IMG/VR virus record: IMGVR_UViG_3300029566_000017
Source of the DNA: a virus
Length of the DNA stretch: 61,839 nt
Direction: 5' to 3' (one strand)
Part shown: piece after piece, positions 1-61,839 of the stretch
Position numbering within the stretch: position 1 is the first letter of the stretch
How the letters are laid out: the number at the start of each line of letters is the position of its first letter
The notes under the pieces: model-generated
What the model was told of the DNA's origin: nothing
Seen by the model: only the letters and a program-made list of their open reading frames with translations
Database searches by the model: none
Position numbers and translations under genes: made by a program

Positions 1-99
1 AACGGAGTACAGCGTGACATTATGCAGACTGGCTATCAGCTTGGTAGCGAGATTGCACAAAATCGTTTCGCTGCTCAACAATGCTGCTGCGAGCAAAAA
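1..99. repeat. Terminal overlap: 1-99 is identical to 61741-61839 (circular contig closure)
   Basis: Direct comparison of the first and last 99 nt of the window. Confidence 0.9.
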
Positions 100-444
100 C
101 AAGCTATTGCTTCTCTTGGTTACGAAACTAACCGAAATATTGACGCAGTACGTTACGAAAATGCACAAAATACTTGCGCTATCGTAAACGCCGTAAAAGA
201 GGACGGCGAAAAGACTAGGGCAATTATGGTAGCTAATCAGATTCAAGATTTGAGAGATAAGCTTGCCGATAGAGATAGGGATTTACAGACCGCTAACTTC
301 CAATTAAGTCAGCAAGCACAGAGTGCTGCTCTCATCGGCACGTTAAGACCTTATCCTCAACCTGCTTATATTACGTCTAGTCCGTATCAAAGTGTCGCTG
401 CCAATGTAGCTGGTGCTTGTGGCTGCGCTTATAATGTAGGCTAA
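1..444 (+). CDS. Hypothetical protein, 3' part of a gene that starts at 61438 and wraps across the junction. The C-terminus is Cys-rich.
   Basis: The reading frame is continuous across the 99-bp overlap. The stop is at 442-444. Confidence 0.6.
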   Translation, partial: NGVQRDIMQTGYQLGSEIAQNRFAAQQCCCEQKQAIASLGYETNRNIDAVRYENAQNTCAIVNAVKEDGEKTRAIMVANQIQDLRDKLADRDRDLQTANFQLSQQAQSAALIGTLRPYPQPAYITSSPYQSVAANVAGACGCAYNVG

Positions 445-569
445 AAATAAGTTATGTGCATTAACTGCACTGTATTAGGGACGGTGCACGCCGTCCCTAT
501 TGCTTTAAAAAACGATAAAATTTAAAGGTATCAAGAAAATACCTTGATTGCGTAAAGAGGTGAAAATAA

Positions 570-1004
570 ATGATTTGCTACGAAAAATCTTCTTTGAACG
601 CTGCGGCTGTTGCTGCTCAGTCTGTTGCAGCTAATGCTTTTGTTAGCTTTCCTATAAATAATCTTTTGACTGGCGTTGCTATTAAGCATCCTGCTGGAAG
701 CTCTAGTGTTAGCCTTATTCGTGGTTTATACCTTGTCAGCGTAAATGCTGATGTTGTTCCTGCTGCTGCTGGCAATGTTGGCTTGCAGCTTCTGAGTACC
801 ACGGAAAGCACATCTTCTGTTATTAATGGTGCGGAAAGCATTGTTACTGGCGTTGCTGACACAGCTGTGAATATTTCCTTTACCACGTTGGTTCGTGTGC
901 GTCCGTCCTGCTGCGCTGTGAATAATACAACTAGCTTGCAGGTACAGGCAACGGCGGCAGCAACTATCAACAGAGCAGCTATTAGTGTTGTTAAATTGGC
1001 GTAA
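570..1004 (+). CDS. Hypothetical Ala/Val/Ser/Thr-rich beta-rich protein. It may resemble an exosporium or BclA C-terminal domain protein, recalled from memory only.
   Basis: RBS AAAGAGGTG before the ATG. The composition and C-terminal pattern resemble Bacillus ExsF/BxpB-type proteins. Confidence 0.55.
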   Translation: MICYEKSSLNAAAVAAQSVAANAFVSFPINNLLTGVAIKHPAGSSSVSLIRGLYLVSVNADVVPAAAGNVGLQLLSTTESTSSVINGAESIVTGVADTAVNISFTTLVRVRPSCCAVNNTTSLQVQATAAATINRAAISVVKLA

Positions 1005-1016
1005 GGGGGTGTTGTT

Positions 1017-1478
1017 ATGCACTCCTACAAAGATTATTGGAATAAGATTATAGGTGACGATACAAAAGAGAGAGCAATGGAAGAAATTGTTTGCAGTGCC
1101 CTCGAAAAGCTTAAAATGCACTGCCCAGACCTTTTTTATCGCACGTTGTATGACTTGCACTGTGTAGCTTATGGTCCTCATTTCGATGAAGCACTTGCAA
1201 AGTTGGCTGTCAGTAAGATGCAGAACACCGATGGCACTAATGGTGAGCATTGGACTTATGAGCAGACTACTCAGCTTGCAGAGCAACATAATATTAAACA
1301 TAAAGCAGATTGGTATTATGTGCTGAACATGGTGTACAGTGATTATGGTGCAGCGTTCAGCGGTGACACCGGAACACTTGTCAAGATTGCTAAAGCTTAT
1401 ATGTGTGACCCTGATGCTCCTAGCGGAAAGGTTCTTGATTTATGGGTAGCTCAAATGAGAGCAAAGGAAAGACAATAA
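1017..1478 (+). CDS. Hypothetical protein
   Basis: RBS GGGGGTG before the ATG. No recognisable motif. Confidence 0.55.
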   Translation: MHSYKDYWNKIIGDDTKERAMEEIVCSALEKLKMHCPDLFYRTLYDLHCVAYGPHFDEALAKLAVSKMQNTDGTNGEHWTYEQTTQLAEQHNIKHKADWYYVLNMVYSDYGAAFSGDTGTLVKIAKAYMCDPDAPSGKVLDLWVAQMRAKERQ

Positions 1479-1583
1479 TTATATTATTTGCGCCTGCTGT
1501 AAGGATATGCTATAATATATATGGTTTGAATTTGTTTCCATTTCGGTATCTCAATTATCTTCTTACTATTACATACGGCTAAA

Positions 1584-1616
1584 AAAAGCAGGTTTAGTCA
1601 GCCTGCTTTTTTGCTT
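1584..1616. terminator. Rho-independent terminator hairpin (AAAAAAGCAGG...CCTGCTTTTTT)
   Basis: Perfect GC-containing stem flanked by an A-run and a T-run. It could act in both directions. Confidence 0.6.
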
Positions 1617-1618
1617 GT

Positions 1619-1641
1619 GAGTTCCAAATGAGTTCCAAAAT
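1619..1641. repeat. Direct repeat TGAGTTCCAAATGAGTTCCAAAA. A second copy lies at 1809-1832. Candidate integrase arm or att-site repeats.
   Basis: Two near-identical 23-24 nt copies flank the int-proximal intergenic region. Confidence 0.5.
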
Positions 1642-1756
1642 AAAAGCAACTGAAAAAATAAAAAAAATAAGCGCAAAGATATTCACAGCGCAATAGAAAA
1701 CCGCTTGTAAAAAAGTAGTCGATTTAGTAGAATCAATATAGAGCATTGTAAATAAA

Positions 1757-1800
1757 AACCGCTAAACCATAGTATTTATGGGATTTAGCGGTTCTTTTTT
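1757..1800. terminator. Hairpin plus T-run (AAAACCGCTAAACC...GGATTTAGCGGTTCTTTTTTTT)
   Basis: Stem CCGCTAAA/TTTAGCGG followed by T8. Confidence 0.55.
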
Positions 1801-1808
1801 TTACTAGA

Positions 1809-1832
1809 TGAGTTCAAAATGAGTTCCGAAAA
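1809..1832. repeat. Second copy of the att-region direct repeat (TGAGTTCAAAATGAGTTCCGAAAA)
   Basis: Near-identical to 1619-1641. Confidence 0.5.
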
Positions 1833-2942
1833 TTAAAATTCACTATTTTTAGTTGAGTTATCAACGGTTAAACTCTCTAATTTGTCTACAGCTTTCCTAT
1901 TAGCTTCTGGCATCATGTGAGCGTAAAATTCAAAGGTTGTGTTTTTATCTGCGTGACCAATCTGTTTAGCGACTGCTAGAATATCTCCGGTAGCTGCGTA
2001 AAGCATTGAAGCATAGCTGTGCCGGAGAATGTGAGGACTAATTCTTGGCAAGCCTAACTTAGTACAGTGATATTGCATATATGTTCTGATAGCCGACGGT
2101 TTTATGCCATCAAAGATATAATCTTCTGGTTTAGCCTTATAAAGCGTGCCTATGTAGTTTATGATTTGATTATAGAGGTATTTCGGTATTTCAACATCAC
2201 GCACGGAGCTTCTTGTTTTTGGAGTGCTAATGACAAATTCATCTTTATTGTGTATCCTCATTAGTGATTTATTAACATGAATTTTATAGGGCGATATATC
2301 CTCGATTTTTAGAGCCATAACTTCACCTATGCGCAAGCCTGCCCAAAAGATGATATTGAACAGTACTCTATGTGAAGCTATCTTAATATCGTCATAGAAA
2401 ACCTTATACTGTTCTACTGTCCATAGTTTCGCACGTGTATCATTTGAATATGGCTTTACCCTGTCAGTAAGAGTAACAGGGTTATTTTTTGTCCCGCAAT
2501 TTCTTTTAGAGAATTCAAAGACCTGGCTTAATTCTGAACGTATCTGATTTAGCAGTCTGCTTGAGAGCCGTTCTTTTTTTGATTTCTCATTTTGAATGGC
2601 AAGCCAGCGCATAACTTGAAGCGGAGTAACCTTGTCGACGTTCATATTCTCAAAGAAAGGGAGGACATAATATTTTAATGCCTGGTTTTTCTTGTCGACA
2701 GTCGACTGCTTTAATTCTCCTAGCTTCAATTTGCTGTCCAGCTCTTGCTGGTATGCTGCAATAACTTCGCTAAATTTCGGATCATGTGTATGAGTTTTGT
2801 TTCTCATGTCGCTTTCATACTTTTCAGCATCACGCTTTTTGCCAAAACCTCTTTTTGTTGTATGCTTTCTTAAGCCTTGCCAATCTTTATACCAAAAAGA
2901 GCAGTCCCATTTTCCTGTTTTTGGATTTTTTGTTACTGTCAT
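1833..2942 (-). CDS. int: Tyrosine site-specific integrase
   Basis: C-terminal catalytic signature ...HILRHSYAS...GHADKNTTFEFYAH (R..HxxR..Y). The N-terminal part is SAM-like. Confidence 0.9.
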   Translation of the reverse strand: MTVTKNPKTGKWDCSFWYKDWQGLRKHTTKRGFGKKRDAEKYESDMRNKTHTHDPKFSEVIAAYQQELDSKLKLGELKQSTVDKKNQALKYYVLPFFENMNVDKVTPLQVMRWLAIQNEKSKKERLSSRLLNQIRSELSQVFEFSKRNCGTKNNPVTLTDRVKPYSNDTRAKLWTVEQYKVFYDDIKIASHRVLFNIIFWAGLRIGEVMALKIEDISPYKIHVNKSLMRIHNKDEFVISTPKTRSSVRDVEIPKYLYNQIINYIGTLYKAKPEDYIFDGIKPSAIRTYMQYHCTKLGLPRISPHILRHSYASMLYAATGDILAVAKQIGHADKNTTFEFYAHMMPEANRKAVDKLESLTVDNSTKNSEF

Positions 2943-3289
2943 GTTTTACCTCTCCCTTCATACAAATTTTGCCAAAAAACGCTGAAAAACCTCTTTAATA
3001 TTTAGCTTATAAGCAACTTTTTGATGCTTCCACTTATATTTATATTAGTAAAAATTAAATGCGCATATAAGCTAAATATGAAGCTCTGATAAGATTTTTA
3101 AACTATAAAAATAGTAATATAAACTGTATAAAAACACTGGCTTGAAAAGCAACCTGGAATTTAATGTTCAGACTGTTTTTCAAGCCTTTTTTTATTTTAA
3201 AAAGCACAAAAGCAGGCTTTAAGCCTGCTAGTGATTTTTTAACAGGCTAGGGAAGTAGTCTGTTACTGAATTCGCCTTATTGTTTTTGG

Positions 3290-4144
3290 TTACAAGCATC
3301 TTTGATTCCCAATGATTACGCTTGTAAGCTGTTTGCCGTCTGGCGTGTATTTGAGTTGGAAGCTTTGACGAACAGTATTGCCGAAACCGTTTTTGGATTC
3401 TACCCACGATTGGACAATAATTTCTTTTGGATTTTTTGCTGCTTTCCAATCACTGTACCAACCAAATTCAGCACTGTCCGGGTATTTTAAAAATCGTTTT
3501 ACATCTTCTCGCGCAAACGTGAGCAAATCCGATTCATGTTCAATGACAAAATCATATTTGCCTAAAACTGCTTTTCCGTCTACAAACATATCATAATTAT
3601 CATGACGAATAGCAGTTATCTTGTTGTCTGTGAGATAGATGATAACATTTACAATGCCGTCATCTGCGCAACGATAACCTTTTGTTTTCTGATTGTCTTT
3701 ATAGCCATCAAGCATTTCATCATGTTTAATTTTGAAGTTATCGGAAAATCTCATATCTGTTATGAGGATTTTTTCTAAAGAATTTGCTGCTTCAACTGGC
3801 AGACCGGTAACATCGCTAATATTTTTAGAAAATCTATCTTGCTCGATTTTCTTTCCCTGGGACTGTTTAGTTGTATTTGAAGCAACGTTTAATGATGAAC
3901 TATTGGAAGAGAAAGTTTGATAGCAAAAGAATAACGTGATTACGCTAAACAAAATCAATAGCTTCTTCTGCTTAGATTTTTCTTTTGCATCTGTAGCTCG
4001 AGAAAAATTCTTGTAGAAATTATAGGTAAACCATGCGAATATCAGTGTTAAATAATGTCCGCCAGTCATTCCAGCAGCACCAGCTACTGCTAAAACTCCG
4101 CATACGATTAATAGTCTTTGCCAGTTTTTCATTTTAGTGTCCAT
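3290..4144 (-). CDS. Membrane protein with three predicted TM segments and a C-terminal extracytoplasmic domain. Lysogeny-associated accessory gene.
   Basis: Hydrophobic N-terminal helices. It overlaps the upstream gene by 16 nt and sits between int and the repressor. Confidence 0.6.
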   Translation of the reverse strand: MDTKMKNWQRLLIVCGVLAVAGAAGMTGGHYLTLIFAWFTYNFYKNFSRATDAKEKSKQKKLLILFSVITLFFCYQTFSSNSSSLNVASNTTKQSQGKKIEQDRFSKNISDVTGLPVEAANSLEKILITDMRFSDNFKIKHDEMLDGYKDNQKTKGYRCADDGIVNVIIYLTDNKITAIRHDNYDMFVDGKAVLGKYDFVIEHESDLLTFAREDVKRFLKYPDSAEFGWYSDWKAAKNPKEIIVQSWVESKNGFGNTVRQSFQLKYTPDGKQLTSVIIGNQRCL

Positions 4145-5082
4145 ATTTCCTTTTGCAGCTGTTTAAATATTGTTTTTACACCAACTTTATCATTGAAAGA
4201 AAGCGCATTTTTATAAGCGTTGAGAGCTATTAGTTTATTTCCGCAGCGATATTGAATGTCGCCTATGCAACGATAAACGTTAGCCTTTTCTTTATCCATT
4301 AATACGTCTTGTAATGACCGTTGAAGTAAAGAAAGTACGTTGGAATAATCATTGATATTTGTAGAGTCTAAATTTTTAAGATGCTTTTTAGCTGCCATAA
4401 AAGCTTTTTTCCCTACGAGTGTAGATTCCGCAAAAACAGTGTACTTGTCCTCGTCCAAAAAAATTCCGCTAATACTGTATTTGTAACCTATATTATTTGA
4501 TGAGTTAATGGTAAAAATGTTCTTGTCTGTGTCAAAACTTACTATATTATCCGCATCCGCTATCGAAGGAAATGCAGCAGCTGTTGTAGTATCGTTCCTT
4601 AAATCAATGATAACAAGATTATTTGCAAGATAGCTTGGCCCATTACAAAGACTTACAGCTGCAAACAATCCGTTTTCCGAAAGAATAGATAGCATAATAT
4701 TTAATGGAAATTCATTTTGATAAATCAATTCACCGTCCAAAAATTTTATTGTTATTCTTCCACATAAAGCATCCCTGTTTAGCCATTCCTCTAACAAGAA
4801 ATATCCGTTGTCTGCGATGAAAGCTGTGTACAGATTTACACAACGGTGCCCACACGTTAGCAATCGCTCAGACTTGGCATCATATACATAATAATCATTT
4901 TGTCCCCACATTATTCTATAATGACCATTTGGCGAAAGTCTTGAATATAATAATATGGCTGCATAATGTTTGCCCCACTTTACAACGCAATTGTCAGTTA
5001 ACAATTCCTGCTTTGTTTTGATTGGATATTCTAGCACTTCGTACCGACTCCTTTCGATATATACGAAAAAGAGGACGGACAT
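4129..5082 (-). CDS. Hypothetical protein, beta-rich with a TPR-like C-terminus. Lysogeny-associated accessory gene.
   Basis: Long ORF on the same strand as int and cI. No recognisable catalytic motif. Confidence 0.6.
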   Translation of the reverse strand: MSVLFFVYIERSRYEVLEYPIKTKQELLTDNCVVKWGKHYAAILLYSRLSPNGHYRIMWGQNDYYVYDAKSERLLTCGHRCVNLYTAFIADNGYFLLEEWLNRDALCGRITIKFLDGELIYQNEFPLNIMLSILSENGLFAAVSLCNGPSYLANNLVIIDLRNDTTTAAAFPSIADADNIVSFDTDKNIFTINSSNNIGYKYSISGIFLDEDKYTVFAESTLVGKKAFMAAKKHLKNLDSTNINDYSNVLSLLQRSLQDVLMDKEKANVYRCIGDIQYRCGNKLIALNAYKNALSFNDKVGVKTIFKQLQKEIWTLK

Positions 5083-5360
5083 ATGCGCCCTCTTATCGCT
5101 GTAGTTCTTCTACAAAATGGCTCCCTAAAGGAATCCCCCTAACATCAAGTTGAATCATTAAATCCGTGTTTTACAGTTTCAGCTTGTTTTCTTTGCAACC
5201 AGTTGGTTGGCAATTTCTATGCAGAGTAGCAGGAAATACACATGCTCTGTTGTTAATTGTCGAATCAGCTGTGCATACTCGTTAGTGGTATGACATCGAC
5301 TTCGTTTTAACCTCCTTCCTTTAGATTGCAAGGTATTATGCCATGCTGGCGAAGGGGAAG

Positions 5361-5759
5361 TCAGGCCTTGCCTTTGCCTTGCAACAGCCCTTTTATAATT
5401 TGCTCGATAGCCATCTTTTGGGTGTCATCGAGCTTCTGAATCTGTTTAGCAATCTCAATAGCCTGTTCGTCGAGAAGCTGGGCGTTGAGCTGCTGTTTTA
5501 CTGCTTCGGTGTCTATGCCGAGGGACTTTGCTTGTTGTTCTGTTACACCGAGAGCGTAGTCTTTATCTTCATAAAAGTAACCTACTGGAACGTTAAAGTA
5601 ATCAGCTATTTTTTGAATTTTATCTGCTTTTGGTGTTGATTTACCATTTTTCCAGAAAGTAAACATTGAGGAAGATAAACCTGTGTCTTTACAGACTTTA
5701 TACGCAGATGTATTAGACTTTTCCAATAATGCTGCGAATTTGTCGTAGTTAAGGGACAT
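5361..5759 (-). CDS. CI-like repressor (XRE-family HTH)
   Basis: N-terminal HTH (SAYKVCKDTGLSSSMFTFWKNGKSTP). RBS GAGGTG before the ATG at 5759. It is divergent from the cro-like gene. Confidence 0.8.
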   Translation of the reverse strand: MSLNYDKFAALLEKSNTSAYKVCKDTGLSSSMFTFWKNGKSTPKADKIQKIADYFNVPVGYFYEDKDYALGVTEQQAKSLGIDTEAVKQQLNAQLLDEQAIEIAKQIQKLDDTQKMAIEQIIKGLLQGKGKA

Positions 5760-5943
5760 TATACACCTCAATTTTAAAAAAAATAAGCGAAAAAACACTT
5801 TACTTTTATAACTACATCTGTTATAATATAACTATAAAAATTAAACTAAAAAACGCTATAAAAATTAAACGCTCAGAAAAACGCTTTATTTTTATAACTA
5901 TTCTATCACGTTTTATTTTTAAAATCAAGAAAGGAGAGAATTT
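5760..5943. promoter_or_regulatory. Divergent switch region between cI-like and cro-like genes. It holds the palindrome TTATAACtacatctGTTATAA and three AAACGCT direct repeats.
   Basis: AT-rich 184-bp intergenic region with inverted and direct repeats, as in phage operator regions. Confidence 0.5.
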
Positions 5944-6129
5944 ATGTACAAAAAATATGCGATGCTGTTAAAAGAACGTAATGTAAGCAGCTATAAAGTA
6001 GCTAAAGATACTGGCATTTCGTCTTCTACATTTACTTTTTGGAAAAACGGCAAGTGTAAACCGAAGATTGATAAGCTTCAAAAACTTGCCGAATACTTCG
6101 GCGTAAGTGTTGATTATTTTTTAGATTAA
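5944..6129 (+). CDS. Cro-like XRE-family HTH regulator
   Basis: 61 aa with HTH SSYKVAKDTGISSSTFTFWKNGKCKP, a paralogue of the repressor N-terminus. RBS AAAGGAGAG. Confidence 0.75.
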   Translation: MYKKYAMLLKERNVSSYKVAKDTGISSSTFTFWKNGKCKPKIDKLQKLAEYFGVSVDYFLD

Positions 6130-6141
6130 GGAGTGAAAAAG

Positions 6142-6438
6142 ATGAAAAAGGTATTGCAAATCTGCGTATGCATTATCTTTGCATGGTGTTGTCTTAGCTT
6201 AGTTGGCGGATTTTCGGACAGCCAGGTGCAAAGGCATACAGTTACGCACATTGTACAAGAAGGCGAAACCATGTATGGAATCGCTGACAAATATTTTCTG
6301 CTTAACAAAACAAGGATTTGTTTTGACGAGTTTTGGTATAACGTATCCGAAGATAATAAGCACCTGACCGCCAACCGCCGTTATCTCCAGCCTGGAGATG
6401 TGGTCACTGTTAATTACTACACAGTGAAAGAACAATGA
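6142..6438 (+). CDS. Secreted LysM-domain protein
   Basis: N-terminal signal-like hydrophobic segment, then a LysM signature (HIVQEGETMYGIADKYF...LQPGDVVTVNY). Confidence 0.65.
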   Translation: MKKVLQICVCIIFAWCCLSLVGGFSDSQVQRHTVTHIVQEGETMYGIADKYFLLNKTRICFDEFWYNVSEDNKHLTANRRYLQPGDVVTVNYYTVKEQ

Positions 6439-6497
6439 TAGCAGGGCATAAAGCCTTCTCGCTATACATTAATTGTAACAGAAAGGAGTTGAGCATT

Positions 6498-6968
6498 ATG
6501 GCAGAAAGTAAAGCTAACATCTATAAGGCAGCTAGAGAATACGCACGAATTAGCCGTGTTGATGCTGCGGAAGCCTTTGCTATATCTGCTAGTTGTCTTA
6601 AGGATTACGAAACCGACGTGCGTGGTGTTCCGGATGTTACGGCATTGCAAATGTCTCGGTTGTATCGTACACCTTGGTTAAGGGTTCAGCACTTGCAAAG
6701 AAATGTAGTGTTTTGCGACGTTTTTGGACTTATTCCTCCGGCTGATGATTTGGCGGTGAATATGTTAAGGGCGCAAAAAGAAGTCGGTGAAGTGGTTGAG
6801 TTGTTTCCGCAAATGGTAGCGAAAACAGTACAAAAAAAGCACCTCGGCGACAGTCTTTTAAAAGAATGCCGGGAAGGTGCACAGGCTTTGCTTGTGTTGA
6901 TTGGTATTGAAGAAGAACAAAAAGAAAAGACCCCCCACGCTAATAGAGAGCCTTTAACCTATAAATAA
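6498..6968 (+). CDS. Hypothetical protein with an N-terminal HTH-like segment
   Basis: RBS AAAGGAG before the ATG at 6498. It begins with an XRE-like motif. Confidence 0.5.
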   Translation: MAESKANIYKAAREYARISRVDAAEAFAISASCLKDYETDVRGVPDVTALQMSRLYRTPWLRVQHLQRNVVFCDVFGLIPPADDLAVNMLRAQKEVGEVVELFPQMVAKTVQKKHLGDSLLKECREGAQALLVLIGIEEEQKEKTPHANREPLTYK

Positions 6969-7037
6969 AGTCGAAAGGAAATCGGTTTAAAAAATAGGTC
7001 ATATATAGTATAGCATACGGAAAAGAGGTTGTCAAAC

Positions 7038-7238
7038 ATGGAAAGCAGATTCTACACAGCTAAAGACATTGCCAACCTTTTAGGCGTAGGCGTTGGAAAA
7101 GGCTACTCGCTTATAAGGGAATGGAACAAAGAGCTTCAGCAAAAAGGCTATACAACTGCACAAGGCAGAGTAGTTAAAGCCTATGCTGATTTAAAACTTG
7201 GTTTCGGAATTCAAAAGGAGGATGTATATGGTAACTAA
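7038..7238 (+). CDS. Small DNA-binding protein, excisionase or MerR-like HTH
   Basis: Motif YTAKDIANLLGVGVGKGYSLIREW is typical of Xis/AlpA-type HTH proteins. Confidence 0.5.
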   Translation: MESRFYTAKDIANLLGVGVGKGYSLIREWNKELQQKGYTTAQGRVVKAYADLKLGFGIQKEDVYGN

Positions 7239-7599
7239 TGAACAGGTCAACGCCGTGTTAGCTCGCAGCGGACTTAGCATGGAAGGATTCGAAGCTTTTA
7301 GAAAAAGAAAGCATGGTGAGCATAAGCAGACGAAAGAGAGCTGGTTGAAAGACTTTAAGACTTGCTCACACTGTACCAGGGATGGCAAATGTAAGTATCA
7401 ACACTTCGGATACCACCAGGAAAAACAGGCTGTGCGTGAAGGTGATGTGTTAAGCTATAACGTTAACAGCTTGTCGGTAAATATGCAAACATATCCTAAA
7501 GTTGGCAGTTATCGCGAATGCTGTCACTGGGATGCTGAAACAACTCTTAAGCTTCACAGCAAACTCGAAGAGCTGGTTAAGGAAGGAAAGGTGATTTAA
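7228..7599 (+). CDS. Hypothetical Cys/His-containing protein
   Basis: RBS AAGGAGG 8 nt before the ATG. Confidence 0.5.
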   Translation: MVTNEQVNAVLARSGLSMEGFEAFRKRKHGEHKQTKESWLKDFKTCSHCTRDGKCKYQHFGYHQEKQAVREGDVLSYNVNSLSVNMQTYPKVGSYRECCHWDAETTLKLHSKLEELVKEGKVI

Positions 7600-8271
7600 A
7601 TGGAAATGAGCGAGAAAATCGACGCTTTGGCTGAAGCCTTAGCAAAGGCTCAGGGCGAAATGAAAAATGCTGTTAAAGGCTGTGACAATCCGTTTTTTAA
7701 AAGCAAATATGCGGATTTAGCGGAATGCCTGAACGTAGCACGTGAGCCGCTTAGCAAGAACGGCTTAAGCATATTCCAGGCTAACGAAGGAATTGTAGAA
7801 AGCAATAAGCTTGCTGTTACTACAATGATCATGCACAGCAGTGGACAATTTCTTAAAGTTACTAGCAGTTATCCTATTCAGAAAAATGATGCCCAGGGTT
7901 TTGGCAGTACGCTGACATACGCTAGAAGATATAGCCTTGCAGCAGCTCTTGGACTTGCGCAAGAGGACGATGACGGAAATTCAGCTTGTGCACCGGAACC
8001 GAAGCAAGATTTTAAAGCCAAAAACACAGAGCAGAAGCCTAAAGCTCAACCGCAATCTACCGGAAATAAATTTGTTAAGATTACCCCTCAAGGTGACATT
8101 GTTGTAACTGTTGCTAATGGTCACGATAAGAACGGCAGACCGCTTGCTGCCTACAAAAACATTAAGGACTTGACTATTGAAGAGCTTGAAAAAATGGTTA
8201 CGATTCCTCAATATGCGCTTGCTCATACAGCTATTAAGACCTTGCTTGAAGAAATGGGGCAGACAGCATGA
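7600..8271 (+). CDS. ERF-family single-strand annealing protein
   Basis: Motifs NPFFKSKYADLA and TYARRYSL are characteristic of ERF-superfamily recombinases. Confidence 0.7.
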   Translation: MEMSEKIDALAEALAKAQGEMKNAVKGCDNPFFKSKYADLAECLNVAREPLSKNGLSIFQANEGIVESNKLAVTTMIMHSSGQFLKVTSSYPIQKNDAQGFGSTLTYARRYSLAAALGLAQEDDDGNSACAPEPKQDFKAKNTEQKPKAQPQSTGNKFVKITPQGDIVVTVANGHDKNGRPLAAYKNIKDLTIEELEKMVTIPQYALAHTAIKTLLEEMGQTA

Positions 8272-8549
8272 GTAAGAAAAGCATATTACAGAGCGACAAG
8301 GAGTGCTTTATGTGTGGCACAACATGTAACCTTGAACGTCATCATGTGATATTCGGAACAGCCGGAAGGAAGATTTCCGACAAGCTTGGTTTAACAATCT
8401 GGCTATGCTACGAACATCATAAAGGCAGGCTCGGACCTCATTTGGACAGGGAAACAGACTTGCGGTTAAGGCGATTTGCTCAAACCTGCTATGAAGATAA
8501 ACATAGTAGGGAAGAATGGGTTGAAAGAATCGGAAGGAACTACTTATGA
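8268..8549 (+). CDS. Small HNH-like zinc-finger protein
   Basis: Motifs CFMCG...CNLERHHV...CYEHH. Confidence 0.45.
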   Translation: MSKKSILQSDKECFMCGTTCNLERHHVIFGTAGRKISDKLGLTIWLCYEHHKGRLGPHLDRETDLRLRRFAQTCYEDKHSREEWVERIGRNYL

Positions 8550-8626
8550 GAAAGAAAGCACTTATGAAGTATGTAAGGTTACTTAGACGGCAACCATTAT
8601 GGAAGAAGTTATTGTAGGAGGGCAAC

Positions 8627-9538
8627 ATGGAGAGCTGGTTCAAGGTTAGTGCCGATGTATTCGACAGCGAAAAAATTAAGATACTTCGTGCTGATATGAA
8701 GATTGGTGATAGCCTGGCATTAATGTGGTTCTTCCTGTTAGCTTTAGCTCGTAAAAAAAACGATGGTGGTTATGTATACGCTACCGAAGGTGTAGCGTAT
8801 ACACCTAAAACCTTAGCTGCTGTTGGTGGTTTTAAGCCTAAAATTGCGGAAACTGCTTTAGAAGTATTTCGGCAGTATAACATGATTGATATAGAGGATA
8901 ACGGCTATATCTATATTGTAGGCTGGGGTGAGTATCAGAACGCCGAAGAGCTTTCAAAGCTCAAGGAGCGTGAGCGGTGCAAGGAAGCAATGAGAGTTAA
9001 AAGGCAGCGTGAGAAGCAATCCAAAACCTGTAACAATGACGTAACAAACACAGATGTTACGAAATGTTACGAAGATGTTACGTGTAACAAAAGCGTAACA
9101 AGTCAAGATGTTACACGTAACAACGATGTAACAAACACAGATGTTACGGATAAGAATAAGAGTAAGAATAAGAAAGAGAATAAGAGTAAGAGTAACAACA
9201 ATAACTTTAGTAGTGGTTGTTACGATAAAAATGCTGCCGTTACGTGTAACAGTTACGAAAATGTTACGAGCGATAATAATCCTGTTGGCTTTTGGAATCA
9301 AAATGTTACGCCGATAACGCCATACATTGCAGAGCGGTTACAGGCTATTGCTAAGGAGCACGGCGAGCTGATAGCTATGCAGGCGGTTACGATAACAGCG
9401 CAGCAAGGCAAGAAGTCAATAGCCTATTGTGAGGGAGTTGCAAGAAACCTTGCGAGCGGTGACAATCAAAAACCGAAAAAGCCGCCGGATAGTTTTAAAC
9501 CGCCGGACGATCAAACAGACCTGGACAAATATTTTTAG
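8627..9538 (+). CDS. Phage replisome organiser with a DnaD-like C-terminal domain
   Basis: N-terminal replisome-organiser-like region, an internal low-complexity region encoded by the iterons, and a DnaD/DnaB_2-like C-terminal domain (YIAERLQAIAKEHGELIAMQAVTITAQQGKKSIAYCEGVARNL). Confidence 0.7.
   Translation: MESWFKVSADVFDSEKIKILRADMKIGDSLALMWFFLLALARKKNDGGYVYATEGVAYTPKTLAAVGGFKPKIAETALEVFRQYNMIDIEDNGYIYIVGWGEYQNAEELSKLKERERCKEAMRVKRQREKQSKTCNNDVTNTDVTKCYEDVTCNKSVTSQDVTRNNDVTNTDVTDKNKSKNKKENKSKSNNNNFSSGCYDKNAAVTCNSYENVTSDNNPVGFWNQNVTPITPYIAERLQAIAKEHGELIAMQAVTITAQQGKKSIAYCEGVARNLASGDNQKPKKPPDSFKPPDDQTDLDKYF
9030..9320. repeat. Putative origin of replication: at least 12 copies of the GATGTTACG / CGTAAC core and an A-rich AAGAATAAG tract
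   Basis: Iterated GTTAC(G) motifs in both orientations, plus a 20-bp direct repeat GA(C/T)GTAACAAACACAGATGTTACG, all inside the organiser gene. Confidence 0.55.
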
Positions 9539-9550
9539 TGAGGTGATAGC

Positions 9551-10408
9551 ATGGATGCGAATGATGTTCAGAATTCAATTACGCTTGCTGTAAATCACAT
9601 TGCTAAAAATGCTTCACAGCTTAATAAGCAAAACGCAAATGATTATTACGAAAACGGATTGCTTATGTGTGGTAAATGCCATACGCCGAAGCAATGCAGA
9701 GGTTTCTTGTTTGGCGTTGAACGAACTGTAACTTGTATCTGCAAGTGCAGAGCGGAAGAGCTTCAGGCAGAGCGTGAACGTGAGGAACAGGAAAAGCGGC
9801 TTGCCAGGGTGCAGGAGCTTAGAAAAGCTGGCTTCCCGGAGCGTGAGCTTCAATCGCAGACTTTCAGCCATGATGACGGCGCAGACGAGCGGACGATGCG
9901 AGCAATGAAGAATTTCGTTGAGCACTACGATGATTTTCGCAGGATGCATAAAGGATTGCTGCTTTACGGAAATTCCGGAAGCGGAAAGACGTTCGCCGCT
10001 GCGTGTGTTGTCAATGCGCTAATTGATAAAGGTGTAGCTTGCTTAATGACTAATTTTGGCAGAGTGTTTAATACCTTGTGGGGTACAGAGCAAAAGCAAG
10101 CATATCTTGACGGCTTTAATCAATTTGAGTTGTTAGTGCTTGATGATTTAGGAGCAGAACGGCGCACGGAGTTTGCTCAGGAGCTAGTGTTCCAGATCAT
10201 CGACAGCCGTTGCCGGAGCGGATTGCCTACAATCATCACAACAAATTTGCCGATTGAAACAATCAAAAAGCCGCAGACGATAACGGAAACAAGAATCTAT
10301 GACCGCATTTTACAGATGTGCCACCCGGTAGAGGTTACACACGCAAGCAGACGCAGGAAGAAGGTTGCAGAAGGCTTTGCTGCTACCAACAAATTATTAG
10401 GATTATAG
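9551..10408 (+). CDS. dnaC: DnaC/IstB-like AAA+ helicase loader
   Basis: Walker A GNSGSGKT, Walker B LLVLDDLG, sensor and arginine motifs. Confidence 0.85.
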   Translation: MDANDVQNSITLAVNHIAKNASQLNKQNANDYYENGLLMCGKCHTPKQCRGFLFGVERTVTCICKCRAEELQAEREREEQEKRLARVQELRKAGFPERELQSQTFSHDDGADERTMRAMKNFVEHYDDFRRMHKGLLLYGNSGSGKTFAAACVVNALIDKGVACLMTNFGRVFNTLWGTEQKQAYLDGFNQFELLVLDDLGAERRTEFAQELVFQIIDSRCRSGLPTIITTNLPIETIKKPQTITETRIYDRILQMCHPVEVTHASRRRKKVAEGFAATNKLLGL

Positions 10409-10417
10409 GAGGGAATT

Positions 10418-10642
10418 ATGGACGCTAAAGAGCTTACGAGAATCACTGAAAGTGCAAATCGTGATAAAGATAAGAGATATTTTACGACAATAGTAAATTT
10501 CTATATCAATATGTATCATGACAGCGGTGAGGTTTATTATCTGCATAAAGCTATTGCCGAAATCAAAGCAAAAATCAAAAAAGAAGGCGGCGAAATTTTC
10601 TGCCAGGACAATCCGTTAAAGAGAAAGGAACAAAAAGCATGA
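10418..10642 (+). CDS. Hypothetical protein
   Basis: RBS GGAGGGA before the ATG. Confidence 0.5.
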   Translation: MDAKELTRITESANRDKDKRYFTTIVNFYINMYHDSGEVYYLHKAIAEIKAKIKKEGGEIFCQDNPLKRKEQKA

Positions 10643-11049
10643 ACAAAATCATTTTATTAGGAAGATTAACAAAAGACCCGGAGGTAAGATACACTTCTAC
10701 AAGCAAGGTTGTTGCTCAGTTCACGCTTGCTGTGGACAGACCTTATTCCAAAGACAAACAGCGTGAAGCGGACTTTATTCCTGTGGTTATCTGGGGTAAA
10801 CAGGCTGAAATCTGTGGCAATTATCTTAGTAAGGGACAGCGTGTATTAGTTGAAGGCAGACTGCAAATTCGCAGCTATGACGCTAAAGACGGTCAAAAGA
10901 AATATGTAACCGAGGTTATCGCAGAGCATTTTGAATTCATTGAGCGTAGAGAGCAAGGCGGCGAATCTCAGCAGAAACCGGGAGAAGAAAGCCAGGACTT
11001 CCAAGGTTTTGGCAGCGCAGTACCTTTTAATGAGGAAATTCCGTTTTAA
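10639..11049 (+). CDS. ssb: Single-stranded DNA-binding protein
   Basis: OB-fold SSB signature (MNKIILLGRLTKDPEVRYT...IVIWGKQAE...) and an acidic C-terminal tail ending EEIPF. Confidence 0.9.
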   Translation: MNKIILLGRLTKDPEVRYTSTSKVVAQFTLAVDRPYSKDKQREADFIPVVIWGKQAEICGNYLSKGQRVLVEGRLQIRSYDAKDGQKKYVTEVIAEHFEFIERREQGGESQQKPGEESQDFQGFGSAVPFNEEIPF

Positions 11050-11061
11050 GCGAGGTGCAGA

Positions 11062-11346
11062 ATGAAGATTAAAGACGAAGTTAACCGCTTGCGTAAGCTG
11101 GCGTTCACTGAAATCGAATTAAAGAAAGATGATTTCAAGAAGATTTGCAGTGAATATTGTTTTTTGTACAAAACGATATATCACCAGACCTACAATCCTA
11201 GCATGAAGCTGATTAGCACGTGGGGAAGAAGCAAGGTGTATGTTGATAAGCTTGAATACATTGATGTGCTTCAGGACTTAGCTTATCTGAGGTACGCTTT
11301 CAGCAGAATGAAATTCAAGGGGTACAAGAAACATGAATCAGCTTAA
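11062..11346 (+). CDS. Hypothetical protein
   Basis: ORF with RBS AGGTG. Confidence 0.5.
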   Translation: MKIKDEVNRLRKLAFTEIELKKDDFKKICSEYCFLYKTIYHQTYNPSMKLISTWGRSKVYVDKLEYIDVLQDLAYLRYAFSRMKFKGYKKHESA

Positions 11347-11854
11347 AAGTATCCTCGTGGGCAAGCGTAGCAAGGCAAGCGGTTCGTTCTTTGAAAAGAT
11401 GATTGACGCAGGCTGCCAGTATTACGAGGAACATGGCATTGCGAAAATTGAGAAACAGAGTGAGCCTGTGCATTATATTCGTCCTTATGGAGCGCATGGA
11501 CAGTTCATTGCCAACTATGCAAAGAAAAGCGGCGTTGACTACAAGGGAACGCTTAGAGGTGGTTTAGCGGTGTGCTTTGAAGCGAAGCACACCGACGGCG
11601 ACAAGATGCTGCGAAACAGACTTGAACCGCACCAGCTCGAATACCTAAAGGTTCATCACTTTTTAGGAGCAAGGTGTTTTATCCTGGTATCGTTTAATCT
11701 GACAGATTTTTACAACGTGCCGTTCCTTGTATGGGAGAACATGAAGTCACTATATGGAAGGCAGTACCTGAAGCGTGATGACCTGGAAGAATACAGAATC
11801 AGTAATACAGGCAGAGTGTTAAAATTCCTGACTGTAACGGAGGGGCAACAGTGA
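11333..11854 (+). CDS. RecU-like Holliday junction resolvase (PD-(D/E)xK)
   Basis: Motifs GSFFEKMI and CFEAKHT (E.K) resemble RecU. Confidence 0.5.
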   Translation: MNQLKSILVGKRSKASGSFFEKMIDAGCQYYEEHGIAKIEKQSEPVHYIRPYGAHGQFIANYAKKSGVDYKGTLRGGLAVCFEAKHTDGDKMLRNRLEPHQLEYLKVHHFLGARCFILVSFNLTDFYNVPFLVWENMKSLYGRQYLKRDDLEEYRISNTGRVLKFLTVTEGQQ

Positions 11855-12035
11855 AATATCTACTTGGAACAACAGCCGAAGGCAAGCAATGCTGCCCTCA
11901 TTGTAAGCAGGAAAAAATAAAGCTTGTCTACGGCGCAAAGATTGTAGACAGAAAAGGTGCTGTAAAATGGGCGTTTAGATGCTCATCATGCTATGGCACA
12001 GTTTGGCTAAAGTAAAGCGAAAGGAAGTCGGTTTA

Positions 12036-12506
12036 ATGCAGAATAAGGATTGGAGCTATCTGCTAGGGCAGAAAATAGGTCTGCTGACGGTGCTTGAAAT
12101 TTATCCTCCAGGTGTTATCAGCATAAGACCTAAAAAGAAGGTTTCTGTTGCAAGATGTGTTTGCGAATGCGGCACAGAATGTTACAGAGATGTATCTAAC
12201 CTTGCACGGCGACAAGGAATGAGCTGCGGCGGCAAGGAGTGTAAGCACAAAATCATGAGCCTTGCACAAATAAGAAGGCAGGCAACCAATAAAAACAAGG
12301 CTACAGCTCAGAAGCCTGTCGAGAATTTTTCAAAAGATGAAGAACCGATAATCACGAAAAAACTGAAAAACAAATATGTCTGCCCTTTCCCGTTTCCCGG
12401 CTGCGTGAGAAGCGAGGTTTGCCACGTATGCTGCTGGGAGTGCGATAAGGAATGTAAACAGTGCAGTAATAATCCGCAACTGTGCGGAGCAAGGAGATTA
12501 AAATGA
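12036..12506 (+). CDS. Cys-rich hypothetical protein with multiple CxxC motifs
   Basis: Leader context GAAAGGAAGTCGGTTTA before the ATG. Confidence 0.5.
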   Translation: MQNKDWSYLLGQKIGLLTVLEIYPPGVISIRPKKKVSVARCVCECGTECYRDVSNLARRQGMSCGGKECKHKIMSLAQIRRQATNKNKATAQKPVENFSKDEEPIITKKLKNKYVCPFPFPGCVRSEVCHVCCWECDKECKQCSNNPQLCGARRLK

Positions 12507-12898
12507 GAAGTGTTAAGGAGATTTTAGTAAATGAAAAGTTTCAAGCCTACAAGAAAAATGATTTTGCTTTTGAAGGCTTGGTGTTAATAGGCTTCCTGCA
12601 TCTGCCGGGAATCAAAAAGAACTTGCAGTGTGTTGTAGGCGTTGAGCCTGATCAGGACGGCAACCAATGGGAGCACGTGAGCGTGAAATTTTGCGGCACG
12701 ACGAATAAAACACCTTCATGGGAGGTTATGTGCCAGGTTAAAGACGTGTTCTGGCTACCGGAAGAAGAAGTTCATCAGATTCACCCAAAAGAAAGCGAGT
12801 ATTTACACGGCGTAGGCGGGATATACGATGTTTTGCATCTGTATCGTCCTGTAGGTGGCTGGAAGCAGAATCCGAATAGAGGTGAAAGTAATGGCTGA
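12503..12898 (+). CDS. Hypothetical protein
   Basis: RBS AAGGAG before the ATG at 12503. Confidence 0.5.
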   Translation: MRSVKEILVNEKFQAYKKNDFAFEGLVLIGFLHLPGIKKNLQCVVGVEPDQDGNQWEHVSVKFCGTTNKTPSWEVMCQVKDVFWLPEEEVHQIHPKESEYLHGVGGIYDVLHLYRPVGGWKQNPNRGESNG

Positions 12899-13136
12899 TT
12901 TTTCATTAAAGACAAAGTTCACAGATGGTGGTGAAGTCTACTTGTTGTCGACTGTTAGATTGCATTTTTACAATTTCGCTCCGTATGAAACAATGCTCTT
13001 TAGAATTGACAAAAACGGAGTTAGCTACAAGGATTTGTATTGTCAACGCTATTACACGCAGCAAGAAGCCGAAGAAGGACACAAAGATTTACTCTTACGT
13101 GTTGAGCGAGGAGAAATGTTTTGGGAAACAATATGA
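12891..13136 (+). CDS. Hypothetical protein
   Basis: RBS GAGGTGA before the ATG. Confidence 0.45.
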   Translation: MADFSLKTKFTDGGEVYLLSTVRLHFYNFAPYETMLFRIDKNGVSYKDLYCQRYYTQQEAEEGHKDLLLRVERGEMFWETI

Positions 13137-13165
13137 CGCACAGACATCGGTATGAGGTGATATAA

Positions 13166-13288
13166 ATGAGTAAATTACTAAATGGAATTATCGACATGAT
13201 CATGGTTATATTAATCATCGGTATTCCTGCTATGTTTGGTGCTCTGCTGGGTGCTGCGATTGGGTGGTTGATATGGATGGCATGGTAA
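13166..13288 (+). CDS. Small hydrophobic peptide, 40 aa, single TM
   Basis: RBS GAGGTGA before the ATG. The sequence is entirely hydrophobic (MSKLLNGIIDMIMVILIIGIPAMFGALLGAAIGWLIWMAW). Confidence 0.35.
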   Translation: MSKLLNGIIDMIMVILIIGIPAMFGALLGAAIGWLIWMAW

Positions 13289-13399
13289 AGCGTAGACAGC
13301 AAAAACTGAAATATTATCGTTACTGCCTGCGTAAAGCACATCCGCTGTTCCGGGTGAGCGTTGTAGACTATGAAGTGCGTATGGAAATGAGGAAAAAAT

Positions 13400-13627
13400 A
13401 TGGTAAATAGAGATTTAGACGGAATTTATTTTAGAGTTAAACGTAACAATCGTTGGGAAAGCGTTTGCTTCTCGGACTTGACCGACGAAGAAATGGACAA
13501 GGTACTGGAAGGACATAGCGTTCAATGGCTCAAAAGCACTTGCAAAATCCTGGGACACACCATTAGATGTATCGGCGATGAGCTGAAGATTGTCGGCGGC
13601 AAGGAGGAAGAGCGAAAGAAATGTTAA
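13400..13627 (+). CDS. Hypothetical protein
   Basis: ORF with RBS. Confidence 0.45.
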   Translation: MVNRDLDGIYFRVKRNNRWESVCFSDLTDEEMDKVLEGHSVQWLKSTCKILGHTIRCIGDELKIVGGKEEERKKC

Positions 13628-13848
13628 TTAAGCTTAAGAATGGCACGTGGCAAGATATGAGCAATGTTGTTGGCTTAACAGTGACGCTGTGTAAAGGTAT
13701 GAATCGCTGCTATTATACAATCCTCGTAAGCATGAAAAACGGAGAAGAATTCGGCTATAAAGAATGTAGCGATTATGAAGAAGCAGAGAAAGCTATGGAT
13801 GAGCTTGCTAAAAAAATCAATGCATCGCAAGGAGGCAATAATGGATAA
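13621..13848 (+). CDS. Hypothetical protein
   Basis: ORF overlapping its neighbours by a few nt, consistent with translational coupling. Confidence 0.45.
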   Translation: MLIKLKNGTWQDMSNVVGLTVTLCKGMNRCYYTILVSMKNGEEFGYKECSDYEEAEKAMDELAKKINASQGGNNG

Positions 13849-14314
13849 GCCGTTTATTTTAGATCCGTGCTGTGGAAGCAAGATGTTCTACCATGACAAA
13901 GAGAGCGACGCTGTTATGTTTTGTGACATACGAGAGCTGCATACAAAGCTCTGCGACGGAAGAGAATTACATATTCAGCCAGACAAGATAATTGATGTAA
14001 CCAACATGGAGAATATAGCAGATGAAGCATTTAGCTACATCATTTTTGACCCGCCGCACCTGGTAAAAGTTGGCGAGAGCAGTTGGTTGGCACAGAAGTA
14101 TGGGCAACTTCCGGTGCTATGGGAAGAGTGGATGACAAAGGCGTTTGCTGAGTGCTTTAGAGTGCTTAAACCTGGTGGGATGCTGCTGTTTAAATGGAGC
14201 GACGAGGACATTCCGCATAAGGATGTGCTGAGGTGTGCGTTACCTTATCTTCCGCTTGCCGGAGATAAGCAAGGGAAAACACGTTGGACGTTTTTTGTAA
14301 AAATAGAGAGGTGA
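13841..14314 (+). CDS. DNA methyltransferase-like protein
   Basis: Motif I-like ILDPCCGS and motif IV-like IIFDPPH. Confidence 0.5.
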   Translation: MDKPFILDPCCGSKMFYHDKESDAVMFCDIRELHTKLCDGRELHIQPDKIIDVTNMENIADEAFSYIIFDPPHLVKVGESSWLAQKYGQLPVLWEEWMTKAFAECFRVLKPGGMLLFKWSDEDIPHKDVLRCALPYLPLAGDKQGKTRWTFFVKIER

Positions 14315-14319
14315 TAATA

Positions 14320-14487
14320 ATGACCGTCGAAGAGTTTTATAAATGGGCAGTCAAACATGACTGCGAAGGAATGGAAATAACAGTCAAATGCTATGACGAA
14401 AATGGTAAAGAAGATGAATGCTGGCTCATTAACGACCGGTGCATCGAAGAACGTCAAGGCAAGGAAGTGGTTATTAATTTGAGATAA
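14320..14487 (+). CDS. Small hypothetical protein, paralogue A1 (MTVEEFYKWAVKHDCE...)
   Basis: Paralogue of 15992-16159 (MTIEEFYKWAVKNDCE...). About 75% nucleotide identity at the start. Confidence 0.5.
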   Translation: MTVEEFYKWAVKHDCEGMEITVKCYDENGKEDECWLINDRCIEERQGKEVVINLR

Positions 14488-14515
14488 AAGTTGAAAGGAA
14501 GCGGAGGTAGTAGCA

Positions 14516-14956
14516 GTGAGCAAAAATCTTATTCCGGCAGTCGCTGAAATGCTGGGGCTAAAATTGAGAGAAAAATTTAGGATTGACAGGTATGACGAAG
14601 TATATTTTTTCACCGAGGAAAATTTAGAAGTAAACAAGGCATATCCTCAAAATATACCATTACTTGCATCGCCTGATGTGTTGGAAGCATTAATCAAGGG
14701 AGAATGCGAGATTATTAAAATTCCCTGGCTGCCGAATCGTGACGAAGATTATTGGACGTTTGGATTGTATTGTGATAAATCTTCAAAGCTGAAGTGGATT
14801 GCAACTAGGATGACTTGGAACGGCGAGCCTGACGATTATGCAGCCTATAAAGCTGGGTGGGTGTTCGCGACGCAAGATGATGCGGAAAAAGCATTGTCGA
14901 ATGTAGCTAAAGAGCTAAAGACGCCATATATATTAAGGGGGCAATTAAATGGCTAA
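14516..14956 (+). CDS. Hypothetical protein, paralogue B1 (MSKNLIPAVAEMLGL...)
   Basis: GTG start with RBS GGAGGTAG. Paralogue of 16524-16931. Confidence 0.55.
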   Translation: MSKNLIPAVAEMLGLKLREKFRIDRYDEVYFFTEENLEVNKAYPQNIPLLASPDVLEALIKGECEIIKIPWLPNRDEDYWTFGLYCDKSSKLKWIATRMTWNGEPDDYAAYKAGWVFATQDDAEKALSNVAKELKTPYILRGQLNG

Positions 14957-15224
14957 AAGATTATGTTGTGGTTTTCGTGGAAAAATTTATTATACCGATG
15001 TCAACGAAAAAGAAGGCATTATGGTAGGTCAAAGAGTAGAGGTTACAGATTCAGCCGTTGAAGCTGTTATGGAAAAGCTATGTTATATGGCTGAAAGCAA
15101 GAAACCGTTTGACGGCAAGGCTGAAATTGAAATCAACGGCTTTAAATTGAGCATTGATGGTACAGGCAATCCGAGATTTATGGAAAAATACGGAGGTAAT
15201 AAAAATGAACGAACCAATTGTTAG
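14949..15224 (+). CDS. Hypothetical protein
   Basis: ORF. Confidence 0.45.
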   Translation: MAKRLCCGFRGKIYYTDVNEKEGIMVGQRVEVTDSAVEAVMEKLCYMAESKKPFDGKAEIEINGFKLSIDGTGNPRFMEKYGGNKNERTNC

Positions 15225-15567
15225 CCCGTGGCTGATTTACTGGGCAGGAAGAATAGACATGATACAAGGGATTTGCTGCATAGTAGGTTTTTTTGTAACT
15301 ATATATGCCGTGTTTGTTGCATTAGCAGCTATGACAGCCTTTAATAATAATGATAAAGACGTTAAGGCAGCTAAAATAATTGTTTGTACGGCTTTGATTT
15401 TAGATATGTTGGGGGCATTTCTCCCGACAGAAAAAGAAATATACGCTATGTATGCTGCAGAACATATAACACCTGCCAACATCCAAGCTACAGGTGAGTT
15501 TGCGGACAAGGCTGTAGATAAGCTGATTGAGAAGATTTTAAAGGCTAGTAAAGCTGAGAAGGAGTGA
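15205..15567 (+). CDS. Membrane protein with two TM segments
   Basis: RBS GGAGGT before the ATG. Two hydrophobic helices. Confidence 0.5.
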   Translation: MNEPIVSPWLIYWAGRIDMIQGICCIVGFFVTIYAVFVALAAMTAFNNNDKDVKAAKIIVCTALILDMLGAFLPTEKEIYAMYAAEHITPANIQATGEFADKAVDKLIEKILKASKAEKE

Positions 15568-15572
15568 TAACA

Positions 15573-15704
15573 ATGACGTTAGATGAATTTGTAGCGGTCG
15601 TGTTGATTGTGGCGCTCGTCCCGGTAGCCATTATCCAATGGATGGGCTTAATCGTGGCGATTATTGACAAGGTGAGTGACTGGAGAGGTGATAAAAATGA
15701 TTGA
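15573..15704 (+). CDS. Small hydrophobic peptide, 43 aa
   Basis: RBS GGAGTGA. TM segment. Confidence 0.3.
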   Translation: MTLDEFVAVVLIVALVPVAIIQWMGLIVAIIDKVSDWRGDKND

Positions 15705-15783
15705 CTATAAAAAGGCAGAACAGGCAAAAAGATTGCTCGATGAAAGCGGTGTAGATTATGTGCTCGCTATGGAGGGATTATAA
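15697..15783 (+). CDS. Small peptide (MIDYKKAEQAKRLLDESG...), paralogue of the N-terminus of 18656-18937
   Basis: RBS GGAGAGGTGA. The YKKAEQAK.LL.E.G motif is shared with 18656. Confidence 0.35.
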   Translation: MIDYKKAEQAKRLLDESGVDYVLAMEGL

Positions 15784-15785
15784 AT

Positions 15786-15950
15786 ATGTTAGATAGAGAA
15801 AATTTCGATAAAGAGATGACTATTTTAAAAGAAAAATTAAATGAGCTTGGGTACAAAAGAGTGAAGATAACGCGTACTGTAATCTCTAGTGATAGTAGCG
15901 CTGTTGCAATTCATTTAGCAGTAATGAAAAATTTCAAACAAAAGTATTAA
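15786..15950 (+). CDS. Small hypothetical protein, 54 aa
   Basis: RBS GGAGGGA. Tightly packed with its neighbours. Confidence 0.3.
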   Translation: MLDRENFDKEMTILKEKLNELGYKRVKITRTVISSDSSAVAIHLAVMKNFKQKY

Positions 15951-15991
15951 TAAAAACTTTTTTGTTAACAAGTGGAGCAGAGGTGTTAATA

Positions 15992-16159
15992 ATGACAATT
16001 GAAGAATTTTATAAGTGGGCGGTTAAAAATGACTGTGAAGACAAGCAAGTTGTTATTTATGCTCACGATAACATTGGAAATGAAGTTGAAAACTGGCTGG
16101 ATGAAGATTATTTAACAGAAGGTAAAGAATGCGTAAGCATTGATTGTATATGGGAGTGA
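15992..16159 (+). CDS. Small hypothetical protein, paralogue A2
   Basis: Paralogue of 14320-14487. Confidence 0.5.
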   Translation: MTIEEFYKWAVKNDCEDKQVVIYAHDNIGNEVENWLDEDYLTEGKECVSIDCIWE

Positions 16160-16165
16160 TAACTG

Positions 16166-16363
16166 ATGAAAAAATACATTGTTTCCGGTAAAACAACAGC
16201 TTTTATCTCAGTAGAAATAGAAGCAGAAAGTAAAGAAGAAGCCATTAAAAAGGCTTACGAAGAGTGTTCTTTTGTCAACAACAGTGGATGGGACAAATTA
16301 ATTAGAACAAGCATTGTATGTGACAATGAAGTTGAATATACCCAAGCTGAAGAAATTAACTAA
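16166..16363 (+). CDS. Hypothetical protein
   Basis: RBS GGGAGTGA. Confidence 0.45.
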   Translation: MKKYIVSGKTTAFISVEIEAESKEEAIKKAYEECSFVNNSGWDKLIRTSIVCDNEVEYTQAEEIN

Positions 16364-16523
16364 ATAGGGAGTGATAATGATAACATGGCAGAATTATTAT
16401 TAACCGCTGGTACTGACGAAGAATTTTTCGCTATCATTGGTCTTACGATGTTTATGGTGTTTTTAGTATATATAGGTTTTGAGGTTTACGACAAACACTG
16501 CGAAAAGAAATGGAGGAAAGAAG

Positions 16524-16931
16524 ATGAGCAAAAATCTAATCCCCGAAATAGCTAAGATGCTCGGCGTGGAGCTGGGAGAAGAATTTAAAATTAAGGGTTA
16601 TGACGGATTGACTTATAAGCTTACCTATAATGGGCTAGAATTAACTACTGTTGATGGTCAGAAAACGAAATGGTTCGACCACGGAGCATTAAACAGCTTG
16701 CTGAAAGGCAAAATGGAAATCGTTAAATTGCCGTGGAAGCCGAAGAAAGGCGATGTTTATTCTACCTTTGGGCGTTTGGGCGATAAGTGGGTTGTTCGCT
16801 CGTTGTGGTGGGGCGGATTCCCGGAAGAGTATGCCCTGCTAGACAAAGGCTGGATTTACCGCACGAGGGCAGAAGCAGAAGCAGCATTGCCTGCCGTGGC
16901 TAAAGAGTTAGGCGTGGAGTACGAGTTATGA
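16524..16931 (+). CDS. Hypothetical protein, paralogue B2 (MSKNLIPEIAKMLGV...)
   Basis: RBS AAATGGAGGAAAG. Paralogue of 14516-14956. Confidence 0.55.
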   Translation: MSKNLIPEIAKMLGVELGEEFKIKGYDGLTYKLTYNGLELTTVDGQKTKWFDHGALNSLLKGKMEIVKLPWKPKKGDVYSTFGRLGDKWVVRSLWWGGFPEEYALLDKGWIYRTRAEAEAALPAVAKELGVEYEL

Positions 16932-17365
16932 CTATAATTCCGATTACTTTGAAGCAGGCGAACGCTTTTGTAACAGACAATCACAGACATCATGGCAGGG
17001 TTGCCGGATGTAAATTTGCATTAGGATTAACAAATAACGATACATTGATTGGCGTTGCAATCTGTGGGCGTCCGGTCAGCAGATTTTTGGACGATGGGCT
17101 AACGTTGGAAGTTAATCGACTGTGTACGGATGGCACACGCAATGCTTGCTCTATGCTTTACGCTGCTTGCGTAAGAACTGCGAGGGCTATGGGATATAAA
17201 AGGGTTATTACATACACGCTAGAATCTGAAAATGGCGCAAGCCTAAAGGCAAGCAATTTTATCTACGATGGCATTGCAGGCGGAGCGATGTGGACAGGAA
17301 AGCGGAGCGGTAGGGATAACGGTGTTCCGCAAGAAATGAAACGTCGGTGGGTATACAGGTTATAA
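16928..17365 (+). CDS. Hypothetical protein, possibly with an acetyltransferase-like fold (unverified)
   Basis: ORF coupled to the upstream gene. Confidence 0.45.
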   Translation: MTIIPITLKQANAFVTDNHRHHGRVAGCKFALGLTNNDTLIGVAICGRPVSRFLDDGLTLEVNRLCTDGTRNACSMLYAACVRTARAMGYKRVITYTLESENGASLKASNFIYDGIAGGAMWTGKRSGRDNGVPQEMKRRWVYRL

Positions 17366-17458
17366 GAGAAAACTGCAACATGTTGCAAAAATCCCTTGTA
17401 ACTGTTGCAAAAAACGCAACAGCTCAAAGCCCTTTGAAAAAGTTAAGGAGATGAAAGA

Positions 17459-17671
17459 ATGAACAACAAACCTATATGCGGTGAATGGCATGGTTATGAC
17501 GTTATGCCAGTAGAAGAGGAATCTTGCGTTTTTAAAATCAGCGTTGATGATAACGAAGAAGTATTGATTGGCTACCGGCGAAAAAATGAAATTATCAAAT
17601 TAAACGGCTATCTTGACTATGTTTGCGATACAGATGCCGTTATTCGCTGGTGCTACATTGATTTGAATTAA
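17459..17671 (+). CDS. Hypothetical protein
   Basis: RBS AAGGAGATGA. Confidence 0.45.
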   Translation: MNNKPICGEWHGYDVMPVEEESCVFKISVDDNEEVLIGYRRKNEIIKLNGYLDYVCDTDAVIRWCYIDLN

Positions 17672-17676
17672 GCCCT

Positions 17677-17750
17677 AGGGTGCGGCGGCTGGGTTGGCGA
17701 AGCCAGCCTGCGTAAAATCCAAGAATTCCCGCGCCGCCGCTTTTTATAAG
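17677..17750. other. GC-rich nested stem-loop (GCGGCGGCTGGG...CCAGCC...GCGCCGCCGCTTTTT), a terminator or structured RNA
   Basis: Outer stem GCGGCGGC/GCCGCCGC and inner stem GGCTGG/CCAGCC, followed by TTTTT. The local GC is far above the genome average. Confidence 0.45.
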
Positions 17751-17759
17751 GAGGTAAAA

Positions 17760-17918
17760 ATGAAAAAAATAAAAACTATAGAAGCTATAGAAGCTGCCCG
17801 GCTCATAAAAGAAATGTGCAGCAAGCGGAAACGCTGCAAAGGTTGCATCTTTCACGATGCTAAAACCGTTTCGCCTTGCAAATTGACAATTTTTCCCGAT
17901 ATATGGGAGGTTGATTAA
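17760..17918 (+). CDS. Small Cys-containing hypothetical protein
   Basis: RBS AAGGAGGTAAAA before the ATG. Confidence 0.4.
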   Translation: MKKIKTIEAIEAARLIKEMCSKRKRCKGCIFHDAKTVSPCKLTIFPDIWEVD

Positions 17919-18227
17919 ATGATTAACAAAGACCAAATAAGACGTATGCTGGACATTGCAGATATTAAGACATCGGCACGGCTGATGTTACTTGTTGTCG
18001 AGATTGTAGAACTGCAGGCGGACTTAAAAGCGTTAGAGTCGCTTGTACAGATGCAGTATGATAGTCACGCAGTAGATGCTGCTAAAAATCATGTACGGCA
18101 ACAGCCTGAGTATATGGAGATTAACAACGAACTAAAGAAAGCTACAGAAGCTGTAGTAAAGGCTATGAGCGACCCAGAAGCACGTTTGAGAGCTATGTTT
18201 AATGCTAAATTACGTGGAGATATGTAA
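17919..18227 (+). CDS. Hypothetical protein
   Basis: ORF. Confidence 0.5.
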   Translation: MINKDQIRRMLDIADIKTSARLMLLVVEIVELQADLKALESLVQMQYDSHAVDAAKNHVRQQPEYMEINNELKKATEAVVKAMSDPEARLRAMFNAKLRGDM

Positions 18228-18242
18228 ATTGGAGCAAAAACA

Positions 18243-18659
18243 ATGAAGATATTAAAATTCTCACCGATTAAACGTGAGCAAGGCAGGAATACTTGCCATT
18301 GCTATAAAGAAACAGACATTTATGGTGGCAGTAAAAAGCCTATCAGTTTTACAGTCGACCCGGATACAAAAATCTGCTTCTGCAATCACTGCGGCAACAT
18401 GGTTGAACCTATCGTTGTGCTGGAGCTGATGTGTAACGACTGGCAAGCAATAGCAAAGGACTATGATAGAGCTAGGAAACAGACGTTAAGATGCTATGAG
18501 ATTGGTATAAAGTTTAGGCCTTATAAGCGTGTGTTAAAGATGCTGCAAGAACATATGGGACGGAAAAATGATATGATGCCGATTTGTCCGCATTGCCGGG
18601 AGAAAATAGATTTGGAAAAGTTAGCTAATGGCGTTTGGATAAGAAAGGAGGAAAAATGA
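18243..18659 (+). CDS. Zinc-ribbon hypothetical protein
   Basis: Motifs CHCY...CNHCGN...CPHCREK. Confidence 0.5.
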   Translation: MKILKFSPIKREQGRNTCHCYKETDIYGGSKKPISFTVDPDTKICFCNHCGNMVEPIVVLELMCNDWQAIAKDYDRARKQTLRCYEIGIKFRPYKRVLKMLQEHMGRKNDMMPICPHCREKIDLEKLANGVWIRKEEK

Positions 18660-18937
18660 TGATTAATTACAAGAAAGCCGAACAGGCGAAAGAACTGCTA
18701 CAAGAATGTGGAGCATCTTTTATAATTGCCTATAATAACAGCAATAACGATGATGTTGTTTGTGCATCAGGTAATTATATTATCCTTAAAAGTTTGATCA
18801 TTGGTACGATGGCGCAGGCAGCATTAGGTGTGCGTGGCAAATATGGTGAAGAAATGGCTATGCAAGAATTAATGAGCATGATGACAGAAGCGGCAAAATT
18901 AGTTCATTACAATAAGGAGCAAAAAAATGAAACGTGA
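18656..18937 (+). CDS. Hypothetical protein. Its N-terminus is paralogous to 15697-15783.
   Basis: RBS AAGGAGG before the ATGATG. Confidence 0.5.
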   Translation: MMINYKKAEQAKELLQECGASFIIAYNNSNNDDVVCASGNYIILKSLIIGTMAQAALGVRGKYGEEMAMQELMSMMTEAAKLVHYNKEQKNET

Positions 18938-19244
18938 AAAATTAATTGTCCTGCTGTTTGCATTCAGATATGCAGTACATCGTTTAGGTACACAGGCGTT
19001 AGTAGACATTGAAAACGAGCTTATCGCCAATATGGAAAAATTCCCGGATTGGATGTTACAGCAAATGCAAATTTCGCTTGAAGGCAATTTTGAGTATATG
19101 CAATACAAACTAGAGGAAACCGGAAGAATCGCTTTAGACGATGATTGCCGCTTTCAAAAGCCGCTGCTTGATGCAGTAAAAGCACAAAGAGCAAAGTTAG
19201 CAGAGATTGCCAGAGGTGCAACCAATGGAAATATGCTTAATTGA
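18927..19244 (+). CDS. Hypothetical protein
   Basis: ORF. Confidence 0.5.
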   Translation: MKREKLIVLLFAFRYAVHRLGTQALVDIENELIANMEKFPDWMLQQMQISLEGNFEYMQYKLEETGRIALDDDCRFQKPLLDAVKAQRAKLAEIARGATNGNMLN

Positions 19245-19427
19245 TATTGTCAGTTGCACACTGCTTGACGTAGCTGTTATGTGTGTAGCTTTATGGATGT
19301 TAAACAGGGAGTGGTAATTTGAAATATTTACATCTTGTTGCAAGTATTTGTATGGAAATTCTTGCTATTATGGGTACTATTGGAATCCTGGTTATAATCT
19401 GGAGAGATATTTTAGGAGGTTTTTAAG

Positions 19428-19868
19428 ATGATTAAATTTTTTCCGACGATTGACGCACCAGCGAACACGAAGCTTCCGCAGCGTAGCACACAGTTTTCTG
19501 CTGGCTATGATTTTTACGCACCGACAGATATTTTTGTTCCAGCTGGCGGTGAAAGCGTACTTATTCCGCTGAACATTAAAGCTATTATGCCTGGCGATAT
19601 GGTTCTGATGCTGTTCATCCGCAGCAGTCTTGCGGTTAAGTTCAATTTGTCGCTAGTTAACAGCGTAGGCATTATTGATAGCGATTATGCTAACAACCAG
19701 GACAATGACGGCAATATAGGTGTTAAATTCAGAAACAACGGCAGCGAAACTATCATTATCAGAGAAGGTGAACGCTGTGCACAGGGAATCTTCGTGCGTT
19801 ACTGCGTAACCTCGGACGATGAAGCAAGTGCTGTTCGTGGTGGCGGTTATGGCTCAACAGGACGCTAA
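19428..19868 (+). CDS. dut: dUTP diphosphatase
   Basis: dUTPase motifs AGYDF, GIIDSDY and RGGGYGSTG. Confidence 0.9.
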   Translation: MIKFFPTIDAPANTKLPQRSTQFSAGYDFYAPTDIFVPAGGESVLIPLNIKAIMPGDMVLMLFIRSSLAVKFNLSLVNSVGIIDSDYANNQDNDGNIGVKFRNNGSETIIIREGERCAQGIFVRYCVTSDDEASAVRGGGYGSTGR

Positions 19869-20028
19869 GCTTTATCTTATTAGCTGGCGCAGTTTGTTTT
19901 CGGGCGAAGTTGATTTTCGTGAAAAAGTGTTAGCTGCTTCGCCTGAAGAAGCTATAAAGATAGCCAGCGAGGGAGAAAGTTCAGAATTTATTGAGCTGAT
20001 GTATTACCCGGAAGCAAAAGAAATGTAG
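19849..20028 (+). CDS. Hypothetical small protein with an uncertain start, overlapping the dut 3' end
   Basis: Open frame ending at 20028. No clear RBS. Confidence 0.25.
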   Translation: MAQQDAKLYLISWRSLFSGEVDFREKVLAASPEEAIKIASEGESSEFIELMYYPEAKEM

Positions 20029-20040
20029 GGAGTGTATAAA

Positions 20041-20406
20041 ATGCCAAAAAGAGAAAAAAGCATTGAAGAACAAATCAAAGAAGAAACAGCAATGCTTATA
20101 GACAGTTTTTTGCGGTGGGAACATATCCGGTCCTATGGATGCCAAGACCCTTTTTATCCTGACGGCGAAAACATGAATTTAATAAGGAATCATATAATTT
20201 ACGGAAAGAGCAGACTTGAAGAGCTGTGCACTGATATTCCTTTACCAGCGCAGTATTATATGCCGACACCTGATGAAGTTGACGCAAACTATATGGCTGC
20301 CGATGGAAAGTATTACGATTACCGGATAAAAAAGTTTGCAGGATCATATCCCGGCATTACCACTAAAACACCGAATGATATAAGCAACCAACAAGAATTA
20401 TTTTAG
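20041..20406 (+). CDS. Hypothetical protein
   Basis: RBS GGGAGTG before the ATG. Confidence 0.5.
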   Translation: MPKREKSIEEQIKEETAMLIDSFLRWEHIRSYGCQDPFYPDGENMNLIRNHIIYGKSRLEELCTDIPLPAQYYMPTPDEVDANYMAADGKYYDYRIKKFAGSYPGITTKTPNDISNQQELF

Positions 20407-20415
20407 AGGTGCTAC

Positions 20416-20601
20416 ATGAAAACACCATGCAGAGGATGCACAGAAAGAAAAATAGGCTGTCACGCTAACTGTAAAGCTTTTAACGAATGGAAAACCCAGC
20501 AGTGCGAGGTACTGAAAGCTATGTATCTTGAAACGCTAAAGGCTTCGCCTACAGCTGGAGCAGTTGCCAGACACAAAAAATGGATAAAGGAGCATAGATA
20601 A
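20416..20601 (+). CDS. Small Cys-rich protein
   Basis: Motif CRGC...C..C. Confidence 0.4.
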   Translation: MKTPCRGCTERKIGCHANCKAFNEWKTQQCEVLKAMYLETLKASPTAGAVARHKKWIKEHR

Positions 20602-20906
20602 TGAAAGTAACCAAAACGCCGCTTGAAAGCGTAGAAGCGCACAGTAAGAATCAATATGTTGCATATAACAGCACATTCACAATGCCGTTGCCTGAGAATA
20701 ACGTAAATCATCCGAAACACTACACCAAAGGCGGTATTGAGTGTATAGATGCCCTAAAGGCTGCTACCGTTGGCAAAACAGGCATTGAAGCTGTCTGCGT
20801 TGCCAACATTATTAAATATTTATGGCGTTACGAAGAGAAGAACGGCGTAGAAGATTGCCTAAAAGCAAAGTGGTATCTTGACCGCCTTATCGAAGAACTT
20901 AAATAA
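20601..20906 (+). CDS. DUF3310-like phage protein
   Basis: Motif HPKHYTKGGIECIDA...KYLWRY...KAKWYLDRLI is recalled as the DUF3310 signature. Confidence 0.5.
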   Translation: MKVTKTPLESVEAHSKNQYVAYNSTFTMPLPENNVNHPKHYTKGGIECIDALKAATVGKTGIEAVCVANIIKYLWRYEEKNGVEDCLKAKWYLDRLIEELK

Positions 20907-20923
20907 CAGAAGGGAGTAAGCGC

Positions 20924-21613
20924 ATGGAAGATATGACTGTAAATGAAAATCAAAGCACGATAACCGTTCCGCTGGCGTATTTCGAAGAACTTATCGAACG
21001 TGTGGCAGAGCAGACCGCCAAAAAAACCTCTAAAAAGCTGTGTGATGATCTGTACAGCAAAGAAGCACAGCGGAGGGATTTCGACAAGCGACTGTATAAC
21101 GTGCGCTTGCTGCTAAAGAATTACAGAAGCCTTCAAGAACACGCAGCGTTAAAGACTAGCGAGGTTGTCAATATCGACGATGAGCAGATTTCTGCTATTG
21201 AGATTCTTGATTCGTTCCAAAACCTGAAAAGCATGGGAGCTAATGAGCTAAAGCTTGAAAGCATCATAAGCTCAACCATGCGAACGAAAGTGCTGATAAA
21301 CTACATGGACGATATGATAGCACTTTACAAGCAGACCAGGTATAACAGCGGCAAGCAGGAAGATTTGCGCCGGGCAGATGTACTTGACGTGCTGTTCCTT
21401 AAACCTTGTCCGCCGGAAGCGTATGTCACTGATATAGTCGCAAGCCTTGCGCAAAAATGGTCAGTAAGCGAAAGGCAGATATGGCGTGATACAAACGATG
21501 CTGTCGAGCAACTAACCGCTTTGCTGTTTGGCGTGGACGGCGTGAACCTGCTGGAAGATAAAAAGCGCAGAAGGGCAGCTCGCCTTGCTGAAGAAAAAAA
21601 TATCGAAAAATAA
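20924..21613 (+). CDS. Hypothetical protein, possibly a transcription regulator with a C-terminal HTH-like segment
   Basis: RBS AAGGGAG. It ends immediately upstream of the repeated promoter cassette. Confidence 0.5.
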   Translation: MEDMTVNENQSTITVPLAYFEELIERVAEQTAKKTSKKLCDDLYSKEAQRRDFDKRLYNVRLLLKNYRSLQEHAALKTSEVVNIDDEQISAIEILDSFQNLKSMGANELKLESIISSTMRTKVLINYMDDMIALYKQTRYNSGKQEDLRRADVLDVLFLKPCPPEAYVTDIVASLAQKWSVSERQIWRDTNDAVEQLTALLFGVDGVNLLEDKKRRRAARLAEEKNIEK

Positions 21614-21617
21614 TAAG

Positions 21618-21664
21618 AAAAACTCACCTTTTATAAAGAAAACTCTTTACAAAAGGTGAGTTTT
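21618..21664. terminator. 14-bp perfect hairpin AAAACTCACCTTTT...AAAAGGTGAGTTTT followed by a T-run
   Basis: Inverted repeat seen directly. The -35 box of promoter P1 lies in its loop. Confidence 0.55.
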
Positions 21665-21674
21665 ATAGTATAAT
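21646..21674 (+). promoter_or_regulatory. Promoter P1, TTTACA-17 nt-TATAAT. First copy of the repeated promoter-leader cassette.
   Basis: Consensus -35 and -10 boxes with 17-nt spacing. The downstream leader hairpin GTAGG...CCTAC and RBS GAAAGGAAGTCG are shared with 26686-26760. Confidence 0.55.
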
Positions 21675-21722
21675 ATAAGTGTAGGGAAGATAGAGTAACC
21701 TACAAGAAAGGAAGTCGTAAAA

Positions 21723-21899
21723 ATGACACAAGAAAAAATAACATTAGCATTAAGAGAAGCACTGCTAGATTGGTTCGACCTTAAAAAAATTGAAGACAAA
21801 TTCCCTAAAAGCAGCGTTGCTAGAAATAAAGCGCAACGAAAATGGAATGAGGTTGAAAAGCTTGCAAATATGCTGCAAGCAATCGAAGAAGCTAAATAA
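21723..21899 (+). CDS. Small hypothetical protein, 58 aa
   Basis: Leader GAAAGGAAGTCGTAAAA before the ATG. Confidence 0.4.
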   Translation: MTQEKITLALREALLDWFDLKKIEDKFPKSSVARNKAQRKWNEVEKLANMLQAIEEAK

Positions 21900-21962
21900 A
21901 AGCTGATGACAAGGGCAATAGCCCTTGTAAAGCTGGCAGGCAGACAGTTCAAACCCTGTGCC
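21898..21962 (+). ncRNA. Candidate structured RNA element, copy A: two hairpins, CUGAUGA-CAAGGGC-AAUA-GCCCUUG-UAAAGCU-GGC(AG)ACAG-UUCAAACC-CUGUGCC
   Basis: About 65 nt, 75% identical to 22647-22711. Every difference in the stems is compensatory. Confidence 0.45.
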
Positions 21963-21992
21963 TAAAGCTTAAACTTTAAGGAGGACTTAAAA

Positions 21993-22244
21993 ATGACTTA
22001 TCAAGAAAAGCAAGAAATGAAAAAGCTTGCCTGCAAATGCCTGGAAAAATACTTCGGCTTTGCTCCGGCTATGAAGCAGATTGTTCTGCTTGAAAGCGCA
22101 AGCAATGGATATACAGTTGATTATCTTCTGTTCAGCATCGGCTATAACGGAAGAGAATTTCAGCTCAGAAGAACCTTTACCTGGGGTAAAGATACAGTGG
22201 AATATAAATATTGCCGCTACGATGTTACCATGATTGAGCAATAG
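21993..22244 (+). CDS. Hypothetical protein
   Basis: RBS AAGGAGG. Confidence 0.5.
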   Translation: MTYQEKQEMKKLACKCLEKYFGFAPAMKQIVLLESASNGYTVDYLLFSIGYNGREFQLRRTFTWGKDTVEYKYCRYDVTMIEQ

Positions 22245-22260
22245 AAAGGAGTAGAGCACA

Positions 22261-22473
22261 ATGAAATTAACTATTAACCAATGGAAAAAGTTACTGGAAT
22301 TAGCAGAACGTGATTATTGCGAGAAAAAGAAAACTTACGATGAAGGACGTAAGCTTTGGGCATCACTAGGACATGATGACTGGGAGATTAACGAAAAATA
22401 TTTGCTCGTTGAAAAAGAGCGTAAGCAAGCAGCATATGATCTGTTGCAAGCGTTAAAGACTCAAACAATTTAA
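22261..22473 (+). CDS. Hypothetical protein
   Basis: RBS AAAGGAG. Confidence 0.5.
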   Translation: MKLTINQWKKLLELAERDYCEKKKTYDEGRKLWASLGHDDWEINEKYLLVEKERKQAAYDLLQALKTQTI

Positions 22474-22486
22474 GGAGGAAAAACCA

Positions 22487-22648
22487 ATGAAAGAACCTAA
22501 AGACATGACTAACGAAGAATTAAAGCAGGAAAACGCTAGGCTGATTAAGATTTACAACAGCTCGTGCGACCCATGGCATCATCAATGCTTGAATGAGCAC
22601 TTTGAAGAGCTGGAAGAAATTGCAGCGGAAAGAGGTATAGAGCTTTAA
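22487..22648 (+). CDS. Small hypothetical protein, 53 aa
   Basis: RBS AAGGAGG before the ATG. Confidence 0.4.
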   Translation: MKEPKDMTNEELKQENARLIKIYNSSCDPWHHQCLNEHFEELEEIAAERGIEL

Positions 22649-22711
22649 AAGCTGATGACAGGAGCTTAAGCTCCTGTAAAGCTACCGGGCAGAAGGTTCA
22701 AAGTCCTTGCC
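22647..22711 (+). ncRNA. Candidate structured RNA element, copy B: CUGAUGA-CAGGAGC-UUAA-GCUCCUG-UAAAGCU-GGC(AG)AAGG-UUCAAAGU-CCUUGCC
   Basis: Paralogue of 21898-21962 with compensatory substitutions in both stems. Confidence 0.45.
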
Positions 22712-22738
22712 AATAGTTTTAGAAAGGAAGTCGATTTT

Positions 22739-23203
22739 ATGAACTATGCAATTTTACTGAAAACTGTGGTTGATGCCAATGGCAAAACCAATTCTGTGGA
22801 GAAAGTACCATACGAGGGAGCTATCACGCTTAAGTCAATGTATGAACTGTGCGAATGCGAGTACGTCGACATTAAAGAAGTTCCGCTTCAGCTGGTAGAG
22901 TTCGACGGACAACTCGGAATCATTCCCGGTGTTACACTGATTTTCGATGAAGAATTTCTTCTGAAAAATGAAAACCCGGTGGCCAATGAGCTGGCAAGTG
23001 CTATTTATGGTTACGGCAGATTACATGACCAATGCTTGTGCGGTAACGTGCTTCTGTGCTACACAAACGAAGAAGGCGAATGTATGCCGTTCAGTGAGAG
23101 TGAAGCAAACATTGTTGTAAAGTGCTTAACAAGAATCAACAAGCATATTGGAGATATGGAATTTAAGGTCCAAAAACCAATGATGAAATTTATGACTTTT
23201 TAG
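22739..23203 (+). CDS. Hypothetical protein
   Basis: Leader GAAAGGAAGTCGATTTT before the ATG. Confidence 0.5.
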   Translation: MNYAILLKTVVDANGKTNSVEKVPYEGAITLKSMYELCECEYVDIKEVPLQLVEFDGQLGIIPGVTLIFDEEFLLKNENPVANELASAIYGYGRLHDQCLCGNVLLCYTNEEGECMPFSESEANIVVKCLTRINKHIGDMEFKVQKPMMKFMTF

Positions 23204-23215
23204 GAGGGATACATA

Positions 23216-23662
23216 ATGTTGAAATACAAAGATTACTCAACCTTGGTCAACGAACAGCAAAAGGAATACGAAAGCTTTACCAAAGATAAAATGTTCTTTG
23301 CTTTTACTGAAGAACAGTTCAACGAAGGCATGAAAAGATTTGGGTTAGCTCCTAATGATACCGACAAGGTTTATCAAATCGGCTTCGGAGGATATATCCT
23401 TCGTGCCCAGGCTAAGGCTCATAATGATTTAGTAAAACGCCTGAACATCGAAAAGAAGGAGCACATGAAAGATTTCGACTTCTTGAAATCAGCCTTCCGT
23501 TACGAACTTGCTAACCATGAGTTTTGTATAACTTATGAGCTTGACGATACGCTAGATGCTCTGCTTTTGACTTATGAGCAAGTTAACTCTGACCCGGTTA
23601 TAAAAAAAGCTTTACTTGAAGCCAAGAAAGAATATCTTAAGAATTGCGAAGATTGGATGTGA
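23216..23662 (+). CDS. Hypothetical protein
   Basis: RBS GGAGGGA. Confidence 0.5.
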   Translation: MLKYKDYSTLVNEQQKEYESFTKDKMFFAFTEEQFNEGMKRFGLAPNDTDKVYQIGFGGYILRAQAKAHNDLVKRLNIEKKEHMKDFDFLKSAFRYELANHEFCITYELDDTLDALLLTYEQVNSDPVIKKALLEAKKEYLKNCEDWM

Positions 23663-23838
23663 TTGATGTGAGAACAAGACAACTTATAAAGTATGTGCTG
23701 ATGCTGGAAACGCTCCCTCTTGCCGGAGATGAATTCCATGAACTCATGGAAAATACTAAACGCCGCGAAAAGAGAATCAATGTACTGCGTGAAAAGCTTC
23801 TGATGCCGAGAAGCTACTACCCCTACAAACAGCCATAA
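23644..23838 (+). CDS. Hypothetical small protein with an uncertain, non-ATG start
   Basis: Open frame only. Confidence 0.25.
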   Translation: MRRLDVIDVRTRQLIKYVLMLETLPLAGDEFHELMENTKRREKRINVLREKLLMPRSYYPYKQP

Positions 23839-23901
23839 ATAAAAGAAAGAACCAGCGTACACCGAAAGGTGTGCGCTGGAAAAAAGATTGGAGTGAAAGT
23901 C

Positions 23902-24495
23902 ATGTGTAAAGTAGCAGATAAAAGTTACAAAGAGTTATGCGAAGCGTTGCTCGGAAAAGAAGCTTATAAGGTTTCTGAACTAACGGCACAGAAATTGTAT
24001 CGACTGGAAGATACCGACGAGCTGAAAGCATATGGATTAGACAAACAGAAAGCAGAAGCGTTCCTGTGTGGTGTAGAGTTAGGCAAAAGAGCTTTCACCG
24101 AAACCAAAGCTGAGGAAAAAAGATACTGCTGTGCTCCGCAAGACTTAGCTGAATATATGATGCCGAAGCTGCGGTATTTAAATCATGAAGAATTCTGGGT
24201 AATTGCAGCAGACAGCAAGAACAGAATAATTGAGGCAAGAGCTATACTGAAAGGAACGCTAACTAACTGTTATGTTCATCCTAGAGAGATTTTCAAGTAT
24301 GCCATCATGAAAAATGCTGCCGCAATTTTTGTAGCACATAATCATCCTTCAGGTCTTGCAACACCTAGCGCTGACGATAAAAAGTTAACCAGGGATATTG
24401 TTAAAGCCGGGGCAATAATGGGAATACCTTGCTATGATCATATCATTATAGGTGACGGCAGTTATTACAGTTTCCAGGAAGATGAACAAATGTAA
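23902..24495 (+). CDS. radC: RadC-like JAB/MPN domain protein
   Basis: JAMM motif HNHPSG...S.DD and a RadC-like N-terminal region. Confidence 0.8.
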   Translation: MCKVADKSYKELCEALLGKEAYKVSELTAQKLYRLEDTDELKAYGLDKQKAEAFLCGVELGKRAFTETKAEEKRYCCAPQDLAEYMMPKLRYLNHEEFWVIAADSKNRIIEARAILKGTLTNCYVHPREIFKYAIMKNAAAIFVAHNHPSGLATPSADDKKLTRDIVKAGAIMGIPCYDHIIIGDGSYYSFQEDEQM

Positions 24496-24508
24496 GGAGG
24501 AAAGAAAA

Positions 24509-24793
24509 ATGAACGCTTATGAAATTATGTACGTTATGCGCCCGGAGCAGGAAATAGTCGAGGATGTTATCTTGAAGTTCAATAACTTAATCGTTTCTAA
24601 TGGTGGCGTAGTTGAAAAGACAGAACGCTGGGGAGAAAGAAGGATGCCTTACGTGATTCAGGACTACGAGAACGGTATTTATGTCCTGGTTACGTTTCAT
24701 GCAAGCAAGAGGTGTGTACTCGAGCTTCACAAAGCAATGGAGATTACCGAAGAAGTGCTCCGGCATATGATTATCAGAAAGGGGGTATGCTAA
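24509..24793 (+). CDS. rpsF: Ribosomal protein bS6 homologue
   Basis: It aligns along the full length of E. coli S6 from memory. The query is MNAYEIMYVMRPEQ...ERWGERRMPY...YVLV...EVLRHMIIRK and E. coli has MRHYEIVFMVHPDQ...DWGRRQLAY...YVLM...AVIRSMVMRT. RBS AAGGAGG at 8 nt. Confidence 0.65.
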   Translation: MNAYEIMYVMRPEQEIVEDVILKFNNLIVSNGGVVEKTERWGERRMPYVIQDYENGIYVLVTFHASKRCVLELHKAMEITEEVLRHMIIRKGVC

Positions 24794-24794
24794 T

Positions 24795-25070
24795 ATGACA
24801 CCTTTTGATAAATTCAAGGAAACTGCTGCGCTGGTTAATCTTTGGACAATAGAAGAAAAACCTAAAATTGAAAGATTTGGTTGTAGAAATTGCCAGTACG
24901 CTCATTCAACATTTGAGAGCTTCGACAGGTTTTTCACTGACCAATACGGAATTTGTAACTGCTTGCCAAACTGGTACACTCCGATAGCTCGCATTGATGA
25001 ATGTCCTAAAAAGAATAATCCTAGAGTTGGCAAACTCAGTTCGATTTGCAAAGTTAACACGGAGGTGTGA
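24795..25070 (+). CDS. Cys-rich hypothetical protein
   Basis: ORF. Confidence 0.45.
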   Translation: MTPFDKFKETAALVNLWTIEEKPKIERFGCRNCQYAHSTFESFDRFFTDQYGICNCLPNWYTPIARIDECPKKNNPRVGKLSSICKVNTEV

Positions 25071-25071
25071 A

Positions 25072-25665
25072 ATGGCTAATATCTGTTTCAATGACATTAC
25101 AATGGTTGGAGATAAAACAATACTGCAAAGGCTGCGAGATGATATTGAACGTTACCTAGATGAAAATGATGGCAGCATTTATAGATACGGTAATGAGCTT
25201 TACCCTGGCAGTAACTATGAAGGATGGTTCGACGATGTTGGAGAAGTAGCTAAAGCCAACGAAGAAGAATATTTCTTGCGGTTTACCGTAGACACCAAAT
25301 GGACCCCGGCAATGGACTTTTTCGTAAGACTTGCAAAAGATAAAGGCTTAAAACTTTACTATGCTGCCGAAGAACCTGGCTGCGAGCTTTATCAAACGAA
25401 TGATGTTAACGGTGAGTTCTACGATGAAAGATATGTCTTGTATTGCAGCTGGGGCGAAATAACCTATTATAGTTCAAAGGAAGATTTAGTTGACGGAATA
25501 GCGTTTATGTTCAAAAGACAAGGTTATAAGGTTTTCAACAAAGAAAGCGCAATGGAATGCAGCATAAAGGAACTTGAAAAAATCGGCAGAATATTCCTGG
25601 TAGACGGAACTAACACATGGTTTGACATAGGAGAATTTGAAATAGTTCCTACCGATGAGCAATAG
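25072..25665 (+). CDS. Hypothetical protein
   Basis: RBS GGAGGTG before the ATG. Confidence 0.5.
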   Translation: MANICFNDITMVGDKTILQRLRDDIERYLDENDGSIYRYGNELYPGSNYEGWFDDVGEVAKANEEEYFLRFTVDTKWTPAMDFFVRLAKDKGLKLYYAAEEPGCELYQTNDVNGEFYDERYVLYCSWGEITYYSSKEDLVDGIAFMFKRQGYKVFNKESAMECSIKELEKIGRIFLVDGTNTWFDIGEFEIVPTDEQ

Positions 25666-26320
25666 AAAGGTAGTGGTTAACGTGAAAACATTGTATTTTG
25701 AAGGTGCTGGATGGGAAAAGGCAGAGCGCAGCATCAACACCATAGGCAACTGCCGTGTTAGAACAGCATTTCACCTCGATAACGGCAAGGGCGTTTATCT
25801 TGAAATTGTTTGCGGTGAAATGCTTGGCGAAAGAAAGAAACTTTATGGCGGCTTACAGTATGTAGGCTTCGTAGACTTCTTATTCTACATCACGGACGAA
25901 GAGCCGAACGATGACTGCAATAAGTATAAATTACCCGGTATGCGTAACACTCATTTTGCTTATGACTTCGATTCGATTCTTGATTTTGTGAATAGCCTGG
26001 GAGCGTCGTTTGATAAAATATGTGTGCTGCCAAACCTTGCCGGATACAGAGTACATTCAGATAATAGGGCAAAGCAATACAACTATGCTGATGAGTTTAC
26101 GCTAGACTGGGAGGTTATAAAGAGAGCGAAAGAAATTCACGAATACTTTTACCAGCTGGAGCAATCAGAAGGCAAGAAGTTCCCTAACTTATCTCTGTAC
26201 AATGACGAAGGCAACAAGACAAAGCTTTACTTGATCAGGCATTATAACGGCTATAATAAGAAATGGCTCATTGATGCGTCAAGCGATTCGTGGTTAAAAA
26301 CGATGATTGAAGTATCTTAA
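25655..26320 (+). CDS. Hypothetical protein
   Basis: ORF. Confidence 0.5.
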   Translation: MSNRKVVVNVKTLYFEGAGWEKAERSINTIGNCRVRTAFHLDNGKGVYLEIVCGEMLGERKKLYGGLQYVGFVDFLFYITDEEPNDDCNKYKLPGMRNTHFAYDFDSILDFVNSLGASFDKICVLPNLAGYRVHSDNRAKQYNYADEFTLDWEVIKRAKEIHEYFYQLEQSEGKKFPNLSLYNDEGNKTKLYLIRHYNGYNKKWLIDASSDSWLKTMIEVS

Positions 26321-26321
26321 C

Positions 26322-26357
26322 AAAAAGCCTGCGGGAAATCTCGCAGGCAATATTTTT
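26322..26357. terminator. Rho-independent terminator (AAAAAGCCTGCG...CGCAGGCAATATTTTT)
   Basis: Stem CCTGCG/CGCAGG followed by a T-run. Confidence 0.6.
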
Positions 26358-26370
26358 ATAAAAGATTATA

Positions 26371-26399
26371 TTGATTACATAAAGAGAACGCTGTATAAT
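26371..26399 (+). promoter_or_regulatory. Promoter TTGATT-17 nt-TATAAT for 26433
   Basis: Near-consensus boxes. Confidence 0.5.
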
Positions 26400-26432
26400 G
26401 ATAAGAGATATAATAATTAAGGTGGTGCTACT

Positions 26433-26666
26433 ATGTCAATAGAAAACAAAATCAAGGTATTAATCGCTTCAACAGGAAAAAACCAGGCTACATTAGCTAG
26501 GGAAATGGGCATTACGCCAATGTCCCTGAACTACAAGGTTAAAAAATGCAAATCACTTAAGCTTCTGCTGGAGCTTGCAACTGCCTGTGACTTTGAGGTA
26601 GTTCTGCGCAAGCGTGACGGCAGTATTGAGTATGAGGTAACTAGAGAAGATTTAGAAGAAAACTAA
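26433..26666 (+). CDS. Small HTH DNA-binding protein
   Basis: HTH-like segment NQATLAREMGITPMSLNYKV. RBS AAGGTGGTG. Confidence 0.5.
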   Translation: MSIENKIKVLIASTGKNQATLAREMGITPMSLNYKVKKCKSLKLLLELATACDFEVVLRKRDGSIEYEVTREDLEEN

Positions 26667-26685
26667 CATTTCATAAAGAAAACTC

Positions 26686-26714
26686 TTTACAAAAGCAGAG
26701 AAATACAGTATAAT
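26686..26714 (+). promoter_or_regulatory. Promoter P2, TTTACA-17 nt-TATAAT. Second copy of the promoter-leader cassette.
   Basis: A 90-bp region near-identical to 21640-21722. Confidence 0.55.
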
Positions 26715-26762
26715 ATAATTGTAGGGAAGATAGAAAGCCTACAAGAAAGGAAGTCGGTTATA

Positions 26763-26930
26763 ATGCTGGAAAAGAAAATTGCTGCTTTAAAAAATATGAG
26801 TAAAGAGGAATTAGTTGGTGAGTTTGAAAAAATTGTGCTGTATAATACGCAGCACCTGGAAGCTTGCTTGGGTAAATCTGGTCAGTATGAAGAAGCAATT
26901 AAGGCGGAAATTCTCAGCCGCATGAATTAA
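26763..26930 (+). CDS. Small hypothetical protein, 55 aa
   Basis: Leader GAAAGGAAGTCGGTTATA before the ATG. Confidence 0.4.
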   Translation: MLEKKIAALKNMSKEELVGEFEKIVLYNTQHLEACLGKSGQYEEAIKAEILSRMN

Positions 26931-26944
26931 GGAGGGAGGAAATC

Positions 26945-27397
26945 ATGAAGATAGGTCAAGTCGAGTTCACCTGGCGTGCACATCGTCAGGCGTGTGTTGT
27001 AAAAATCGGCGGTGAACAAAGAGTTTTCCGCTTCAATAAGAAAACGACTCGTAAGGAGCTGTTTGCGAAAATTCGCTCCTTAATTGCAGAAGCAGCTGGT
27101 ACCCAAAAGGTTTGCCAGCATTGCGGTAAGCATTACTTCGGTGTAAACTCGCACAACTTCCTGTGCGGTGACTGTGCTCAGAAAGCTGCTGACATCCATC
27201 GTGAAGGTGTTGGCAATATTAAGGAGTTTTCCTTCAGCGAAGCTTTGCAGTACATTCCTGAAGGCGTTAACCCAATCGAATATGAGCGTAAAATCGACGC
27301 AGAAATTCGTGCGGAACGTCAAGCGTTGGTAGACTTGTGGAAACAAGATGACCAAGCGTGGAATTTGTACTGCTACGGAAAGAGGGCGAGCAAATGA
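26945..27397 (+). CDS. Zinc-ribbon hypothetical protein
   Basis: Motif CQHCGK...CGDC. RBS GGAGGGAGG. Confidence 0.5.
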   Translation: MKIGQVEFTWRAHRQACVVKIGGEQRVFRFNKKTTRKELFAKIRSLIAEAAGTQKVCQHCGKHYFGVNSHNFLCGDCAQKAADIHREGVGNIKEFSFSEALQYIPEGVNPIEYERKIDAEIRAERQALVDLWKQDDQAWNLYCYGKRASK

Positions 27398-27861
27398 AGT
27401 ACGAAGTAACTTTTTCATGCGGTCACACCGGAACGGTACAGCTGTACGGCAAAGGTGATGAGCGTGAACGTAAGATTCGTTATTTTGAAGAATATGGCGT
27501 ATGCTCCGAGTGTTACAAAGAGCGCCGTGCTATAGAAGCAGAAATTGGCTGCAAACATGTAACAATGTTCTACAGGACATATAAAACTGATTATAGTTTC
27601 TGCGACGTTTTAAACGATTCTTACGATAAGCAGGAAAAAACTATTACGGTGTTAGTTCCGGAAGCGTTGGCAGATTTTATAGATGCTAAAAATGAGGGCG
27701 GTGCTACACTGTTTAATGCAGCTATTAAGATTGCTACCAATAACAAAAACAAGGAAGGAAAGCATTACGCAGAGTGCTATGAGATAGTCAAAGCCTATAT
27801 CAAGGAACACGCAGACTTTGCCAAAGAATTACAGGCGTATATGCAACAACAATATAGATAA
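27394..27861 (+). CDS. Hypothetical protein
   Basis: RBS AGAGGG. Motif CGH...CSEC. Confidence 0.5.
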   Translation: MKYEVTFSCGHTGTVQLYGKGDERERKIRYFEEYGVCSECYKERRAIEAEIGCKHVTMFYRTYKTDYSFCDVLNDSYDKQEKTITVLVPEALADFIDAKNEGGATLFNAAIKIATNNKNKEGKHYAECYEIVKAYIKEHADFAKELQAYMQQQYR

Positions 27862-27884
27862 GCAAACCGAAAGGGCGTGATCAT

Positions 27885-28196
27885 TTGAAGCCGGAAGATA
27901 TTATCAAGTCTTACAATGCCGAAGGCAGCATTAAAAAAGTAGCTGCACTGTTTCGCGTTTCAGAGCAGAAAGTCAGAAAGGTTCTCATTGATGCCGGAGC
28001 ATATGAAAGTGATATGTCCATACAGGTCAATGATTTGTATGAGCAAGGTTACAGCGTGGAGAATATAGCCGAAAAATTGCGTGTAAGCAAGAGCACTGTT
28101 TCAGCATATCTGCCATACACCAAAGGCGTGTATCTTGGCGAAAATCCTTCCAGCAATGCTCTTAAAATAAGAAAGTGCAGAGCTAAAAATGGATAA
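27885..28196 (+). CDS. HTH DNA-binding protein (resolvase or sigma region 4-like HTH)
   Basis: HTH segment YSVENIAEKLRVSKSTVSAY. Probable TTG start. Confidence 0.45.
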   Translation: MKPEDIIKSYNAEGSIKKVAALFRVSEQKVRKVLIDAGAYESDMSIQVNDLYEQGYSVENIAEKLRVSKSTVSAYLPYTKGVYLGENPSSNALKIRKCRAKNG

Positions 28197-28458
28197 ACCT
28201 TTACATGATTTGCTAAATGAGTATATAGCAGCTTATAGCAAAGGTGAAGATAACCTAAGAGCGTTTTGGGAGTATGTTATAAGCATAGGAGCTTATGAAC
28301 AGATGCGCCAGCTTGCTGTATACCAGGATGTTATTTTTAGCTACAAGAAAGACCAAACAAAGCCTGCCTGTAATGGCTACTGTGAAAAAGTCTACACAGC
28401 CGAAGATGCAGAGTTCGCCAGGGTACAAATAGAGCACCTTTTAAAATCATGTCAGTAA
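28189..28458 (+). CDS. Hypothetical protein
   Basis: ORF. Confidence 0.45.
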   Translation: MDKPLHDLLNEYIAAYSKGEDNLRAFWEYVISIGAYEQMRQLAVYQDVIFSYKKDQTKPACNGYCEKVYTAEDAEFARVQIEHLLKSCQ

Positions 28459-28551
28459 GGTGTCATTTACAAGGCAATTAAAGGAATGATATAATTAAGA
28501 TGCAACAGTTGGATGATAAATCCTTCTCCTAAAAATATGTTGTGTACTCAA

Positions 28552-28590
28552 AAAGCCGCCTACAAATGTAGACGGCTTTTTAAATGCGTA
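28552..28590. terminator. Hairpin plus T-run (AAGCCGCCTACAAATGTAGACGGCTTTTT)
   Basis: Imperfect 9-bp stem followed by TTTTT. Confidence 0.5.
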
Positions 28591-28610
28591 AAATATAACT
28601 AATTATTTTT

Positions 28611-28639
28611 GAAAAAACACTTTACAAATAAACAAAAAT
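28611..28639 (+). promoter_or_regulatory. Promoter P3, TTTACA-17 nt-TATAAT. Third and most diverged copy of the cassette.
   Basis: Shares CTTTACAAA...GTAGTATAATATAAGT with P1 and P2. Confidence 0.5.
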
Positions 28640-28675
28640 GTAGTATAATATAAGTATAGAAAGGAGGTACAAAAC

Positions 28676-28828
28676 GTGGATGAGGATTTTAAAAATGCAG
28701 CTGAAACTGTTTATTTCCTGGTAAACGCTATATTGGTAGCAATGCAAATACAGGAAAAAATTAAAAAACAGCAAAAAAAAGCAGCAAAAAAGCCCCCTGT
28801 AAATCGCAAGAGCAAGAAGCGTAAATAA
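28676..28828 (+). CDS. Small Lys-rich peptide, GTG start
   Basis: RBS AAAGGAGGT before the GTG. Confidence 0.3.
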   Translation: MDEDFKNAAETVYFLVNAILVAMQIQEKIKKQQKKAAKKPPVNRKSKKRK

Positions 28829-28831
28829 AGA

Positions 28832-28870
28832 GGGCAGCAGGTAGGACGAGCAATCGTCCTCCTGCCTATA
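28832..28870. terminator. Rho-independent terminator (GGCAGCAGGTAGGACG...CGTCCTCCTGCC)
   Basis: Long GC-rich stem followed by TATATTCT. Confidence 0.55.
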
Positions 28871-28891
28871 TTCTACCACGTTTTAACAAAA

Positions 28892-29041
28892 ATGAAAATA
28901 CTAATTTGGTTGTTCACTATTGGCATTGTAGTCGAAGCAGTAAGAAATTTTCCTCAAATGAGCCTGCATGAATGGGTATTGTGGGCGCATGGCTTAGCTA
29001 GTGGAATTGTAATGTTGTATTGGTGGATAAGTAGGGATTAA
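28892..29041 (+). CDS. Small membrane peptide, 49 aa
   Basis: Two hydrophobic segments. No good RBS. Confidence 0.25.
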   Translation: MKILIWLFTIGIVVEAVRNFPQMSLHEWVLWAHGLASGIVMLYWWISRD

Positions 29042-29042
29042 C

Positions 29043-29228
29043 ATGGAAAGTAAAAAATGGGGCGGTGTTCGTGAGGGAGCAGGCAGACCGAAAGGAAAGA
29101 CTGCTGCTGGCGAACGCAAGGGACGCAATATTAGAGCGTTCGATGATGAATGGGAGCTTATAAAGCAATTCGCAAAAATCGTCAAAACTGACCGTCAGCG
29201 AGCGGAAGAGTTGCTAAAATTATTATAG
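29043..29228 (+). CDS. Small basic protein with a GAGRPKG motif, possibly a terminase small-subunit-like DNA-binding protein
   Basis: KWGGVREGAGRPKGKT resembles the N-terminal HTH motif of some TerS proteins. Confidence 0.4.
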   Translation: MESKKWGGVREGAGRPKGKTAAGERKGRNIRAFDDEWELIKQFAKIVKTDRQRAEELLKLL

Positions 29229-29290
29229 TTTTATTGGACAGTGTAAAAAAAGCACTGTCCTTTTTTATTGTAAAAAGATGGAGGTACATC

Positions 29291-29782
29291 ATGGATTTAA
29301 GAAACAAAATTACATTAATGGCGTTATCAGACATTACGCCGTATGAAAACAACCCAAGAAACAACGAAGAAGCTGTTGAAAAGGTTGCCAACTCCATTAA
29401 AGAGTTCGGCTTTAATCAGCCTATTGTAGTTGACAAAGATAATGTTATCATTGTTGGTCATACACGCTATCTTGCTGCTCAGGAGTTAGGGTTAACTGAA
29501 GCTCCGGTAATTGTTGCTGAAAACTTATCAGAAGAACAGGCGAGGGCTTATCGCCTAGCGGATAACAAAACCGGGGAACTTGCTGGCTGGGATTTTGAAA
29601 AACTGGCGTTGGAGCTGGAACAAGTAGAAAGTATTGATATGGGTGAGTTCGGTTTTGAAACACATGATTTAGATAGCGGCAACATTGATGAGTTCTTTGA
29701 GGATGCTAACACCTCATCCGAGCATGAGCAGAAGCCTAAAACTGTAACTTGTCCACATTGCGGCGAAGAATTTGAAATATGA
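29291..29782 (+). CDS. ParB-like nuclease domain protein
   Basis: ParB/Srx motifs PYENNPR and IVVDKDNVIIVGHTRY. C-terminal CPHCG zinc ribbon. Confidence 0.8.
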   Translation: MDLRNKITLMALSDITPYENNPRNNEEAVEKVANSIKEFGFNQPIVVDKDNVIIVGHTRYLAAQELGLTEAPVIVAENLSEEQARAYRLADNKTGELAGWDFEKLALELEQVESIDMGEFGFETHDLDSGNIDEFFEDANTSSEHEQKPKTVTCPHCGEEFEI

Positions 29783-29922
29783 AACTGTATTTAGCTGGCG
29801 GTATGAGCTACCGTGAGATGCTATTTGGGGGGCAATAATGGATTTATATCTTGCAATAGGCGGTGGACAATGGAATAAATATGTTGCTCCTACGTTAAAA
29901 GAAATGGGAGGGGTAAAACGTA

Positions 29923-30762
29923 ATGAAAATCTTTCTGGCAGCAGCCGGTGGCGGATGGAACTGGTTCCAAAGAGCATTTTGGCCAGATCAAGAGAACATA
30001 AAAGCAAAGGAGAGCATCCCTAAAATGAAAATTCATCTTGCAGGGGGAGAAAGCAGAGCCGAAATTTTGGCTGAAGAATCAAAAGTTCTTCGACCGTATA
30101 TCCTTGAATCTTTCCTTATGACAACGCCGAAATCAGTACAATACTTGCCGCTGTATAGTGATTATATGCTCGATTCTGGAGCATTCAGCATGTTGATGGG
30201 CAATGCGAAAAAAGTTGATTTAAAAACTTATGTAGATTCTTATATTGCGTATATCCAAAAATACAATGTGCAGAAATTTTTTGAGCTTGACATTGACCCT
30301 ATTGTAGGCTACGAAGAAGTTTTGAAAATCAGAAAATACATTGCTGAAAAAGTTGGAAGGTCACCGATTCCTGTATGGCATAAAAGCCGTGGCATGAAAG
30401 ATTTTATTGAAATGTGCAAGCGGTATAAGTATGTTGCAATAGGCGGTTATGTTAGCGGCGAATTTACAAAAGGTGAAGTTGAAAAATTTCCTTTGCTTAT
30501 CAAAGAAGCACACTCGCATGGAGCTAAAATTCACGGTTTGGGATTTACTCAATTAAAATATTTGCCGCGCTTTCATTTTGACAGTGTAGATTCTACTGCG
30601 TGGGTATCTGGAAATAGATTCGGGGCAGTATATAAGTTCGATGGAAAAACGATGGTTAAATATAATAAGCCTACTGGTATGCGAGTAAAAAATAAAGAAG
30701 TAGCTATTAATAATTTTGTAGAATGGGTAAAATTCCAAGAGTATGCAAAGACTCATTTTTGA
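29923..30762 (+). CDS. dpdA: DpdA-like (tRNA-guanine transglycosylase-like) DNA 7-deazaguanine transglycosylase. The assignment rests mainly on synteny.
   Basis: About 280 aa, immediately upstream of queC, queD, queE and folE, the canonical phage dpdA context. The start is uncertain; an alternative is the MKIHLAGG codon near 30025. Confidence 0.55.
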   Translation: MKIFLAAAGGGWNWFQRAFWPDQENIKAKESIPKMKIHLAGGESRAEILAEESKVLRPYILESFLMTTPKSVQYLPLYSDYMLDSGAFSMLMGNAKKVDLKTYVDSYIAYIQKYNVQKFFELDIDPIVGYEEVLKIRKYIAEKVGRSPIPVWHKSRGMKDFIEMCKRYKYVAIGGYVSGEFTKGEVEKFPLLIKEAHSHGAKIHGLGFTQLKYLPRFHFDSVDSTAWVSGNRFGAVYKFDGKTMVKYNKPTGMRVKNKEVAINNFVEWVKFQEYAKTHF

Positions 30763-30778
30763 AAAGAGGTAATAACAA

Positions 30779-31468
30779 ATGAAAAAAGCAGTTGTTTTAT
30801 TAAGCGGCGGTGTAGATAGCACTACTTGTTTAGCTATTGCAGTCAAAAAATATGGTACAGAAAAAGTTTTGGCCTTATCTGCTTTTTATGGACAAAGGCA
30901 CAAAAGAGAAATTGAAAGCGCAAAAAAAGTCGCTGCTTTTTATGGCGTAGACCATAAAGAAACTGATTTGTCGCTGGCGTTCTCTATGAGCGATTGCCCA
31001 TTGCTGGCTAAAAGCAAGCATGATATTAAACATGAATCCTATGCAGAACAACTTAAAGAGCTTGGCGGTGAAGGTACTGTTGATACCTATGTGCCGTTCA
31101 GAAACGGTCTGTTACTTTCTTATGCGGCCGCTGTTGCTGTAAGCGTAGAAGCAGAAGCTATTTATTATGGTGCTCATGCTGACGATGCAGCAGGGCGAGC
31201 ATATCCTGATTGTACGCCTGAATTCGTTGATTATATGAATAAAGCGATTTTTGAGGGTAGCGGACGAACCACACATCTTGAAGCACCGCTTATCAATCTA
31301 AATAAAGCAGGCGTTGTTAAGCTTGGATTAGAGCTTAACGCACCATATCAGTTTACATGGAGCTGCTACGAGGGCGGAGAAAAGCCTTGCGGAACTTGCG
31401 GAACGTGTATTGACCGTGCGATGGCATTTGAAGCTAACGGCGTGAAAGACCCTGCGTTGGAGGATTAA
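30779..31468 (+). CDS. queC: 7-cyano-7-deazaguanine synthase
   Basis: PP-loop SGGVDS. C-terminal CGTCGTC zinc motif. Confidence 0.85.
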   Translation: MKKAVVLLSGGVDSTTCLAIAVKKYGTEKVLALSAFYGQRHKREIESAKKVAAFYGVDHKETDLSLAFSMSDCPLLAKSKHDIKHESYAEQLKELGGEGTVDTYVPFRNGLLLSYAAAVAVSVEAEAIYYGAHADDAAGRAYPDCTPEFVDYMNKAIFEGSGRTTHLEAPLINLNKAGVVKLGLELNAPYQFTWSCYEGGEKPCGTCGTCIDRAMAFEANGVKDPALED

Positions 31469-31469
31469 T

Positions 31470-31799
31470 ATGTATACAGTAACAAAACGATTAGAAATTT
31501 CGGCAGCACACCAACTTTCTTTAAATTATGAAAGTAAGTGCAAAAATTTACATGGACATAATTGGATTATCTGCGTAACTTGCCAAAGCGAAACCTTAGA
31601 CGCTAACGGCATGGTAGTAGATTTCAAGCATATTAAAAACCTTGTTTCTGATATGCTTGACCATCAATATTTAAACGACGTTTTACAATGCAATCCGACA
31701 GCAGAAAACATTGCTCGTTGGATTTGCGAAAAAGTCCCGCACTGCGTTAAGGTGTCAGTGCAGGAAAGCGAAGGGAATGTTGCCGTGTATGAAATATAA
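31470..31799 (+). CDS. queD: 6-carboxy-5,6,7,8-tetrahydropterin synthase
   Basis: Motif CKNLHGHNW. Confidence 0.85.
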   Translation: MYTVTKRLEISAAHQLSLNYESKCKNLHGHNWIICVTCQSETLDANGMVVDFKHIKNLVSDMLDHQYLNDVLQCNPTAENIARWICEKVPHCVKVSVQESEGNVAVYEI

Positions 31800-32442
31800 T
31801 GTAGTGGAAATTTTTAAAAGTATCGAAGGAGAAGGAAAGCGAACTGGCTATCCTTCTGTATTTGTTCGTTTGGCTGGCTGCAACCTGCGTTGTAGCTATT
31901 GCGATACAATCTATGCTCAACAATTCGCAGATGCTGCCAGCAGTTATAATGAGCAGGAGCTTATGGATGAGATAAGCGAGTATAACTGCAAGCGTGTAAC
32001 TATTACCGGCGGTGAACCACTCCTGCACGACTTGCAGCCACTTCTTGAACTGCTGCACAAAGCCAAATATGAGGTAAATATCGAAACAAATGGTGCTGTA
32101 CCGCTTTACAAAAAAAGGTTAAGCGGTATTTTTTATACCATTGATTACAAGTGCGGCACGTCTGGCGAATCTAATAAAATGCTAATGGATAATTACAAGC
32201 ACCTTAACGCAAAGGACGTTATAAAATTTGTAGTTGGCAGCAAAGAAGATTTTAACGACGTAGACCGGGTGCTTGACTATTGCAAAAAAATCAAATGCCA
32301 GGCAAAAGTTTACATCTCGCCAGTGTGGGACGCAATCGAACCTGCGGAGCTTGTAGAGTACGCAAAAAATTCGCTGTATAACATCTGCGTACAAGTGCAG
32401 CTTCATAAAATTATTTGGGATAAAGATAAAAGGGGCGTGTAA
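31789..32442 (+). CDS. queE: 7-carboxy-7-deazaguanine synthase (radical SAM)
   Basis: Start MKYNVVEIFKSIEGEG. Cluster CNLRCSYCDT. Confidence 0.85.
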   Translation: MKYNVVEIFKSIEGEGKRTGYPSVFVRLAGCNLRCSYCDTIYAQQFADAASSYNEQELMDEISEYNCKRVTITGGEPLLHDLQPLLELLHKAKYEVNIETNGAVPLYKKRLSGIFYTIDYKCGTSGESNKMLMDNYKHLNAKDVIKFVVGSKEDFNDVDRVLDYCKKIKCQAKVYISPVWDAIEPAELVEYAKNSLYNICVQVQLHKIIWDKDKRGV

Positions 32443-32443
32443 C

Positions 32444-33010
32444 ATGGACGCTAAAAAGCTAGAACAAGCCGCAAGGCTTATTATTGAGGGCATCGGCGAA
32501 AACCCGAACCGAGAGGGACTTCTTGAAACTCCTAAACGGTTCGCAAAAATGCTAATGGAGCAATTAGAGTACGCAAGTGTCAGCAACGATGAAATCGCAA
32601 AGAAATTCAACAAGTGCTTTTCCTGTGATAACGATGATATGGTGGTGTTAAAAGGCATCAACTGCTTTTCTTATTGCGAGCACCATATCGCACTCATGTA
32701 TAACATGACTGTTGATGTAGGCTATATCCCTAACGGTAAAGTTATCGGCATTAGCAAGATTGCACGTATTGCTGACGCAGTAACAAAACGTCTGCAAATT
32801 CAAGAGCGTATCGGCAAGGAAATTCGCGACATTCTTACAAAAATTTTAGGGACAGAGGACGTTATTGTAGTTATTCAGGGCGAACACTCTTGTATGACTG
32901 CTAGAGGAATTAAAAAGCCAGGAGTAAAAACAAAGACTGCTTCTTGTGGTGGACAATTCTTGGTAAACGCAGAGCTGCGAAAAGAATTTTACCTTGTAGA
33001 CAGCAAATAA
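32444..33010 (+). CDS. folE: GTP cyclohydrolase I
   Basis: Motifs CEHHI and GEHSCMTARG. Confidence 0.85.
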   Translation: MDAKKLEQAARLIIEGIGENPNREGLLETPKRFAKMLMEQLEYASVSNDEIAKKFNKCFSCDNDDMVVLKGINCFSYCEHHIALMYNMTVDVGYIPNGKVIGISKIARIADAVTKRLQIQERIGKEIRDILTKILGTEDVIVVIQGEHSCMTARGIKKPGVKTKTASCGGQFLVNAELRKEFYLVDSK

Positions 33011-33038
33011 AATCTAAAGAAAGGACAGGTGTTTTAAT

Positions 33039-34817
33039 GTGCCAGCACGAGGAAATGTTAGCAATTTAAGGCCTGTCCGAAGCAAGGATGAAGCAAGAAA
33101 AAGAGGAACTGTTGGCGGCAAAAAATCCGGTGAAATAAGACGGGCAAAAAAAAACTTACAGCAGATAGCAAAAACCATACTTGAATCACAAGTACACGAT
33201 GATAAAGCAAAAAGCTTTTTACACGCTTTCGGCTTAGACGAGCAAGATCAAAACTATCAAGCCTTAATGATAGCGAAGTTGCTTAACAAAGCTTTAAAAG
33301 AAAGTGATGTTAATGCAATTCGCACTCTTGTTACATTGGCAGGAGCTGACGGAGGTATATTGTCGCTGGCGGAAGATGCAAGCGTTGAAACAATAGACGC
33401 TTACCAATCTATCTACATTCCAAATAACGGCAGAGATACATTTGAGCCGCTGTATCTAACTCCGCAACCAGGACCGCAAACAGCTTTTATGTGTTCTTCT
33501 GCTGATATAGTAATTTATGGTGGAGCAGCTGGCGGCGGAAAAACTTTTGCACTTCTCCTGGAAGGATTAAGGCATAAAGATATAGCAGGATTTAGCGGCG
33601 TTGTGTTTCGAAAAAATTATACTCAAATCACAGCTTCAGGCGGATTGTGGGATGCTGCTAACAAAATATATGGACAAGTGCAAGGAGCCAGACCTAAGAA
33701 AACGCCAAAACTACATTGGTTTTTTAGTCCTAGCGGAGCAAGAATTCATTTTGCGCATTTGGAGCGTGACGAAGATTTACAAGGCTGGCAAGGCTCAGAA
33801 ATTTGCTATCTAGCTTTTGACGAGCTGACGCATTTTAGCCGTCACCAATTCTTATATATGCTTTCTCGTAACCGTTCAACGTGCGGTATCCGTCCTTATG
33901 TAAGAGCGACGTGCAACCCGGACAGCGATAGTTGGGTAGCTGATTTTATTTCTTGGTGGATAAATCAAGATACAGGCTATCCAATCTACGAGCGTAGCGG
34001 TGTTGTGCGTTATATGTGCGTCCTGAATGATACGATTTATTGGGGAAGTAATCCGCATGAACTCGCAAAGGAACACGGCGTAAATGTTGAAGAATGCAAG
34101 TCGGTTACGTTTATAGCGTCTAAACTGACAGACAACAAAGTTTTAATGGCTAAAGACCCTTCGTATATGGCTAACCTTAAAGCTTTGGCAGAGATTGACA
34201 AAGAACGTCTTTTATATGGCAACTGGAAAATCCGTCCTGCTGCTGGTATGTACTTTAAAACAGAAAACTTCACCTTTGTTGATGCTGTACCGAAAAATAT
34301 CGTTGCTTATGCACGTTCCTGGGACTTGGCAGCAACAGAGCCTACGCCGCTTAACCCAGATCCTGATGCAACAGCAGGCGTGTTAATGGGACTGCTTGAC
34401 GATGGCAGAGTAATCGTCCTTGATGTAAAACGCAAGCAGATAAAGGCGAATGACGCTAGAAATCTTCTGCGTAACATGGCAGCAATAGACCAGGGCAAAT
34501 ACAAATTTGTACAAATCACGATACCGCAAGACCCAGGACAGGCAGGCAAGGCGCAAGCTCAAAGTCTTGTATCAATGCTTGCAGGATATTCGGTAGAGAT
34601 TGTATCGCCGACAGGCAGCAAAGAGGTTCGTGCTACTCCATTTGCTTCACAGGTGCAGGCAGGAAACGTCCTTATCCTTAAAGGTGAATGGAATGATATG
34701 TATCTGTCAGAACTTGAATCGTTCCCGGAAAGCAAGCATGATGATATGGTGGATGCGTCAAGTGATGCGTTTAACAAGCTCATGAACTCCCGCAGCTGGG
34801 GCGGCTTAACGAGCTAG
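33039..34817 (+). CDS. terL: Terminase large subunit with a roughly 100-aa basic N-terminal extension
   Basis: Walker A IYGGAAGGGKTF. C-terminal nuclease acidic residues. GTG start. The N-terminus, RPVRSKDEARKRGTVGGKKSGEIRR, resembles a TerS-like motif. Confidence 0.85.
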   Translation: MPARGNVSNLRPVRSKDEARKRGTVGGKKSGEIRRAKKNLQQIAKTILESQVHDDKAKSFLHAFGLDEQDQNYQALMIAKLLNKALKESDVNAIRTLVTLAGADGGILSLAEDASVETIDAYQSIYIPNNGRDTFEPLYLTPQPGPQTAFMCSSADIVIYGGAAGGGKTFALLLEGLRHKDIAGFSGVVFRKNYTQITASGGLWDAANKIYGQVQGARPKKTPKLHWFFSPSGARIHFAHLERDEDLQGWQGSEICYLAFDELTHFSRHQFLYMLSRNRSTCGIRPYVRATCNPDSDSWVADFISWWINQDTGYPIYERSGVVRYMCVLNDTIYWGSNPHELAKEHGVNVEECKSVTFIASKLTDNKVLMAKDPSYMANLKALAEIDKERLLYGNWKIRPAAGMYFKTENFTFVDAVPKNIVAYARSWDLAATEPTPLNPDPDATAGVLMGLLDDGRVIVLDVKRKQIKANDARNLLRNMAAIDQGKYKFVQITIPQDPGQAGKAQAQSLVSMLAGYSVEIVSPTGSKEVRATPFASQVQAGNVLILKGEWNDMYLSELESFPESKHDDMVDASSDAFNKLMNSRSWGGLTS

Positions 34818-34825
34818 GAGGAATA

Positions 34826-36154
34826 ATGGTAAAAAGAAAAGATAATTCAATTCGTGCAGACAGCGGATTTAAAGATGCTTTTATTGCACGTAAAGCTCGC
34901 AATTATGAAGGTCTGTTAAATGAGCGAAAACTCACAGACCAGGCTTTAGCTACAATGTACAGAAATGCTCTTGTGCGTAGAATTGTTACAATGGCTGCCG
35001 ATGATGCTATGAAGAATTTTATAGAAATCGAAGGCGATTCTGACGATTGTATCTTGCAGGAGCTTGAAACGCTGTTTGTGCAGGAAAAGCTTACAGAGGC
35101 TTTATATTGGGACAGACTGTTCGGTATGTCTTGTGCTCTTATCCTTGCTGACGATGGCCAGGAGTTAAGCGAGCCTATTAATATCAATCGTTTACGCAGG
35201 ATTAACGGATTAGAAGTTTTTGATAAGCGTGATATTTACCCGGACACAACTTCAATTTATCTTGATACAGATATTCGAGATGCGAACTTTGGTAAGCCGG
35301 AGTTTTACATGATTTCGCCACCAAACGGAAATCAGTTTAAAGTGCACAGAAGCAGACTGCTTATTTTTGACGGCGAAATGCTGCCGAAGATAGAGCGTGT
35401 TGCTAATAATGGTGCTGGCTTATCATGTATGGATGGTGTTCCGGCTGCGCTAAACCGTGTAAAAACTGCAATGAATAAAACAATCGACATAATGGACAAG
35501 GTTAGCACGTCGCTGTTAAAGCTTGAAGGTTTAAGCAATTTGCTGGCAAGAGAAGACGGCACGCAAGCTGTTATTCGGCGTTTAGAGCTGATAGACTACT
35601 CACGCAGAATTAATGGCAGTGTAGCCGTTGACAAGGAAGATGAATACGGCATTTTTAACATTCCGCTCACAGGCTTGACTGATATTATTCAAGAGTTTGA
35701 GCAGGCTTTATGTGCTGTTACCGGGTATCCTTTTACTGTTTTGTTTGGGCGTTCTCCAGCTGGCATGAACAGCACAGGCAAGAGTGACTTGCAGATTTAC
35801 TACGATACAGTCAGACGTATTCAACGCAGGAAAATTCGTCCTGCGTTAGAGTATCTTGTGAGACTTATTCAGCTTGCGAAAGAAGGGCCGACCAACGGCA
35901 AGGAACTTGAAAAGTGGAGCATTAAGTTTAAGGCAATCGAACCGCTAAATGATCTGGAGCAAGCCAATGTTGACAAGACACAGGCGGAAGTAAGAGCTGC
36001 CGTTGTTAAGCTTGTTTTTGACTTGGTTGATAATCAACTGTTAGACACAACGCAAGCACGCCAATACCTTAAAGAGCGTGGGGATATTCCAGTTACAGAA
36101 AGTGAGCTGGATTTAGATGATGAAGAAACAGAAGAAATCGATACGCTACCTTAA
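34826..36154 (+). CDS. Portal protein
   Basis: About 440 aa, immediately after terL. Acidic C-terminal tail. Confidence 0.6.
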   Translation: MVKRKDNSIRADSGFKDAFIARKARNYEGLLNERKLTDQALATMYRNALVRRIVTMAADDAMKNFIEIEGDSDDCILQELETLFVQEKLTEALYWDRLFGMSCALILADDGQELSEPININRLRRINGLEVFDKRDIYPDTTSIYLDTDIRDANFGKPEFYMISPPNGNQFKVHRSRLLIFDGEMLPKIERVANNGAGLSCMDGVPAALNRVKTAMNKTIDIMDKVSTSLLKLEGLSNLLAREDGTQAVIRRLELIDYSRRINGSVAVDKEDEYGIFNIPLTGLTDIIQEFEQALCAVTGYPFTVLFGRSPAGMNSTGKSDLQIYYDTVRRIQRRKIRPALEYLVRLIQLAKEGPTNGKELEKWSIKFKAIEPLNDLEQANVDKTQAEVRAAVVKLVFDLVDNQLLDTTQARQYLKERGDIPVTESELDLDDEETEEIDTLP

Positions 36155-36995
36155 AGTAAAGAAGCGTCCGAAATATCCAAAGAATTTTGAGCGTGATTAT
36201 TATCGCGTCCTCAGAGCCGTTGTAAGACGTTTAAAAAGTGCCACGAACAACAATATACCTATGCTGGCATATTCGTTGCGCCAGGACGATGATAGCACCG
36301 TTACGGATGCTTTCGTTCAGGCGATACTTGTCGAGCTTTTAAAGAGCATGACTATCGAGGATGCTATAAGCGAATTAGAGCTTATTCTTGCTGGCGTGTC
36401 CAGCGTTGTCGATGCTAATGTTATTAGTGCTTTTGCAGAAGCAGTCAGCGTTGATGTGTTTCTGAATGATTCAGCCTTACTTGATACAGTAAAAGCAGAA
36501 TGGAAAGCGCAGCAGAGCAGGCTTGTGGACAGCATAGTAAATACCTACATCGAAAAACTGCAAATTATTGTTAGCAATGCTGTTCAGCGTGGCACTGCTA
36601 TGAGTGAAGTTAAAGAAGAAATTAAGGTGCTGCTTAATACTACCGACAAGCGGGCGAAATTTATCGCAAGGAACGAGGTAGGCAATCTGAACGGCATTAT
36701 AACAATGCGTAGGCAGGTTGATTGCGGTATAAGCGTGTACCAATGGTCATCGTCACATGATGAACGTGTAAGACCTTCTCATGCTGAGATGGATGGGAAA
36801 TACTTCTATTGGAACAGCGACAAGGTTGGTGAAATTAACGGCATCAAGGTTTATCCTTCTCCGAAATATCATCCGTGTATGGATTATAACTGCCGTTGCG
36901 TAGCATTACCTGTTATTGACCTGGAGCAATGGAACATGACAACAGCAGTTCCAATGGGTAGGGTGGATGTAAAGAAAAGTAAAGAATTAAGTTAG
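36117..36995 (+). CDS. Head morphogenesis protein (SPP1 gp7 / Mu F-like)
   Basis: Motif RPSHAEMDGKYF is the family signature. Confidence 0.75.
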   Translation: MMKKQKKSIRYLKVKKRPKYPKNFERDYYRVLRAVVRRLKSATNNNIPMLAYSLRQDDDSTVTDAFVQAILVELLKSMTIEDAISELELILAGVSSVVDANVISAFAEAVSVDVFLNDSALLDTVKAEWKAQQSRLVDSIVNTYIEKLQIIVSNAVQRGTAMSEVKEEIKVLLNTTDKRAKFIARNEVGNLNGIITMRRQVDCGISVYQWSSSHDERVRPSHAEMDGKYFYWNSDKVGEINGIKVYPSPKYHPCMDYNCRCVALPVIDLEQWNMTTAVPMGRVDVKKSKELS

Positions 36996-37002
36996 AAGGC
37001 AT

Positions 37003-37031
37003 ATGTAATTTGTCGCATATGCTTTTTATAT
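37003..37031. terminator. Hairpin GCATATG...CATATGC followed by TTTTT
   Basis: Seen directly. Confidence 0.5.
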
Positions 37032-37047
37032 ACCCCAAAATAAGGAG

Positions 37048-38214
37048 GTGAATTTTTTGGGAAGTGTACAACGATATGAACGCATTGATTCATGGATGTT
37101 TGTTAGCGGTGCAGTTACTGACGCTGACGGCTTCTTGCGTGATTCTCCGATTGTGGCACGTACTGGCATCTATATCTACCAACAGCCAGACGGGACTATT
37201 AGACGAGAGTACAGACCGCCGGAGGAAGTATTTGACACTGACAGTGAAGCAAGTTTTGTCGGCAAGCCTATTGTGGTAGGACATCCTGCCAGCGGTATTG
37301 TAAACAGTGATACCGCACAAGATTTAGCCATTGGCACGATTTTGTCCAGCGGTTATCCGAAGGACGAAACAAACATTGCCTGTGACATTGTTATCCATAA
37401 TCCCTCTGCTATCGGCGAAAAGCGTGGCTTGTCTTTAGGTTACAGAGTAGATGTTGAAGAAACGCCAGGCACTACACCGGACGGACAGCAATATGATGCT
37501 ATCCAACGTAACATTCGTATCAATCATTTAGCCGTTGTTGATAGGGCACGTGCCGGAGCAAAAGCACGGCTTAATCTTGACGGTGACGAAATTATCGAAG
37601 GAGTAGAAACGAAAATGAAAATTAAAATTGATTCTGTTGATTTTGAAGTTGACGAAAAAATTGCCAACTACGTCAACTCTTTGCAAAGCAAAGAAGAAAA
37701 CGCTCGTGTAAAGCTTGATACTGCTAACACTGAGCTTAAAACTGTAAAAGAACAAAATACCACTCTTAAAGCTGATGCTGACGCTTTGAAAGCTAAAGCT
37801 GATGCAATGACCGCAGAGCGTGATGCTTTGAAAGCTAAAGTTGATGCTGCTGACGCTGAAAAAGAGAAAGCTGTAAAAGAAGCTGTTGAAGCTGTAAAGG
37901 CTGATATGCAGGAACGTGCGGAGTTGGAAGAAACCGCTAAAATTGCAAAGGTTGAAAAAACCGATGGCTTGACCAACGCTGAGTTGAAAGCTGGCATTGT
38001 TAAAGCTGCTTTCGGCGAAAAATTTAAACTTGACGGTGCATCTGATGCTTATCTTGACGGTGCATATTCTGCTGCGAAAGAGATGCTTCGCAATGATAAC
38101 GCAAAAAATCAAGCCTTAAAAGCTAAAGGCGGTGCTGAAAAGCAAGAAACTAAGAATGATTCTGCTAACGATGCACGTAGCCGCATGATTGCACGTATGC
38201 GTGGCGAAGAATAA
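37048..38214 (+). CDS. Scaffolding protein (DUF2213-like N-terminal domain plus an Ala/Lys-rich coiled coil)
   Basis: Non-ATG start after RBS AAGGAGGTG. The C-terminal half is a repetitive coiled coil (LKAKADA...). Confidence 0.6.
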   Translation: MNFLGSVQRYERIDSWMFVSGAVTDADGFLRDSPIVARTGIYIYQQPDGTIRREYRPPEEVFDTDSEASFVGKPIVVGHPASGIVNSDTAQDLAIGTILSSGYPKDETNIACDIVIHNPSAIGEKRGLSLGYRVDVEETPGTTPDGQQYDAIQRNIRINHLAVVDRARAGAKARLNLDGDEIIEGVETKMKIKIDSVDFEVDEKIANYVNSLQSKEENARVKLDTANTELKTVKEQNTTLKADADALKAKADAMTAERDALKAKVDAADAEKEKAVKEAVEAVKADMQERAELEETAKIAKVEKTDGLTNAELKAGIVKAAFGEKFKLDGASDAYLDGAYSAAKEMLRNDNAKNQALKAKGGAEKQETKNDSANDARSRMIARMRGEE

Positions 38215-38231
38215 AGAAAGAGGTGAATACA

Positions 38232-38699
38232 ATGGCAATTACTAATTATGCATTAACCATGGAAAAATCTTTTGCTGGTGCGCTGTATGACTTGTCCTCT
38301 CATACCGTGGATTCCTTTGCTGTTGAAGAAGCTGATGGTATTGGTGTTGCTTGCGCTGTTATCCGTGGCACTGACGCAGAACATCAAGTGAAATCTCCGT
38401 CCGCATCCGGCGACGGTGCGAAAGTTATCGGCGTAACTCTGCATACTCATATTGAGCCGCCTGAAGCTGGCAAGAAGTATTATCCGCAAAACTACACTGT
38501 TCCTGTTGTAACTAAAGGTCGTGTATGGGTAACTACCGGAGGTGCGGTTAACGCAGGTGATGAAGCGCATCTGAAGCTTGCTGACGGCACTTTTGTTAAA
38601 GATGCTGTTGCTGCTGGCACCATTGAAGCTCTTGGCTGCGGTGCTAAATTTATTACTTCCTGCGATAAAGCAGGCTTGGCAGTTATTGAAATTGGTTGA
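38232..38699 (+). CDS. Head decoration or DUF2190-like protein
   Basis: About 155 aa, Gly/Ala/Val-rich, between the scaffold and the capsid gene. RBS AAGAGGTGA. Confidence 0.5.
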   Translation: MAITNYALTMEKSFAGALYDLSSHTVDSFAVEEADGIGVACAVIRGTDAEHQVKSPSASGDGAKVIGVTLHTHIEPPEAGKKYYPQNYTVPVVTKGRVWVTTGGAVNAGDEAHLKLADGTFVKDAVAAGTIEALGCGAKFITSCDKAGLAVIEIG

Positions 38700-38724
38700 T
38701 TAAAAAAGAAGAGGTGAAATAGTA

Positions 38725-39690
38725 ATGACTCAAATGCACTATGATGAATTAGACTTGAATGTTATTGAGCGTTGCGACGGCTTGCGCAAAGACGCAGGCG
38801 ATACCATTTTTGTTGCAAAAGAACTCGAAGCTGTAAAGGCAAAAACCTATGATCAGAAATTTGCTAATCTTAATGCGCTGAAACTGTTTGATATGTCCTC
38901 TGACGTTGACCCCGGCGCTGACACTATCAGCTATCAGTCCTTGGGTTCTGTCGGCATGGCAAAGACTATCGCCAACTATGCAACCGACTTTACTCGTGTA
39001 GATGTACTGGCCGAAGAACACATTGCTAAAGTTATTGCTGGCGGTGCAGCATACGGCTACACCATGCAGGACTTGCGCCGTGCTGCTATGGCAAGAAAAC
39101 CGCTGACCGCTCGCAAAGCTATTGCTGTTCGCCGTGCTCTCGACGAATATATTAACCGCATTGCTTTTCATGGTGATGCAAAATATGGCGTTGTCGGTAT
39201 CCTGGATAATCCGAACATCGGCAACTATACCGTTCCTAGTGACGGCTCCGGTTCTTCTACTAAATTCAAAGATAAAACCGCTGTTCAGATTCTGCGTGAT
39301 ATGAATGGCATTATTAATTCTGTTAGCAAGCAGACTAATGACGTAGAAAATCCTAATACCTTGGTACTGCCGCCGGATCAATACAACTACATTGCTTCCA
39401 CACCTTATTCTGATGTAGTCGCAGATTCCATCCTGTCTGTGTTTAAACGCAATAACCCGGATGTAACTGTATTGAAAGCCAATGAGCTGGCTGGCGCAGG
39501 TGTAGGCGGCTTGGATATGATGATTGCATACGTTAAGGACGCAGACCATCAGACCCTGGAAGTTCCTTTGCCGTTTACTCAGCACACTATTCAGCAAAAA
39601 GGCTTGGAATTTGAAGTTCCTTGCGAGGTTCGTACCGCTGGCGTGTTGATTTACTATCCGCTGTCCATGAACAAAGCTTCTGGCATCTAA
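38725..39690 (+). CDS. Major capsid protein
   Basis: About 320 aa. RBS AAGAGGTGAAA. A strong terminator follows. The position is canonical. Confidence 0.7.
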   Translation: MTQMHYDELDLNVIERCDGLRKDAGDTIFVAKELEAVKAKTYDQKFANLNALKLFDMSSDVDPGADTISYQSLGSVGMAKTIANYATDFTRVDVLAEEHIAKVIAGGAAYGYTMQDLRRAAMARKPLTARKAIAVRRALDEYINRIAFHGDAKYGVVGILDNPNIGNYTVPSDGSGSSTKFKDKTAVQILRDMNGIINSVSKQTNDVENPNTLVLPPDQYNYIASTPYSDVVADSILSVFKRNNPDVTVLKANELAGAGVGGLDMMIAYVKDADHQTLEVPLPFTQHTIQQKGLEFEVPCEVRTAGVLIYYPLSMNKASGI

Positions 39691-39698
39691 TCTGACCA

Positions 39699-39738
39699 TA
39701 TACTGCCCTTTCGCATGAGAGGGCATTTTCTTTTTTAG
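39699..39738. terminator. Rho-independent terminator (GCCCTTTCGCATGAGAGGGCATTTTCTTTTTT)
   Basis: Stem GCCCT/AGGGC followed by a T-run. Confidence 0.65.
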
Positions 39739-39749
39739 GAGGAAAGTGA

Positions 39750-40094
39750 ATGAAAGTTAAAAACATCTCTAAAGCTGTAATTAATATCGACGGCAAATAT
39801 ATTATGCCTGATCAGTGTGGCATCGTTGGTGATGAATGGGGCGAAAATCTTATTGTAAAAGCTTATATCAAAGAACAAATGATTACTGTCGAGAAAGGCA
39901 ATGCCAAAGAAGCAAATGTTGATGATATGACAGCAGACCTTGCAGGACTTTCCGCTGAATCTAGCAAGCGTTCTTTGACTGCTTTCGCTAAGAAATACAA
40001 TATTAATGTAGAGGGCGCAGAAACCGCTGAAGATATTTATTCCGTTATTTTTGCTTTTGTAAACATGGCAAAGAAAAATGTTAACGGAAACTAA
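39750..40094 (+). CDS. Hypothetical head-tail protein
   Basis: RBS GGAGGAAAG. Confidence 0.5.
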   Translation: MKVKNISKAVINIDGKYIMPDQCGIVGDEWGENLIVKAYIKEQMITVEKGNAKEANVDDMTADLAGLSAESSKRSLTAFAKKYNINVEGAETAEDIYSVIFAFVNMAKKNVNGN

Positions 40095-40476
40095 AGATAA
40101 AATAAAGCAAGCTTTTTCTGTTATCTGCCCCGAACTGATTCTTACTGATGAAGAATTAGAAGTCTACATTAATCTTGTTTCGCCTATGCTGTCAGAAAGT
40201 GTTTTTGGCAATATGTATATAACAGCATTTGTTTATCTCATGGCGCATCACGTTGTCCTGCGTCAGCTTATTGCGCAGTATGGAGAAAACGGCTCATCTG
40301 ATGTTGGGATTACAGGCTCTGTAACGTCGGAAAAAGAAGGTGACTTGCAACGTTCATATGGTGACAAGTCAGCTTCTTTCGATATGTTGGACAAGACGTA
40401 CTATGGCATTGAATTTAAACGTCTGCGCTCTATGTGCGTTGTTCCGATAGTAACAAGATTGGATAATGCGTTATGA
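40078..40476 (+). CDS. Head-tail connector or adaptor-like protein
   Basis: Assigned by position. Confidence 0.45.
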   Translation: MLTETKDKIKQAFSVICPELILTDEELEVYINLVSPMLSESVFGNMYITAFVYLMAHHVVLRQLIAQYGENGSSDVGITGSVTSEKEGDLQRSYGDKSASFDMLDKTYYGIEFKRLRSMCVVPIVTRLDNAL

Positions 40477-40967
40477 GTAGAGTAGAGGATAAAGATTTAG
40501 GTTTAAATCGTATCATACGAACGCTAAACAAAGACCTTGACGGCGTTGTGGTTAAGGTTGGTGTACAAGCTAAAGACAAAGCTGTACGGCGAGGGAAAGG
40601 TGGAAGCATTCGTAACACAGACCAGCCGTTGGCTGTTATTGCGGCGATACATGAATTTGGGCTGGGCGATATGCCCCAACGTTCTTTCCTGCGTTCTGCA
40701 TATGATGAAAATCTGCCCGTGATTGACAAAATGATTCAACGTGTTGCCAATGGTGCTGTATTTGGATTAGGAACAAACGCTGCTCTTAATCAGTTGGGCA
40801 ATGTTGTGCAAGGTATGGTTCAAAGAAAAATTGTCGACGGACCATTTACTCCGAACTCTCCTGCGACAATAAAGCGCAAAAAAAGCTCCAGACCATTAAT
40901 CGATACCGGGCATCTGCGACAATCAATCCGCTATGTCATTGAAAGAAAAGGTGGTAATCATGAGTAG
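40473..40967 (+). CDS. Virion morphogenesis / head-tail joining protein
   Basis: Assigned by position. Ends with LIDTGHLRQSI. Confidence 0.45.
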   Translation: MSRVEDKDLGLNRIIRTLNKDLDGVVVKVGVQAKDKAVRRGKGGSIRNTDQPLAVIAAIHEFGLGDMPQRSFLRSAYDENLPVIDKMIQRVANGAVFGLGTNAALNQLGNVVQGMVQRKIVDGPFTPNSPATIKRKKSSRPLIDTGHLRQSIRYVIERKGGNHE

Positions 40968-41307
40968 TTTTCGCAAGCTGATAACTGTCCTGCGTTACAA
41001 CGGCAGTCCCGAACTGCTTGCCAACGGAACCTATATGTATCCTACACCACAAGAATTTAAAGTGTTAGCCAGTGTGCAGCCGCTTAAAGCTAATGAAATG
41101 ATGTTACTTCCTGAAGGTAGCAGGACGGCTAGAGCGGTAAAAGTCTATACCGACAAGGAACTTTATGTTGATGACCAACGAACAAATACAATGGCTGACC
41201 GCTTTAAATGGCGTGAAAAGCTTTTTGAAGTAGTTGCCAGCGATATTTTTCAAAGTGATGTTATTAACCATTACCGTGCATATGCAGTAGAGGTGAGCGA
41301 ATTTTGA
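40960..41307 (+). CDS. Hypothetical tail-associated protein
   Basis: RBS AAAGGTGGT. Confidence 0.45.
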   Translation: MSSFRKLITVLRYNGSPELLANGTYMYPTPQEFKVLASVQPLKANEMMLLPEGSRTARAVKVYTDKELYVDDQRTNTMADRFKWREKLFEVVASDIFQSDVINHYRAYAVEVSEF

Positions 41308-41873
41308 AAGAAGCTAATACTCGTACTGACGTATTGAATTTTTTTATTTCAGTATTGCAAAAAATATATTATCCGATTCCGATTCGCAGAGCAAAAATGA
41401 AACCTCCGGCGGTGAGTGAACTAAATATTGTCGTTGACCTTCTGTCTGAACGCAGTATAGGTAACGAGGTTGTGTTTTTAGCTGAAACAGAACAGTACAG
41501 CAATGCAGGTATCGTTGAAGCTACGTTAAACATACAAGCTCTTGGCGATGGTGCTGTTGAACTTCTGTCGAAGCTTAAACTTTACCTTGAAATGCCTGAT
41601 ATGATTAATCTGTATGATTCTGCAAATGTGGCTATAAACAGTGTCGAGCAAGTGCAAGACATTACAACCTTATTGGATGGCAGAACGTGGCAGAAACGAG
41701 CATCGGTTGATTTGACTGTTTCGTACTGCCGTGAGCTGCTTAACCAGGGGGCAGAATGGTTCAACAAATTAGAAATAAACGGCACTACGAATAACGGCAA
41801 GGATAACAACGAACATCCTGCTGACGGCGATACCATTGTAAAAGTTGAAATCATGGGAGAATTAGAAAATTAA
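41304..41873 (+). CDS. Hypothetical tail-associated protein
   Basis: ORF. Confidence 0.45.
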   Translation: MKEANTRTDVLNFFISVLQKIYYPIPIRRAKMKPPAVSELNIVVDLLSERSIGNEVVFLAETEQYSNAGIVEATLNIQALGDGAVELLSKLKLYLEMPDMINLYDSANVAINSVEQVQDITTLLDGRTWQKRASVDLTVSYCRELLNQGAEWFNKLEINGTTNNGKDNNEHPADGDTIVKVEIMGELEN

Positions 41874-41885
41874 GGAGATGAAAAT

Positions 41886-42968
41886 ATGGCAAATATCGAC
41901 AGATTAGTCAATGTGCAGATTGCTTTAAACACCACAGGTATTTCGTCCAATGGCTTTAATACACTTATGATTGTATCTGCACATGAGCACGCTGCTCCGG
42001 CGTATGTATTGACCATTACGGACGCTGACCAGCTTTTAGATTTAGGTTGGAATGCTGAGGATGCTGTGTATAAAGCTGCATTACAGGCTTTCAGCCAGAT
42101 TCCGCATTATGAAAAGGTTAAAATCGGCAGAATGAACTCTGATAGCTCCGTTGCTGATAATATGAATAAGATTTGTGCTGCTGACAATGATTGGTATGGC
42201 TTGTGCTATGCTGACCGCACATCTGCCAAAATTATGGAAATGGCAGAATGGGTTGAAGCTCATACAAAACTGTATGGCACATCTGTTGCCGAAGCTGATG
42301 CATTGCAAGCTGGCGTTGCAACAGATACAGGCAGCAAACTGAAAGCGAAAAATTATTATCGCACTTTTATTTTTTATCATAAGGAAGCAGAAAAGGAATT
42401 TCCTGAAGCCGCTGTAATGTCCAGATGCTTTACTGTATATCCCGGTGGTGAAACATGGGCAAATAAAAAGCTTTCCGGCATTACAAACGATGATTTAACC
42501 GAAACAGAATATCTTGCATTGACTGCCAAAAACTACAACACCTTTGAAAACTTCTCGGAGAATGTCAGCATTACTCAAAATGGCAAGACTTGTGCTGGTG
42601 AATGGATTGACGTTATCCGTTTCCGTGACTGGCTCGTCGAAACTATTAAAACCGAAGAATTTGCAATGCTTATTAATCGTGAGAAATTGCCGTACACTGA
42701 TGCTGGCATTGCGCTTGTCGAAGGTGTGCTGAACAAAGTGTTAAAGCTTGGTCAAGACCGTGGCGGTATCGCTCCGACTGAATATGATGATGGCAATAGA
42801 AATCTTGGCTACACCATTACAGTTCCTAAAGCTGCTAATATTAGCGCAAACAAGAAAGCGCAAAGAGTTCTTGACGATGTAAAGTTTACTGCTCGTCTGG
42901 CAGGTGCTATCCATGCTGTCAACATTAAAGGTTCTTTGACATATGAGAATCTTATTCAGAAAGCTTAA
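41886..42968 (+). CDS. Putative tail sheath protein (DUF3383-like)
   Basis: 360 aa, directly upstream of a tube-sized protein. Assigned from size and position. Confidence 0.45.
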   Translation: MANIDRLVNVQIALNTTGISSNGFNTLMIVSAHEHAAPAYVLTITDADQLLDLGWNAEDAVYKAALQAFSQIPHYEKVKIGRMNSDSSVADNMNKICAADNDWYGLCYADRTSAKIMEMAEWVEAHTKLYGTSVAEADALQAGVATDTGSKLKAKNYYRTFIFYHKEAEKEFPEAAVMSRCFTVYPGGETWANKKLSGITNDDLTETEYLALTAKNYNTFENFSENVSITQNGKTCAGEWIDVIRFRDWLVETIKTEEFAMLINREKLPYTDAGIALVEGVLNKVLKLGQDRGGIAPTEYDDGNRNLGYTITVPKAANISANKKAQRVLDDVKFTARLAGAIHAVNIKGSLTYENLIQKA

Positions 42969-42981
42969 AGGAGGGTAACAA

Positions 42982-43425
42982 ATGGCAAGAGTAAAAACAT
43001 ACGACCCGAAGAAAGTTAAGGTACTGTTCGGCTCTCTTATCTTAACAGGCGTTGACGAAGGTACTTTTATTAATATCGAAACGCAAGGTGACGGAATTTC
43101 CGCTATTGTCGGCTGTGACCAGGAAATTGTCCGCAGTATTGACCCGTCCTCTGTCTTAAAGCAAATCACTGTTACTCTGTTGCAGTCCAGCTCCAGCAAT
43201 GCAGCATTAAGCTTGATTCAAGATGCAGACAATCAAAACGGCGCTGGCTTGCTGCCGTTAACTATTAAAGATTTGAGCGGTGACAGCGTTATGGTTAGTG
43301 ATCAGGCATGGATTGTCAAGAAACCTAATTTCCAACGTGGTAAATCTGCTTCTGACGGAAAATGTGAGTGGGTTTTTATGGCTGTTGTTCCCGATGAAGC
43401 ATTTTTAGTTGGCGGTCACAGCTAA
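42982..43425 (+). CDS. Putative tail tube protein
   Basis: 147 aa, beta-rich, following the sheath candidate. Confidence 0.45.
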   Translation: MARVKTYDPKKVKVLFGSLILTGVDEGTFINIETQGDGISAIVGCDQEIVRSIDPSSVLKQITVTLLQSSSSNAALSLIQDADNQNGAGLLPLTIKDLSGDSVMVSDQAWIVKKPNFQRGKSASDGKCEWVFMAVVPDEAFLVGGHS

Positions 43426-43435
43426 GAGGTAAAAA

Positions 43436-43909
43436 ATGAGACAAGCAAAGTTTGAAGTAAAGAACAGAAAAATCGGTGCGAACACCTTTTATGTTCGTGC
43501 TCTTCCGCCGTTGCAAGGCTTGAAACTGTATGGTGACTTACAGAAAGCTATTACTGCCGCTTTAAAAGGCGGCTTAACATCTAACGGCGAAACGGAAGAT
43601 ATGAAAGAAGTATTGTTAGGTGCTCAAATCAATATCGGTGCTATCCTTGCGCAGTTAGGTGAAAGCTTTAATGGTGAAGTGCTGGCACAGTTCTCTGAAC
43701 GTCTGCTTGATGCTGAATATGTCAGCGTTAAGATTAAGGGTGAAGAAGAAGCTATTATGCTTACAGAAGATGTTATCAATGAGCTTTTTACTGGCAAGCT
43801 TGTTGAATTGCTTAAACTTGAAAAATTTATTATTGAGGTAAATTTTGGAGATTTTTTCGCTTTAATTCCCAACCTCTCTGGAGTCCGCGAGATGTTGGTG
43901 AGCAAGTAG
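43436..43909 (+). CDS. Tail assembly chaperone (gpG-like)
   Basis: Lies directly before the tape measure. Contains the slippery heptamer TTTTTTC near its 3' end. Confidence 0.6.
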   Translation: MRQAKFEVKNRKIGANTFYVRALPPLQGLKLYGDLQKAITAALKGGLTSNGETEDMKEVLLGAQINIGAILAQLGESFNGEVLAQFSERLLDAEYVSVKIKGEEEAIMLTEDVINELFTGKLVELLKLEKFIIEVNFGDFFALIPNLSGVREMLVSK

Positions 43910-44124
43910 AAATTCCCGGCACCTTATCACCAACGCTAACCGCTGAATCTTTTATTTGGCGGCCAGTGTTGGCTAAGGTAGTTACTGTTACGGAGATAAA
44001 AGAAGGTACTGTTACATTAAGCGATTTATGTAAAATAAACGCTCTGCTTGACATGCAGAGTGATGTACAAAGATATTATCTTGACCACCCTAAAAAGAAA
44101 GGAGCTGATGCGCCGTGGACGTAA
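43852..44124 (+). CDS. Putative -1 frameshift extension of the tail assembly chaperone (gpGT-like)
   Basis: Slippery site T TTT TTC at 43852-43858. The -1 frame stays open to a TAA at 44122-44124. Confidence 0.5.
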   Translation, partial: FFRFNSQPLWSPRDVGEQVEIPGTLSPTLTAESFIWRPVLAKVVTVTEIKEGTVTLSDLCKINALLDMQSDVQRYYLDHPKKKGADAPWT

Positions 44125-45950
44125 GAAGTTTAGCTATTGCGATTGGCTTCAAAGTAAATAACTCAAATGTTAAGCAAGTAGAGCAGACAACCAAAAAAGT
44201 TAAAACAGGCCTTGAACGTGTTGGCGATTCTGCTGATAAAGCTGGCAATAAAGTAGACAGTTTGTTTTCGAAGTTAAGTGGTCTTGCTATGTTCGCTGGC
44301 GTTTCGCTAACTCTTGGAAGTATCGTTAAAACGATTGACGAATGGAAGGTTATTGAAGGTCAGGTAAATAACGTAACCAAAAGCCAGCAGGAATCAAAAG
44401 CTGTTCAGAAAGAAATTTACAACATTGCCAGCCGTACTCGTCAGCAATACGGTTCTACCGCCGAGCTTTTTACTTCTGTTGCACGTAATGCGCAGGAGTT
44501 AAAGAAAAGCACAAAAGACATCCTGCTGTTTACCGAGGATGTTTCAAACGCAATGCTGCTCGGTGGCGGTTCTGCTGCATCCCAGGAAGCTGCGCTTGTA
44601 CAGTTAGGACAGGCGTTGGGTTCTGGCACATTACGTGGTGATGAATTGAACTCCATTATGGAGCAAGCACCTAGACTTGCCAAAGCTATTGCCGAAGGCA
44701 TGGGCACTACAATCGGACAGTTAAGGCAGATGGGCAGTGAAGGCAAATTAACTGCACAGGATGTTTTTAATGCTATTCGCGGACAATCTGACCGCTTAAA
44801 AATGGAGTTAGGTAAAATGCCTTGGACAGTTGGCCAGGCAACAAACAAGATGCAAAATGCGCTTGGAAAGTTTTTCAAAGAATTTGAGGATAAGACGGGC
44901 ATAGTTGATGGCATAGCGAAACGCATGGCAAAATTTGCAGACTACATCGAGAACATTAACCTTGATAACTTTATTTCTGGGTTGAAAATTGCAGCGATTT
45001 ATGCAGGCATTCTTTTCGGCATGGCAAAATGGAGCAGTTTTGTAATGATGCTCGGAACTGCTGTGAAGTGGATTGTTGCTGTACGAGATGCTTTATTCTT
45101 GGCAACCGGGGCGCAAATAGCATTCAATAGCCAAACACGAAGGGGAGCGGCTATGCAGATGCTGTTAATGGGTAAATTCCTTCTGATTGCAGCTGCGATT
45201 GCTCTTGTTGTTTTGCTTATACAGGATTTTTATAAGTGGGTAACTGACCCGAAGGCAGACACCATGATGAAACGCTGGTTTGGAGATTTTGAACCTATAA
45301 AAAATAAATTCATAGACTTCAAAGACAGTGTTATTCAATGGTTTAGCGATATTGGAACAGCTATCGCTTTTGTGCCTAAGCTTATCTATGAGTTATTTAA
45401 ATTGGCGTTCGAAGGTATTTGGAATTTAACTTCTTGGCTGTGGGAAGGAATAGGCAATGCTTTTGTTTCCGGACTTGCTGCAATAGGCTATGTTATAGCT
45501 GGAGTTATTATGCTGTTTGTTAACGCTTTCAAGTTTATACAAGATAGTTTGACAGTTTTGGCCACATTCTTTGCTGATACCATAAATTCGGGATGGCAGC
45601 TAATAACCGGCTTCTTTGACAATATGATTAAATGGGTAAAAGACGCTATTAAGTGGGTTGACAACTTAATCAGCAAGCTGAACATCATGCAAGGCGTGAA
45701 AGATTTTGTGAACAGCAATATTATTGACCCTATTTCTAATTTTGGCAGCACTGCCGTAAACCGCTTGTTAGGCAATCCGACTACCACAAACACTTCATCC
45801 AGCATTTCTAATAGTGGCAACACAACGAATTATATCCAGGTTACAACCGCCAGCACTTCTCCAGAAGCGACAGCAACTGCGGTGGGCAATGTTGTTAGTC
45901 GCAATAACGGCTGGCCAGTTGATAGCTACTTTCCTTTAAGCGAGGTATAG
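44115..45950 (+). CDS. Tail tape measure protein
   Basis: TMP N-terminal motif LGQALGSGTLRGDELNSIMEQAPRLAKAIAEGMG. Hydrophobic central segments. GTG start after AAAGGAG. Confidence 0.85.
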   Translation: MDVRSLAIAIGFKVNNSNVKQVEQTTKKVKTGLERVGDSADKAGNKVDSLFSKLSGLAMFAGVSLTLGSIVKTIDEWKVIEGQVNNVTKSQQESKAVQKEIYNIASRTRQQYGSTAELFTSVARNAQELKKSTKDILLFTEDVSNAMLLGGGSAASQEAALVQLGQALGSGTLRGDELNSIMEQAPRLAKAIAEGMGTTIGQLRQMGSEGKLTAQDVFNAIRGQSDRLKMELGKMPWTVGQATNKMQNALGKFFKEFEDKTGIVDGIAKRMAKFADYIENINLDNFISGLKIAAIYAGILFGMAKWSSFVMMLGTAVKWIVAVRDALFLATGAQIAFNSQTRRGAAMQMLLMGKFLLIAAAIALVVLLIQDFYKWVTDPKADTMMKRWFGDFEPIKNKFIDFKDSVIQWFSDIGTAIAFVPKLIYELFKLAFEGIWNLTSWLWEGIGNAFVSGLAAIGYVIAGVIMLFVNAFKFIQDSLTVLATFFADTINSGWQLITGFFDNMIKWVKDAIKWVDNLISKLNIMQGVKDFVNSNIIDPISNFGSTAVNRLLGNPTTTNTSSSISNSGNTTNYIQVTTASTSPEATATAVGNVVSRNNGWPVDSYFPLSEV

Positions 45951-45954
45951 TAAT

Positions 45955-46623
45955 ATGCTTGCAGACATTTTAGGTTACAACATTAAAAATCCTACGCAGG
46001 TTGGTTCTCTTAAGGTTGATATAGTAAAATCTTTTGAATACACCTATGATCAGGATGTAACAGGACACCCGGTAGAAACAGGTTTTGAAATTGCGGACCA
46101 TATTGTCAACAAGCCTTTAAAACTGACAATGACTGTCGGCATTTCGTCTACTCCTGTAACGTGGTTCTATAAGAATGGGTGGGGAGAAAAGAAATTTGCT
46201 AACGGTTTGCAGCTTTTAGAGGAAATCAGAGATAAGAAGGAGCCTGTAACTATCATTCGTCCCGAGAAGAAGTATGACAACATGGTTATGACTTCTTGCC
46301 GAGTAAGCAAACAGGATTCGTCGAAAAGCATTATTTATGCTGACTTAGCTTTTCAGCAGATTGTAAAAGTAACTACGCAGACAACGGCAATTCCCGAAAA
46401 CGTTGTAACAGCGTCGCAGGAAGAAAATGCGGGAGAAACTGCGGCAAACGCTGGCGCAGGAAAAACATCTTCTGTTGACGTTGGCGGAGGTTCTGCTAAT
46501 ATTCCTGGCAGTGACGGTTTTGGTGGCATTAGTGATTCTCTAGGAAGCGAAACCGCAACAAATAAAAGCTGGCTTGCTGGCGGAGTTGACAGCGTTAAAA
46601 GCGGATTAGGCTTGCTGTTTTAG
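45955..46623 (+). CDS. Tail/baseplate protein
   Basis: Assigned by position. Confidence 0.45.
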   Translation: MLADILGYNIKNPTQVGSLKVDIVKSFEYTYDQDVTGHPVETGFEIADHIVNKPLKLTMTVGISSTPVTWFYKNGWGEKKFANGLQLLEEIRDKKEPVTIIRPEKKYDNMVMTSCRVSKQDSSKSIIYADLAFQQIVKVTTQTTAIPENVVTASQEENAGETAANAGAGKTSSVDVGGGSANIPGSDGFGGISDSLGSETATNKSWLAGGVDSVKSGLGLLF

Positions 46624-46632
46624 GAGGATACC

Positions 46633-46953
46633 ATGTTTACGATTAATTTTGCCGATGGTAACGATGTTGTTTTCAGCATTCCTTTTGACGGCAAGAAATA
46701 TAAAGTAAGAATGTGCTGGAACCATGAAGGGCAATTCTGGGCATTGCACCTTTGGAACGCTAATAACAATGTAATCCTTGCTAACGCTTGCGTTGTACCG
46801 AAATTTCCCTTGCTGATGAATCACCATAAAAGTAATGCTCCTAGAGGGGAATTACTTGTCTTGACGGACAAAGAAAGCGTCGGCAGAAATGATTTTCAGA
46901 GCGGTGCTGCGACGCTCGTGTATTGCACGGAAAATGAATTTTATGGAGGTTAG
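46633..46953 (+). CDS. Tail/baseplate protein
   Basis: Assigned by position. Confidence 0.45.
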   Translation: MFTINFADGNDVVFSIPFDGKKYKVRMCWNHEGQFWALHLWNANNNVILANACVVPKFPLLMNHHKSNAPRGELLVLTDKESVGRNDFQSGAATLVYCTENEFYGG

Positions 46954-46955
46954 CT

Positions 46956-47858
46956 ATGGCACAATTTGACCGCATCTATAAAATTACTCTAGGCGTACAA
47001 GGTTCTGACGGCGTTGTTATTGAAGCAAAGGCGAAAGAACAGGGATTAGAGATTGAGTTCGACATTGCAAAAAGTCTTGCTAAGCAAAGCAATTCCTGTT
47101 CACTGAAAATTTATAACTTGTCAAAAGCGACAGCCGATAAATTGGAAAGAGCAGATACAATCTGCATCCTTGAAGTGGGGTACAGCGAGGACGCTGGATT
47201 AAAGAGAATTTTCATCGGCTGGGTAACTGACTGTTATTCCTACATGAGCGGTTCTGACAAAGTAACAGAGATGAAGCTTTATGATGGGCACGTTGCTATC
47301 CGTGATAGTATCGTGTCCTTGTCTTACGCTAAAGATGTTAGCAGAAAGAAAGCTATTGACGATGTTGCAGCAGATATGGGACTTGTAGTAACGTATGCTG
47401 ATGATTGCGAATTTACGACGTTTGCCAATGGCTTTTCTTTTGTTGGTGCAGGACGTGAGTGCCTTGATAAAGTGTGTGCTGGTACTGATTTGGAATGGAG
47501 TATTCAAAACAACACCTTGCAGATTATTAAGCAAGGCGGTAATACCAATGTACAAGCTATCAAGCTTACTCCCGAAAGCGGATTAATTGGTTTTGTTGAA
47601 AAACTTCTTAAAGGTCCGACAAAAGCAGCAAAACAAACAACAAGCAAAAAGACTACACAACCTAAAAGGGATAAAAAAGCAGGCTGGAATGTTAAGTGCC
47701 TTTTACAGCCTGTATTAAACCCAGGAGATTTGGTCTACATTGATTCACAGGAAGTAAAAGGCTGGTTCAAAATAGAAAGTTTAAAGCATAACGGCTCGTA
47801 TAGCGGACAGAATTGGTATACGGAGCTTGAAGTGTATGAGATTGTACCGAAGGAGTGA
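46956..47858 (+). CDS. Baseplate hub-like protein
   Basis: Assigned by position. Confidence 0.45.
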   Translation: MAQFDRIYKITLGVQGSDGVVIEAKAKEQGLEIEFDIAKSLAKQSNSCSLKIYNLSKATADKLERADTICILEVGYSEDAGLKRIFIGWVTDCYSYMSGSDKVTEMKLYDGHVAIRDSIVSLSYAKDVSRKKAIDDVAADMGLVVTYADDCEFTTFANGFSFVGAGRECLDKVCAGTDLEWSIQNNTLQIIKQGGNTNVQAIKLTPESGLIGFVEKLLKGPTKAAKQTTSKKTTQPKRDKKAGWNVKCLLQPVLNPGDLVYIDSQEVKGWFKIESLKHNGSYSGQNWYTELEVYEIVPKE

Positions 47859-47864
47859 TTATGT

Positions 47865-48449
47865 ATGAGCCTTGATGCAACAGCGGACACGCTAGAGGGA
47901 TTAGAAAATCTTATGAAGCAGAAAATAGGCAATATTCACACCTGCTTGCCAGGTACGATTTTGTCTTTCGATGCTGCAACCTGCCTTGCCAGTGTAAAGG
48001 CAACGCTAAAGAAATACACCTCCGATAGCAGAGTTCTTGAATACCCGGTTATTGACGGTGTTCCTGTTTTTATGCCACACGCAGGAGCGGCTCAGATTAC
48101 ATATCCTGTAAAGTCTGGTGATGGTTGCTTAATTGTTTTTTCTGAGCGTAGTATTGATGAATGGTTAGGCGCAGGGAGTGACGACAACCACGACCCACGG
48201 CAATATGATTTGACTGATGGCTTCTGTTTTGTCGGAATGATGCCCTCGCAGTCAATATCTGCTGAAAATGTTGAAGTTATTAACGGCAGTACAAAAATTA
48301 GCCTTACGCCTGGTAACACGATTAATGTTGTCGGGAATATTAATGTTCAAGGGACAATAACTTGCACAGGTGATGTACAGGGTGGCGGTATTAGCCTTAT
48401 AGGACATACACATTCGTACCATCATGGAACTACGAGTTCGTCACAGTAA
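47865..48449 (+). CDS. Baseplate assembly protein V / spike-like
   Basis: gpV-like OB region (GDGCLIVFSE). Short C-terminal region. RBS AAGGAGTGA. Confidence 0.5.
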   Translation: MSLDATADTLEGLENLMKQKIGNIHTCLPGTILSFDAATCLASVKATLKKYTSDSRVLEYPVIDGVPVFMPHAGAAQITYPVKSGDGCLIVFSERSIDEWLGAGSDDNHDPRQYDLTDGFCFVGMMPSQSISAENVEVINGSTKISLTPGNTINVVGNINVQGTITCTGDVQGGGISLIGHTHSYHHGTTSSSQ

Positions 48450-48461
48450 AGGAGGGACGCT

Positions 48462-49124
48462 ATGAAGAAAGAAGATGTTTTGAGAGCCTACCAGGAACAA
48501 AAAGCGGCTTGTATTGTGGCGTTTCCTACACTAACAAGCTCATGGACGTATTTTGTCCAGCTTGAAAAAGCTATTGATAGTTATTTTAGCAATGCTGATA
48601 GTGTATCTGATTCTGTTCGTGCTGTTATTCGTGGTGCTTATGTATCGCAGACAAAAGCGGCATTAAAGTGCAAAGATGACGAAAAGTATGGCATTGAATA
48701 CAATAGTGAGGTAGGCAGTATTGATTTAACACCATATTGGTATACATGGGAATGGCTGAAAGAAAATCTTGCCGATAAAATCAGATATACTACATCTGAG
48801 GCATCGGGGCAGGCAGAAGGCAGTGCTGGCGAAAAGATTGTTGATGCTGAACAGCCGGAGCTTGATTTTGTTATCAAGGATATTTCGACAGCTAGGGTTA
48901 CTGAAGCTGCACAGATTAATGATTATGCGGAATCGTTTTGGCAAGGTAACAGCAAGGTGGATTTTATTTGCCTTGTAGAGGATAGAGGTAATGTTGTAAA
49001 AACACCCGATAAGAAAGCGATTGTAAAAAAACTTTATATTGATTGTGGTTTGCTTACACAAATTCAAGAAAACGGCTTGGATATATATGTTCCTAGTTAT
49101 TTAGGAGGTGTCGGCAATGCTTGA
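48462..49124 (+). CDS. Baseplate-associated hypothetical protein
   Basis: RBS AAGGAGGGA. Confidence 0.45.
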   Translation: MKKEDVLRAYQEQKAACIVAFPTLTSSWTYFVQLEKAIDSYFSNADSVSDSVRAVIRGAYVSQTKAALKCKDDEKYGIEYNSEVGSIDLTPYWYTWEWLKENLADKIRYTTSEASGQAEGSAGEKIVDAEQPELDFVIKDISTARVTEAAQINDYAESFWQGNSKVDFICLVEDRGNVVKTPDKKAIVKKLYIDCGLLTQIQENGLDIYVPSYLGGVGNA

Positions 49125-49494
49125 CCTTGCTTTAAACGCAAAGACACACGACCTTGCACTTAATGGAGACGTAATGTTTATTGATGATGTTGAGCGTGTA
49201 GCACAGCAGATAAAAATACAGTTGCTTACTTTTCTTGGCGAATGGTTTTTGGACGTTACGCATGGCGTACCTTATCTCGATTATGTGCTTGTTAAAAATC
49301 CTAATTTTACGCTAATTAGAGAGCTTTTCCGTGAGCAGATTTTAAAGGTTGACGGAGTGAGTAATTTAGTCAGCATTGATATTGATTTTGAATCTGCTAC
49401 ACGAAAAATGTTATTAAGCTATGAAGCGGAAACTGAATACGGCATGATTGTAAGGAAGGAGGTTTTAGGCTATGGAGTACGGAGTAACAGTTAA
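49108..49494 (+). CDS. Baseplate wedge protein W / gp25-like
   Basis: GPW-like pattern Q.IKIQLLTFLGEWFLD...GVPY. Confidence 0.55.
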   Translation: MSAMLDLALNAKTHDLALNGDVMFIDDVERVAQQIKIQLLTFLGEWFLDVTHGVPYLDYVLVKNPNFTLIRELFREQILKVDGVSNLVSIDIDFESATRKMLLSYEAETEYGMIVRKEVLGYGVRSNS

Positions 49495-50887
49495 CGGTTT
49501 TGTTAGAAAGCGTTTGCCGGAGATTCGAGAAGATATTTTTAAAAGATTGGAGCAAAATTTAGGCTCAACAGTTAGCCGTCAACCTAACAGCATGATAGGC
49601 GTTCTCGTTGGCGTGTATGCTGCTGAACTTGACAGAATGTGGCAACTTTTAGAGCGTGATTATTATGACCGCTCGCCGATTAGTGCCAGCGAAGGCAGTT
49701 TAGATAATACGCTTGCTTACACCAATGTGCAGCGCAAGAAAGCTCAGGCAAGCTATCTCTATGCTGTATGTTATGGACGCAGCGGAATGGTTCTTCCTGC
49801 TAACTGCCAGATTAAAGATGTTTCCGGCTACAAATGGAATATCATTGAAGAAAGTACAATCACTCTTAATGACTGTGTGCATGTAACGCTAGAAGTTGAA
49901 ACGCCGATTAAAGGAAAGGTTTATAGTGTACAGTTTGATAATGATGCAGTTATAAAATACACGGCACAGGAAAATGATACTGCGTTGATTGTCGCTGTTG
50001 CCTTGGCTTCTCAAAGCGTTCCTAAATGGCAAGGCAGTATTGTTGAAGGCAAACTGGTTTTTGAACGCTCTGACAGGCGATATGGAGCTGTGGTTGTGCC
50101 TAACGAATCATTTGTAGTGACGCAGGTCGGCAGTCCTATTCGTTTTGATTGTGAGGAATACGGAGAAATCGAGCCTTTGCTAAACAGCGTAAATTATATC
50201 AACACAAATTATGACGGCTGGTTTTCTGTTAGCAATGAATCTGAAACATATGTAGGGCGTGACTATGAAACAGCATCAGAAGTCCGTCAGCGTTATGCGT
50301 CTGCTGTATTCAGAAACAGCATAGGGATGAAAGAAAGTATTAAGGCTGCCTTGCTTGAATTGCAGGATGTCACCAGCGTAACTATTTATGAAAACCGCAC
50401 TGATGAAACAGTTGCTGGCTTAAAACCTCATTCTTTCCAAGCTATTGTTTTCGGTGGTGATGAAGAAGCTATTGCTCGCACTATCTTAAATGTTGCACCG
50501 TTAGGCATTGATACGAACGGCGATATTTGCGTTCGCATTGAGGATAGCGAAGGTGCAGCGCAAGATGTATGCTTTAGCCGTCCGCATGAGGTGCAGATTT
50601 ATGTCAAGGTTATTATCAAAGAATATAACGAAGAAATTTTACCCGGTGATGCAATCGATAAAATTAAAAATATCGTTTTTGAACAGATTAGCAAGCTGTC
50701 GATGGGCAATGATGTTATTTATCAGCGTTTGCTTGGTCCTATTTACAGCGGCGTTGACGGCATTAGCTATATTGAGTGCAGCGTGTCTAAAGACGGTCAA
50801 ACGTATAAGCAGGAAAACATTTCGATTGAACGTAATGAGCTGGCAGTAACAAAGCTTGCTAATGTTACTGTAGCTTTGGAGTTATGA
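49472..50887 (+). CDS. Baseplate J-like protein
   Basis: About 470 aa, following the W-like protein. Confidence 0.5.
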   Translation: MEYGVTVNGFVRKRLPEIREDIFKRLEQNLGSTVSRQPNSMIGVLVGVYAAELDRMWQLLERDYYDRSPISASEGSLDNTLAYTNVQRKKAQASYLYAVCYGRSGMVLPANCQIKDVSGYKWNIIEESTITLNDCVHVTLEVETPIKGKVYSVQFDNDAVIKYTAQENDTALIVAVALASQSVPKWQGSIVEGKLVFERSDRRYGAVVVPNESFVVTQVGSPIRFDCEEYGEIEPLLNSVNYINTNYDGWFSVSNESETYVGRDYETASEVRQRYASAVFRNSIGMKESIKAALLELQDVTSVTIYENRTDETVAGLKPHSFQAIVFGGDEEAIARTILNVAPLGIDTNGDICVRIEDSEGAAQDVCFSRPHEVQIYVKVIIKEYNEEILPGDAIDKIKNIVFEQISKLSMGNDVIYQRLLGPIYSGVDGISYIECSVSKDGQTYKQENISIERNELAVTKLANVTVALEL

Positions 50888-51576
50888 TTATGGCTACAAG
50901 CGAAAGAATGTATAACCATTTGTTAAGTCAGTTTCGCAACAAGCCTAACATTAAAGCTTTTCTTAATGCCGTCGGAAACGAACTCGACAGCATAGATAAA
51001 GTAAGGGAGCAGATAAGAACACAGATATGGCCAGATACGGCAGTTGGTAAGCAGCTTGATATGTGCGGTGAAGTCGCTGATATTTCTCGCCGTGTTGAAA
51101 ATGCTATTGCAATGGATTTTTTTGGTTTTCCTGATCATGGCAACATGGGATTCGGACAAGCTCCGTTTAGACGTATGTATGATAATTATCTTACATCCAG
51201 CGATTTAAACGACCGTTATTATCGTCTTGCTGTTATCTCGAAGATTGAGAAAAATACAACTGACTGTTCTCGTGTTAGTACCATACATAGTATAAAGAAT
51301 GTTTTTAACGTTGAACGTGTTTCTGCTGTAAATGCCGGAAATGCTAAAATGCGCATAGGAATAGGGCGTTTGGTAACCAGTAAAGAAAGCCGTTTAATTG
51401 ATGCACTGAACCTTATTATCCGTGGCGCAGGTATCGGCGTTATTTATGTTTATTCTTTTGATGCTGCAAATACGTTCGGTTTCAGCAGAAGCGGAGAAAA
51501 TCCCTATAGGTTTAAAGGTTTTAACCAAGGAACATTCGCAAGGATTATAAAAGTGAAAGGGGGACTTGTTGAATAA
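50884..51576 (+). CDS. Tail protein I-like (DUF2313-like)
   Basis: Assigned by position after J. Confidence 0.45.
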   Translation: MIMATSERMYNHLLSQFRNKPNIKAFLNAVGNELDSIDKVREQIRTQIWPDTAVGKQLDMCGEVADISRRVENAIAMDFFGFPDHGNMGFGQAPFRRMYDNYLTSSDLNDRYYRLAVISKIEKNTTDCSRVSTIHSIKNVFNVERVSAVNAGNAKMRIGIGRLVTSKESRLIDALNLIIRGAGIGVIYVYSFDAANTFGFSRSGENPYRFKGFNQGTFARIIKVKGGLVE

Positions 51577-52025
51577 TGGTAATGAAACAGCCTACTTTTG
51601 ATTTGATTTTTGGTAGTAGCGCAAGCATTGGTGAGATGATTGATTCTTGGCCTGAGCTTGATTACCTTCGTGGTTGGGGTTATCTTGACAAAGGAGAAGC
51701 GCCGCCGCTTGAATACTTTAACAAATTGCAAAATGTTAGCGATTTAAAAAGTCAATACCTTTTTAACAGCTTAAACATTCGTAAGAACAATACATCTTAT
51801 GTTAATGGCGATATTGTATTGTCACCTAACTTGCCTAAAAGTCTTGTGTTAGCATGTACTGTTGGCGGCGATACAGCTGTGAGTGAGCCAGATTTTCGAG
51901 AAGCTGTGCTCGGAGCAACTTATACTGATGGCTCAGTGACATGGGAGGTTATTCCGAGAGCTTACAAATTGAAGACGGCAACTGAATCTGAAATTCAGAA
52001 TTTGATTACAAAGGAGCTGGCATAA
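51576..52025 (+). CDS. Hypothetical tail fibre-associated protein
   Basis: ORF. Confidence 0.45.
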   Translation: MVMKQPTFDLIFGSSASIGEMIDSWPELDYLRGWGYLDKGEAPPLEYFNKLQNVSDLKSQYLFNSLNIRKNNTSYVNGDIVLSPNLPKSLVLACTVGGDTAVSEPDFREAVLGATYTDGSVTWEVIPRAYKLKTATESEIQNLITKELA

Positions 52026-52447
52026 TGGCTAACTTTCAAAAATTAATTGACCTTGACGGATTAAACTATTTTTTAGGGCAGATTAAAGCAAAATTTGTTC
52101 GTTCGGTTAACGGCGCAAAACCCGATTCTAAAGGAAATGTTAACATTGCTAATATGGAAGGTGCAACATCTAACGCTGCTGGCAAGGCAGGACTTGTTCC
52201 AGTTCCGGCAGCAGGAAAGCAGGATATGGCATTGTGTGGTGATGCTACATATAAAGTTCTTCCTATTGCTGGTGGTGGCACTGGGCAAACAACTGTTGCC
52301 GGTATTCGCAATGTTTTGGGTTTAGGCAACACGAGCGGCGCATTGCCTATTGCTAATGGTGGTACAGGAGCTACAACTCCTGAAGCTGCAAGAAAAAATC
52401 TTGGCATTGATAGTATAGGCGTAACAATGATTACCTATACAGAATAA
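52025..52447 (+). CDS. Tail fibre protein with an N-terminal module
   Basis: Motifs IAGGGTGQTTVAGIRNVLGLGNTSGALPIANGGTGATTPEAARKNLGI are typical of fibre N-termini in Firmicute prophages. Confidence 0.55.
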   Translation: MANFQKLIDLDGLNYFLGQIKAKFVRSVNGAKPDSKGNVNIANMEGATSNAAGKAGLVPVPAAGKQDMALCGDATYKVLPIAGGGTGQTTVAGIRNVLGLGNTSGALPIANGGTGATTPEAARKNLGIDSIGVTMITYTE

Positions 52448-52457
52448 GAGGTATATT

Positions 52458-52646
52458 ATGGCTGATAAAGTAGATGTAGTTACATCGTGGAGTAATGCTG
52501 GAACTTATACCTTCACCGTTCCGGAAGGTGTTACTGAAATTACTGTAGAGATTTCAGGAGCTGGAGCTGGCGGTTACGGAAGAAATTACAACAATAGTGG
52601 TAGCGGTGGTAGCGCTGGCGAAGGAAGCGGCGGTGAAGGTAACTAA
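52458..52646 (+). CDS. 62-aa Gly-rich peptide: a truncated glycine-rich domain, and a candidate substrate or precursor for the adjacent radical SAM enzyme
   Basis: Sequence ...TYTFTVPEGVTEITVEISGAGAGGYGRNYNNSGSGGSAGEGSGGEGN. It resembles the start of the Gly-rich domains in 53721-55487. RBS AAGAGGT. Confidence 0.45.
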   Translation: MADKVDVVTSWSNAGTYTFTVPEGVTEITVEISGAGAGGYGRNYNNSGSGGSAGEGSGGEGN

Positions 52647-52653
52647 AACGATC

Positions 52654-53718
52654 ATGAAAAACTTTAGTGAAGAAATACATAAGCTTAATGACCTTGGAGC
52701 TATTTACCTTCTTCTTGGTGCTACCTGTAATATGTCATGTAGGCATTGCGTTCAGACCCCTATAAAAAGCTGCTTTAACCTTTCTCCGCAAGGGGAAAAC
52801 TTATCGCAAGAGGTTAAAGACTTTATAGTTGCGTGGAGTAACCTGCCTTGGAAATACGCTGAAAATAATCCGCGCCGATTATATTTTTGGGGTGGAGAAC
52901 CTTTGCTTTATTGGGAAACCATTAAGAAGCTTGTGCTTGAATTTAAACAAAGCGGCGTAAAGAATGTCAGCTATAGAATTTTTAGCAATGGATTGCTTTT
53001 AAATGATGAAATAGTTGACTTCTGTAATGAGAATGATATTTGGTTTATTATGAGCTATGATGCACCAAATGCAAGAGCGGCGAGAAATGCAGTACCTAGT
53101 AAAGAAGCCTGCAAGAAGTTTTTACGTATAAGAAAAAGAACTGTCAATACTGTTTTTAATGCTATTAATGATAATATGGCAGAAGCTTTTGATTGGCTAC
53201 ATTATACGTTTCCTGAAACAGAAATTACTTGCGGTTTTATTAATGTATTAAGTGAGAATACTCCATTGGATTTGTATGAGTTTAAACCGAGTGCAGTAAA
53301 AAAAGCGGTTAAGAATTTGTGGCTGATCGCAAAATCTGATAGTAAGATTGCTCCATATATTCGACATTGGTTCTACTCAAAAATTTTGCGTGTAAGGAAT
53401 TTTGATAAAGAAGAATTTTATGAATATCCTTATCCGCCTTGCCGTCCTGCCGTTGTAAGCCTTAGCGTAAATTTTAACGGAGAAGTTATGCTGTGTCATA
53501 ATACTGATAGAATTGTTGGGCATATTACAGATAACTTTGTAGAGTTACAAGAAAAGCATAGAAAAATTTTCAATGAACTTCTGCCTGTTAAATGTAAAAC
53601 TTGTGAGCATTTGGATATTTGCCGTTGCATTTGTCCTATTGCGGTGCAAAAAGATGGCGAATTATGTTATTGTGAATATTTGCGGGAATTTTGGGGAGCA
53701 GTAAAAGAGGTGATGTAG
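52654..53718 (+). CDS. Radical SAM enzyme with a SPASM-like C-terminal Cys cluster
   Basis: Motifs CNMSCRHC (CxxxCxxC), GGEPLL, and C-terminal CRPA...C..C.....C.C.C...C.C. Confidence 0.75.
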   Translation: MKNFSEEIHKLNDLGAIYLLLGATCNMSCRHCVQTPIKSCFNLSPQGENLSQEVKDFIVAWSNLPWKYAENNPRRLYFWGGEPLLYWETIKKLVLEFKQSGVKNVSYRIFSNGLLLNDEIVDFCNENDIWFIMSYDAPNARAARNAVPSKEACKKFLRIRKRTVNTVFNAINDNMAEAFDWLHYTFPETEITCGFINVLSENTPLDLYEFKPSAVKKAVKNLWLIAKSDSKIAPYIRHWFYSKILRVRNFDKEEFYEYPYPPCRPAVVSLSVNFNGEVMLCHNTDRIVGHITDNFVELQEKHRKIFNELLPVKCKTCEHLDICRCICPIAVQKDGELCYCEYLREFWGAVKEVM

Positions 53719-53720
53719 AA

Positions 53721-55487
53721 ATGGCTACAGTAGGTTATGGCGAACGTGTAACAAGAACTATCAGTGTTACCCCTGGCACGCAGTACACTGTTACTATTGG
53801 TGCTGGTGGAAAAGGTGGCGAAGGTATAACAGCACACAATTCTAATTATATTTATGGTACAGCCGGAGAAGCTTCTTCTGCGTTAGGCGTGACTGCCAGA
53901 GGTGGCGTTTATAATGGCAGCAGTAACACTAATTACTCTAACGGCGGTTCTCCTGCTGGCAAGTCGAGCGGAAGTCAAGGTAGTACAGGTGGTAATGGTG
54001 TAGACGGATTTTGTATTTTATCCTATAAGGTTGATAAAGATAAGTATTCCCAAAAAATGAGTAGCATTCCAAAAACTGTTTTTGAGATGCAAAAAAAGGA
54101 CGGCTCGAAGTATCTGCTGTATAAAGATGTAGTTACGTTGAAGCGTGTAAGGCTTATATATAAAACTGTAGGTACATACAGTTTAAGAATCCCGGCTGGC
54201 ATTACAAAAATATATGTTACTGGTTGCGGTGGTGGTGCAGGCGGCATCACTGTTGGTGCTTATAATTCCTGCCCCACGTTGGATATGCAAGCAGGAAACG
54301 GCGGAGATACAAAAGTTGGCAGCTATGTTATTCCTGGCGGACAAGGTGCAACTGCTACTTTAAGAAGTGGTAATGTAATGACTGTTAATCAGCCTGCTGC
54401 TTCTAAAAATGGCGTAAGAGGTCAATATGTTACCGCTAGGAACAGAGATTTTTCTGTACATGGATATGGTTTTTTACTTAACAAGAATGGTGTTGCTACT
54501 TTAGCAGACGTAATGGGTAAGGTTGGATATTATTATGCTAATGTGCTTGGAACTAAAGACAGCGTAACCTATGCATCTACAGGAACGTTTGAATCGTTTA
54601 ATATCTATGGTGCAGGCGGTGGCTCTTATCATTTCTTTGACTCTGATGGCACTTCTAATCAAATTGGTGTTGCAGGAAATAGCGGTGCTTATGTTGCTGA
54701 TGCAGAAGTTGAAGTAATTCCAAACAGCACGATTCAGATTGTTGTAGGTGCAGGAGGTAAAAACACCTTTTATAGTAATGACGGCGACCGTGCAGGACGT
54801 TTTAGAGTGAGTGACGGAACACAAGGTTTTCTTATTATTGAATACGGTGGAACAACACCCTATATGCCTACAGTAAATAAAGAAGCTGAATTGACGTGTA
54901 GATGCTATTTAGATGATAGTGTTATTATGGGAAGCACAGTTACAGTTAATGGGGAAACACATCATACTAATCAATTAGGAGTATTCTCTTTATTAAATAA
55001 AACATGGGGTAGAAAAGAGAAGCTTACATTTGAATATATTGATAGTAGTGGAGTTTTGCATACTGCTGCATATAACGTGCAATACGGGGCAATAGAAGTG
55101 CTAGAAGTGAAATTTATATCTGTAATAACAGGAGAAAAACACTTTAGTTCTTCTGAAACCACGGCATCTTTTACTGTTCCGATTGGTATTACAAAAATTA
55201 AAGTTGATGCAGATTGCCTAATAGCTGATGCACCATTTGAAGAGGATGTTAGCTATGCAATTTCTGTTATAAATAACAGTACAAAAAAAGTATGGGGCAG
55301 TGGATATAGTTACTCCAACCTTGAGGATGAAGGTAACACCGACCACCAAGACATGCACAGTATAGTTGCAGTTACAGCTGGGAAAACGTATACTCTGACA
55401 CTTAATATTTCTGATTCTGTTGATGGAGTTACATTTAGTTGGGGCACTGATATTAATGAGTTGACTGCAACGGTGAGTGATTTATAA
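53721..55487 (+). CDS. Tail fibre protein with at least three glycine-rich domains and a C-terminal receptor-binding-like region
   Basis: Repeated pattern (Y.V/L.I/V..G.GG.GG ... G..G...I.Y). RBS AAGAGGTGA before the ATG. Confidence 0.6.
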   Translation: MATVGYGERVTRTISVTPGTQYTVTIGAGGKGGEGITAHNSNYIYGTAGEASSALGVTARGGVYNGSSNTNYSNGGSPAGKSSGSQGSTGGNGVDGFCILSYKVDKDKYSQKMSSIPKTVFEMQKKDGSKYLLYKDVVTLKRVRLIYKTVGTYSLRIPAGITKIYVTGCGGGAGGITVGAYNSCPTLDMQAGNGGDTKVGSYVIPGGQGATATLRSGNVMTVNQPAASKNGVRGQYVTARNRDFSVHGYGFLLNKNGVATLADVMGKVGYYYANVLGTKDSVTYASTGTFESFNIYGAGGGSYHFFDSDGTSNQIGVAGNSGAYVADAEVEVIPNSTIQIVVGAGGKNTFYSNDGDRAGRFRVSDGTQGFLIIEYGGTTPYMPTVNKEAELTCRCYLDDSVIMGSTVTVNGETHHTNQLGVFSLLNKTWGRKEKLTFEYIDSSGVLHTAAYNVQYGAIEVLEVKFISVITGEKHFSSSETTASFTVPIGITKIKVDADCLIADAPFEEDVSYAISVINNSTKKVWGSGYSYSNLEDEGNTDHQDMHSIVAVTAGKTYTLTLNISDSVDGVTFSWGTDINELTATVSDL

Positions 55488-55498
55488 GGAGGTAAAAA

Positions 55499-56083
55499 AT
55501 GGCAAGTACAACAGGTAAATTAGAGAAAATTCATGTATTCCCTAGTTATAACAGCTTCAATAAAAATATCTCTAGTGTAGGGAGTGATGATTTTGCTTTT
55601 GTTAAGACAGATTTGTTAGATAAACTGGCAGGAAATACTACACCTACCCTTGTAGCGTTGATTGACTGGGATACCATGAAAACAAGAAACGGTGGAACAG
55701 ATGTAAGAAACATTAACAATACTTCCACAGGCATTAAAGCTTATGGTGGCGATTCTTCTTTTCCAACAACATCGGGTGGAAGTGACAGTAGAAAAGGCAC
55801 GATAATGCTTAAAGAATCTTATACGCTGTATGATAAGATTTTGGTAGTTAGCTCAAGTGATAGCGGAAATATAGAAAAATACACTATTTTTAATGTTTGG
55901 GAGTTACAAAAGGCGTTTTCTGAAGGCTATAGGTTTTATCTTAGCTACGACGATGCTGAATATTGGGTAGTTTTTTCAGGAGTTCAAGTAGGAACGACTT
56001 CTCACCCTCTTTCTACCGATACCATTTGGTATACCGAAGTTCAAAACAGCTCTATCGTTGAAATTTATGGCGTTAAGTATTGA
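55499..56083 (+). CDS. Hypothetical tail fibre-associated protein
   Basis: RBS AAGGAGGT. Confidence 0.5.
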   Translation: MASTTGKLEKIHVFPSYNSFNKNISSVGSDDFAFVKTDLLDKLAGNTTPTLVALIDWDTMKTRNGGTDVRNINNTSTGIKAYGGDSSFPTTSGGSDSRKGTIMLKESYTLYDKILVVSSSDSGNIEKYTIFNVWELQKAFSEGYRFYLSYDDAEYWVVFSGVQVGTTSHPLSTDTIWYTEVQNSSIVEIYGVKY

Positions 56084-56096
56084 GGGGTGAATAATA

Positions 56097-56675
56097 ATGT
56101 TTTATTTGTTTAAAAACAAAAAAGGTATTGCTATTAGTATTTCCGAAGATTCTTTAAAAAACTACATTGCAGGCATGGATAACGGCGTTGATGAGTATGT
56201 TATTAAGAATATTAATTCTTCTGCTACTCCTACCGATTTTTTACTTGATGAAAATGGTAATGTGATTTTCCCGAAGGATGATGAGGCTTTAGTTTTAGCG
56301 TTCCAAAAGAAACTCAAACTGAAAGAGATTGACGAGTGGACTGAAAGTAAGATTACTGGTGGTTTTGTTAGTGAAGCAAGCGGAGAAAAAGTCACCTATG
56401 ATAGCGATTTGGAAACACAGATAACAATGCAAGGTATAGCCCTCAATGTCAGCACGCCGCTTTTTGCTGCAAAGTATCCTAACGGCTGCCCTGTGCGTGG
56501 CGTGGCTGAGGGTGCAGAAAGCAAAACTGTATATTGGCTCACGCCCGAACAGGTTATGCAGTGGATGGCGGATTTGTCGATGCATATCGGCACCTGCAAA
56601 CAAGCAGGCTGGGCAAAGCAGGCAGAAGTAGATGCTTGCAAAACAGTTTTTGAACTCGACAACATAGAATTGTAA
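56097..56675 (+). CDS. Hypothetical protein, possibly a fibre assembly or chaperone
   Basis: RBS GAGGGGTGA. Confidence 0.45.
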   Translation: MFYLFKNKKGIAISISEDSLKNYIAGMDNGVDEYVIKNINSSATPTDFLLDENGNVIFPKDDEALVLAFQKKLKLKEIDEWTESKITGGFVSEASGEKVTYDSDLETQITMQGIALNVSTPLFAAKYPNGCPVRGVAEGAESKTVYWLTPEQVMQWMADLSMHIGTCKQAGWAKQAEVDACKTVFELDNIEL

Positions 56676-56687
56676 TAGGTTAAAACA

Positions 56688-57323
56688 ATGCAAATTAAAA
56701 TTATTATAAAAACACAACGCCTTACTTTAAGCAGCAATAAAATTGTGTGTGGAACTAATAATTTTATTGAATGTTTGTTTGATTTTCAGTCTTCTGACTG
56801 GACCGAACTTGAAAAATGGGCATTATTTAAGGATGGGCAAAATACCTATGAAATGTATATCCAAGATAACAAATGTATCATTCCTGCCCAATGCATTTCT
56901 GATCAAGGCGAAGTTATTATGTCTGTTGTTGGACGAAACAACGGTAAGAATATAACGGCAACAGCAGAAGACAAATTGTTACTTATCTCCGGTCGAGCTT
57001 TTGACAATCCTGACGAAGAACGATTAACGCCGACTTATCTGGAAGAAGTTCTTGGCAAAGTACGCGATGAGAGCTTAAAGGCCGCTACAAGCGAAGCCAA
57101 CGCCGCTCAGAGCGCACAGGAAGCAGCAGACAGTGCGGCAGCAGCATTACAGTCCGAAAAGAACGCTAAGGCGAGCGAACAAGATTCTGAAGCCAGCAAG
57201 AACGCGGCGGCGCAGAGTGAAGCCAACAGCAAAACTAGCGAGAATGCGGCTAAGGGCTATGCTGATGATGCAGCGGAAGTAGAGATATTCCGAACATCAG
57301 TGAGTTGTTGGCAGAACTGCTGA
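56688..57323 (+). CDS. Tail fibre-like protein with Ala/Ser/Glu-rich heptad repeats
   Basis: Repeats SEANAAQSAQEAADSAAAALQSEKNAKASE... are typical of fibre shaft or collar segments. Confidence 0.45.
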   Translation: MQIKIIIKTQRLTLSSNKIVCGTNNFIECLFDFQSSDWTELEKWALFKDGQNTYEMYIQDNKCIIPAQCISDQGEVIMSVVGRNNGKNITATAEDKLLLISGRAFDNPDEERLTPTYLEEVLGKVRDESLKAATSEANAAQSAQEAADSAAAALQSEKNAKASEQDSEASKNAAAQSEANSKTSENAAKGYADDAAEVEIFRTSVSCWQNC

Positions 57324-57345
57324 AATTGGAGTGGTGAGGTGTTTT

Positions 57346-57672
57346 ATGATTGAATCAACTGTACAAACTGTAATAAATATTATTGTCGGTGCTGTTATTT
57401 CTTATCTTTTTGCCTCGTACTGTGCGAAGAAGAAGGAAAACAATGCTTTAAAAGCAGGTCTACAAGCCTTGCTGAGAGACAGAATTATCCAGGCGTATAA
57501 TCACTACGTCCAGGATAAAGGCTGGATACCAATCTATGCAAAAGAAAGCATTGATGCCTGCTACAAAAGTTATGAAGCGCTGGGCGATAATGGCGTGATT
57601 GACAATCTTATGCAGCAGATTAATGAGCTGCAGAACTATCCGCCAAAGAATCGAGGTGATGAAGATGCGTAA
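57346..57672 (+). CDS. Membrane protein, one N-terminal TM, possibly a holin-like or lysis-associated protein
   Basis: RBS GGTGAGGTG. Hydrophobic N-terminus. It precedes a two-TM holin candidate. Confidence 0.45.
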   Translation: MIESTVQTVINIIVGAVISYLFASYCAKKKENNALKAGLQALLRDRIIQAYNHYVQDKGWIPIYAKESIDACYKSYEALGDNGVIDNLMQQINELQNYPPKNRGDEDA

Positions 57673-57898
57673 ATTGCTTAATATGTTAAAAAAAGACGAG
57701 AACACGTTGAGTATCGGTAGACTGTGTGCCGTGCTTGCGTTTATTTTGTTTAGTGGAATTTCTCTTTACCTTGCGTTTTTCGTTAAGACGTGGGGCAACT
57801 ACGAAGCCTTTGCTATGGCTTGCGTATCGTTTATGTTGGCACAGCTTGGCAACAAGTATGTTGAAACTAAAGCAATGAAAGTGAAGAATGACGAGTAA
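57665..57898 (+). CDS. Putative holin with two TM segments
   Basis: 77 aa with two hydrophobic helices and a charged C-terminus. RBS GAGGTGA. Confidence 0.5.
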   Translation: MRKLLNMLKKDENTLSIGRLCAVLAFILFSGISLYLAFFVKTWGNYEAFAMACVSFMLAQLGNKYVETKAMKVKNDE

Positions 57899-58125
57899 AT
57901 TTTGAGTAACGCCACTTGACTTTTTTACAAAAATGCACTTGACTAATTTTCGCTAAAAACGCTGAAAGCTAGATATAGCAATGGTTTCAAGGCGTAATAA
58001 TGTTGCTTCAAAAAGTCAAGTGACACATATTTGACACACATTTTAGAAGATAAGTAACAACTTAACAAGTGAAATGTGAAATTAAGAAGTTAAATTAAAG
58101 AAGTTAAATTAAAGGAGTGATAATA

Positions 58126-58416
58126 ATGATTATTACAGGTATGGCGCATTTTGAATCGGTGTGCAAAAACAAATTAGTAGAGTGGTATAACCAATCTAAC
58201 AACATCCATCATGGCCCGAATGATGTTCAGCCTATTACATTAGAAAACGTCTATGTTGTATGGGCGTGCAAAACATTGCAAAATTATAAGGCGTTGCTGT
58301 CTACGACCGTAAGCGGTGATGGTATCTATGCGGAGTATACATACAACGGCGACAAGCAAGAAATGTATGAGGACGTATACAAAAAAGTTTCTAACCGCTG
58401 CTTAAAAAGTGAGTGA
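58126..58416 (+). CDS. Hypothetical protein
   Basis: RBS AAAGGAGTGA before the ATG. Confidence 0.45.
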   Translation: MIITGMAHFESVCKNKLVEWYNQSNNIHHGPNDVQPITLENVYVVWACKTLQNYKALLSTTVSGDGIYAEYTYNGDKQEMYEDVYKKVSNRCLKSE

Positions 58417-58426
58417 GGTGATAGTT

Positions 58427-59044
58427 ATGGACTGGAACAAAAGTCTTGCAAAAGAAATTGCAAAAGGACTGATTTATACAGGCATTGAAGGCGGTTATGA
58501 TAGCGTAGCCAAAAGCACAGCTTACGCATATCCTTCAATCGGTGTGAGCCAATGGGAAGGCAACAGAGCCAATGAGCTTTTGAGAGCTATTCCCGGCGGC
58601 GCAGAATTTGCGGACCGTACTTATATTGATATTAAAGCAAGCGGCGAACTGCCGATGCTTAAAGAGCTTTTGAGAAGCGAAGCAGGACAACAGGCGCAAT
58701 TAGATCAGTTGTCACGTGACTGCCTGAAATACGTCGAAGTCTTGCAGCAAGTACCGACGTTGGATGATACACGCTGCTTGATTTATGCTGGTATGTGGTG
58801 CCCGACTAGCACTTATGTTGTAAAGCGCTTCTTGGAGAATCGCTTTGAGCGTGTCGACCTGCGTAGCCTGGAAGCACTCTATAACCTGTTTAAAAGCTAT
58901 TATTGGATTGCGGCCGACGTTGGCGAAATATACAGACCTGGTTACGCCAACAGGGCGCAGACTACTTATGAGTATGTAGCAGGTATTGACCTGACTACTC
59001 CTTATGGTATTCCTGCCTACGGCAAAGCAGGAAACGGAAGATGA
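58427..59044 (+). CDS. Hypothetical protein, possibly a cell-wall hydrolase or endolysin (unverified)
   Basis: Placement after the holins. No recognised catalytic motif. Confidence 0.35.
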   Translation: MDWNKSLAKEIAKGLIYTGIEGGYDSVAKSTAYAYPSIGVSQWEGNRANELLRAIPGGAEFADRTYIDIKASGELPMLKELLRSEAGQQAQLDQLSRDCLKYVEVLQQVPTLDDTRCLIYAGMWCPTSTYVVKRFLENRFERVDLRSLEALYNLFKSYYWIAADVGEIYRPGYANRAQTTYEYVAGIDLTTPYGIPAYGKAGNGR

Positions 59045-59187
59045 TTTAACCTGGTCGATTTCGACCGTGTTAGATATAGTCACCGGCAAGAGGTTTAGTT
59101 ATTCCCTCTCCTATACGTGTAGCATTTTCTGTAATTTTTTTGCGTAAACAATCGGTGACACATTTTATAATGATTGGAGGTGATACA

Positions 59188-59286
59188 ATGGAAGAACTGA
59201 AAGCATTTGTTATTGACAAGAAATTTGTTGTTGGTCTGGTTGCAGGTTTTGTACTGGGTGCGCTGCATCATTATTTTGCACTCTAA
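59188..59286 (+). CDS. 32-aa hydrophobic peptide (MEELKAFVIDKKFVVGLVAGFVLGALHHYFAL)
   Basis: Strong RBS GGAGGTGA at 7 nt. Single TM. Toxin-like or holin-like. Confidence 0.35.
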   Translation: MEELKAFVIDKKFVVGLVAGFVLGALHHYFAL

Positions 59287-59495
59287 AATCATTCTGAATA
59301 TCTATCTTACAAGTAGGCTATAATTTAACGGTTTTGGGCAAAAATCACACACAAATTGCATCGTCTACAAGCGTTTAAAAAATAGTGCCGCTTATGATTT
59401 ATCGTGGCGGAATCTAAAATCGCTTGTAGGCGAAATTTGTGCGTCTGACAAGGTTTATTATATTTTACAAATATCAGTATTGCTAAGAGGTTATA

Positions 59496-59903
59496 ATGGA
59501 GAATGAAAAAACAAGCAAAACTAAAATTGTCGTTGCTTTTGTCGCTGGTGTGTGTGTTGCTTGCGGTATTTATGCCGCTCAACGCTTCGGCTGGGTCACC
59601 CCGGTATTCGGACGATGTGACAGAATATATTCTGACGGAAAGTCAATATCAGAAGTTAAGCAACAACTTGACGGAGCTAAAGACAATCAACGAAAATTAC
59701 AAAAAACTGCTGATGCAATCGAAGGGACAGTTGGGAACATCCGACAAGAAGTTAGCGGAGCTAGAGAAGAAGTCGGACGAGCTGAACAGTCTTTGTCTGA
59801 CGCTGAAAATCAAAGTCAAAGAGCAGGAGAGCTTATTGACGAGTGTCAATCAATCCTTAGCGGAGCTAGAAAAAGAGTACAAGCTAAAACAGAAGCGCAT
59901 TAA
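59496..59903 (+). CDS. Membrane-anchored coiled-coil protein. The frame was chosen over the overlapping 59503-59967 by codon usage.
   Basis: RBS AAGAGGT. N-terminal TM followed by a coiled coil. A-ending and T-ending codons predominate, as in the rest of the genome. Confidence 0.4.
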   Translation: MENEKTSKTKIVVAFVAGVCVACGIYAAQRFGWVTPVFGRCDRIYSDGKSISEVKQQLDGAKDNQRKLQKTADAIEGTVGNIRQEVSGAREEVGRAEQSLSDAENQSQRAGELIDECQSILSGARKRVQAKTEAH

Positions 59904-60198
59904 AAAACAGCGCAACATAGCCTACGTTATAGCAGGATGTGCGCTTTATGCTGCAATGAAGAATTAAGGCAAAGTTTGTCTTTCCTTATTTTGTTGCAAA
60001 AAAAATTCCCTTGTGTTATAATTATATCGTTAATAAAACCTTCATGTTTAAAACTGTTGATTGGTGGATTTCATTCGATATCCATTAAAGCGTTCTGTAT
60101 AAAGCAGGACGCTTTTATTTTGCTTAAATTATTTAGTGACTGACTGTTTGTTGATGTGATATAATATATCAAAAAGATATATTATATGAGGTGATAGG

Positions 60199-60366
60199 AT
60201 GAATGATAACGAAAATGTTAAGCAGGAAGTTTTGCCTGCTGGCATGGTAACAATGTTGTTTGCTGAAAACAAAAGAATTATTGATAAGCAGTTTTATATC
60301 ATGGCCGGAATGTTGATCGCTAACATTGGTCTGATTGCGCTGCTTGCTTATGTTTTGAAAAGGTGA
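60199..60366 (+). CDS. Small membrane protein, 55 aa
   Basis: RBS GAGGTGA before the ATG. C-terminal TM. Confidence 0.35.
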   Translation: MNDNENVKQEVLPAGMVTMLFAENKRIIDKQFYIMAGMLIANIGLIALLAYVLKR

Positions 60367-60370
60367 TTTA

Positions 60371-60604
60371 ATGAAAGAACTGCAAAAGAGCGTAAGAGCC
60401 TGGCTGACAGAAAGTTCCAGACGCTCATTTTATGCAGTGCTTCAGGAAGCGAAAATAACGCCTAGACAAATGCAAATCTGTGAGATGAAATTTGTTGAAG
60501 GCAAGATGAATTATCAAATCGCAATGGAGCTAAACATCTCCACTAAAACTGTTGACCGAGAAATAAGCACTGCTTACAAAGCTATTAATCGAGTGCTAAT
60601 GTGA
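60371..60604 (+). CDS. Sigma-70 region 4 / LuxR-type HTH regulator
   Basis: QMQICEMKFVEGKMNYQIAMELNISTKTVDREISTAYKAINRVL is a classic region-4 HTH. Confidence 0.5.
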   Translation: MKELQKSVRAWLTESSRRSFYAVLQEAKITPRQMQICEMKFVEGKMNYQIAMELNISTKTVDREISTAYKAINRVLM

Positions 60605-60607
60605 TAA

Positions 60608-60658
60608 TACAGCCATCTAAAAGGTTACATTTTGTAACAGTTTAGATGGCTGTATTTT
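60608..60658. terminator. Strong terminator: 13-bp stem ACAGCCATCTAAA...TTTAGATGGCTGT followed by T7
   Basis: Seen directly. An inner GTTAC...GTAAC palindrome lies in the loop. Confidence 0.65.
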
Positions 60659-60761
60659 TTTGCCCATTTTTATTAAATGTCTGTTTTTGTAGGCTTTTTT
60701 GTCTGTTTGTTTAGGGATTTTTTATATTATGCTCATTTAAAATATAGGTGAGGTGATAAGA

Positions 60762-61259
60762 ATGTACGGACAATATGGACCTTATAACCCTTATGCCGGG
60801 GCGACACAGCAAATGCAGCAACGGCTGAATTATTTGCAACAACAGCAACAAATGTATCAACCTGCATATCAGCAATCTATGCAGCAAGCTCCTGTACAGC
60901 TAAAAGGAAGGATAGTTACAAGCATCGATGAAGCAAAAGCAGCTCAGGTTGACCTTGACGGAAGCAGTACATATTTCCCGGCTCCTGCTGAAGGAAAGGT
61001 TTATGAAAAGCTTATAGGCATGGACGGCTTACCTGTATTTAGGGTATATACCTTGCAGGAAAGCGGAGGGCAAAAACAACCTGTATATGCTGACAATAAT
61101 GTTGTTATAGCCTTGCAACGAAGAATCGAAAAGATTGAAGAGCAGATTGGAGGAATGACGAATGATGAACATATTTCAGATGATGCAGATGGTGCAGCAG
61201 GCAGGAAATCCAATGGGACTAATGGAGCAGTTCGCAGGACAAAATCCGCTAATGAGTAG
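60762..61259 (+). CDS. Q/Y-rich hypothetical protein with a spore-coat-like composition
   Basis: RBS GGTGAGGTG. N-terminal MYGQYGPYNPY...QQQQQMYQPAYQQSMQQ. The 3' end overlaps the next ORF. Confidence 0.45.
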   Translation: MYGQYGPYNPYAGATQQMQQRLNYLQQQQQMYQPAYQQSMQQAPVQLKGRIVTSIDEAKAAQVDLDGSSTYFPAPAEGKVYEKLIGMDGLPVFRVYTLQESGGQKQPVYADNNVVIALQRRIEKIEEQIGGMTNDEHISDDADGAAGRKSNGTNGAVRRTKSANE

Positions 61260-61392
61260 GGCAATGCAGATGGGGCAAGGCAAGTCACCTGAACAGATTC
61301 AAAATATTGTAAGGAATCTTGCCAAACAAAAAGGCATGAATGATGAACAGCTTAATCAGTTTTTAAATCAATTTGGCTTAAAGCTTCAATAG
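61162..61392 (+). CDS. M/Q-rich small protein
   Basis: RBS GGAGG before the ATGATG. It overlaps the previous ORF by about 100 nt in another frame. Confidence 0.4.
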   Translation: MMNIFQMMQMVQQAGNPMGLMEQFAGQNPLMSRAMQMGQGKSPEQIQNIVRNLAKQKGMNDEQLNQFLNQFGLKLQ

Positions 61393-61437
61393 GCGCGCAA
61401 TGAAGCTTTGCATATATTTCTCGGAGGTGAAAAAATT

Positions 61438-61839
61438 ATGGAAGGTACAAACATTGTTCCGGTAATGGATATGAATCGAAACAACAACTATGGTGACTGC
61501 TGGGGCGGCGGTATGTGGTTTATGTGGATTATTGTCCTGTTTGCTCTTATGGGTGGCTGGGGCGGTAATTGGAATAACCGTGGTAACATGGGTGCTGAAA
61601 TTTTTGCTAATGGCAGCATGACACGTGATCAGATTGCAGACCAATTTTCCATGCAGGATATTAAAGACGGTATTCGTGGTGTGCAGAATGGCTTATGTGA
61701 TGGTTTTTACGCTCAGAACAGCACTATGCTGAATGGTTTTAACGGAGTACAGCGTGACATTATGCAGACTGGCTATCAGCTTGGTAGCGAGATTGCACAA
61801 AATCGTTTCGCTGCTCAACAATGCTGCTGCGAGCAAAAA
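61438..61839 (+). CDS. Hypothetical membrane-associated Gly/Trp/Asn-rich protein, 5' part. It continues as 1-444 across the junction.
   Basis: RBS GGAGGTGA. TM segment FMWIIVLFALMGGW. The frame is contiguous with 22-444. Confidence 0.55.
   Translation, partial: MEGTNIVPVMDMNRNNNYGDCWGGGMWFMWIIVLFALMGGWGGNWNNRGNMGAEIFANGSMTRDQIADQFSMQDIKDGIRGVQNGLCDGFYAQNSTMLNGFNGVQRDIMQTGYQLGSEIAQNRFAAQQCCCEQK

Follow-up and report, generated by a model that had tools for sequence, protein, structure and literature searches.

Two intercistronic elements in a phage genome are very probably type-P5 twister self-cleaving ribozymes

What kind of element is the 65-nt sequence that stands twice between short genes of this phage, and what does it do there? 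A first-pass annotation of the stretch of viral DNA analysed here (the window; 61,839 nt) had proposed, from the letters alone, that the two copies (A, 21898-21962; B, 22647-22711) are structured RNAs. We found that both are very probably type-P5 twister self-cleaving ribozymes within a polycistronic plus-strand phage mRNA. This assignment is based on family membership, covariation, conservation and position; from these we infer cleavage in vivo and an effect on expression. Feature coordinates are given in Table 1.

Table 1. Features of the locus. Positions are those of the window; scissile bonds, promoter and P5 strands are predictions.
Feature	Position	Strand	Basis
Promoter, near-consensus sigma-70 type, TTTACA-17-TATAAT	21646..21674	+	11/12 matches to consensus
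58-aa gene upstream of ribozyme A; stop ends 1 nt before P2	21723..21899	+	ORF list
Copy A, candidate P5 5′ strand AAGCU (last codons of 58-aa gene)	21889..21893	+	pairs with AGCUU 21966-21970
Copy A, twister ribozyme, P2 3′ strand to P4 extension	21901..21962	+	RF02684, own model
Copy A, P2 3′ strand AGCU (partner 21931-21934)	21901..21904	+	Rfam structure line, MFE fold
Copy A, loop L1 3′ strand GAUGA	21905..21909	+	alignment to consensus GAGgG
Copy A, P1 hairpin CAAGGGC-AAUA-GCCCUUG	21910..21927	+	Rfam, MFE fold
Copy A, predicted scissile bond U21928/A21929 (within U-A-A 21928-21930)	21928..21929	+	aligned to consensus UAA by P1
Copy A, P2 5′ strand AGCU (21931-21934) and T2 GG (21935-21936)	21931..21936	+	Rfam alignment
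Copy A, P4 hairpin and extension	21939..21962	+	Rfam, MFE fold
Copy A, downstream strand AGCUU, candidate P5 3′ strand	21966..21970	+	complementarity
RBS AAGGAGG (21978-21984) and start codon 21993 of gene after ribozyme A	21978..21995	+	sequence
Three-gene block (83, 70 and 53 aa) between the ribozymes	21993..22648	+	ORF list
Copy B, candidate P5 5′ strand UAGAGCU (end of 53-aa gene)	22638..22644	+	7-bp helix with 22714-22720, G-U included
Copy B, twister ribozyme, type P5	22650..22711	+	RF02684, own model
Copy B, L1 3′ strand GAUGA	22654..22658	+	Rfam alignment
Copy B, P1 hairpin CAGGAGC-UUAA-GCUCCUG	22659..22676	+	Rfam, MFE fold
Copy B, predicted scissile bond U22677/A22678	22677..22678	+	aligned to consensus UAA
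Copy B, P2 5′ strand AGCU and T2 AC	22680..22685	+	Rfam alignment
Copy B, P4 hairpin and extension	22688..22711	+	Rfam, MFE fold
Copy B, downstream strand UAGUUUU, candidate P5 3′ strand	22714..22720	+	complementarity
RBS AAGGAAG (22724-22730) and start codon 22739 of DUF3846 gene after ribozyme B	22724..22741	+	sequence

Copies A and B were identical at 49 of 65 positions (75.4%), in agreement with the 75% given before; both began with AAAAGCUGAUGACA, as had been noted, and their longest uninterrupted match was 14 nt. The first-pass annotation had described two hairpins, CAAGGGC/GCCCUUG (A) or CAGGAGC/GCUCCUG (B), and GGC(AG)ACAG/CUGUGCC (A) or GGC(AG)AAGG/CCUUGCC (B), with two compensated pairs in each. 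These descriptions were exact, the MFE fold reproduced both hairpins, and the two correspond to helices P1 and P4 of a twister ribozyme. The two-hairpin fold was incomplete, however, lacking helix P2 (AGCU/AGCU) and pseudoknots T1 and T2. The sequence of the joiner, UAAAGCU, had been read correctly, but it is no passive linker: it contains the predicted cleavage site (U/AA) and the 5′ strand of P2. The UUCAAA loop was identical in the two copies, as stated; however, the next bases differ (CC in A, GU in B) and find their pairing partners beyond the joiner (GG in A, AC in B), giving two more compensated pairs. All 16 differences between A and B were structure-neutral: six compensated pairs (two each in P1, P4 and T2), three P1-loop bases and one linker base. 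T1 (UGA/UCA) and P2 were the same in both copies, and T2 was GG/CC in A versus AC/GU in B.

The Rfam search recommended in the earlier annotation placed both copies above the gathering score (37.6 bits) of RF02684, the type-P5 twister ribozyme. Copy A matched at 21901-21959 with 44.7 bits (model positions 1-58/58), and copy B at 22650-22708 with 48.3 bits (full model, 58/58); E-values of the two in a whole-window search were 5e-7 and 5e-6. No Rfam family besides Twister-P5 was detected at E≤1 anywhere in the 61.8-kb window. Our own covariance model gave 75.4 bits for A and 79.9 bits for B, and no third copy, intact or degenerate, emerged in the window from this model or from Rfam at E≤1. Over 615 kb of related loci, our model recovered the known copies and only two extras: one (L082, 68.7 bits) that had been dropped earlier by a pairing filter, and a fragment truncated at the locus end (L002, 35.5 bits). 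Real copies scored at least 62 bits with this model and noise at most 16 bits. Relatives scored 44-56 bits against RF02684.

The twister class was reportedly described by Roth et al. in 2014 (Nat Chem Biol 10:56). Its architecture and conserved unpaired core are defined in PMC5408937, where T1 is an L1-L4 pairing and cleavage occurs at the U-A step adjoining P1. All three essential helices, P1, P2 (4 bp) and P4, were present in both copies, and the order of elements (permutation) in the RF02684 alignment was that of type P5. The conserved L1 G-A, the cleavage-site U-A-A, and the G, U, A-A and C of L4 were found in both. In copy A, G21905 aligned with the conserved L1 guanine of the consensus, T1 was formed by UGA 21907-21909 and UCA 21949-21951, and T2 by GG 21935-21936 and CC 21954-21955. 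Its P4 read GGC, AG bulge, ACAG, L4 UUCAAACC (21948-21955), CUGU and GCC, and L4 retained the G-C closing pair, U...A-A and C of the consensus GUCcCAAGCC. In copy B, the P2 5′ strand paired with 22650-22653, UGA 22656-22658 with UCA 22698-22700 (T1), and AC 22684-22685 with GU 22703-22704 (T2); P4 read GGC, AG, AAGG, L4 UUCAAAGU (22697-22704), CCUU and GCC. Every departure from the Rfam consensus fell on a pseudoknot or helix position and was compensated, e.g. T1 GgG/CcC changed to UGA/UCA. The two ribozymes are thus further members of a known family, and nothing new in kind. Their fold may be less stable than that of studied twisters, because T1 has two A-U pairs (G-C in the consensus) and P2 is just AGCU/AGCU. 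When flanks were included, the nested MFE fold favoured another register of the four AGCU tetramers, without P2; because the program is blind to pseudoknots and cannot score them, its comparison of this register with the twister fold is incomplete.

Approximately 100 related copies from IMG/VR contigs and Phascolarctobacterium genomes were checked for pairing, as had been suggested, and showed further covariation in P1, P4, T1 and T2. Retrieval of the relatives used patterns in which 21 core bases are fixed, followed by a filter on pairing. Standard pairs filled 96.7% of pair cells in 14 distinct relatives, a value that is inflated, like conservation, at the positions fixed by this procedure; 12 of the 23 pairs were changed on both sides. 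All T1 and T2 cells were paired. Both-side changes affected 2/3 pairs in T1 (UGA/UCA, CGA/UCG, CGG/CCG and UGG/CCA) and 2/2 in T2 (GG/CC in type A, AC/GU in type B, GC/GC in other types). The observed percentage paired or covariation score was attained in 0/500 shuffles, and shifting the 3′ partners along reduced pairing to 18-46%. T1 was also checked independently: in the genome scan its bases on either side were open to Y/R, and the six real hits all proved Watson-Crick-matched. P2 was invariant (AGCU/AGCU), being mostly fixed by the search patterns, and hence contributes no covariation evidence. These findings, together with the RF02684 match and the compensated changes between A and B, bear out the earlier claim of selection on RNA structure.

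Conservation extended to the unpaired core, which was invariant in the 14 distinct relatives. Among type A copies with full flanks (n=31), 4/62 positions varied, all of them P1-loop bases; among type B copies (n=48), the number was also 4 of 62, and in both types variation was confined to the P1 loop, bases next to it and the linker. Flanks of the same contigs varied at 52-158 of 180 positions. The GGC/GCC extension of P4 was constant in types A, B and C and absent from type D and from two further loci (L110 and L114). The source is an uncultivated gut phage, represented by IMG/VR contigs alone, at 86-95% identity across the stretches in common. Best matches of its terminase were <60% identical, and when the region was compared with 50,697 phage records by megablast and blastn, no cultured relative was matched.

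The elements might be twister-derived structures that no longer cleave and serve as intercistronic hairpins, either as RNase barriers or as protein binding sites. Such a role would account for two stable hairpins between genes and for a T1 and P2 weaker than consensus. However, the bases of the catalytic core are invariant although unpaired, both pseudoknots are maintained by compensatory change, and a hammerhead occupies the same slot in relatives. Because selection extends well past the hairpins, a simple hairpin role is insufficient, and we consider this explanation unlikely.

The position of the elements between genes was regular. A stop codon directly precedes each copy (TAA at 21897-21899 and 22646-22648), as noted before, and among 96 copies examined the upstream stop codon was ≤1 nt from P2 in 90 and the next start codon 20-32 nt downstream of the ribozyme. 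In A and B, start codons lie 30 and 27 nt past the element end, respectively. The distance from element to RBS, given earlier as 20-30 nt, was ~12-15 nt by our measurement. Each ribozyme occupies the gap from stop codon to next RBS. The 58-, 83-, 70- and 53-aa proteins encoded around and between the ribozymes had no significant PHROGs, Pfam or NCBIfam match. In relatives, the second gene of the block was swapped, the third was optional, and ribozyme spacing ranged from 589 to 821 nt. The downstream partner was twister B, a type D twister, whose T1 differs, or a type II hammerhead, likewise set between stop codon and RBS; type-C phages had the hammerhead in this place. The interchange of partner ribozyme classes in one slot suggests that selection acts on cleavage itself.

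An RNA processing site had been among the roles suggested earlier, and it agrees with the match to a self-cleaving family, from which cleavage would follow. We propose that the ribozymes most likely process a polycistronic phage mRNA, a role also suggested for bacterial twisters (PMC6765202). The transcript carrying both probably starts at the promoter upstream of the 58-aa gene, judging from its near-consensus hexamers. In each RNA, P2 and the P1 and P4 hairpins would form, and L4 would dock back through both pseudoknots, pairing with the GAUGA strand of L1 (T1) and, by its two bases immediately ahead of the closing C, with the dinucleotide that follows the P2 5′ strand (T2). Docking would build the active site around the U-A step adjoining P1, so that the 2′-OH of U21928 (A) or U22677 (B) could attack the neighbouring phosphate. 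The upstream product would end in the P1 hairpin with a 2′,3′-cyclic phosphate, and the downstream product would begin 5′-OH-AAAGCU. Three RNAs are predicted: one of ~250 nt for the 58-aa gene, an excised three-gene RNA of 749 nt (21929-22677), and a downstream RNA beginning at the DUF3846 gene. The pieces would thereby gain ends of their own, and with them stability and translation independent of upstream sequence.

The sequence that follows each ribozyme may contribute to such ends. AGCUU at 21966-21970 is complementary to AAGCU at 21930-21934 (P2 5′ strand) as well as to the end of the 58-aa gene, and in the MFE fold of the predicted cleaved 3′ product of A it paired with the 5′ end to give a 5′-terminal hairpin. 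In copy B, 22714-22720 (UAGUUUU; UAGCUUU in most relatives) is complementary to AAAGCUA at 22678-22684, the predicted 5′ end of the cleaved product, over 7 bp, a match reached in 0.1-0.5% of shuffles. The hairpin appeared in folded predicted cleaved products, and a downstream complementary strand was present in every type; its helices are short, and most are individually not significant. After cleavage, the 5′ end of the downstream product might thus refold with the conserved AGCUU/UAGCUUU strand just ahead of the RBS, and, at lower confidence, the ribozyme might act as a natural intercistronic insulator. The glmS ribozyme of Bacillus leaves a 5′-OH product that RNase J1 degrades; cleavage could therefore instead destabilise the downstream genes. 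Relief of RBS sequestration by cleavage was considered and rejected, folds of cleaved and uncleaved RNA showing no clear difference at the RBS.

The same downstream strands could form P5. A helix of 4-8 bp was possible in most flank classes, and its sequence changed with the class (GCUG/CAGC, CUAAGC/GCUUAG, AAGCUUCU/GGAAGCUU); it was mostly not significant against shuffles, and was weak or absent in two loci (L108 and L110). The P5 helix of copy A is a likely candidate, though individually weak against shuffles.

The tandem arrangement raises a further possibility, namely that the twin twisters excise the three-gene RNA (21929-22677) and that its ends are joined, by host RtcB or by the reverse reaction, into a circular mRNA. 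Ends left by self-cleaving ribozymes are RtcB substrates, and the two ribozymes lie on the same strand 749 nt apart. Copies A and B share the same P2 and T1, the contacts that span the two sides of the cut, so that the 5′ half of B could fold with the 3′ half of A as a hybrid and bring the ends next to each other. However, this identity arises partly by construction, the viral search pattern having fixed both. Hybrid compatibility also fails as a conserved feature: in three contigs that pair A with D (L006, L096 and L112) the hybrid T1 would contain a C-A mismatch, and no hybrid fold is possible in type-C phages, where the partner is a hammerhead. Perreault et al. sought circular or spliced products of hammerhead arrays and found none (PMC3088659). 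We regard circularisation as very improbable; if true, excision and ligation would yield a natural phage-encoded circular mRNA.

It is scarcely credible that the copies are DNA-level repeats, i.e. short homologous boundaries for recombination of phage modules with an incidental RNA fold. Three contigs (L050, L051 and L097) do combine the A upstream flank with a B-type core and lack the three-gene block, L096 combines a B-type upstream flank with an A-type core, and some homology breakpoints fall at ribozyme edges (21970-21979 and 22638-22646). Breakpoints were nevertheless commoner elsewhere (~20600, 21700, 22200 and 22400), so the ribozymes are not preferred sites within the region. Moreover, divergence between A and B is compensatory, preserving RNA pairing rather than DNA identity (longest shared run, 14 nt), and G-U pairs and strand-specific RNA-model matches point to a plus-strand RNA. 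Recombination at the repeats looks like a by-product.

A hammerhead, a C/D-box or K-turn RNA, or a tRNA-like element has practically negligible probability: the CUGAUGA box and the T-loop-like GUUCAAA that make these visible candidates (GGUUCAAA) are the twister L1/T1 strand and L4 loop, no hammerhead model matched at E≤10 in 21500-23000 (1.5 kb) or at E≤1 in the window, UAAA rather than the core GAAA follows the second stem, the snoRNA model scored 19.8 bits against a gathering score of 36, and ARAGORN found no tRNA in the window. The first-pass annotation had itself rejected a hammerhead despite the CUGAUGA box, correctly. An intrinsic terminator or attenuator was also rejected: a plus-strand terminator scan was empty at both elements, and no U tract follows the hairpins (UAAAGCU after P1; GCCUAAAG or GCCAAUAG after P4).

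The ribozymes proposed here to process the phage mRNA resemble several known systems. In common with type-P5 twisters they have P1, P2, P4, T1, T2, the U-A step by P1 and the conserved residues of L1 and L4; by their permutation, the termini would also lie where P5 is expected. They lack P3, as do ~20% of twisters (PMC5408937). Relative to the RF02684 consensus, T1 is UGA/UCA instead of GgG/CcC, the P2 pair adjoining L1 is reversed, a T2-P4 linker lengthened by 3 nt forms the GGC/GCC extension of P4 with its AG bulge, and the candidate P5, of 4-8 bp at most, runs into the 3′ end of the upstream gene. These differences all stay within the range of a family variant. Twister-sister ribozymes have vaguely similar helices and loop sequences (PMC5408937); however, their opposite strand is cleaved and they have no T1 or T2, whereas here both pseudoknots are present and covary. 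Within the twister clan, the Rfam assignment was Twister-P5.

In arrangement, the elements parallel the prophage hammerheads of Perreault et al. (2011, PMC3088659), which lie on either side of genes or small gene blocks and are active in cleavage both in vitro and in E. coli. Their clusters are likewise tandem, on one strand, in temperate phages, and bracket one or more variable genes. In both cases the neighbours are typical of anti-restriction loci: ardA in the hammerhead prophages (PMC3088659), DUF3846 and RadC-like genes here. The ribozyme classes are unrelated, however; both members of the present pair are twisters, and a type II hammerhead replaces the second in relatives.

Two engineered systems show how such elements might work. 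Tornado (Litke and Jaffrey 2019) is reportedly an engineered system for circular-RNA expression that uses twister ribozymes and RtcB. As here, two twisters flank an RNA, and the cleavage predicted here would leave the same 5′-OH and 2′,3′-cyclic-phosphate ends, which RtcB joins. In Tornado, a designed stem brings the ends together; the partner ribozymes in relatives of the phage are not cross-compatible. RiboJ (Lou et al. 2012, Nat Biotechnol) is said to be an engineered hammerhead insulator. RiboJ-type insulators are alike in working and not in family: a self-cleaving ribozyme and a hairpin stand just upstream of the RBS, and, as is predicted here, upstream RNA is removed and a defined structured 5′ end is left. 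Insulation by the natural elements would be a hypothetical counterpart, and the locus provides concrete constructs for asking whether ribozymes of this sort insulate or tune the expression of small phage genes, early or accessory, in a host from the gut Negativicutes.

Thousands of bacterial and prophage twisters and hammerheads are known, and their function is largely elusive (PMC6765202). The present locus does not settle that function but offers a neat natural setting in which to examine it: across related phages one slot is filled by three twister variants or a hammerhead. The exact fit between stop codon and RBS, conservation far above that of the flanking genes, and the interchangeable occupants of the slot support the view that what is selected is cleavage between cistrons.

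Exactly two matches were returned when the whole window was searched with cmscan against Rfam 15 at gathering thresholds (the curated Rfam scores), a search proposed in the first-pass annotation. Both were + strand matches to RF02684, the type-P5 twister ribozyme, spanned model positions 1-58 of 58, and lay in copies A and B, two repeated 65-nt elements that begin with AAAAGCUGAUGACA. No further Rfam match was found at E ≤ 10 in a 1.5-kb region or at E ≤ 1 in the whole window. A hammerhead, already judged a poor fit in the annotation, was ruled out, since no hammerhead model matched in these permissive searches. Copies A and B almost certainly belong to RF02684; every testable feature of the family was found in sequence, with P5 as a candidate helix and self-cleavage as a prediction. 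Reading of 21600-23000 and pairwise comparison gave 49 common bases out of 65 (75.4%; 75% had been claimed), and direct comparison bore out the two hairpins with compensated changes. As annotated, each element comes directly after a small ORF and its stop codon. The spacing to the next RBS was ~12-15 nt instead of the 20-30 nt proposed; start codons lie 30 nt (copy A) and 27 nt (copy B) beyond the element.

Features of the twister locus and of related loci (L-numbers, from IMG/VR contigs or a genome collection)
Feature	Position	Strand	Details
Hairpin	21619-21664		20-bp stem; right after stop of 229-aa gene; overlaps promoter -35 box
Promoter	21646-21674	+	near-consensus TTTACA-17-TATAAT; directly 5' of 58-aa gene
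ORF before copy A	21723-21899	+
AGCU site 1	21890-21893
Copy A	21898-21962
Copy A RF02684 match	21901-21959	+	44.7 bits (gathering 37.6); E 4.6e-6
P2 3' strand (A)	21901-21904	+	AGCU, site 2
L1 (A)	21905-21906	+	G21905, A21906
T1 strand (A)	21907-21909	+	UGA; pairs with UCA 21949-21951 in L4
P1 hairpin (A)	21910-21927	+	CAAGGGC-AAUA-GCCCUUG
Predicted cleavage step (A)	21928-21930	+	between U21928 and A21929; then A21930
P2 5' strand (A)	21931-21934	+	AGCU, site 3
T2 strand (A)	21935-21936	+	GG; pairs with CC 21954-21955 in L4
Linker (A)	21937-21938	+	CA
P4 extension 5' side (A)	21939-21943	+	GGC, then AG bulge
P4 5' strand (A)	21944-21947	+	ACAG
L4 (A)	21948-21955	+	UUCAAACC
P4 3' strand (A)	21956-21959	+	CUGU
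P4 extension 3' side (A)	21960-21962	+	GCC
AGCU site 4	21967-21970
ORF before copy B	22487-22648	+
Copy B	22647-22711
Copy B RF02684 match	22650-22708	+	48.3 bits (gathering 37.6); E 5.3e-7
DUF3846 gene	22739-23203		3' of ribozyme B
DUF7659 gene	23216-23662		3' of ribozyme B
RadC-like JAB protein gene	23869-24495		3' of ribozyme B
ORF matching 30S ribosomal protein S6	24452-24793	+	TIGR00166, 77.6 bits (cutoff 42.9); true start likely ATG near 24509
tRNA gene, L006	9849-9921	-	RF00005, 69.7 bits
tRNA gene, L112	112-184	+	RF00005, 69.7 bits
Type II hammerhead, L108	4886-4954	-	RF02276, 49-53 bits
Type II hammerhead, L113	7633-7701	+	RF02276, 49-53 bits
Type II hammerheads, L027, L028, L029, L033, L034, L084, L099			RF02276, 49-53 bits

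Helices (P), loops (L) and pseudoknots (T) were assigned from the Rfam alignment and the twister architecture of Gebetsberger and Micura (PMC5408937). On this anatomy, P1 corresponds to the annotated hairpin 1, and P4 with its extension to hairpin 2; the joiner UAAAGCU contains the predicted cleavage site and one P2 strand, the CUGAUGA box comprises the P2 end plus L1 and T1, and the loop reported as identical is L4. Copy B shares this layout; its predicted cleavage falls between U22677 and A22678, and its T2 is formed by AC (22684-22685) and GU (22703-22704). The 16 differences between the copies (two compensated pairs each in P1, P4 and T2, three P1-loop bases and one linker base) leave the twister fold undisturbed. 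The unpaired bases described as strongly conserved in the same review were all present: the U-A step, the next A, the L1 G-A, and the closing G-C, U and A-A of L4. Deviations from the Rfam consensus were confined to paired positions and all compensated; T1 is UGA/UCA versus GgG/CcC in the consensus. If the elements were non-cleaving twister relics, the conservation of the unpaired core and the retention of both pseudoknots would be left unexplained.

A pattern scan of IMG/VR yielded 106 loci, in which a structure-aware scan identified 95 copies whose helices and pseudoknots were all paired; the count rose to 101 once P4 was allowed to miss one pair and genome loci were included. The P1 hairpin was absent from chance pattern matches. 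The copies sort into four types, with T2 as GG/CC (A), AC/GU (B) or GC/GC (C and D), and T1 as UGA/UCA in types A-C and CGA/UCG or CGG/CCG in type D. In an alignment of 14 distinct sequences, 96.7% of pair cells held standard pairs and 12 of 23 pairs had changed on both sides (including two of three T1 pairs and both T2 pairs), figures affected by retrieval patterns that fixed 21 core bases including P2 and by a filter that demanded pairing. The observed percentage paired or covariation score was reached in none of 500 shuffles, and slid controls paired at only 18-46%. The cleanest independent check on pairing is a genome-collection scan in which T1 was left unconstrained as Y/R on both sides. 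It recovered six real copies in five of eight loci (four Phascolarctobacterium records, including P. succinatutens CAG:287, and one 'Bacilli bacterium' MAG), and T1 was Watson-Crick-matched in all six, a UGG/CCA variant among them. All relatives tested passed the Rfam gathering score. A purpose-built covariance model, applied to 615 kb of related DNA, made two additions to the filter set, a copy in L082 (68.7 bits) and a fragment at the end of locus L002 (35.5 bits); its scores showed a clean gap from 62 to 16 bits.

Constraint on the ribozyme is much stronger than on the genes it separates. Among 31 type A copies with 180-nt flanks, the four P1-loop bases alone were variable in the 62-nt ribozyme, against 101 and 111 positions in the two flanks. 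Among 48 type B copies, two loop bases, the base adjoining the loop and one linker base varied, against 158 and 52 flanking positions.

The ribozyme fills the intercistronic gap. An upstream ORF was identifiable for 96 of the 101 copies, and its stop codon ended within one base of P2 in 90 of these; the next start codon lay 20-32 nt beyond the ribozyme in the copies surveyed. In 29 DNA stretches, a B copy lies 589-821 nt downstream of an A copy (749 nt in the window), and in the gene block between them the first gene is retained, the second swapped and the third optional. Across the block (21993-22648) and ~30 related loci, the first gene (83 aa) is conserved, the second (70-103 aa) comes in three or more unrelated versions, and the third (53 aa) is present or absent. 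L050, L051 and L097 lack the block entirely and have the upstream flank of A fused to a B-type ribozyme. In three contigs, the twister downstream of A is of type D, with an intervening DUF3846 gene; two of these carry a tRNA gene ~2.8 kb upstream of the twister pair, whereas ARAGORN found none in the window. Circularisation of an excised block is unlikely, because the partner ribozymes in relatives are not cross-compatible. A DNA-level recombination signal is contradicted: chimeric junctions show that recombination occurs at the ribozymes, but the divergence of the copies keeps RNA pairing, not DNA identity, and homology breakpoints are not specially enriched there.

In type-C phages, a type II hammerhead lies ~1.03 kb downstream of the twister on the same strand in 9 of 11 Rfam-scanned loci, which include L018, whose 1,078 bases end short of the hammerhead position. 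One gene, of 314 aa, lies between the two ribozymes, and the hammerhead too is wedged between a stop codon and an RBS. The use of two unrelated ribozyme classes in one slot argues that cleavage itself is the selected trait. The 314-aa product has a J-domain-like HPD motif.

The window represents a temperate tailed phage, with integrase, replisome organiser, helicase loader, large terminase, portal and tape measure proteins, and its host is likely Phascolarctobacterium. Sequence searches of phage records found no close cultured relative; many IMG/VR contigs are 86-95% identical to it over shared stretches. Given the near-consensus promoter 5' of the 58-aa gene, both ribozymes are probably within a single transcript. 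The hairpin and promoter at 21619-21674 look like a combined terminator/promoter boundary, and the homology of several related contigs to the window begins exactly at 21619. The kinds of gene found 3' of ribozyme B (DUF3846, DUF7659 and RadC-like) often accompany anti-restriction genes on mobile elements; ~1.8 kb 3' of it, the S6-matching ORF appears to encode a phage bS6 homologue.

Judging from the family, the 2'-OH of U21928 or U22677 would make an in-line attack; the upstream RNA, ending in the P1 hairpin, would then carry a 2',3'-cyclic phosphate and the downstream RNA a 5'-OH at its start. Three pieces of transcript would result: one of ~250 nt for the 58-aa gene, one of 749 nt with three genes, and the rest from the DUF3846 gene on. 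The explanation as a whole, in which active ribozymes cut the polycistronic transcript in vivo, is highly probable on sequence grounds; an insulator or processing consequence has about an even chance.

A short strand just 3' of P4 (AGCUU in A, UAGCUUU in most B, UAGUUUU in the window's B, CAGC in C) can base-pair with the end of the upstream gene as candidate P5, or with the P2 5' strand. In folds of the cleaved products the new 5' end pairs with this strand, which puts a terminal hairpin at the start of the downstream RNA. The 5'-terminal helix reaches 7 bp in type B copies (equalled in 0.1-0.5% of shuffles) and 6 bp in L114 (2%); in other types it has just 4-5 bp and is not significant. More tentatively, such a hairpin could aid product release and protect the 5' end, and the element would then work like an engineered ribozyme insulator. 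The self-complementary tetramer AGCU occurs four times around each ribozyme (sites 1-4 in the table for copy A; equivalent sites at copy B) and can pair as 2/3 + 1/4 (P2 + P5, the active fold) or as 1/2 + 3/4. The nested MFE fold with flanks favours the latter register, without P2, in uncleaved RNA; this register may represent an inactive state or one adopted after cleavage. Type C does not conserve the 1/2 pairing.

Description of the twister class, P5 permutation included, goes back to 2014 (cited in PMC5408937). Bacterial twisters have gene neighbourhoods in common with hammerheads and lie near phage genes, and processing of polycistronic transcripts has been suggested for them (PMC6765202). 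In prophages, Perreault et al. described multiple hammerheads that border single genes or short gene blocks of variable content, ardA among them; the hammerheads were shown to cleave both in vitro and in E. coli, and circular products were raised as a possibility but not detected (PMC3088659). Copies A and B add two members to a known ribozyme family, in an arrangement of a known kind, and their value is as a clean, well-sampled natural system for asking what phage ribozymes are for. The locus is the twister counterpart of the prophage hammerhead arrays; ardA neighbours the latter, and DUF3846, DUF7659 and RadC-like genes follow ribozyme B.

Follow-up and report, generated by a model that had tools for sequence, protein, structure and literature searches.

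Why does an operon of an uncultivated gut phage carry two copies of one structured RNA element around a small set of genes, and what may these copies do to the transcript? The question is raised by a window of 61,839 nt (the whole stretch of DNA analysed here, IMG/VR record IMGVR_UViG_3300029566_000017), in which copy B of the element occupies positions 22647-22711 and reads, directly from the sequence, AAAAGCUGAUGACAGGAGCUUAAGCUCCUGUAAAGCUACCGGGCAGAAGGUUCAAAGUCCUUGCC. In the initial annotation, the element was laid out as CUGAUGA, a hairpin CAGGAGC-UUAA-GCUCCUG, UAAAGCU and a second hairpin GGC(AG)AAGG-UUCAAAGU-CCUUGCC. This layout is correct and can be spelled out as AAAAGCUGAUGAC AGGAGC UUAA GCUCCU G UAAAGCU ACCG GGC AG AAGG UUCAAAGU CCUU GCC. 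Correct, too, are the positions given for the surroundings: copy A lies at 21898-21962, 749 nt upstream of copy B, shares its orientation and is 74% identical to it over 74 nt, and the next ORF after copy B begins at 22739. The ORF upstream of copy B (22487-22648) closes with the stop codon TAA (22646-22648), one base ahead of that copy. For the core pattern AGCTGATGAC-N(12-30)-GTAAAGCT, two occurrences are counted in the window versus 0.00 expected (100 shuffles); this two-copy occurrence is not due to chance. Thus, a structured RNA element is indeed present in two copies, in sense orientation and around a small gene set, four points on which the annotation was right. What it described correctly as a structured element, but did not recognize as a member of a family, is a twister.

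Identity of the element

Both copies match RF02684, the type-P5 twister family of clan CL00120. The twister class itself was reportedly described by Roth et al. in 2014. The whole window was scanned against all 4227 Rfam families, the curated gathering score for RF02684 being 37.6 bits. Versus this threshold, copy B (22650-22708) reaches 48.3 bits and copy A (21901-21959) 44.7 bits, each covering positions 1-58 of the 58 model positions; the E-values of the two copies, for the whole window and 4227 families, are 5e-7 and 5e-6. Besides the two copies, the window holds no Rfam match at the gathering threshold or at E≤1. As judged from their sequences, copies A and B are type-P5 twister self-cleaving ribozymes, a known RNA class, with cleavage predicted.

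Twisters, reviewed in PMC5408937 and PMC6765202, are defined by the essential stems P1, P2 and P4, of which P2 has 4 bp and is prolonged by a sheared A·G pair, and by two pseudoknots. T1 joins internal loop L1 to terminal loop L4 by three Watson-Crick pairs, and T2 joins L2 to two bulged L4 nucleotides by two pairs. The cleavage dinucleotide, next to P1, is usually U-A with a conserved A on its 3′ side, and is followed by the A of the sheared pair; loop L4 in crystal structures contains an ‘essentially invariant G-C’ and a U·A pair (PMC5408937). In both copies, the order of the elements is that of type P5, in which both ends of the chain lie between P4 and the 3′ strand of P2 and a P5 helix closes the structure. 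With RF02684 twisters they share the succession of P2 3′ strand, G-A, T1, P1, U-AA, P2 5′ strand, T2 and P4, a P2 of 4 bp, an 8-nt L4 of the form U-NNN-AA-NN with the invariant closing G-C pair, two pseudoknots, a score over the curated threshold and a phage or prophage neighbourhood. They differ in T1, which is UGA/UCA here and a G-C-rich triplet in the consensus, in T2, which is AC/GU (copy B) or GG/CC (copy A) where the consensus has a ‘conserved GC’, and in a lineage-specific 3-bp outer extension of P4 together with a weak P5. The differences in both pseudoknots are compensated. The consensus GAGgG/UCcC is converted here into GAUGA/UUCA, and GC/GC into AC/GU (copy B) or GG/CC (copy A), while the unpaired core (G-A, U-AA, U and AA in L4, and the G-C pair that closes P4) is intact in both copies. 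Since every deviation from the Rfam consensus occurs in a paired position and is compensated, with the unpaired core kept, the fold is supported. This is a known curated family in its typical setting, and nothing is altered in the knowledge of the class itself.

Architecture of the two copies

The constituents of the element as first laid out can be assigned to twister parts (Table 1). CUGAUGA combines the P2 3′ strand with the catalytic G-A and the strand of T1; the first hairpin is P1; UAAAGCU comprises the U-A site and the 5′ strand of P2; and only the inner 4 bp of the second hairpin belong to the ribozyme core, as P4. G22654 is predicted to occupy the place of the active-site guanine (G45 in Oryza sativa, written O. 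sativa G45, and G48 in env22), and A22655 that of the partner in the A·A pair of solved twisters. The correspondence to G45 is based on alignment to the Rfam consensus GAGgG and on PMC5408937, according to which the active-site guanine is found directly 3′ of the P2 strand and is followed by A. The predicted scissile bond of copy B is located between U22677 and A22678.

In P2, three of the four pairs covary in relatives, with AGCU/AGCU, UGCA/UGCA and CACA/UGUG as variants. All seven pairs of P1 covary, and its loop is free to vary (UUAA, AUAA, GUAA and GCAA among relatives). In copy B, the 8 nt of L4 are, in order, U, UCA (which pairs in T1), AA and GU (which pairs in T2). The closing G-C pair of P4 is found in 26 of 26 sequences and matches the published invariant G-C (PMC5408937); U22697 and A22702 of L4, which correspond to the published trans U·A pair, are present as well. 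The outer GGC/GCC pairs are kept in element types A, B, C and E without covariation, and are missing in type D and in relative L213. A P5 helix of 5-7 bp is conceivable in A, B, L154, L213_1 and L213_4 (GAGCU/AGUUU in B, AAGCU/AGCUU in A) and is absent in other relatives; mostly it is no better than with shuffled flanks, and for copy B, where 5-7 bp are possible, the comparison with shuffled flanks gives p=0.07.

Table 1. Coordinates of the ribozymes, of the parts of copy B and of neighbouring or recognizable phage genes in the window
Feature	Position	Strand	Evidence or remark
Integrase	1833-2942	-	
ERF recombinase, DnaD-like and DnaC-like loaders, SSB, RecU	7.6-11.9 kb		
Promoter-like TTTACA-17-TATAAT	21646-21674	+	11/12 consensus matches; consensus match only
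Twister copy A	21901-21959	+	44.7 bits versus 37.6; predicted cut between U21928 and A21929
Three-ORF cassette between ribozymes (83, 70, 53 aa)	21993-22648	+	ORF calls
Candidate P5 5′ strand GAGCU	22640-22644	+	Inside end of upstream ORF; would pair with 22715-22719; weak
Twister copy B core	22650-22708	+	RF02684 48.3 bits; 70.4 bits with covariance model R1 built here
P2 3′ strand AGCU	22650-22653	+	4 bp with 22680-22683, as in crystal structures (PMC5408937)
G-A of loop L1	22654-22655	+	Invariant in 26/26 distinct relatives
T1 pseudoknot strand UGA	22656-22658	+	Pairs with UCA 22698-22700 in P4 loop
P1 hairpin CAGGAGC-UUAA-GCUCCUG	22659-22676	+	7 bp and tetraloop; in minimum-energy fold
U-AA junction	22677-22679	+	Aligned with invariant UAA of Rfam consensus; invariant in relatives
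P2 5′ strand AGCU	22680-22683	+	Minimum-energy fold, covariation
T2 pseudoknot strand AC	22684-22685	+	Pairs with GU 22703-22704
P4 hairpin AAGG-UUCAAAGU-CCUU	22693-22708	+	4 bp; 3 pairs covary
Outer P4 extension GGC/GCC and AG bulge	22688-22690 with 22709-22711	+	Minimum-energy fold; optional
Candidate P5 3′ strand AGUUU	22715-22719	+	AGCUU in most relatives; weak
Ribosome-binding leader GAAAGGAAGUCG and AUG of DUF3846 gene	22722-22741	+	Leader repeated after promoter-like modules, at 21706 and 26745
DUF3846 gene	22739-23203	+	Pfam E=1.8e-6
Terminator-like hairpin	26327-26348	+	9-bp stem, 7 G-C pairs, then AATATTTTTA; consensus match only
Large terminase, portal, Mu F-like protein, protease, major capsid protein	33-40 kb		
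DUF3383, tape-measure protein, baseplate hub, Baseplate J	42-51 kb		

Conservation, covariation and stability of the fold

Copies A and B differ at 16 of the 59 core positions. Twelve of these 16 differences constitute six fully compensated pairs, two each in P1, T2 and P4, and the remaining four fall in a linker or the loop of P1; P2, T1 and the catalytic core are free of differences. The same behaviour is seen on a larger scale. A covariance model built from ten diverse copies and limited to nested stems aligned 31 matches, 26 of them distinct. Among these 26 relatives, 98.7% of the pair cells are standard pairs, versus 17-45% when partners are slid by 1-3 columns, and double-sided changes occur in 18 of the 20 pairs, including all three of T1 and both of T2. 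The nested pairs change on both sides in 13 of 15 cases, with 98-100% of the cells paired, counts which for P1, P2 and P4 carry the caveat that the alignment was fitted to nested stems by the covariance model. The covariation score is 0.747 versus 0.207 in shuffles, a value reached in none of 500 shuffles.

Because such models cannot encode pseudoknots, the covariation test of T1 and T2 is independent of them. T1 appears in relatives as UGA/UCA, CGA/UCG, CGG/CCG, GGA/UCC, UGG/CCA and GUA/UAC; T2 appears as AC/GU (copy B), GG/CC (copy A) and GC/GC (type C), with both pairs covarying and 100% of the cells paired. These compensated variants widen the known sequence space of twister pseudoknots. 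In addition, a descriptor written from the twister definition and scanned over 3.1 Mb of fetched loci returns 98 instances (23 distinct) and none in three shuffled copies. When the requirement for T1, T2 or P2 is dropped in turn, 22 of 22 candidates still contain the dropped element. Collectively, the compensated deviations from the consensus, the differences between A and B, the relatives and the covariation indicate that the twister fold is real.

For the 62-nt core, energy minimization returns the nested part of the twister fold (z = -2.8 and -2.3). Once flanks of 15 nt are added, the nested structure of lowest energy instead joins AGCU motifs in the flanks to both strands of P2. This alternative lies at -29 to -30 kcal/mol versus -23 to -25 kcal/mol for the active nested fold and is 5-6 kcal/mol more stable, a comparison that does not settle which fold is formed, since the energy model ignores the five pseudoknot pairs and tertiary contacts. 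Furthermore, T1 has two A-U pairs versus three G-C pairs in the consensus, so that folding may be weaker or need more Mg2+. An A-U-rich T1 and a competing nested fold, predicted to be more stable with flanks, are what could be expected of a twister fold that is catalytically dead or very slow and acts as a structured spacer, e.g. as an RNase entry site, as stabilizing hairpins or as a protein-binding site. Many computationally predicted ribozymes have also failed to cleave when tested (PMC8782182). Such a reading is nevertheless unlikely. In divergent lineages, the unpaired core is strictly conserved while the helices drift with compensation, a pattern expected of selection for catalysis and not for hairpins alone, and the replacement of a twister by a hammerhead at the equivalent position in relatives (see below) is hard to explain without cleavage.

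Genomic context and proposed cleavage of the operon mRNA

By its sequence, the window belongs to an uncultivated temperate tailed phage, or prophage, of the gut. All genes from 5.3 kb onward, and both ribozymes, are on the + strand. The promoter-like site belongs to a 76-nt module that lies 230 nt upstream of copy A and recurs at 26659 and 28594. Together, the promoter-like site and the terminator-like hairpin suggest a 4.7-kb transcription unit running from the one to the other and holding both ribozymes. The order in this putative unit is a 58-aa ORF, twister A, the ORFs of 83, 70 and 53 aa, twister B and the DUF3846 gene, followed by genes for DUF7659, a RadC-like JAB protein, a homologue of ribosomal protein bS6 and further ORFs. 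The small ribozyme-flanked ORFs of the window, and those of relatives L213 and L120, match no Pfam or PHROG family. As read from this arrangement, the ribozymes fill intergenic spacers, on the sense strand, in an early or accessory operon.

Copy B is very probably a type-P5 twister, encoded in sense orientation within an operon of this temperate tailed phage, that cleaves itself and so splits the polycistronic mRNA, and self-cleavage of the polycistronic mRNA is most likely the role of both copies. On transcription, the 59-nt core would fold into P2 (AGCU/AGCU), P1 (7 bp) and P4 (4 bp), and the 8-nt P4 loop would dock back via T1 (UGA/UCA) and T2 (AC/GU). This fold would bring G22654 and A22678 to the U22677-A22678 bond, to be cut by internal transesterification, leaving an upstream piece that ends with a 2′,3′-cyclic phosphate and a downstream piece that begins with a 5′-hydroxyl. 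Cuts at 21928/21929 and 22677/22678 would probably divide a transcript starting near 21680 into three pieces: one of about 250 nt with the 58-aa ORF, a second of 749 nt with the three small ORFs, and a third of at least 3.6 kb, with its first nucleotide 61 nt ahead of the DUF3846 gene. Each 3′ end so created would close in the P1 hairpin, and each new 5′ end would bear the P4 hairpin just before the ribosome-binding site. In vivo, the likely outcome of such cleavage is that the segments of the operon gain separate stabilities and translation rates, an effect on expression also inferred in the literature for such ribozymes (PMC6765202). Capping of both new ends by hairpins, formed after cleavage through refolding of the four palindromic AGCU motifs, was considered as well; it is predicted for copy A, not for copy B, and is not general in relatives, and is mentioned as a remark only.

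Distribution and arrangement in related phages

An exact-core scan of IMG/VR finds at least 118 viral contigs, most of them from one human-associated metagenome project. Relaxed pattern scans, which admitted diversity in P2 and T1, return mostly chance matches, which served as a negative control of ~1.7 Mb; the real ones are L154, L213, L251, L305, L328 and L346. In the window, a search with the covariance model, filters off, yields two sites (70.4 and 69.5 bits) and a next best of 12 bits. As both copies are in the seed of the model, the informative outcome is the lack of a third copy. Eight other intergenic gaps, folded in search of ribozyme-like RNAs, contain nothing convincing except one strong hairpin. 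The region 20900-24500 has no match in 50,697 GenBank phage records (megablast and blastn), and the DUF3846 protein has none among cultured phages (tblastn). Similarly, the large terminase is ≤52% identical to those of cultured phages, so that no cultured relative or host can be named. A scan of representative genomes points to two gut MAGs only, of a Phascolarctobacterium sp. and a Bacilli bacterium, a faint hint at the host.

The placement of the ribozymes relative to genes is regular. In 88 of the 98 instances, the distance from a stop codon to the first ribozyme nucleotide is -1 to +7 nt; in 91, P4 is followed after 24-35 nt by a start codon with a Shine-Dalgarno sequence. In four close relatives (L060, L064, L066 and L019), the cassette of three ORFs is missing and the junction contains one twister only; in other close relatives, one ORF of the cassette is replaced. 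The breakpoints lie at the twisters. In L005, L118 and L119, a different type of twister directly precedes the DUF3846 homologue and another follows it, upstream of an HTH gene. L213 contains six twisters in 2.6 kb, between single genes or gene pairs. Finally, L120, L039, L251, L328 and L346 combine a twister with a type II hammerhead ~1 kb away in the same orientation; in L120, a single 314-aa ORF fills the space between the two, each ribozyme directly adjoining one of its ends. Since a hammerhead occupies the slot of the partner in these relatives, the shared property is RNA cleavage.

These arrangements bear on the function that the initial annotation had sketched, in which the two copies act together, for example as processing or antitermination sites. 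Processing is the reading that gains support, both copies being, by prediction, twister self-cleaving ribozymes. Antitermination is unsupported, with no terminator-like site adjoining either copy and a hammerhead as partner in related phages. Joint action of the two copies is likewise unsupported; close relatives have a single copy at the same junction.

A stronger form of joint action can be imagined, in which the two twisters excise, as a pair, the 749-nt RNA between the cuts (21929-22677), the ends of which are sealed into a translatable circle with three ORFs. Sealing would be due to an RtcB-type ligase of the host or to reversal of the ribozyme, and the locus would be a natural counterpart of the engineered Tornado system and, if true, would provide a stable circular phage mRNA from a twister pair. 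The predicted ends (5′-OH and 2′,3′-cyclic phosphate) are those of Tornado chemistry and of circularization by RtcB, as far as PMC9013764 describes it. Moreover, P2 (AGCU) and T1 (UGA/UCA) are the same in A and B, with all differences inside one ribozyme half, so that the 3′ half of A and the 5′ half of B can re-form a chimeric twister, and circular products were considered for tandem prophage hammerheads (PMC3088659). Both the circle and its sealing by either route are decidedly unlikely, however, because L060, L064, L066 and L019 have one twister only at the junction, because neighbouring twisters in L005, L118 and L213 have unlike T1 strands with which a chimera would mispair, and because the partner is a hammerhead in other relatives. 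For tandem hammerheads, Perreault et al. sought circular or spliced products without success (PMC3088659), and no RtcB or RNA ligase domain is detected in the 58 ORFs of the window scanned versus Pfam. Tornado (Litke and Jaffrey 2019), as presented in PMC9013764, resembles the present locus in its two flanking twisters and in ends that are substrates of RtcB; it differs in being engineered, with type P3 and P1 twisters and added ends designed to form a stem, whereas both twisters here are of type P5, would be cut in mid-ribozyme, and their ligation is hypothetical.

The breakpoints of cassette presence, absence and replacement, which fall exactly at the twisters, could also be explained by a role of the 60-75-bp repeats in DNA, as recombination linkers (‘boundary sequences’) for the swapping or deletion of cassettes. 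Hybrids are in line with this idea: L060 and L064 combine the upstream flank of A with the core of B, and L118 combines the flank of B with the core of A. Yet compensatory changes that keep the helices and two pseudoknots, strand-specific G-U pairs, an invariable sense orientation and a constant spacing from stop and start codons all show selection on the RNA. A primary function in DNA is thus very improbable and disfavoured, and the recombination is most plausibly a side effect of elements whose most likely function remains self-cleavage of the mRNA.

Other RNA classes

A terminator or antiterminator, a hammerhead, a box C/D or kink-turn RNA, or a tRNA-like element can be given practically no credit, even if CUGAUGA is also a motif of the hammerhead core and of the C box, the element has two stable hairpins, and the GGUUCAAAGUCC loop (GUUCAAA) resembles a tRNA T-loop. 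In a sensitive Rfam scan of 21600-23000, no hammerhead, tRNA or other family is found at E≤10 over the two elements, the only other Rfam matches touching them being two C/D-box snoRNA models (E=0.49 and 3.2, 16-28 bits below threshold). A hammerhead core consists of CUGAUGA, stem II, GAAA, stem III and a cleavage triplet NUH; here CUGAUGA is present, but UAAA stands in the place of GAAA, and no hammerhead model matches at E≤10. A tRNA or tRNA-like fold (cloverleaf, T-arm) is contradicted by ARAGORN, which calls no tRNA genes in the window, and by the lack of Rfam tRNA matches in the region. For a terminator, antiterminator or kink-turn, no terminator-like site is called at either copy and Rfam offers no support. 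Nor are the copies twister-sister ribozymes, which have a similar scaffold without the twister pseudoknots and cleave the opposite loop strand; twister-P5 is the reported match at both sites, and both pseudoknots covary.

Relation to known phage and bacterial ribozymes

The assignment turns an anonymous element of widespread, uncultivated human-gut phages into an annotated pair of ribozymes, with cut sites predicted to the nucleotide. The locus and its relatives form a compact series of natural variants in which to study why phages would cleave their early transcripts. The series comprises one twister, two twisters, a twister with a hammerhead, six twisters in a row, and the DUF3846 gene after two types of twister.

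A close precedent is provided by the hammerheads of prophages, several of which surround single genes or short gene blocks and cleave in vitro and in E. coli (PMC3088659). Twisters have been found in the same gene neighbourhoods as clustered hammerheads (PMC6765202). The clustered prophage hammerheads (Perreault et al. 2011, PMC3088659) share with the present twisters the sense strand, the position flanking genes or blocks and the vicinity of anti-restriction-type genes, as well as the proposed role, namely the conversion of long phage transcripts into gene- or operon-length mRNAs. They differ in fold and active site, and their cleavage has been demonstrated (PMC3088659), whereas it is predicted here.

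A further parallel is the glmS ribozyme, found in the 5′ UTR of the glmS gene in Gram-positive bacteria, which is likewise a cis-cleaving ribozyme of a bacterial mRNA (PMC6765202). While glmS is a cofactor-dependent metabolite sensor, twisters are ligand-free, and no sensor domain is present here. The likeness lies in the product with a 5′-OH, which alters the fate of the downstream message (PMC6765202).

AGCU motifs around the ribozymes and ribozyme arrays in relatives

Both predicted type-P5 twister ribozymes (twisters A and B) are surrounded by four copies of the palindrome AGCU, two of them being the strands of the P2 stem and two lying in the flanks. The four motifs around each ribozyme allow an alternative nested fold, which competes with the active fold made of stems P1, P2 and P4. 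At twister A, they also permit a hairpin that would form after cleavage and bury the new 5′ end. The four-AGCU pattern is not general among other lineages.

Relatives carry comparable ribozymes in clusters. An environmental viral contig (L213) contains six type-P5 twisters within 2.6 kb (L213 1745–4335). All six have the same P2 (CACA/UGUG), and five different, compensated triplets form the T1 pseudoknot. In a contig of a gut metagenome-assembled genome (L120, 6606–7701), a single 314-aa ORF is flanked by a twister on one side and by a type II hammerhead on the other.

Expression signals and genes of the putative operon

A palindrome (21619–21664, each arm 20 bp long) overlaps the 21.6-kb copy of the promoter-like module and could be an operator. 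The ribosome-binding leader GAAAGGAAGTCG follows promoter modules in two of its copies and twister B in another; the gene downstream of the ribozyme thus shares the leader of transcript-first genes. Further along the putative operon, the GAAA-capped hairpin is very stable (z = −7.7). The run of bases after it consists of A rather than U, and the hairpin might serve as an RNase III site or stabilise the mRNA. The phage also encodes a homologue of ribosomal protein bS6, with a full-length domain (E = 4e-26), in the same putative operon and 1.8 kb 3′ of twister B. Phages whose hosts are animal-associated bacteria are reportedly enriched for virus-encoded bS6 (PMC6375957).

Coordinates of the features considered here
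Feature	Position	Strand	Details
Promoter-like module, ~76 nt, repeated	21619–21694, 26659–26734, 28594–28669, 5789–5840		TTTACA-17-TATAAT-ATAA
Ribosome-binding leader GAAAGGAAGTCG, five occurrences	6973, 12019, 21706, 22722, 26745		
AGCU sites, copy A (twister A)	21889–21893, 21901–21904, 21931–21934, 21966–21970		Matching four places in copy B (twister B)
Hairpin, 12 bp, GAAA tetraloop	23852–23879	+	Between ORF 23644–23838 and RadC-like gene
bS6 homologue	24509–24793 (ORF tool: 24452–24793)	+	Pfam Ribosomal_S6
Iteron-like direct repeats	9030–9198	+	Within DnaD-like replisome-organiser gene (8627–9538)
Branched G+C-rich hairpin	17682–17745	+	GCGGCGGC...GCCGCCGC, then UUUUUAU; in 88-nt intergenic gap
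7-Deazaguanine (queuosine-precursor) biosynthesis cluster	29923–33010	+	Immediately 5′ of terminase
Radical-SAM / 4Fe-4S protein gene	52654–53718	+	Within tail/baseplate module

Other regions of the genome

The iteron-like repeats consist of three 32-nt units (GTAACA...GTTACG) and three 12-nt units (AGAATAAGA), and probably represent the phage replication origin. In the early region, two pairs of paralogous segments with 72–84% identity, at 14307–14597 and 15979–16605 (+), indicate tandem duplication of a small-gene block. The branched hairpin is probably an intrinsic terminator within this region.

The 7-deazaguanine cluster encodes QueC, a PTPS/QueD-like protein, a QueE-like radical-SAM protein and GTP cyclohydrolase I, which suggests that the phage modifies its own DNA. 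An adjoining ORF of 279 aa has no match in Pfam. The separate radical-SAM / 4Fe-4S gene occupies an unusual location among tail and baseplate genes.

Follow-up and report, generated by a model that had tools for sequence, protein, structure and literature searches.

Why should a temperate phage carry a gene for ribosomal protein bS6, and what might its product do in the infected cell? The question is raised by an open reading frame that follows a radC-like gene in IMG/VR virus record IMGVR_UViG_3300029566_000017, of which we analyzed the whole stretch of 61,839 nucleotides (the window, to which positions refer unless another locus is named; Table 1). Virus-encoded ribosomal proteins are a known class that is mechanistically almost unexplored, and for bS6 the class has so far comprised five unassigned contigs.

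Table 1. Features of the S6 locus and related elements in the window
Feature	Position	Strand	Basis
SSB gene of the phage	10639..11049	+	PF00436
Consensus-like promoter TTTACA-17-TATAAT	21646..21674	+	11/12 consensus positions; putative function
RadC-like JAB-domain gene	23869..24495	+	PF04002, E=1.6e-44; TIGR00608, 145.7 bits
Shine-Dalgarno AAGGAGG	24494..24500	+	Letters of the sequence; 8 nt 5' of the S6 ATG
Phage bS6 gene (ATG start, 94 aa + stop)	24509..24793	+	PF01250, TIGR00166, AF2/Foldseek
Codons 44-49 (R-R-M-P-Y-V), equivalent to the E. coli A-loop RQLAYP	24638..24655	+	Alignment to E. coli and host S6
Terminator-like hairpin	26327..26348	+	9-bp GC-rich stem, then T-rich tail

A bS6-family gene in a Phascolarctobacterium phage

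The product of the open reading frame (MNAYEIMYVMRPEQ...RHMIIRKGVC) is a genuine bS6-family protein. It matched the Pfam Ribosomal_S6 profile PF01250 over residues 4 to 90 (model positions 2 to 90 of 90) with an E value of 2.6e-26 and 92.1 bits, well over the cutoff of 27, and the NCBIfam S6 equivalog TIGR00166 with 78.4 bits (cutoff, 42.9). Pfam scores of the phage proteins (87 to 92 bits) were 20 to 25 bits lower than those of the cellular relatives (110 to 117 bits), and no PHROGs family matched the ORF. The AF2 model (pLDDT, 84.6) predicts a single ferredoxin-like domain with a beta-alpha-beta-beta-alpha-beta fold (strands 2-10, 34-42, 57-65, and 83-90; helices 14-30 and 67-79). When this model was compared with the PDB by Foldseek, the top matches were all bS6 chains of solved ribosomes (TM, 0.77 to 0.84), the best being B. 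subtilis bS6 (9fy1_f; E=1.2e-10; TM, 0.83); 1g1x_A aligned with a TM of 0.80. MAFFT alignment with an E. coli rpsF product paired MNAYEIMYVMRPEQ with MRHYEIVFMVHPDQ, RWGERRMPY with DWGRRQLAY, and EVLRHMIIRK with AVIRSMVMRT. Peptides spanning RRMPYVIQDYENGIYVLVTFHASK, for example, are phage specific. A shift in net charge, considered as a mark of lost RNA binding, was small (-2.2 versus -3.4) and uninformative.

The genome in which this gene resides is a complete, circularly assembled temperate phage genome. The ends of the window are identical over an exact terminal repeat of 99 nt (1-99 and 61741-61839), which implies a circular assembly and a genome of 61,740 bp. Genes for a tyrosine integrase and an HTH repressor lie on the minus strand; the window further holds replication and recombination genes (ERF, replisome organizer, DnaC-like loader, SSB, and RecU), a long series of small early/middle genes, and structural and packaging genes (TerL, portal, major capsid protein, sheath-like protein, tape measure, and baseplate/fiber). 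The only ribosomal protein gene in it is that for bS6. Hundreds of metagenomic contigs carry the exact integrase and the gene that comes last before attP; some of these contigs are circular and phage sized (~61.7 kb), and others are 100 to 266 kb long and contain the phage as a prophage. Beyond the phage end, six integrated copies continue into lepB, ylqF, rnhB, yraN, comM, and the trp operon. The flanking YlqF has an identical counterpart annotated from Phascolarctobacterium succinatutens, and the flanking RNase HII shares a 90% cluster with P. succinatutens proteins. These flanks identify the host as P. succinatutens, a diderm Firmicute (Negativicutes, Acidaminococcaceae). No tRNA was found at the attachment site.

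The S6 gene follows the replication/recombination module and precedes the packaging genes, a position consistent with early/middle expression. Its neighbor, the radC-like gene, encodes 208 aa from a GTG; in relatives it is called as 197 aa from the ATG at 23902. Only 13 nt separate the radC stop from the S6 ATG, a gap found in 46 of 62 related loci, and the Shine-Dalgarno sequence of S6 overlaps the TAA stop of radC (24493-24495). This spacing and overlap suggest cotranscription and, possibly, translational coupling. The upstream promoter, which recurs at 26686-26714 and 28621-28649, likely drives an operon that includes radC and S6, and the downstream hairpin probably ends it; together they would place both genes in one operon of ~4.7 kb.

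In outline, these results agree with what the initial annotation had read from the letters. It had named the 94-aa ORF a bS6 homologue, which the PF01250 search that it proposed as a check, TIGR00166, and the predicted fold all support, and the three S6 alignment blocks that it gave were all reproduced by MAFFT. The strong ribosome-binding site and the preceding radC-like gene that it described are both present, its placement of S6 in the early/middle region accords with the gene order, and its temperate Firmicute phage is borne out by the integrase and repressor genes and by integrated copies among genes of a Negativicute (Bacillota).

Several other elements were noted in and around this operon. 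Two matches to the Twister-P5 ribozyme (RF02684; gathering threshold, 37.6 bits) occur on the plus strand at 21901-21959 (44.7 bits) and 22650-22708 (48.3 bits), in intergenic gaps of the S6 operon, 1.8 to 2.6 kb before the S6 gene. They share 74% identity (repeat family D6), and by self-cleavage they could process the transcript of radC and S6. An element of ~76 nt, consisting of a 14-bp hairpin and the TTTACA-17-TATAAT promoter, is repeated at 21619-21694, 26659-26734, 28594-28669, and 5789-5840 (repeat families D1 and D10). Successive early/middle transcription units probably begin at these elements, which may also serve as terminators or operators. Just ahead of TerL, the plus strand carries a module (29234-33010) that encodes a ParB_N protein, an unassigned and possibly DpdA-like protein of 279 aa, QueC, a radical-SAM QueE-like protein, and GTP cyclohydrolase I, a gene set that suggests 7-deazaguanine DNA modification. 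The version of this module in relatives includes PTPS/QueD too, and related phages swap it for PIG-L/WbqC/TAGT genes or for three ParB_N genes and a methyltransferase. The early region of some relatives (L005/L007, at about 4595-4819) holds an Acb2/Tad1-hairpin gene, resembling anti-CBASS/Thoeris sponges, and in one prophage (L153, 15137-16312) an IS110-family transposase has inserted beside the repressor/cro region.

Relatives, origin, and selection

A word-indexed search of 5.8 billion proteins returned 34 S6 clusters. Those at 76 to 96% identity lie after radC in related phage contigs, in which the surrounding small genes and DNA-modification modules vary; those at 56 to 62% identity are cellular rpsF in its canonical rpsF-ssb-rpsR operon. 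IMG/VR contains 51 viral contigs with this S6 (76 to 99% identity; mostly 45 to 66 kb) and 51 with a close RadC, and the two sets are identical. For the neighborhood counts we used 62 S6-bearing viral and metagenomic loci, 59 copies falling in the phage clade. Directly upstream of S6 stands radC in 55 of the 62 (gap of 12 to 15 nt in 54 and of 54 nt in 1), and in 5 others an ORF of 127 aa is interposed. This ORF (2631-3014 in L120, also present in L112, L121, L122, and L132) overlaps the S6 start by 14 nt and has no Pfam match. The remaining two loci, L009 and L144, lie outside the main phage clade.

Within the phage clade, S6 is intact at 94 aa in 58 of 59 copies. The exception is an IMG/VR contig (L143, 3001-3849) in which a deletion fuses S6 codon ~60 in frame to a homologue of the window gene at 25655-26320, removing the S6 C terminus (the 3' third of the gene) and two intervening genes. 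That such a variant exists implies that S6 is not strictly essential to the phage.

The two outlying loci differ in kind. L009, a divergent related phage, encodes a more cell-like S6 of 85 aa without the bS18-contact loop (residues 44-52), followed directly by a 67-aa C-terminal fragment of RadC (2100-2553), so that the gene order is reversed; the pair looks like decay. In the same locus, a sequence encoding 'MRQGKRKEDVKM' is duplicated before two consecutive genes, hinting at recombination at junctions that contain ribosome-binding sites. L144, an unrelated IMG/VR contig of 15.5 kb, carries a different S6 (2992-3303; 103 aa; 39% identical) between genes for a HipA-like kinase and a Rad52-like annealase, with no RadC, which indicates an independent viral acquisition of bS6.

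Among 50,697 GenBank phage records searched by tblastn, no member of the phage clade was found: all 22 matches were below 38% identity. As cultured relatives these matches were rejected, many being short fragments with cellular rpsF (H15, for instance, encodes E. coli S6). The GTDB species representatives, for their part, hold no S6 more than 64% identical to the phage protein, and the 64% match (L070) is a truncated cellular rpsF; they thus offered no prophage copy, and the host was identified from the prophage flanks.

Where did the gene come from? A comparison with 185,579 species-representative genomes ranked Phascolarctobacterium rpsF first (58 to 62%), followed by Succiniclasticum and other Acidaminococcaceae (49 to 54%) and other Bacillota (38 to 45%). 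An exhaustive HMMER scan of 1.84 billion representatives returned none closer than 56% and none with an E value below 1e-30. In a neighbor-joining tree of 83 distinct sequences (300 bootstraps), the phage S6 clade was monophyletic in 300/300 replicates, on a long stem, and grouped with the cellular Negativicutes in 273/300. The cellular Negativicutes excluded phage S6 in just 12 to 18 of 300 replicates, and the phage clade is therefore nested within them. The S6 of L009 joined the main phage clade in 93/300 replicates, a value that bears on whether there was a single or a double capture. From these comparisons we infer that the phage gene came from the rpsF of an Acidaminococcaceae (Phascolarctobacterium-like) host.

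The initial annotation had put forward a phylogeny against host rpsF as the means of telling a recent host capture from a viral lineage, and the tree speaks for an old viral lineage. Recent capture is ruled out by the long-stem clade and by the identities: P. succinatutens S6 is 59 to 61% identical to the phage clade, as against 76% to Succiniclasticum S6, 70% to that of other Acidaminococcales, and 52% to that of Pelotomaculum. In other words, by sequence identity the phage protein has since diverged almost as far as the S6 of a different class.

The phage SSB gene gives the same taxonomic ranking as S6: its best matches among Phascolarctobacterium ssb are at 67 to 72% (genus mean, 68%), and Succiniclasticum ssb is at 57%. 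In the host, ssb is located directly downstream of rpsF in the rpsF-ssb-rpsR operon, and a joint capture of rpsF and ssb, later separated, is possible. A metagenomic protein of 167 aa (P0081) joins the N-terminal OB fold of SSB to the C-terminal three quarters of a Phascolarctobacterium-type S6; this chimera arose either as an artefact of assembly or by rearrangement within rpsF-ssb.

To gauge selection, we used pairwise NG86 estimates on unique coding sequences (44 of phage S6, 37 of cellular rpsF, and 48 of phage RadC). The phage S6 clade showed a median dN/dS of 0.13 over 946 pairs and a ratio of sums of 0.132; cellular Phascolarctobacterium rpsF gave a ratio of sums of 0.125, and phage RadC one of 0.10. 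The S6 value was stable over a dS range from 0.05 to more than 1. Judged by these ratios, the phage S6 and the cellular gene are at present under equally strong purifying selection. Taken together, the long stem and the low dN/dS within the clade point to a burst of change after capture that was followed by stabilizing selection.

The bS18-contact loop and what the protein may do

Column statistics over 61 distinct cellular S6 sequences were used to judge which positions are invariant in cells. The phage protein keeps Y4, E5, P12, W41, G42, Y48, G56, Y58, and the motif E82-VLRHM-87. At cell-invariant sites, by comparison, the substitutions L46M, A47P, D74H, and D81E are fixed in the phage proteins, and K43E, K71L, K78E, and a one-residue deletion after P12 are further changes. 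In E. coli, the A-loop (residues 44-49) forms the S6:S18 interface, with R44, Y48, P49, and R85 (Babina et al. 2015; PMC4647458), and it is as a heterodimer that S6 and S18 bind both rRNA and the leader of their own mRNA (PMC4647458). Over this region, residue numbers are the same in the phage protein and in mature E. coli S6; the phage reads RRMPYV, the host RRLAYE, and E. coli RQLAYP. The contact residues R44, Y48, and R85 are retained; alanine is present at position 47 in 100% of the 61 cellular sequences and proline in 100% of the phage clade, in which M46 is conserved at 95% and Y48 at 100%. Because none of the sampled cells departs from alanine at position 47, it is conceivable that A47P weakened or repurposed the bS18 interface instead of tuning it.

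The reading that we favor, with a probability of roughly 0.45, is that in lytic growth the phage S6 forms a pair with host bS18 and becomes part of the 30S platform or perturbs it. Under this proposal, the protein would be transcribed with radC in an early/middle lytic operon. Having kept the predicted S6 fold and R44, Y48, and R85 but with a contact loop remodeled in a phage-specific manner, it could heterodimerize with host bS18 in competition with host bS6. During assembly, new 30S subunits might take up the resulting S6-phi:S18 pair in their platform, close to the anti-Shine-Dalgarno region, and the altered platform might then bias ribosome assembly or initiation in the phage's favor. It is the combination of a retained fold and retained contacts with a remodeled loop that leads us to propose the heterodimer. 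As for its consequences, the platform trio of bS6, bS18, and bS21 borders the 3' tail of 16S rRNA and the anti-Shine-Dalgarno sequence (PMC7797042), and because of this location a variant bS6 could plausibly affect initiation. Some considerations weigh against this proposal. Mizuno et al. (PMC6375957) stress ribosomal proteins that exchange readily, and bS6 is not one of these; it would enter only newly assembled subunits. The lower Pfam score, the A47P replacement with its possible effect on the bS18 interface, and the loss of the S6 3' third in L143 also tell against it.

Possibly, the protein acts off the ribosome instead, as a regulator or decoy. Bound to the phage S6, bS18 could be sequestered, which would slow host ribosome assembly, or the S6:S18 complex could act on the rpsF-ssb-rpsR leader and shut down synthesis of S6, SSB, and S18. 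In E. coli, a leader mimicking the rRNA site does allow the S6:S18 complex to repress rpsF translation (PMC4647458), the phage-specific changes are concentrated in the bS18-contact loop, and the phage's own SSB would make it independent of host ssb. However, an Rfam search of the sequences upstream of P. succinatutens rpsF and of the phage S6 found no rpsF leader and no structured RNA, and E. coli S6 overexpressed alone gave no repression of a reporter (PMC4647458). On balance we regard this explanation as somewhat unlikely. A more ambitious proposal combines elements of both: a re-engineered S18-binding loop, fixed in the lineage, would capture bS18 and give rise either to phage-specific 30S platforms with altered initiation or to a titration of bS18 and the rpsF operon that stops host ribosome biogenesis. 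We consider it unlikely in this specific form; if true, it would be the first mechanistically defined exploitation of the S6:S18 assembly node by a virus.

The close association with radC invites another explanation that has nothing to do with the ribosome, namely, that RadC and the S6-like protein form a two-gene module, for instance in counter-defense or in DNA or RNA processing, in which the S6 fold serves as an RNA- or protein-binding subunit. The 13-nt spacing with a ribosome-binding site over the radC stop, the adjacency in 55 of 62 loci, the complete co-occurrence in IMG/VR, and the finding that S6 and a RadC fragment adjoin, in opposite order, in the divergent phage L009 are all in line with such a module. 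These co-occurrences are confined to one closely related lineage, though, and the linkage may simply have been inherited. Moreover, the 127-aa ORF separates the two genes in five genomes, the unrelated S6 carrier L144 has no RadC, and phages with RadC but without S6 are common. We hold a RadC partnership to be quite improbable.

A further suggestion is that S6 is a functionless passenger, an rpsF that came along with a useful adjacent ssb and merely persists. The phage S6 and SSB are indeed both closest to Phascolarctobacterium genes that are adjacent in the host, and the deletion in L143 and the loss of the bS18 loop from the L009 protein, which looks like decay, also speak for it. Yet a dN/dS of 0.13, equal to that of the cellular gene, disfavors this view, and 58 of 59 copies have stayed intact across genomes separated by a dS of more than 1. 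In addition, 13.5 kb separate S6 from ssb in the phage genome, and the position after radC has been conserved while the flanking genes were swapped. A passenger is therefore highly improbable. Finally, the notion that a host rpsF was misassembled or misbinned into a viral contig, to which the many GenBank "phage" S6 records that look like host contamination lend some color, has a negligible probability and is refuted by the recurrence of the gene at one site in over 50 phage contigs that are independent, circular or near-complete, and derived from many samples, by the terminal repeat, by an identity of only ~60% to any cellular S6, by the absence of ssb-rpsR neighbors, and by prophage copies with host flanks.

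Comparison with known systems

The initial annotation had called virus-encoded bS6 rare but reported. Indeed, bS6 has been described in five uncultivated viral contigs, all host associated and two of them predicted to be temperate (Mizuno et al. 2019, Nat Commun 10:752; PMC6375957), so the category is not new. Like those contigs, the present ones are phage contigs from host-associated (animal) metagenomes that carry a PF01250 gene, and as in most of the cases of Mizuno et al. bS6 is the sole ribosomal protein gene of the genome. The five contigs possibly belong to the same lineage as this phage. They were presented without host assignment, pN/pS, or phylogeny, whereas for the lineage described here a host is named, at least 51 IMG/VR genomes are available, selection has been measured, the donor clade and the divergence from it are defined, and the changes are mapped to the bS18 loop.

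With cellular Phascolarctobacterium and Acidaminococcaceae bS6, the phage protein shares a length of 93 to 94 aa, the fold, the universally conserved residues, and an equal degree of purifying selection. Cellular rpsF belongs to an rpsF-ssb-rpsR or rpsF-priB-rpsR operon, the former in the relatives L010 to L012 and L070; the phage gene is found outside such an operon, following radC and being followed by phage ORFs. The operon setting characterizes the cellular gene rather than the family of proteins.

The phage genes for bS21 and bL12, such as the bS21 gene of Pelagibacter phage HTVC008M, offer a second parallel, each being a single small ribosomal gene that is kept under purifying selection. 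Carriers of bS21 are mostly lytic aquatic phages, unlike the phage studied here, which is temperate and comes from the gut. The proteins differ too: bS21 and bL12 are loosely bound, exchangeable, and experimentally found in the 70S ribosome, whereas bS6 is an assembly protein that forms a heterodimer with bS18 and, in the 30S platform, is bound with it to the h22-h23 region of 16S rRNA. Incorporation into ribosomes was shown only for bS21 and bL12 in the survey cited above (Mizuno et al. 2019; PMC6375957).

A third point of comparison is the autoregulatory S6:S18 complex (Matelska 2013; Babina 2015), which relies on the same S6 loop 44-49 and R85 and offers an off-ribosome route for an extra S6. 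This autoregulation has been described for cellular S6 together with S18 rather than for S6 alone, and its leader motif was not found by Rfam in this host or phage.

In conclusion, this lineage provides a tractable system, with a named host from a cultivable genus and a phage that is temperate, abundant, and complete. Its bS6 is as constrained as that of the host and yet ~40% diverged, with changes that point to the bS18 interface. The suggestion that phages may retune ribosomes thereby becomes experimentally approachable, through pairing with bS18 and entry into the 30S subunit. Should neither occur, a ribosomal protein fold would have been recruited to a new viral role.
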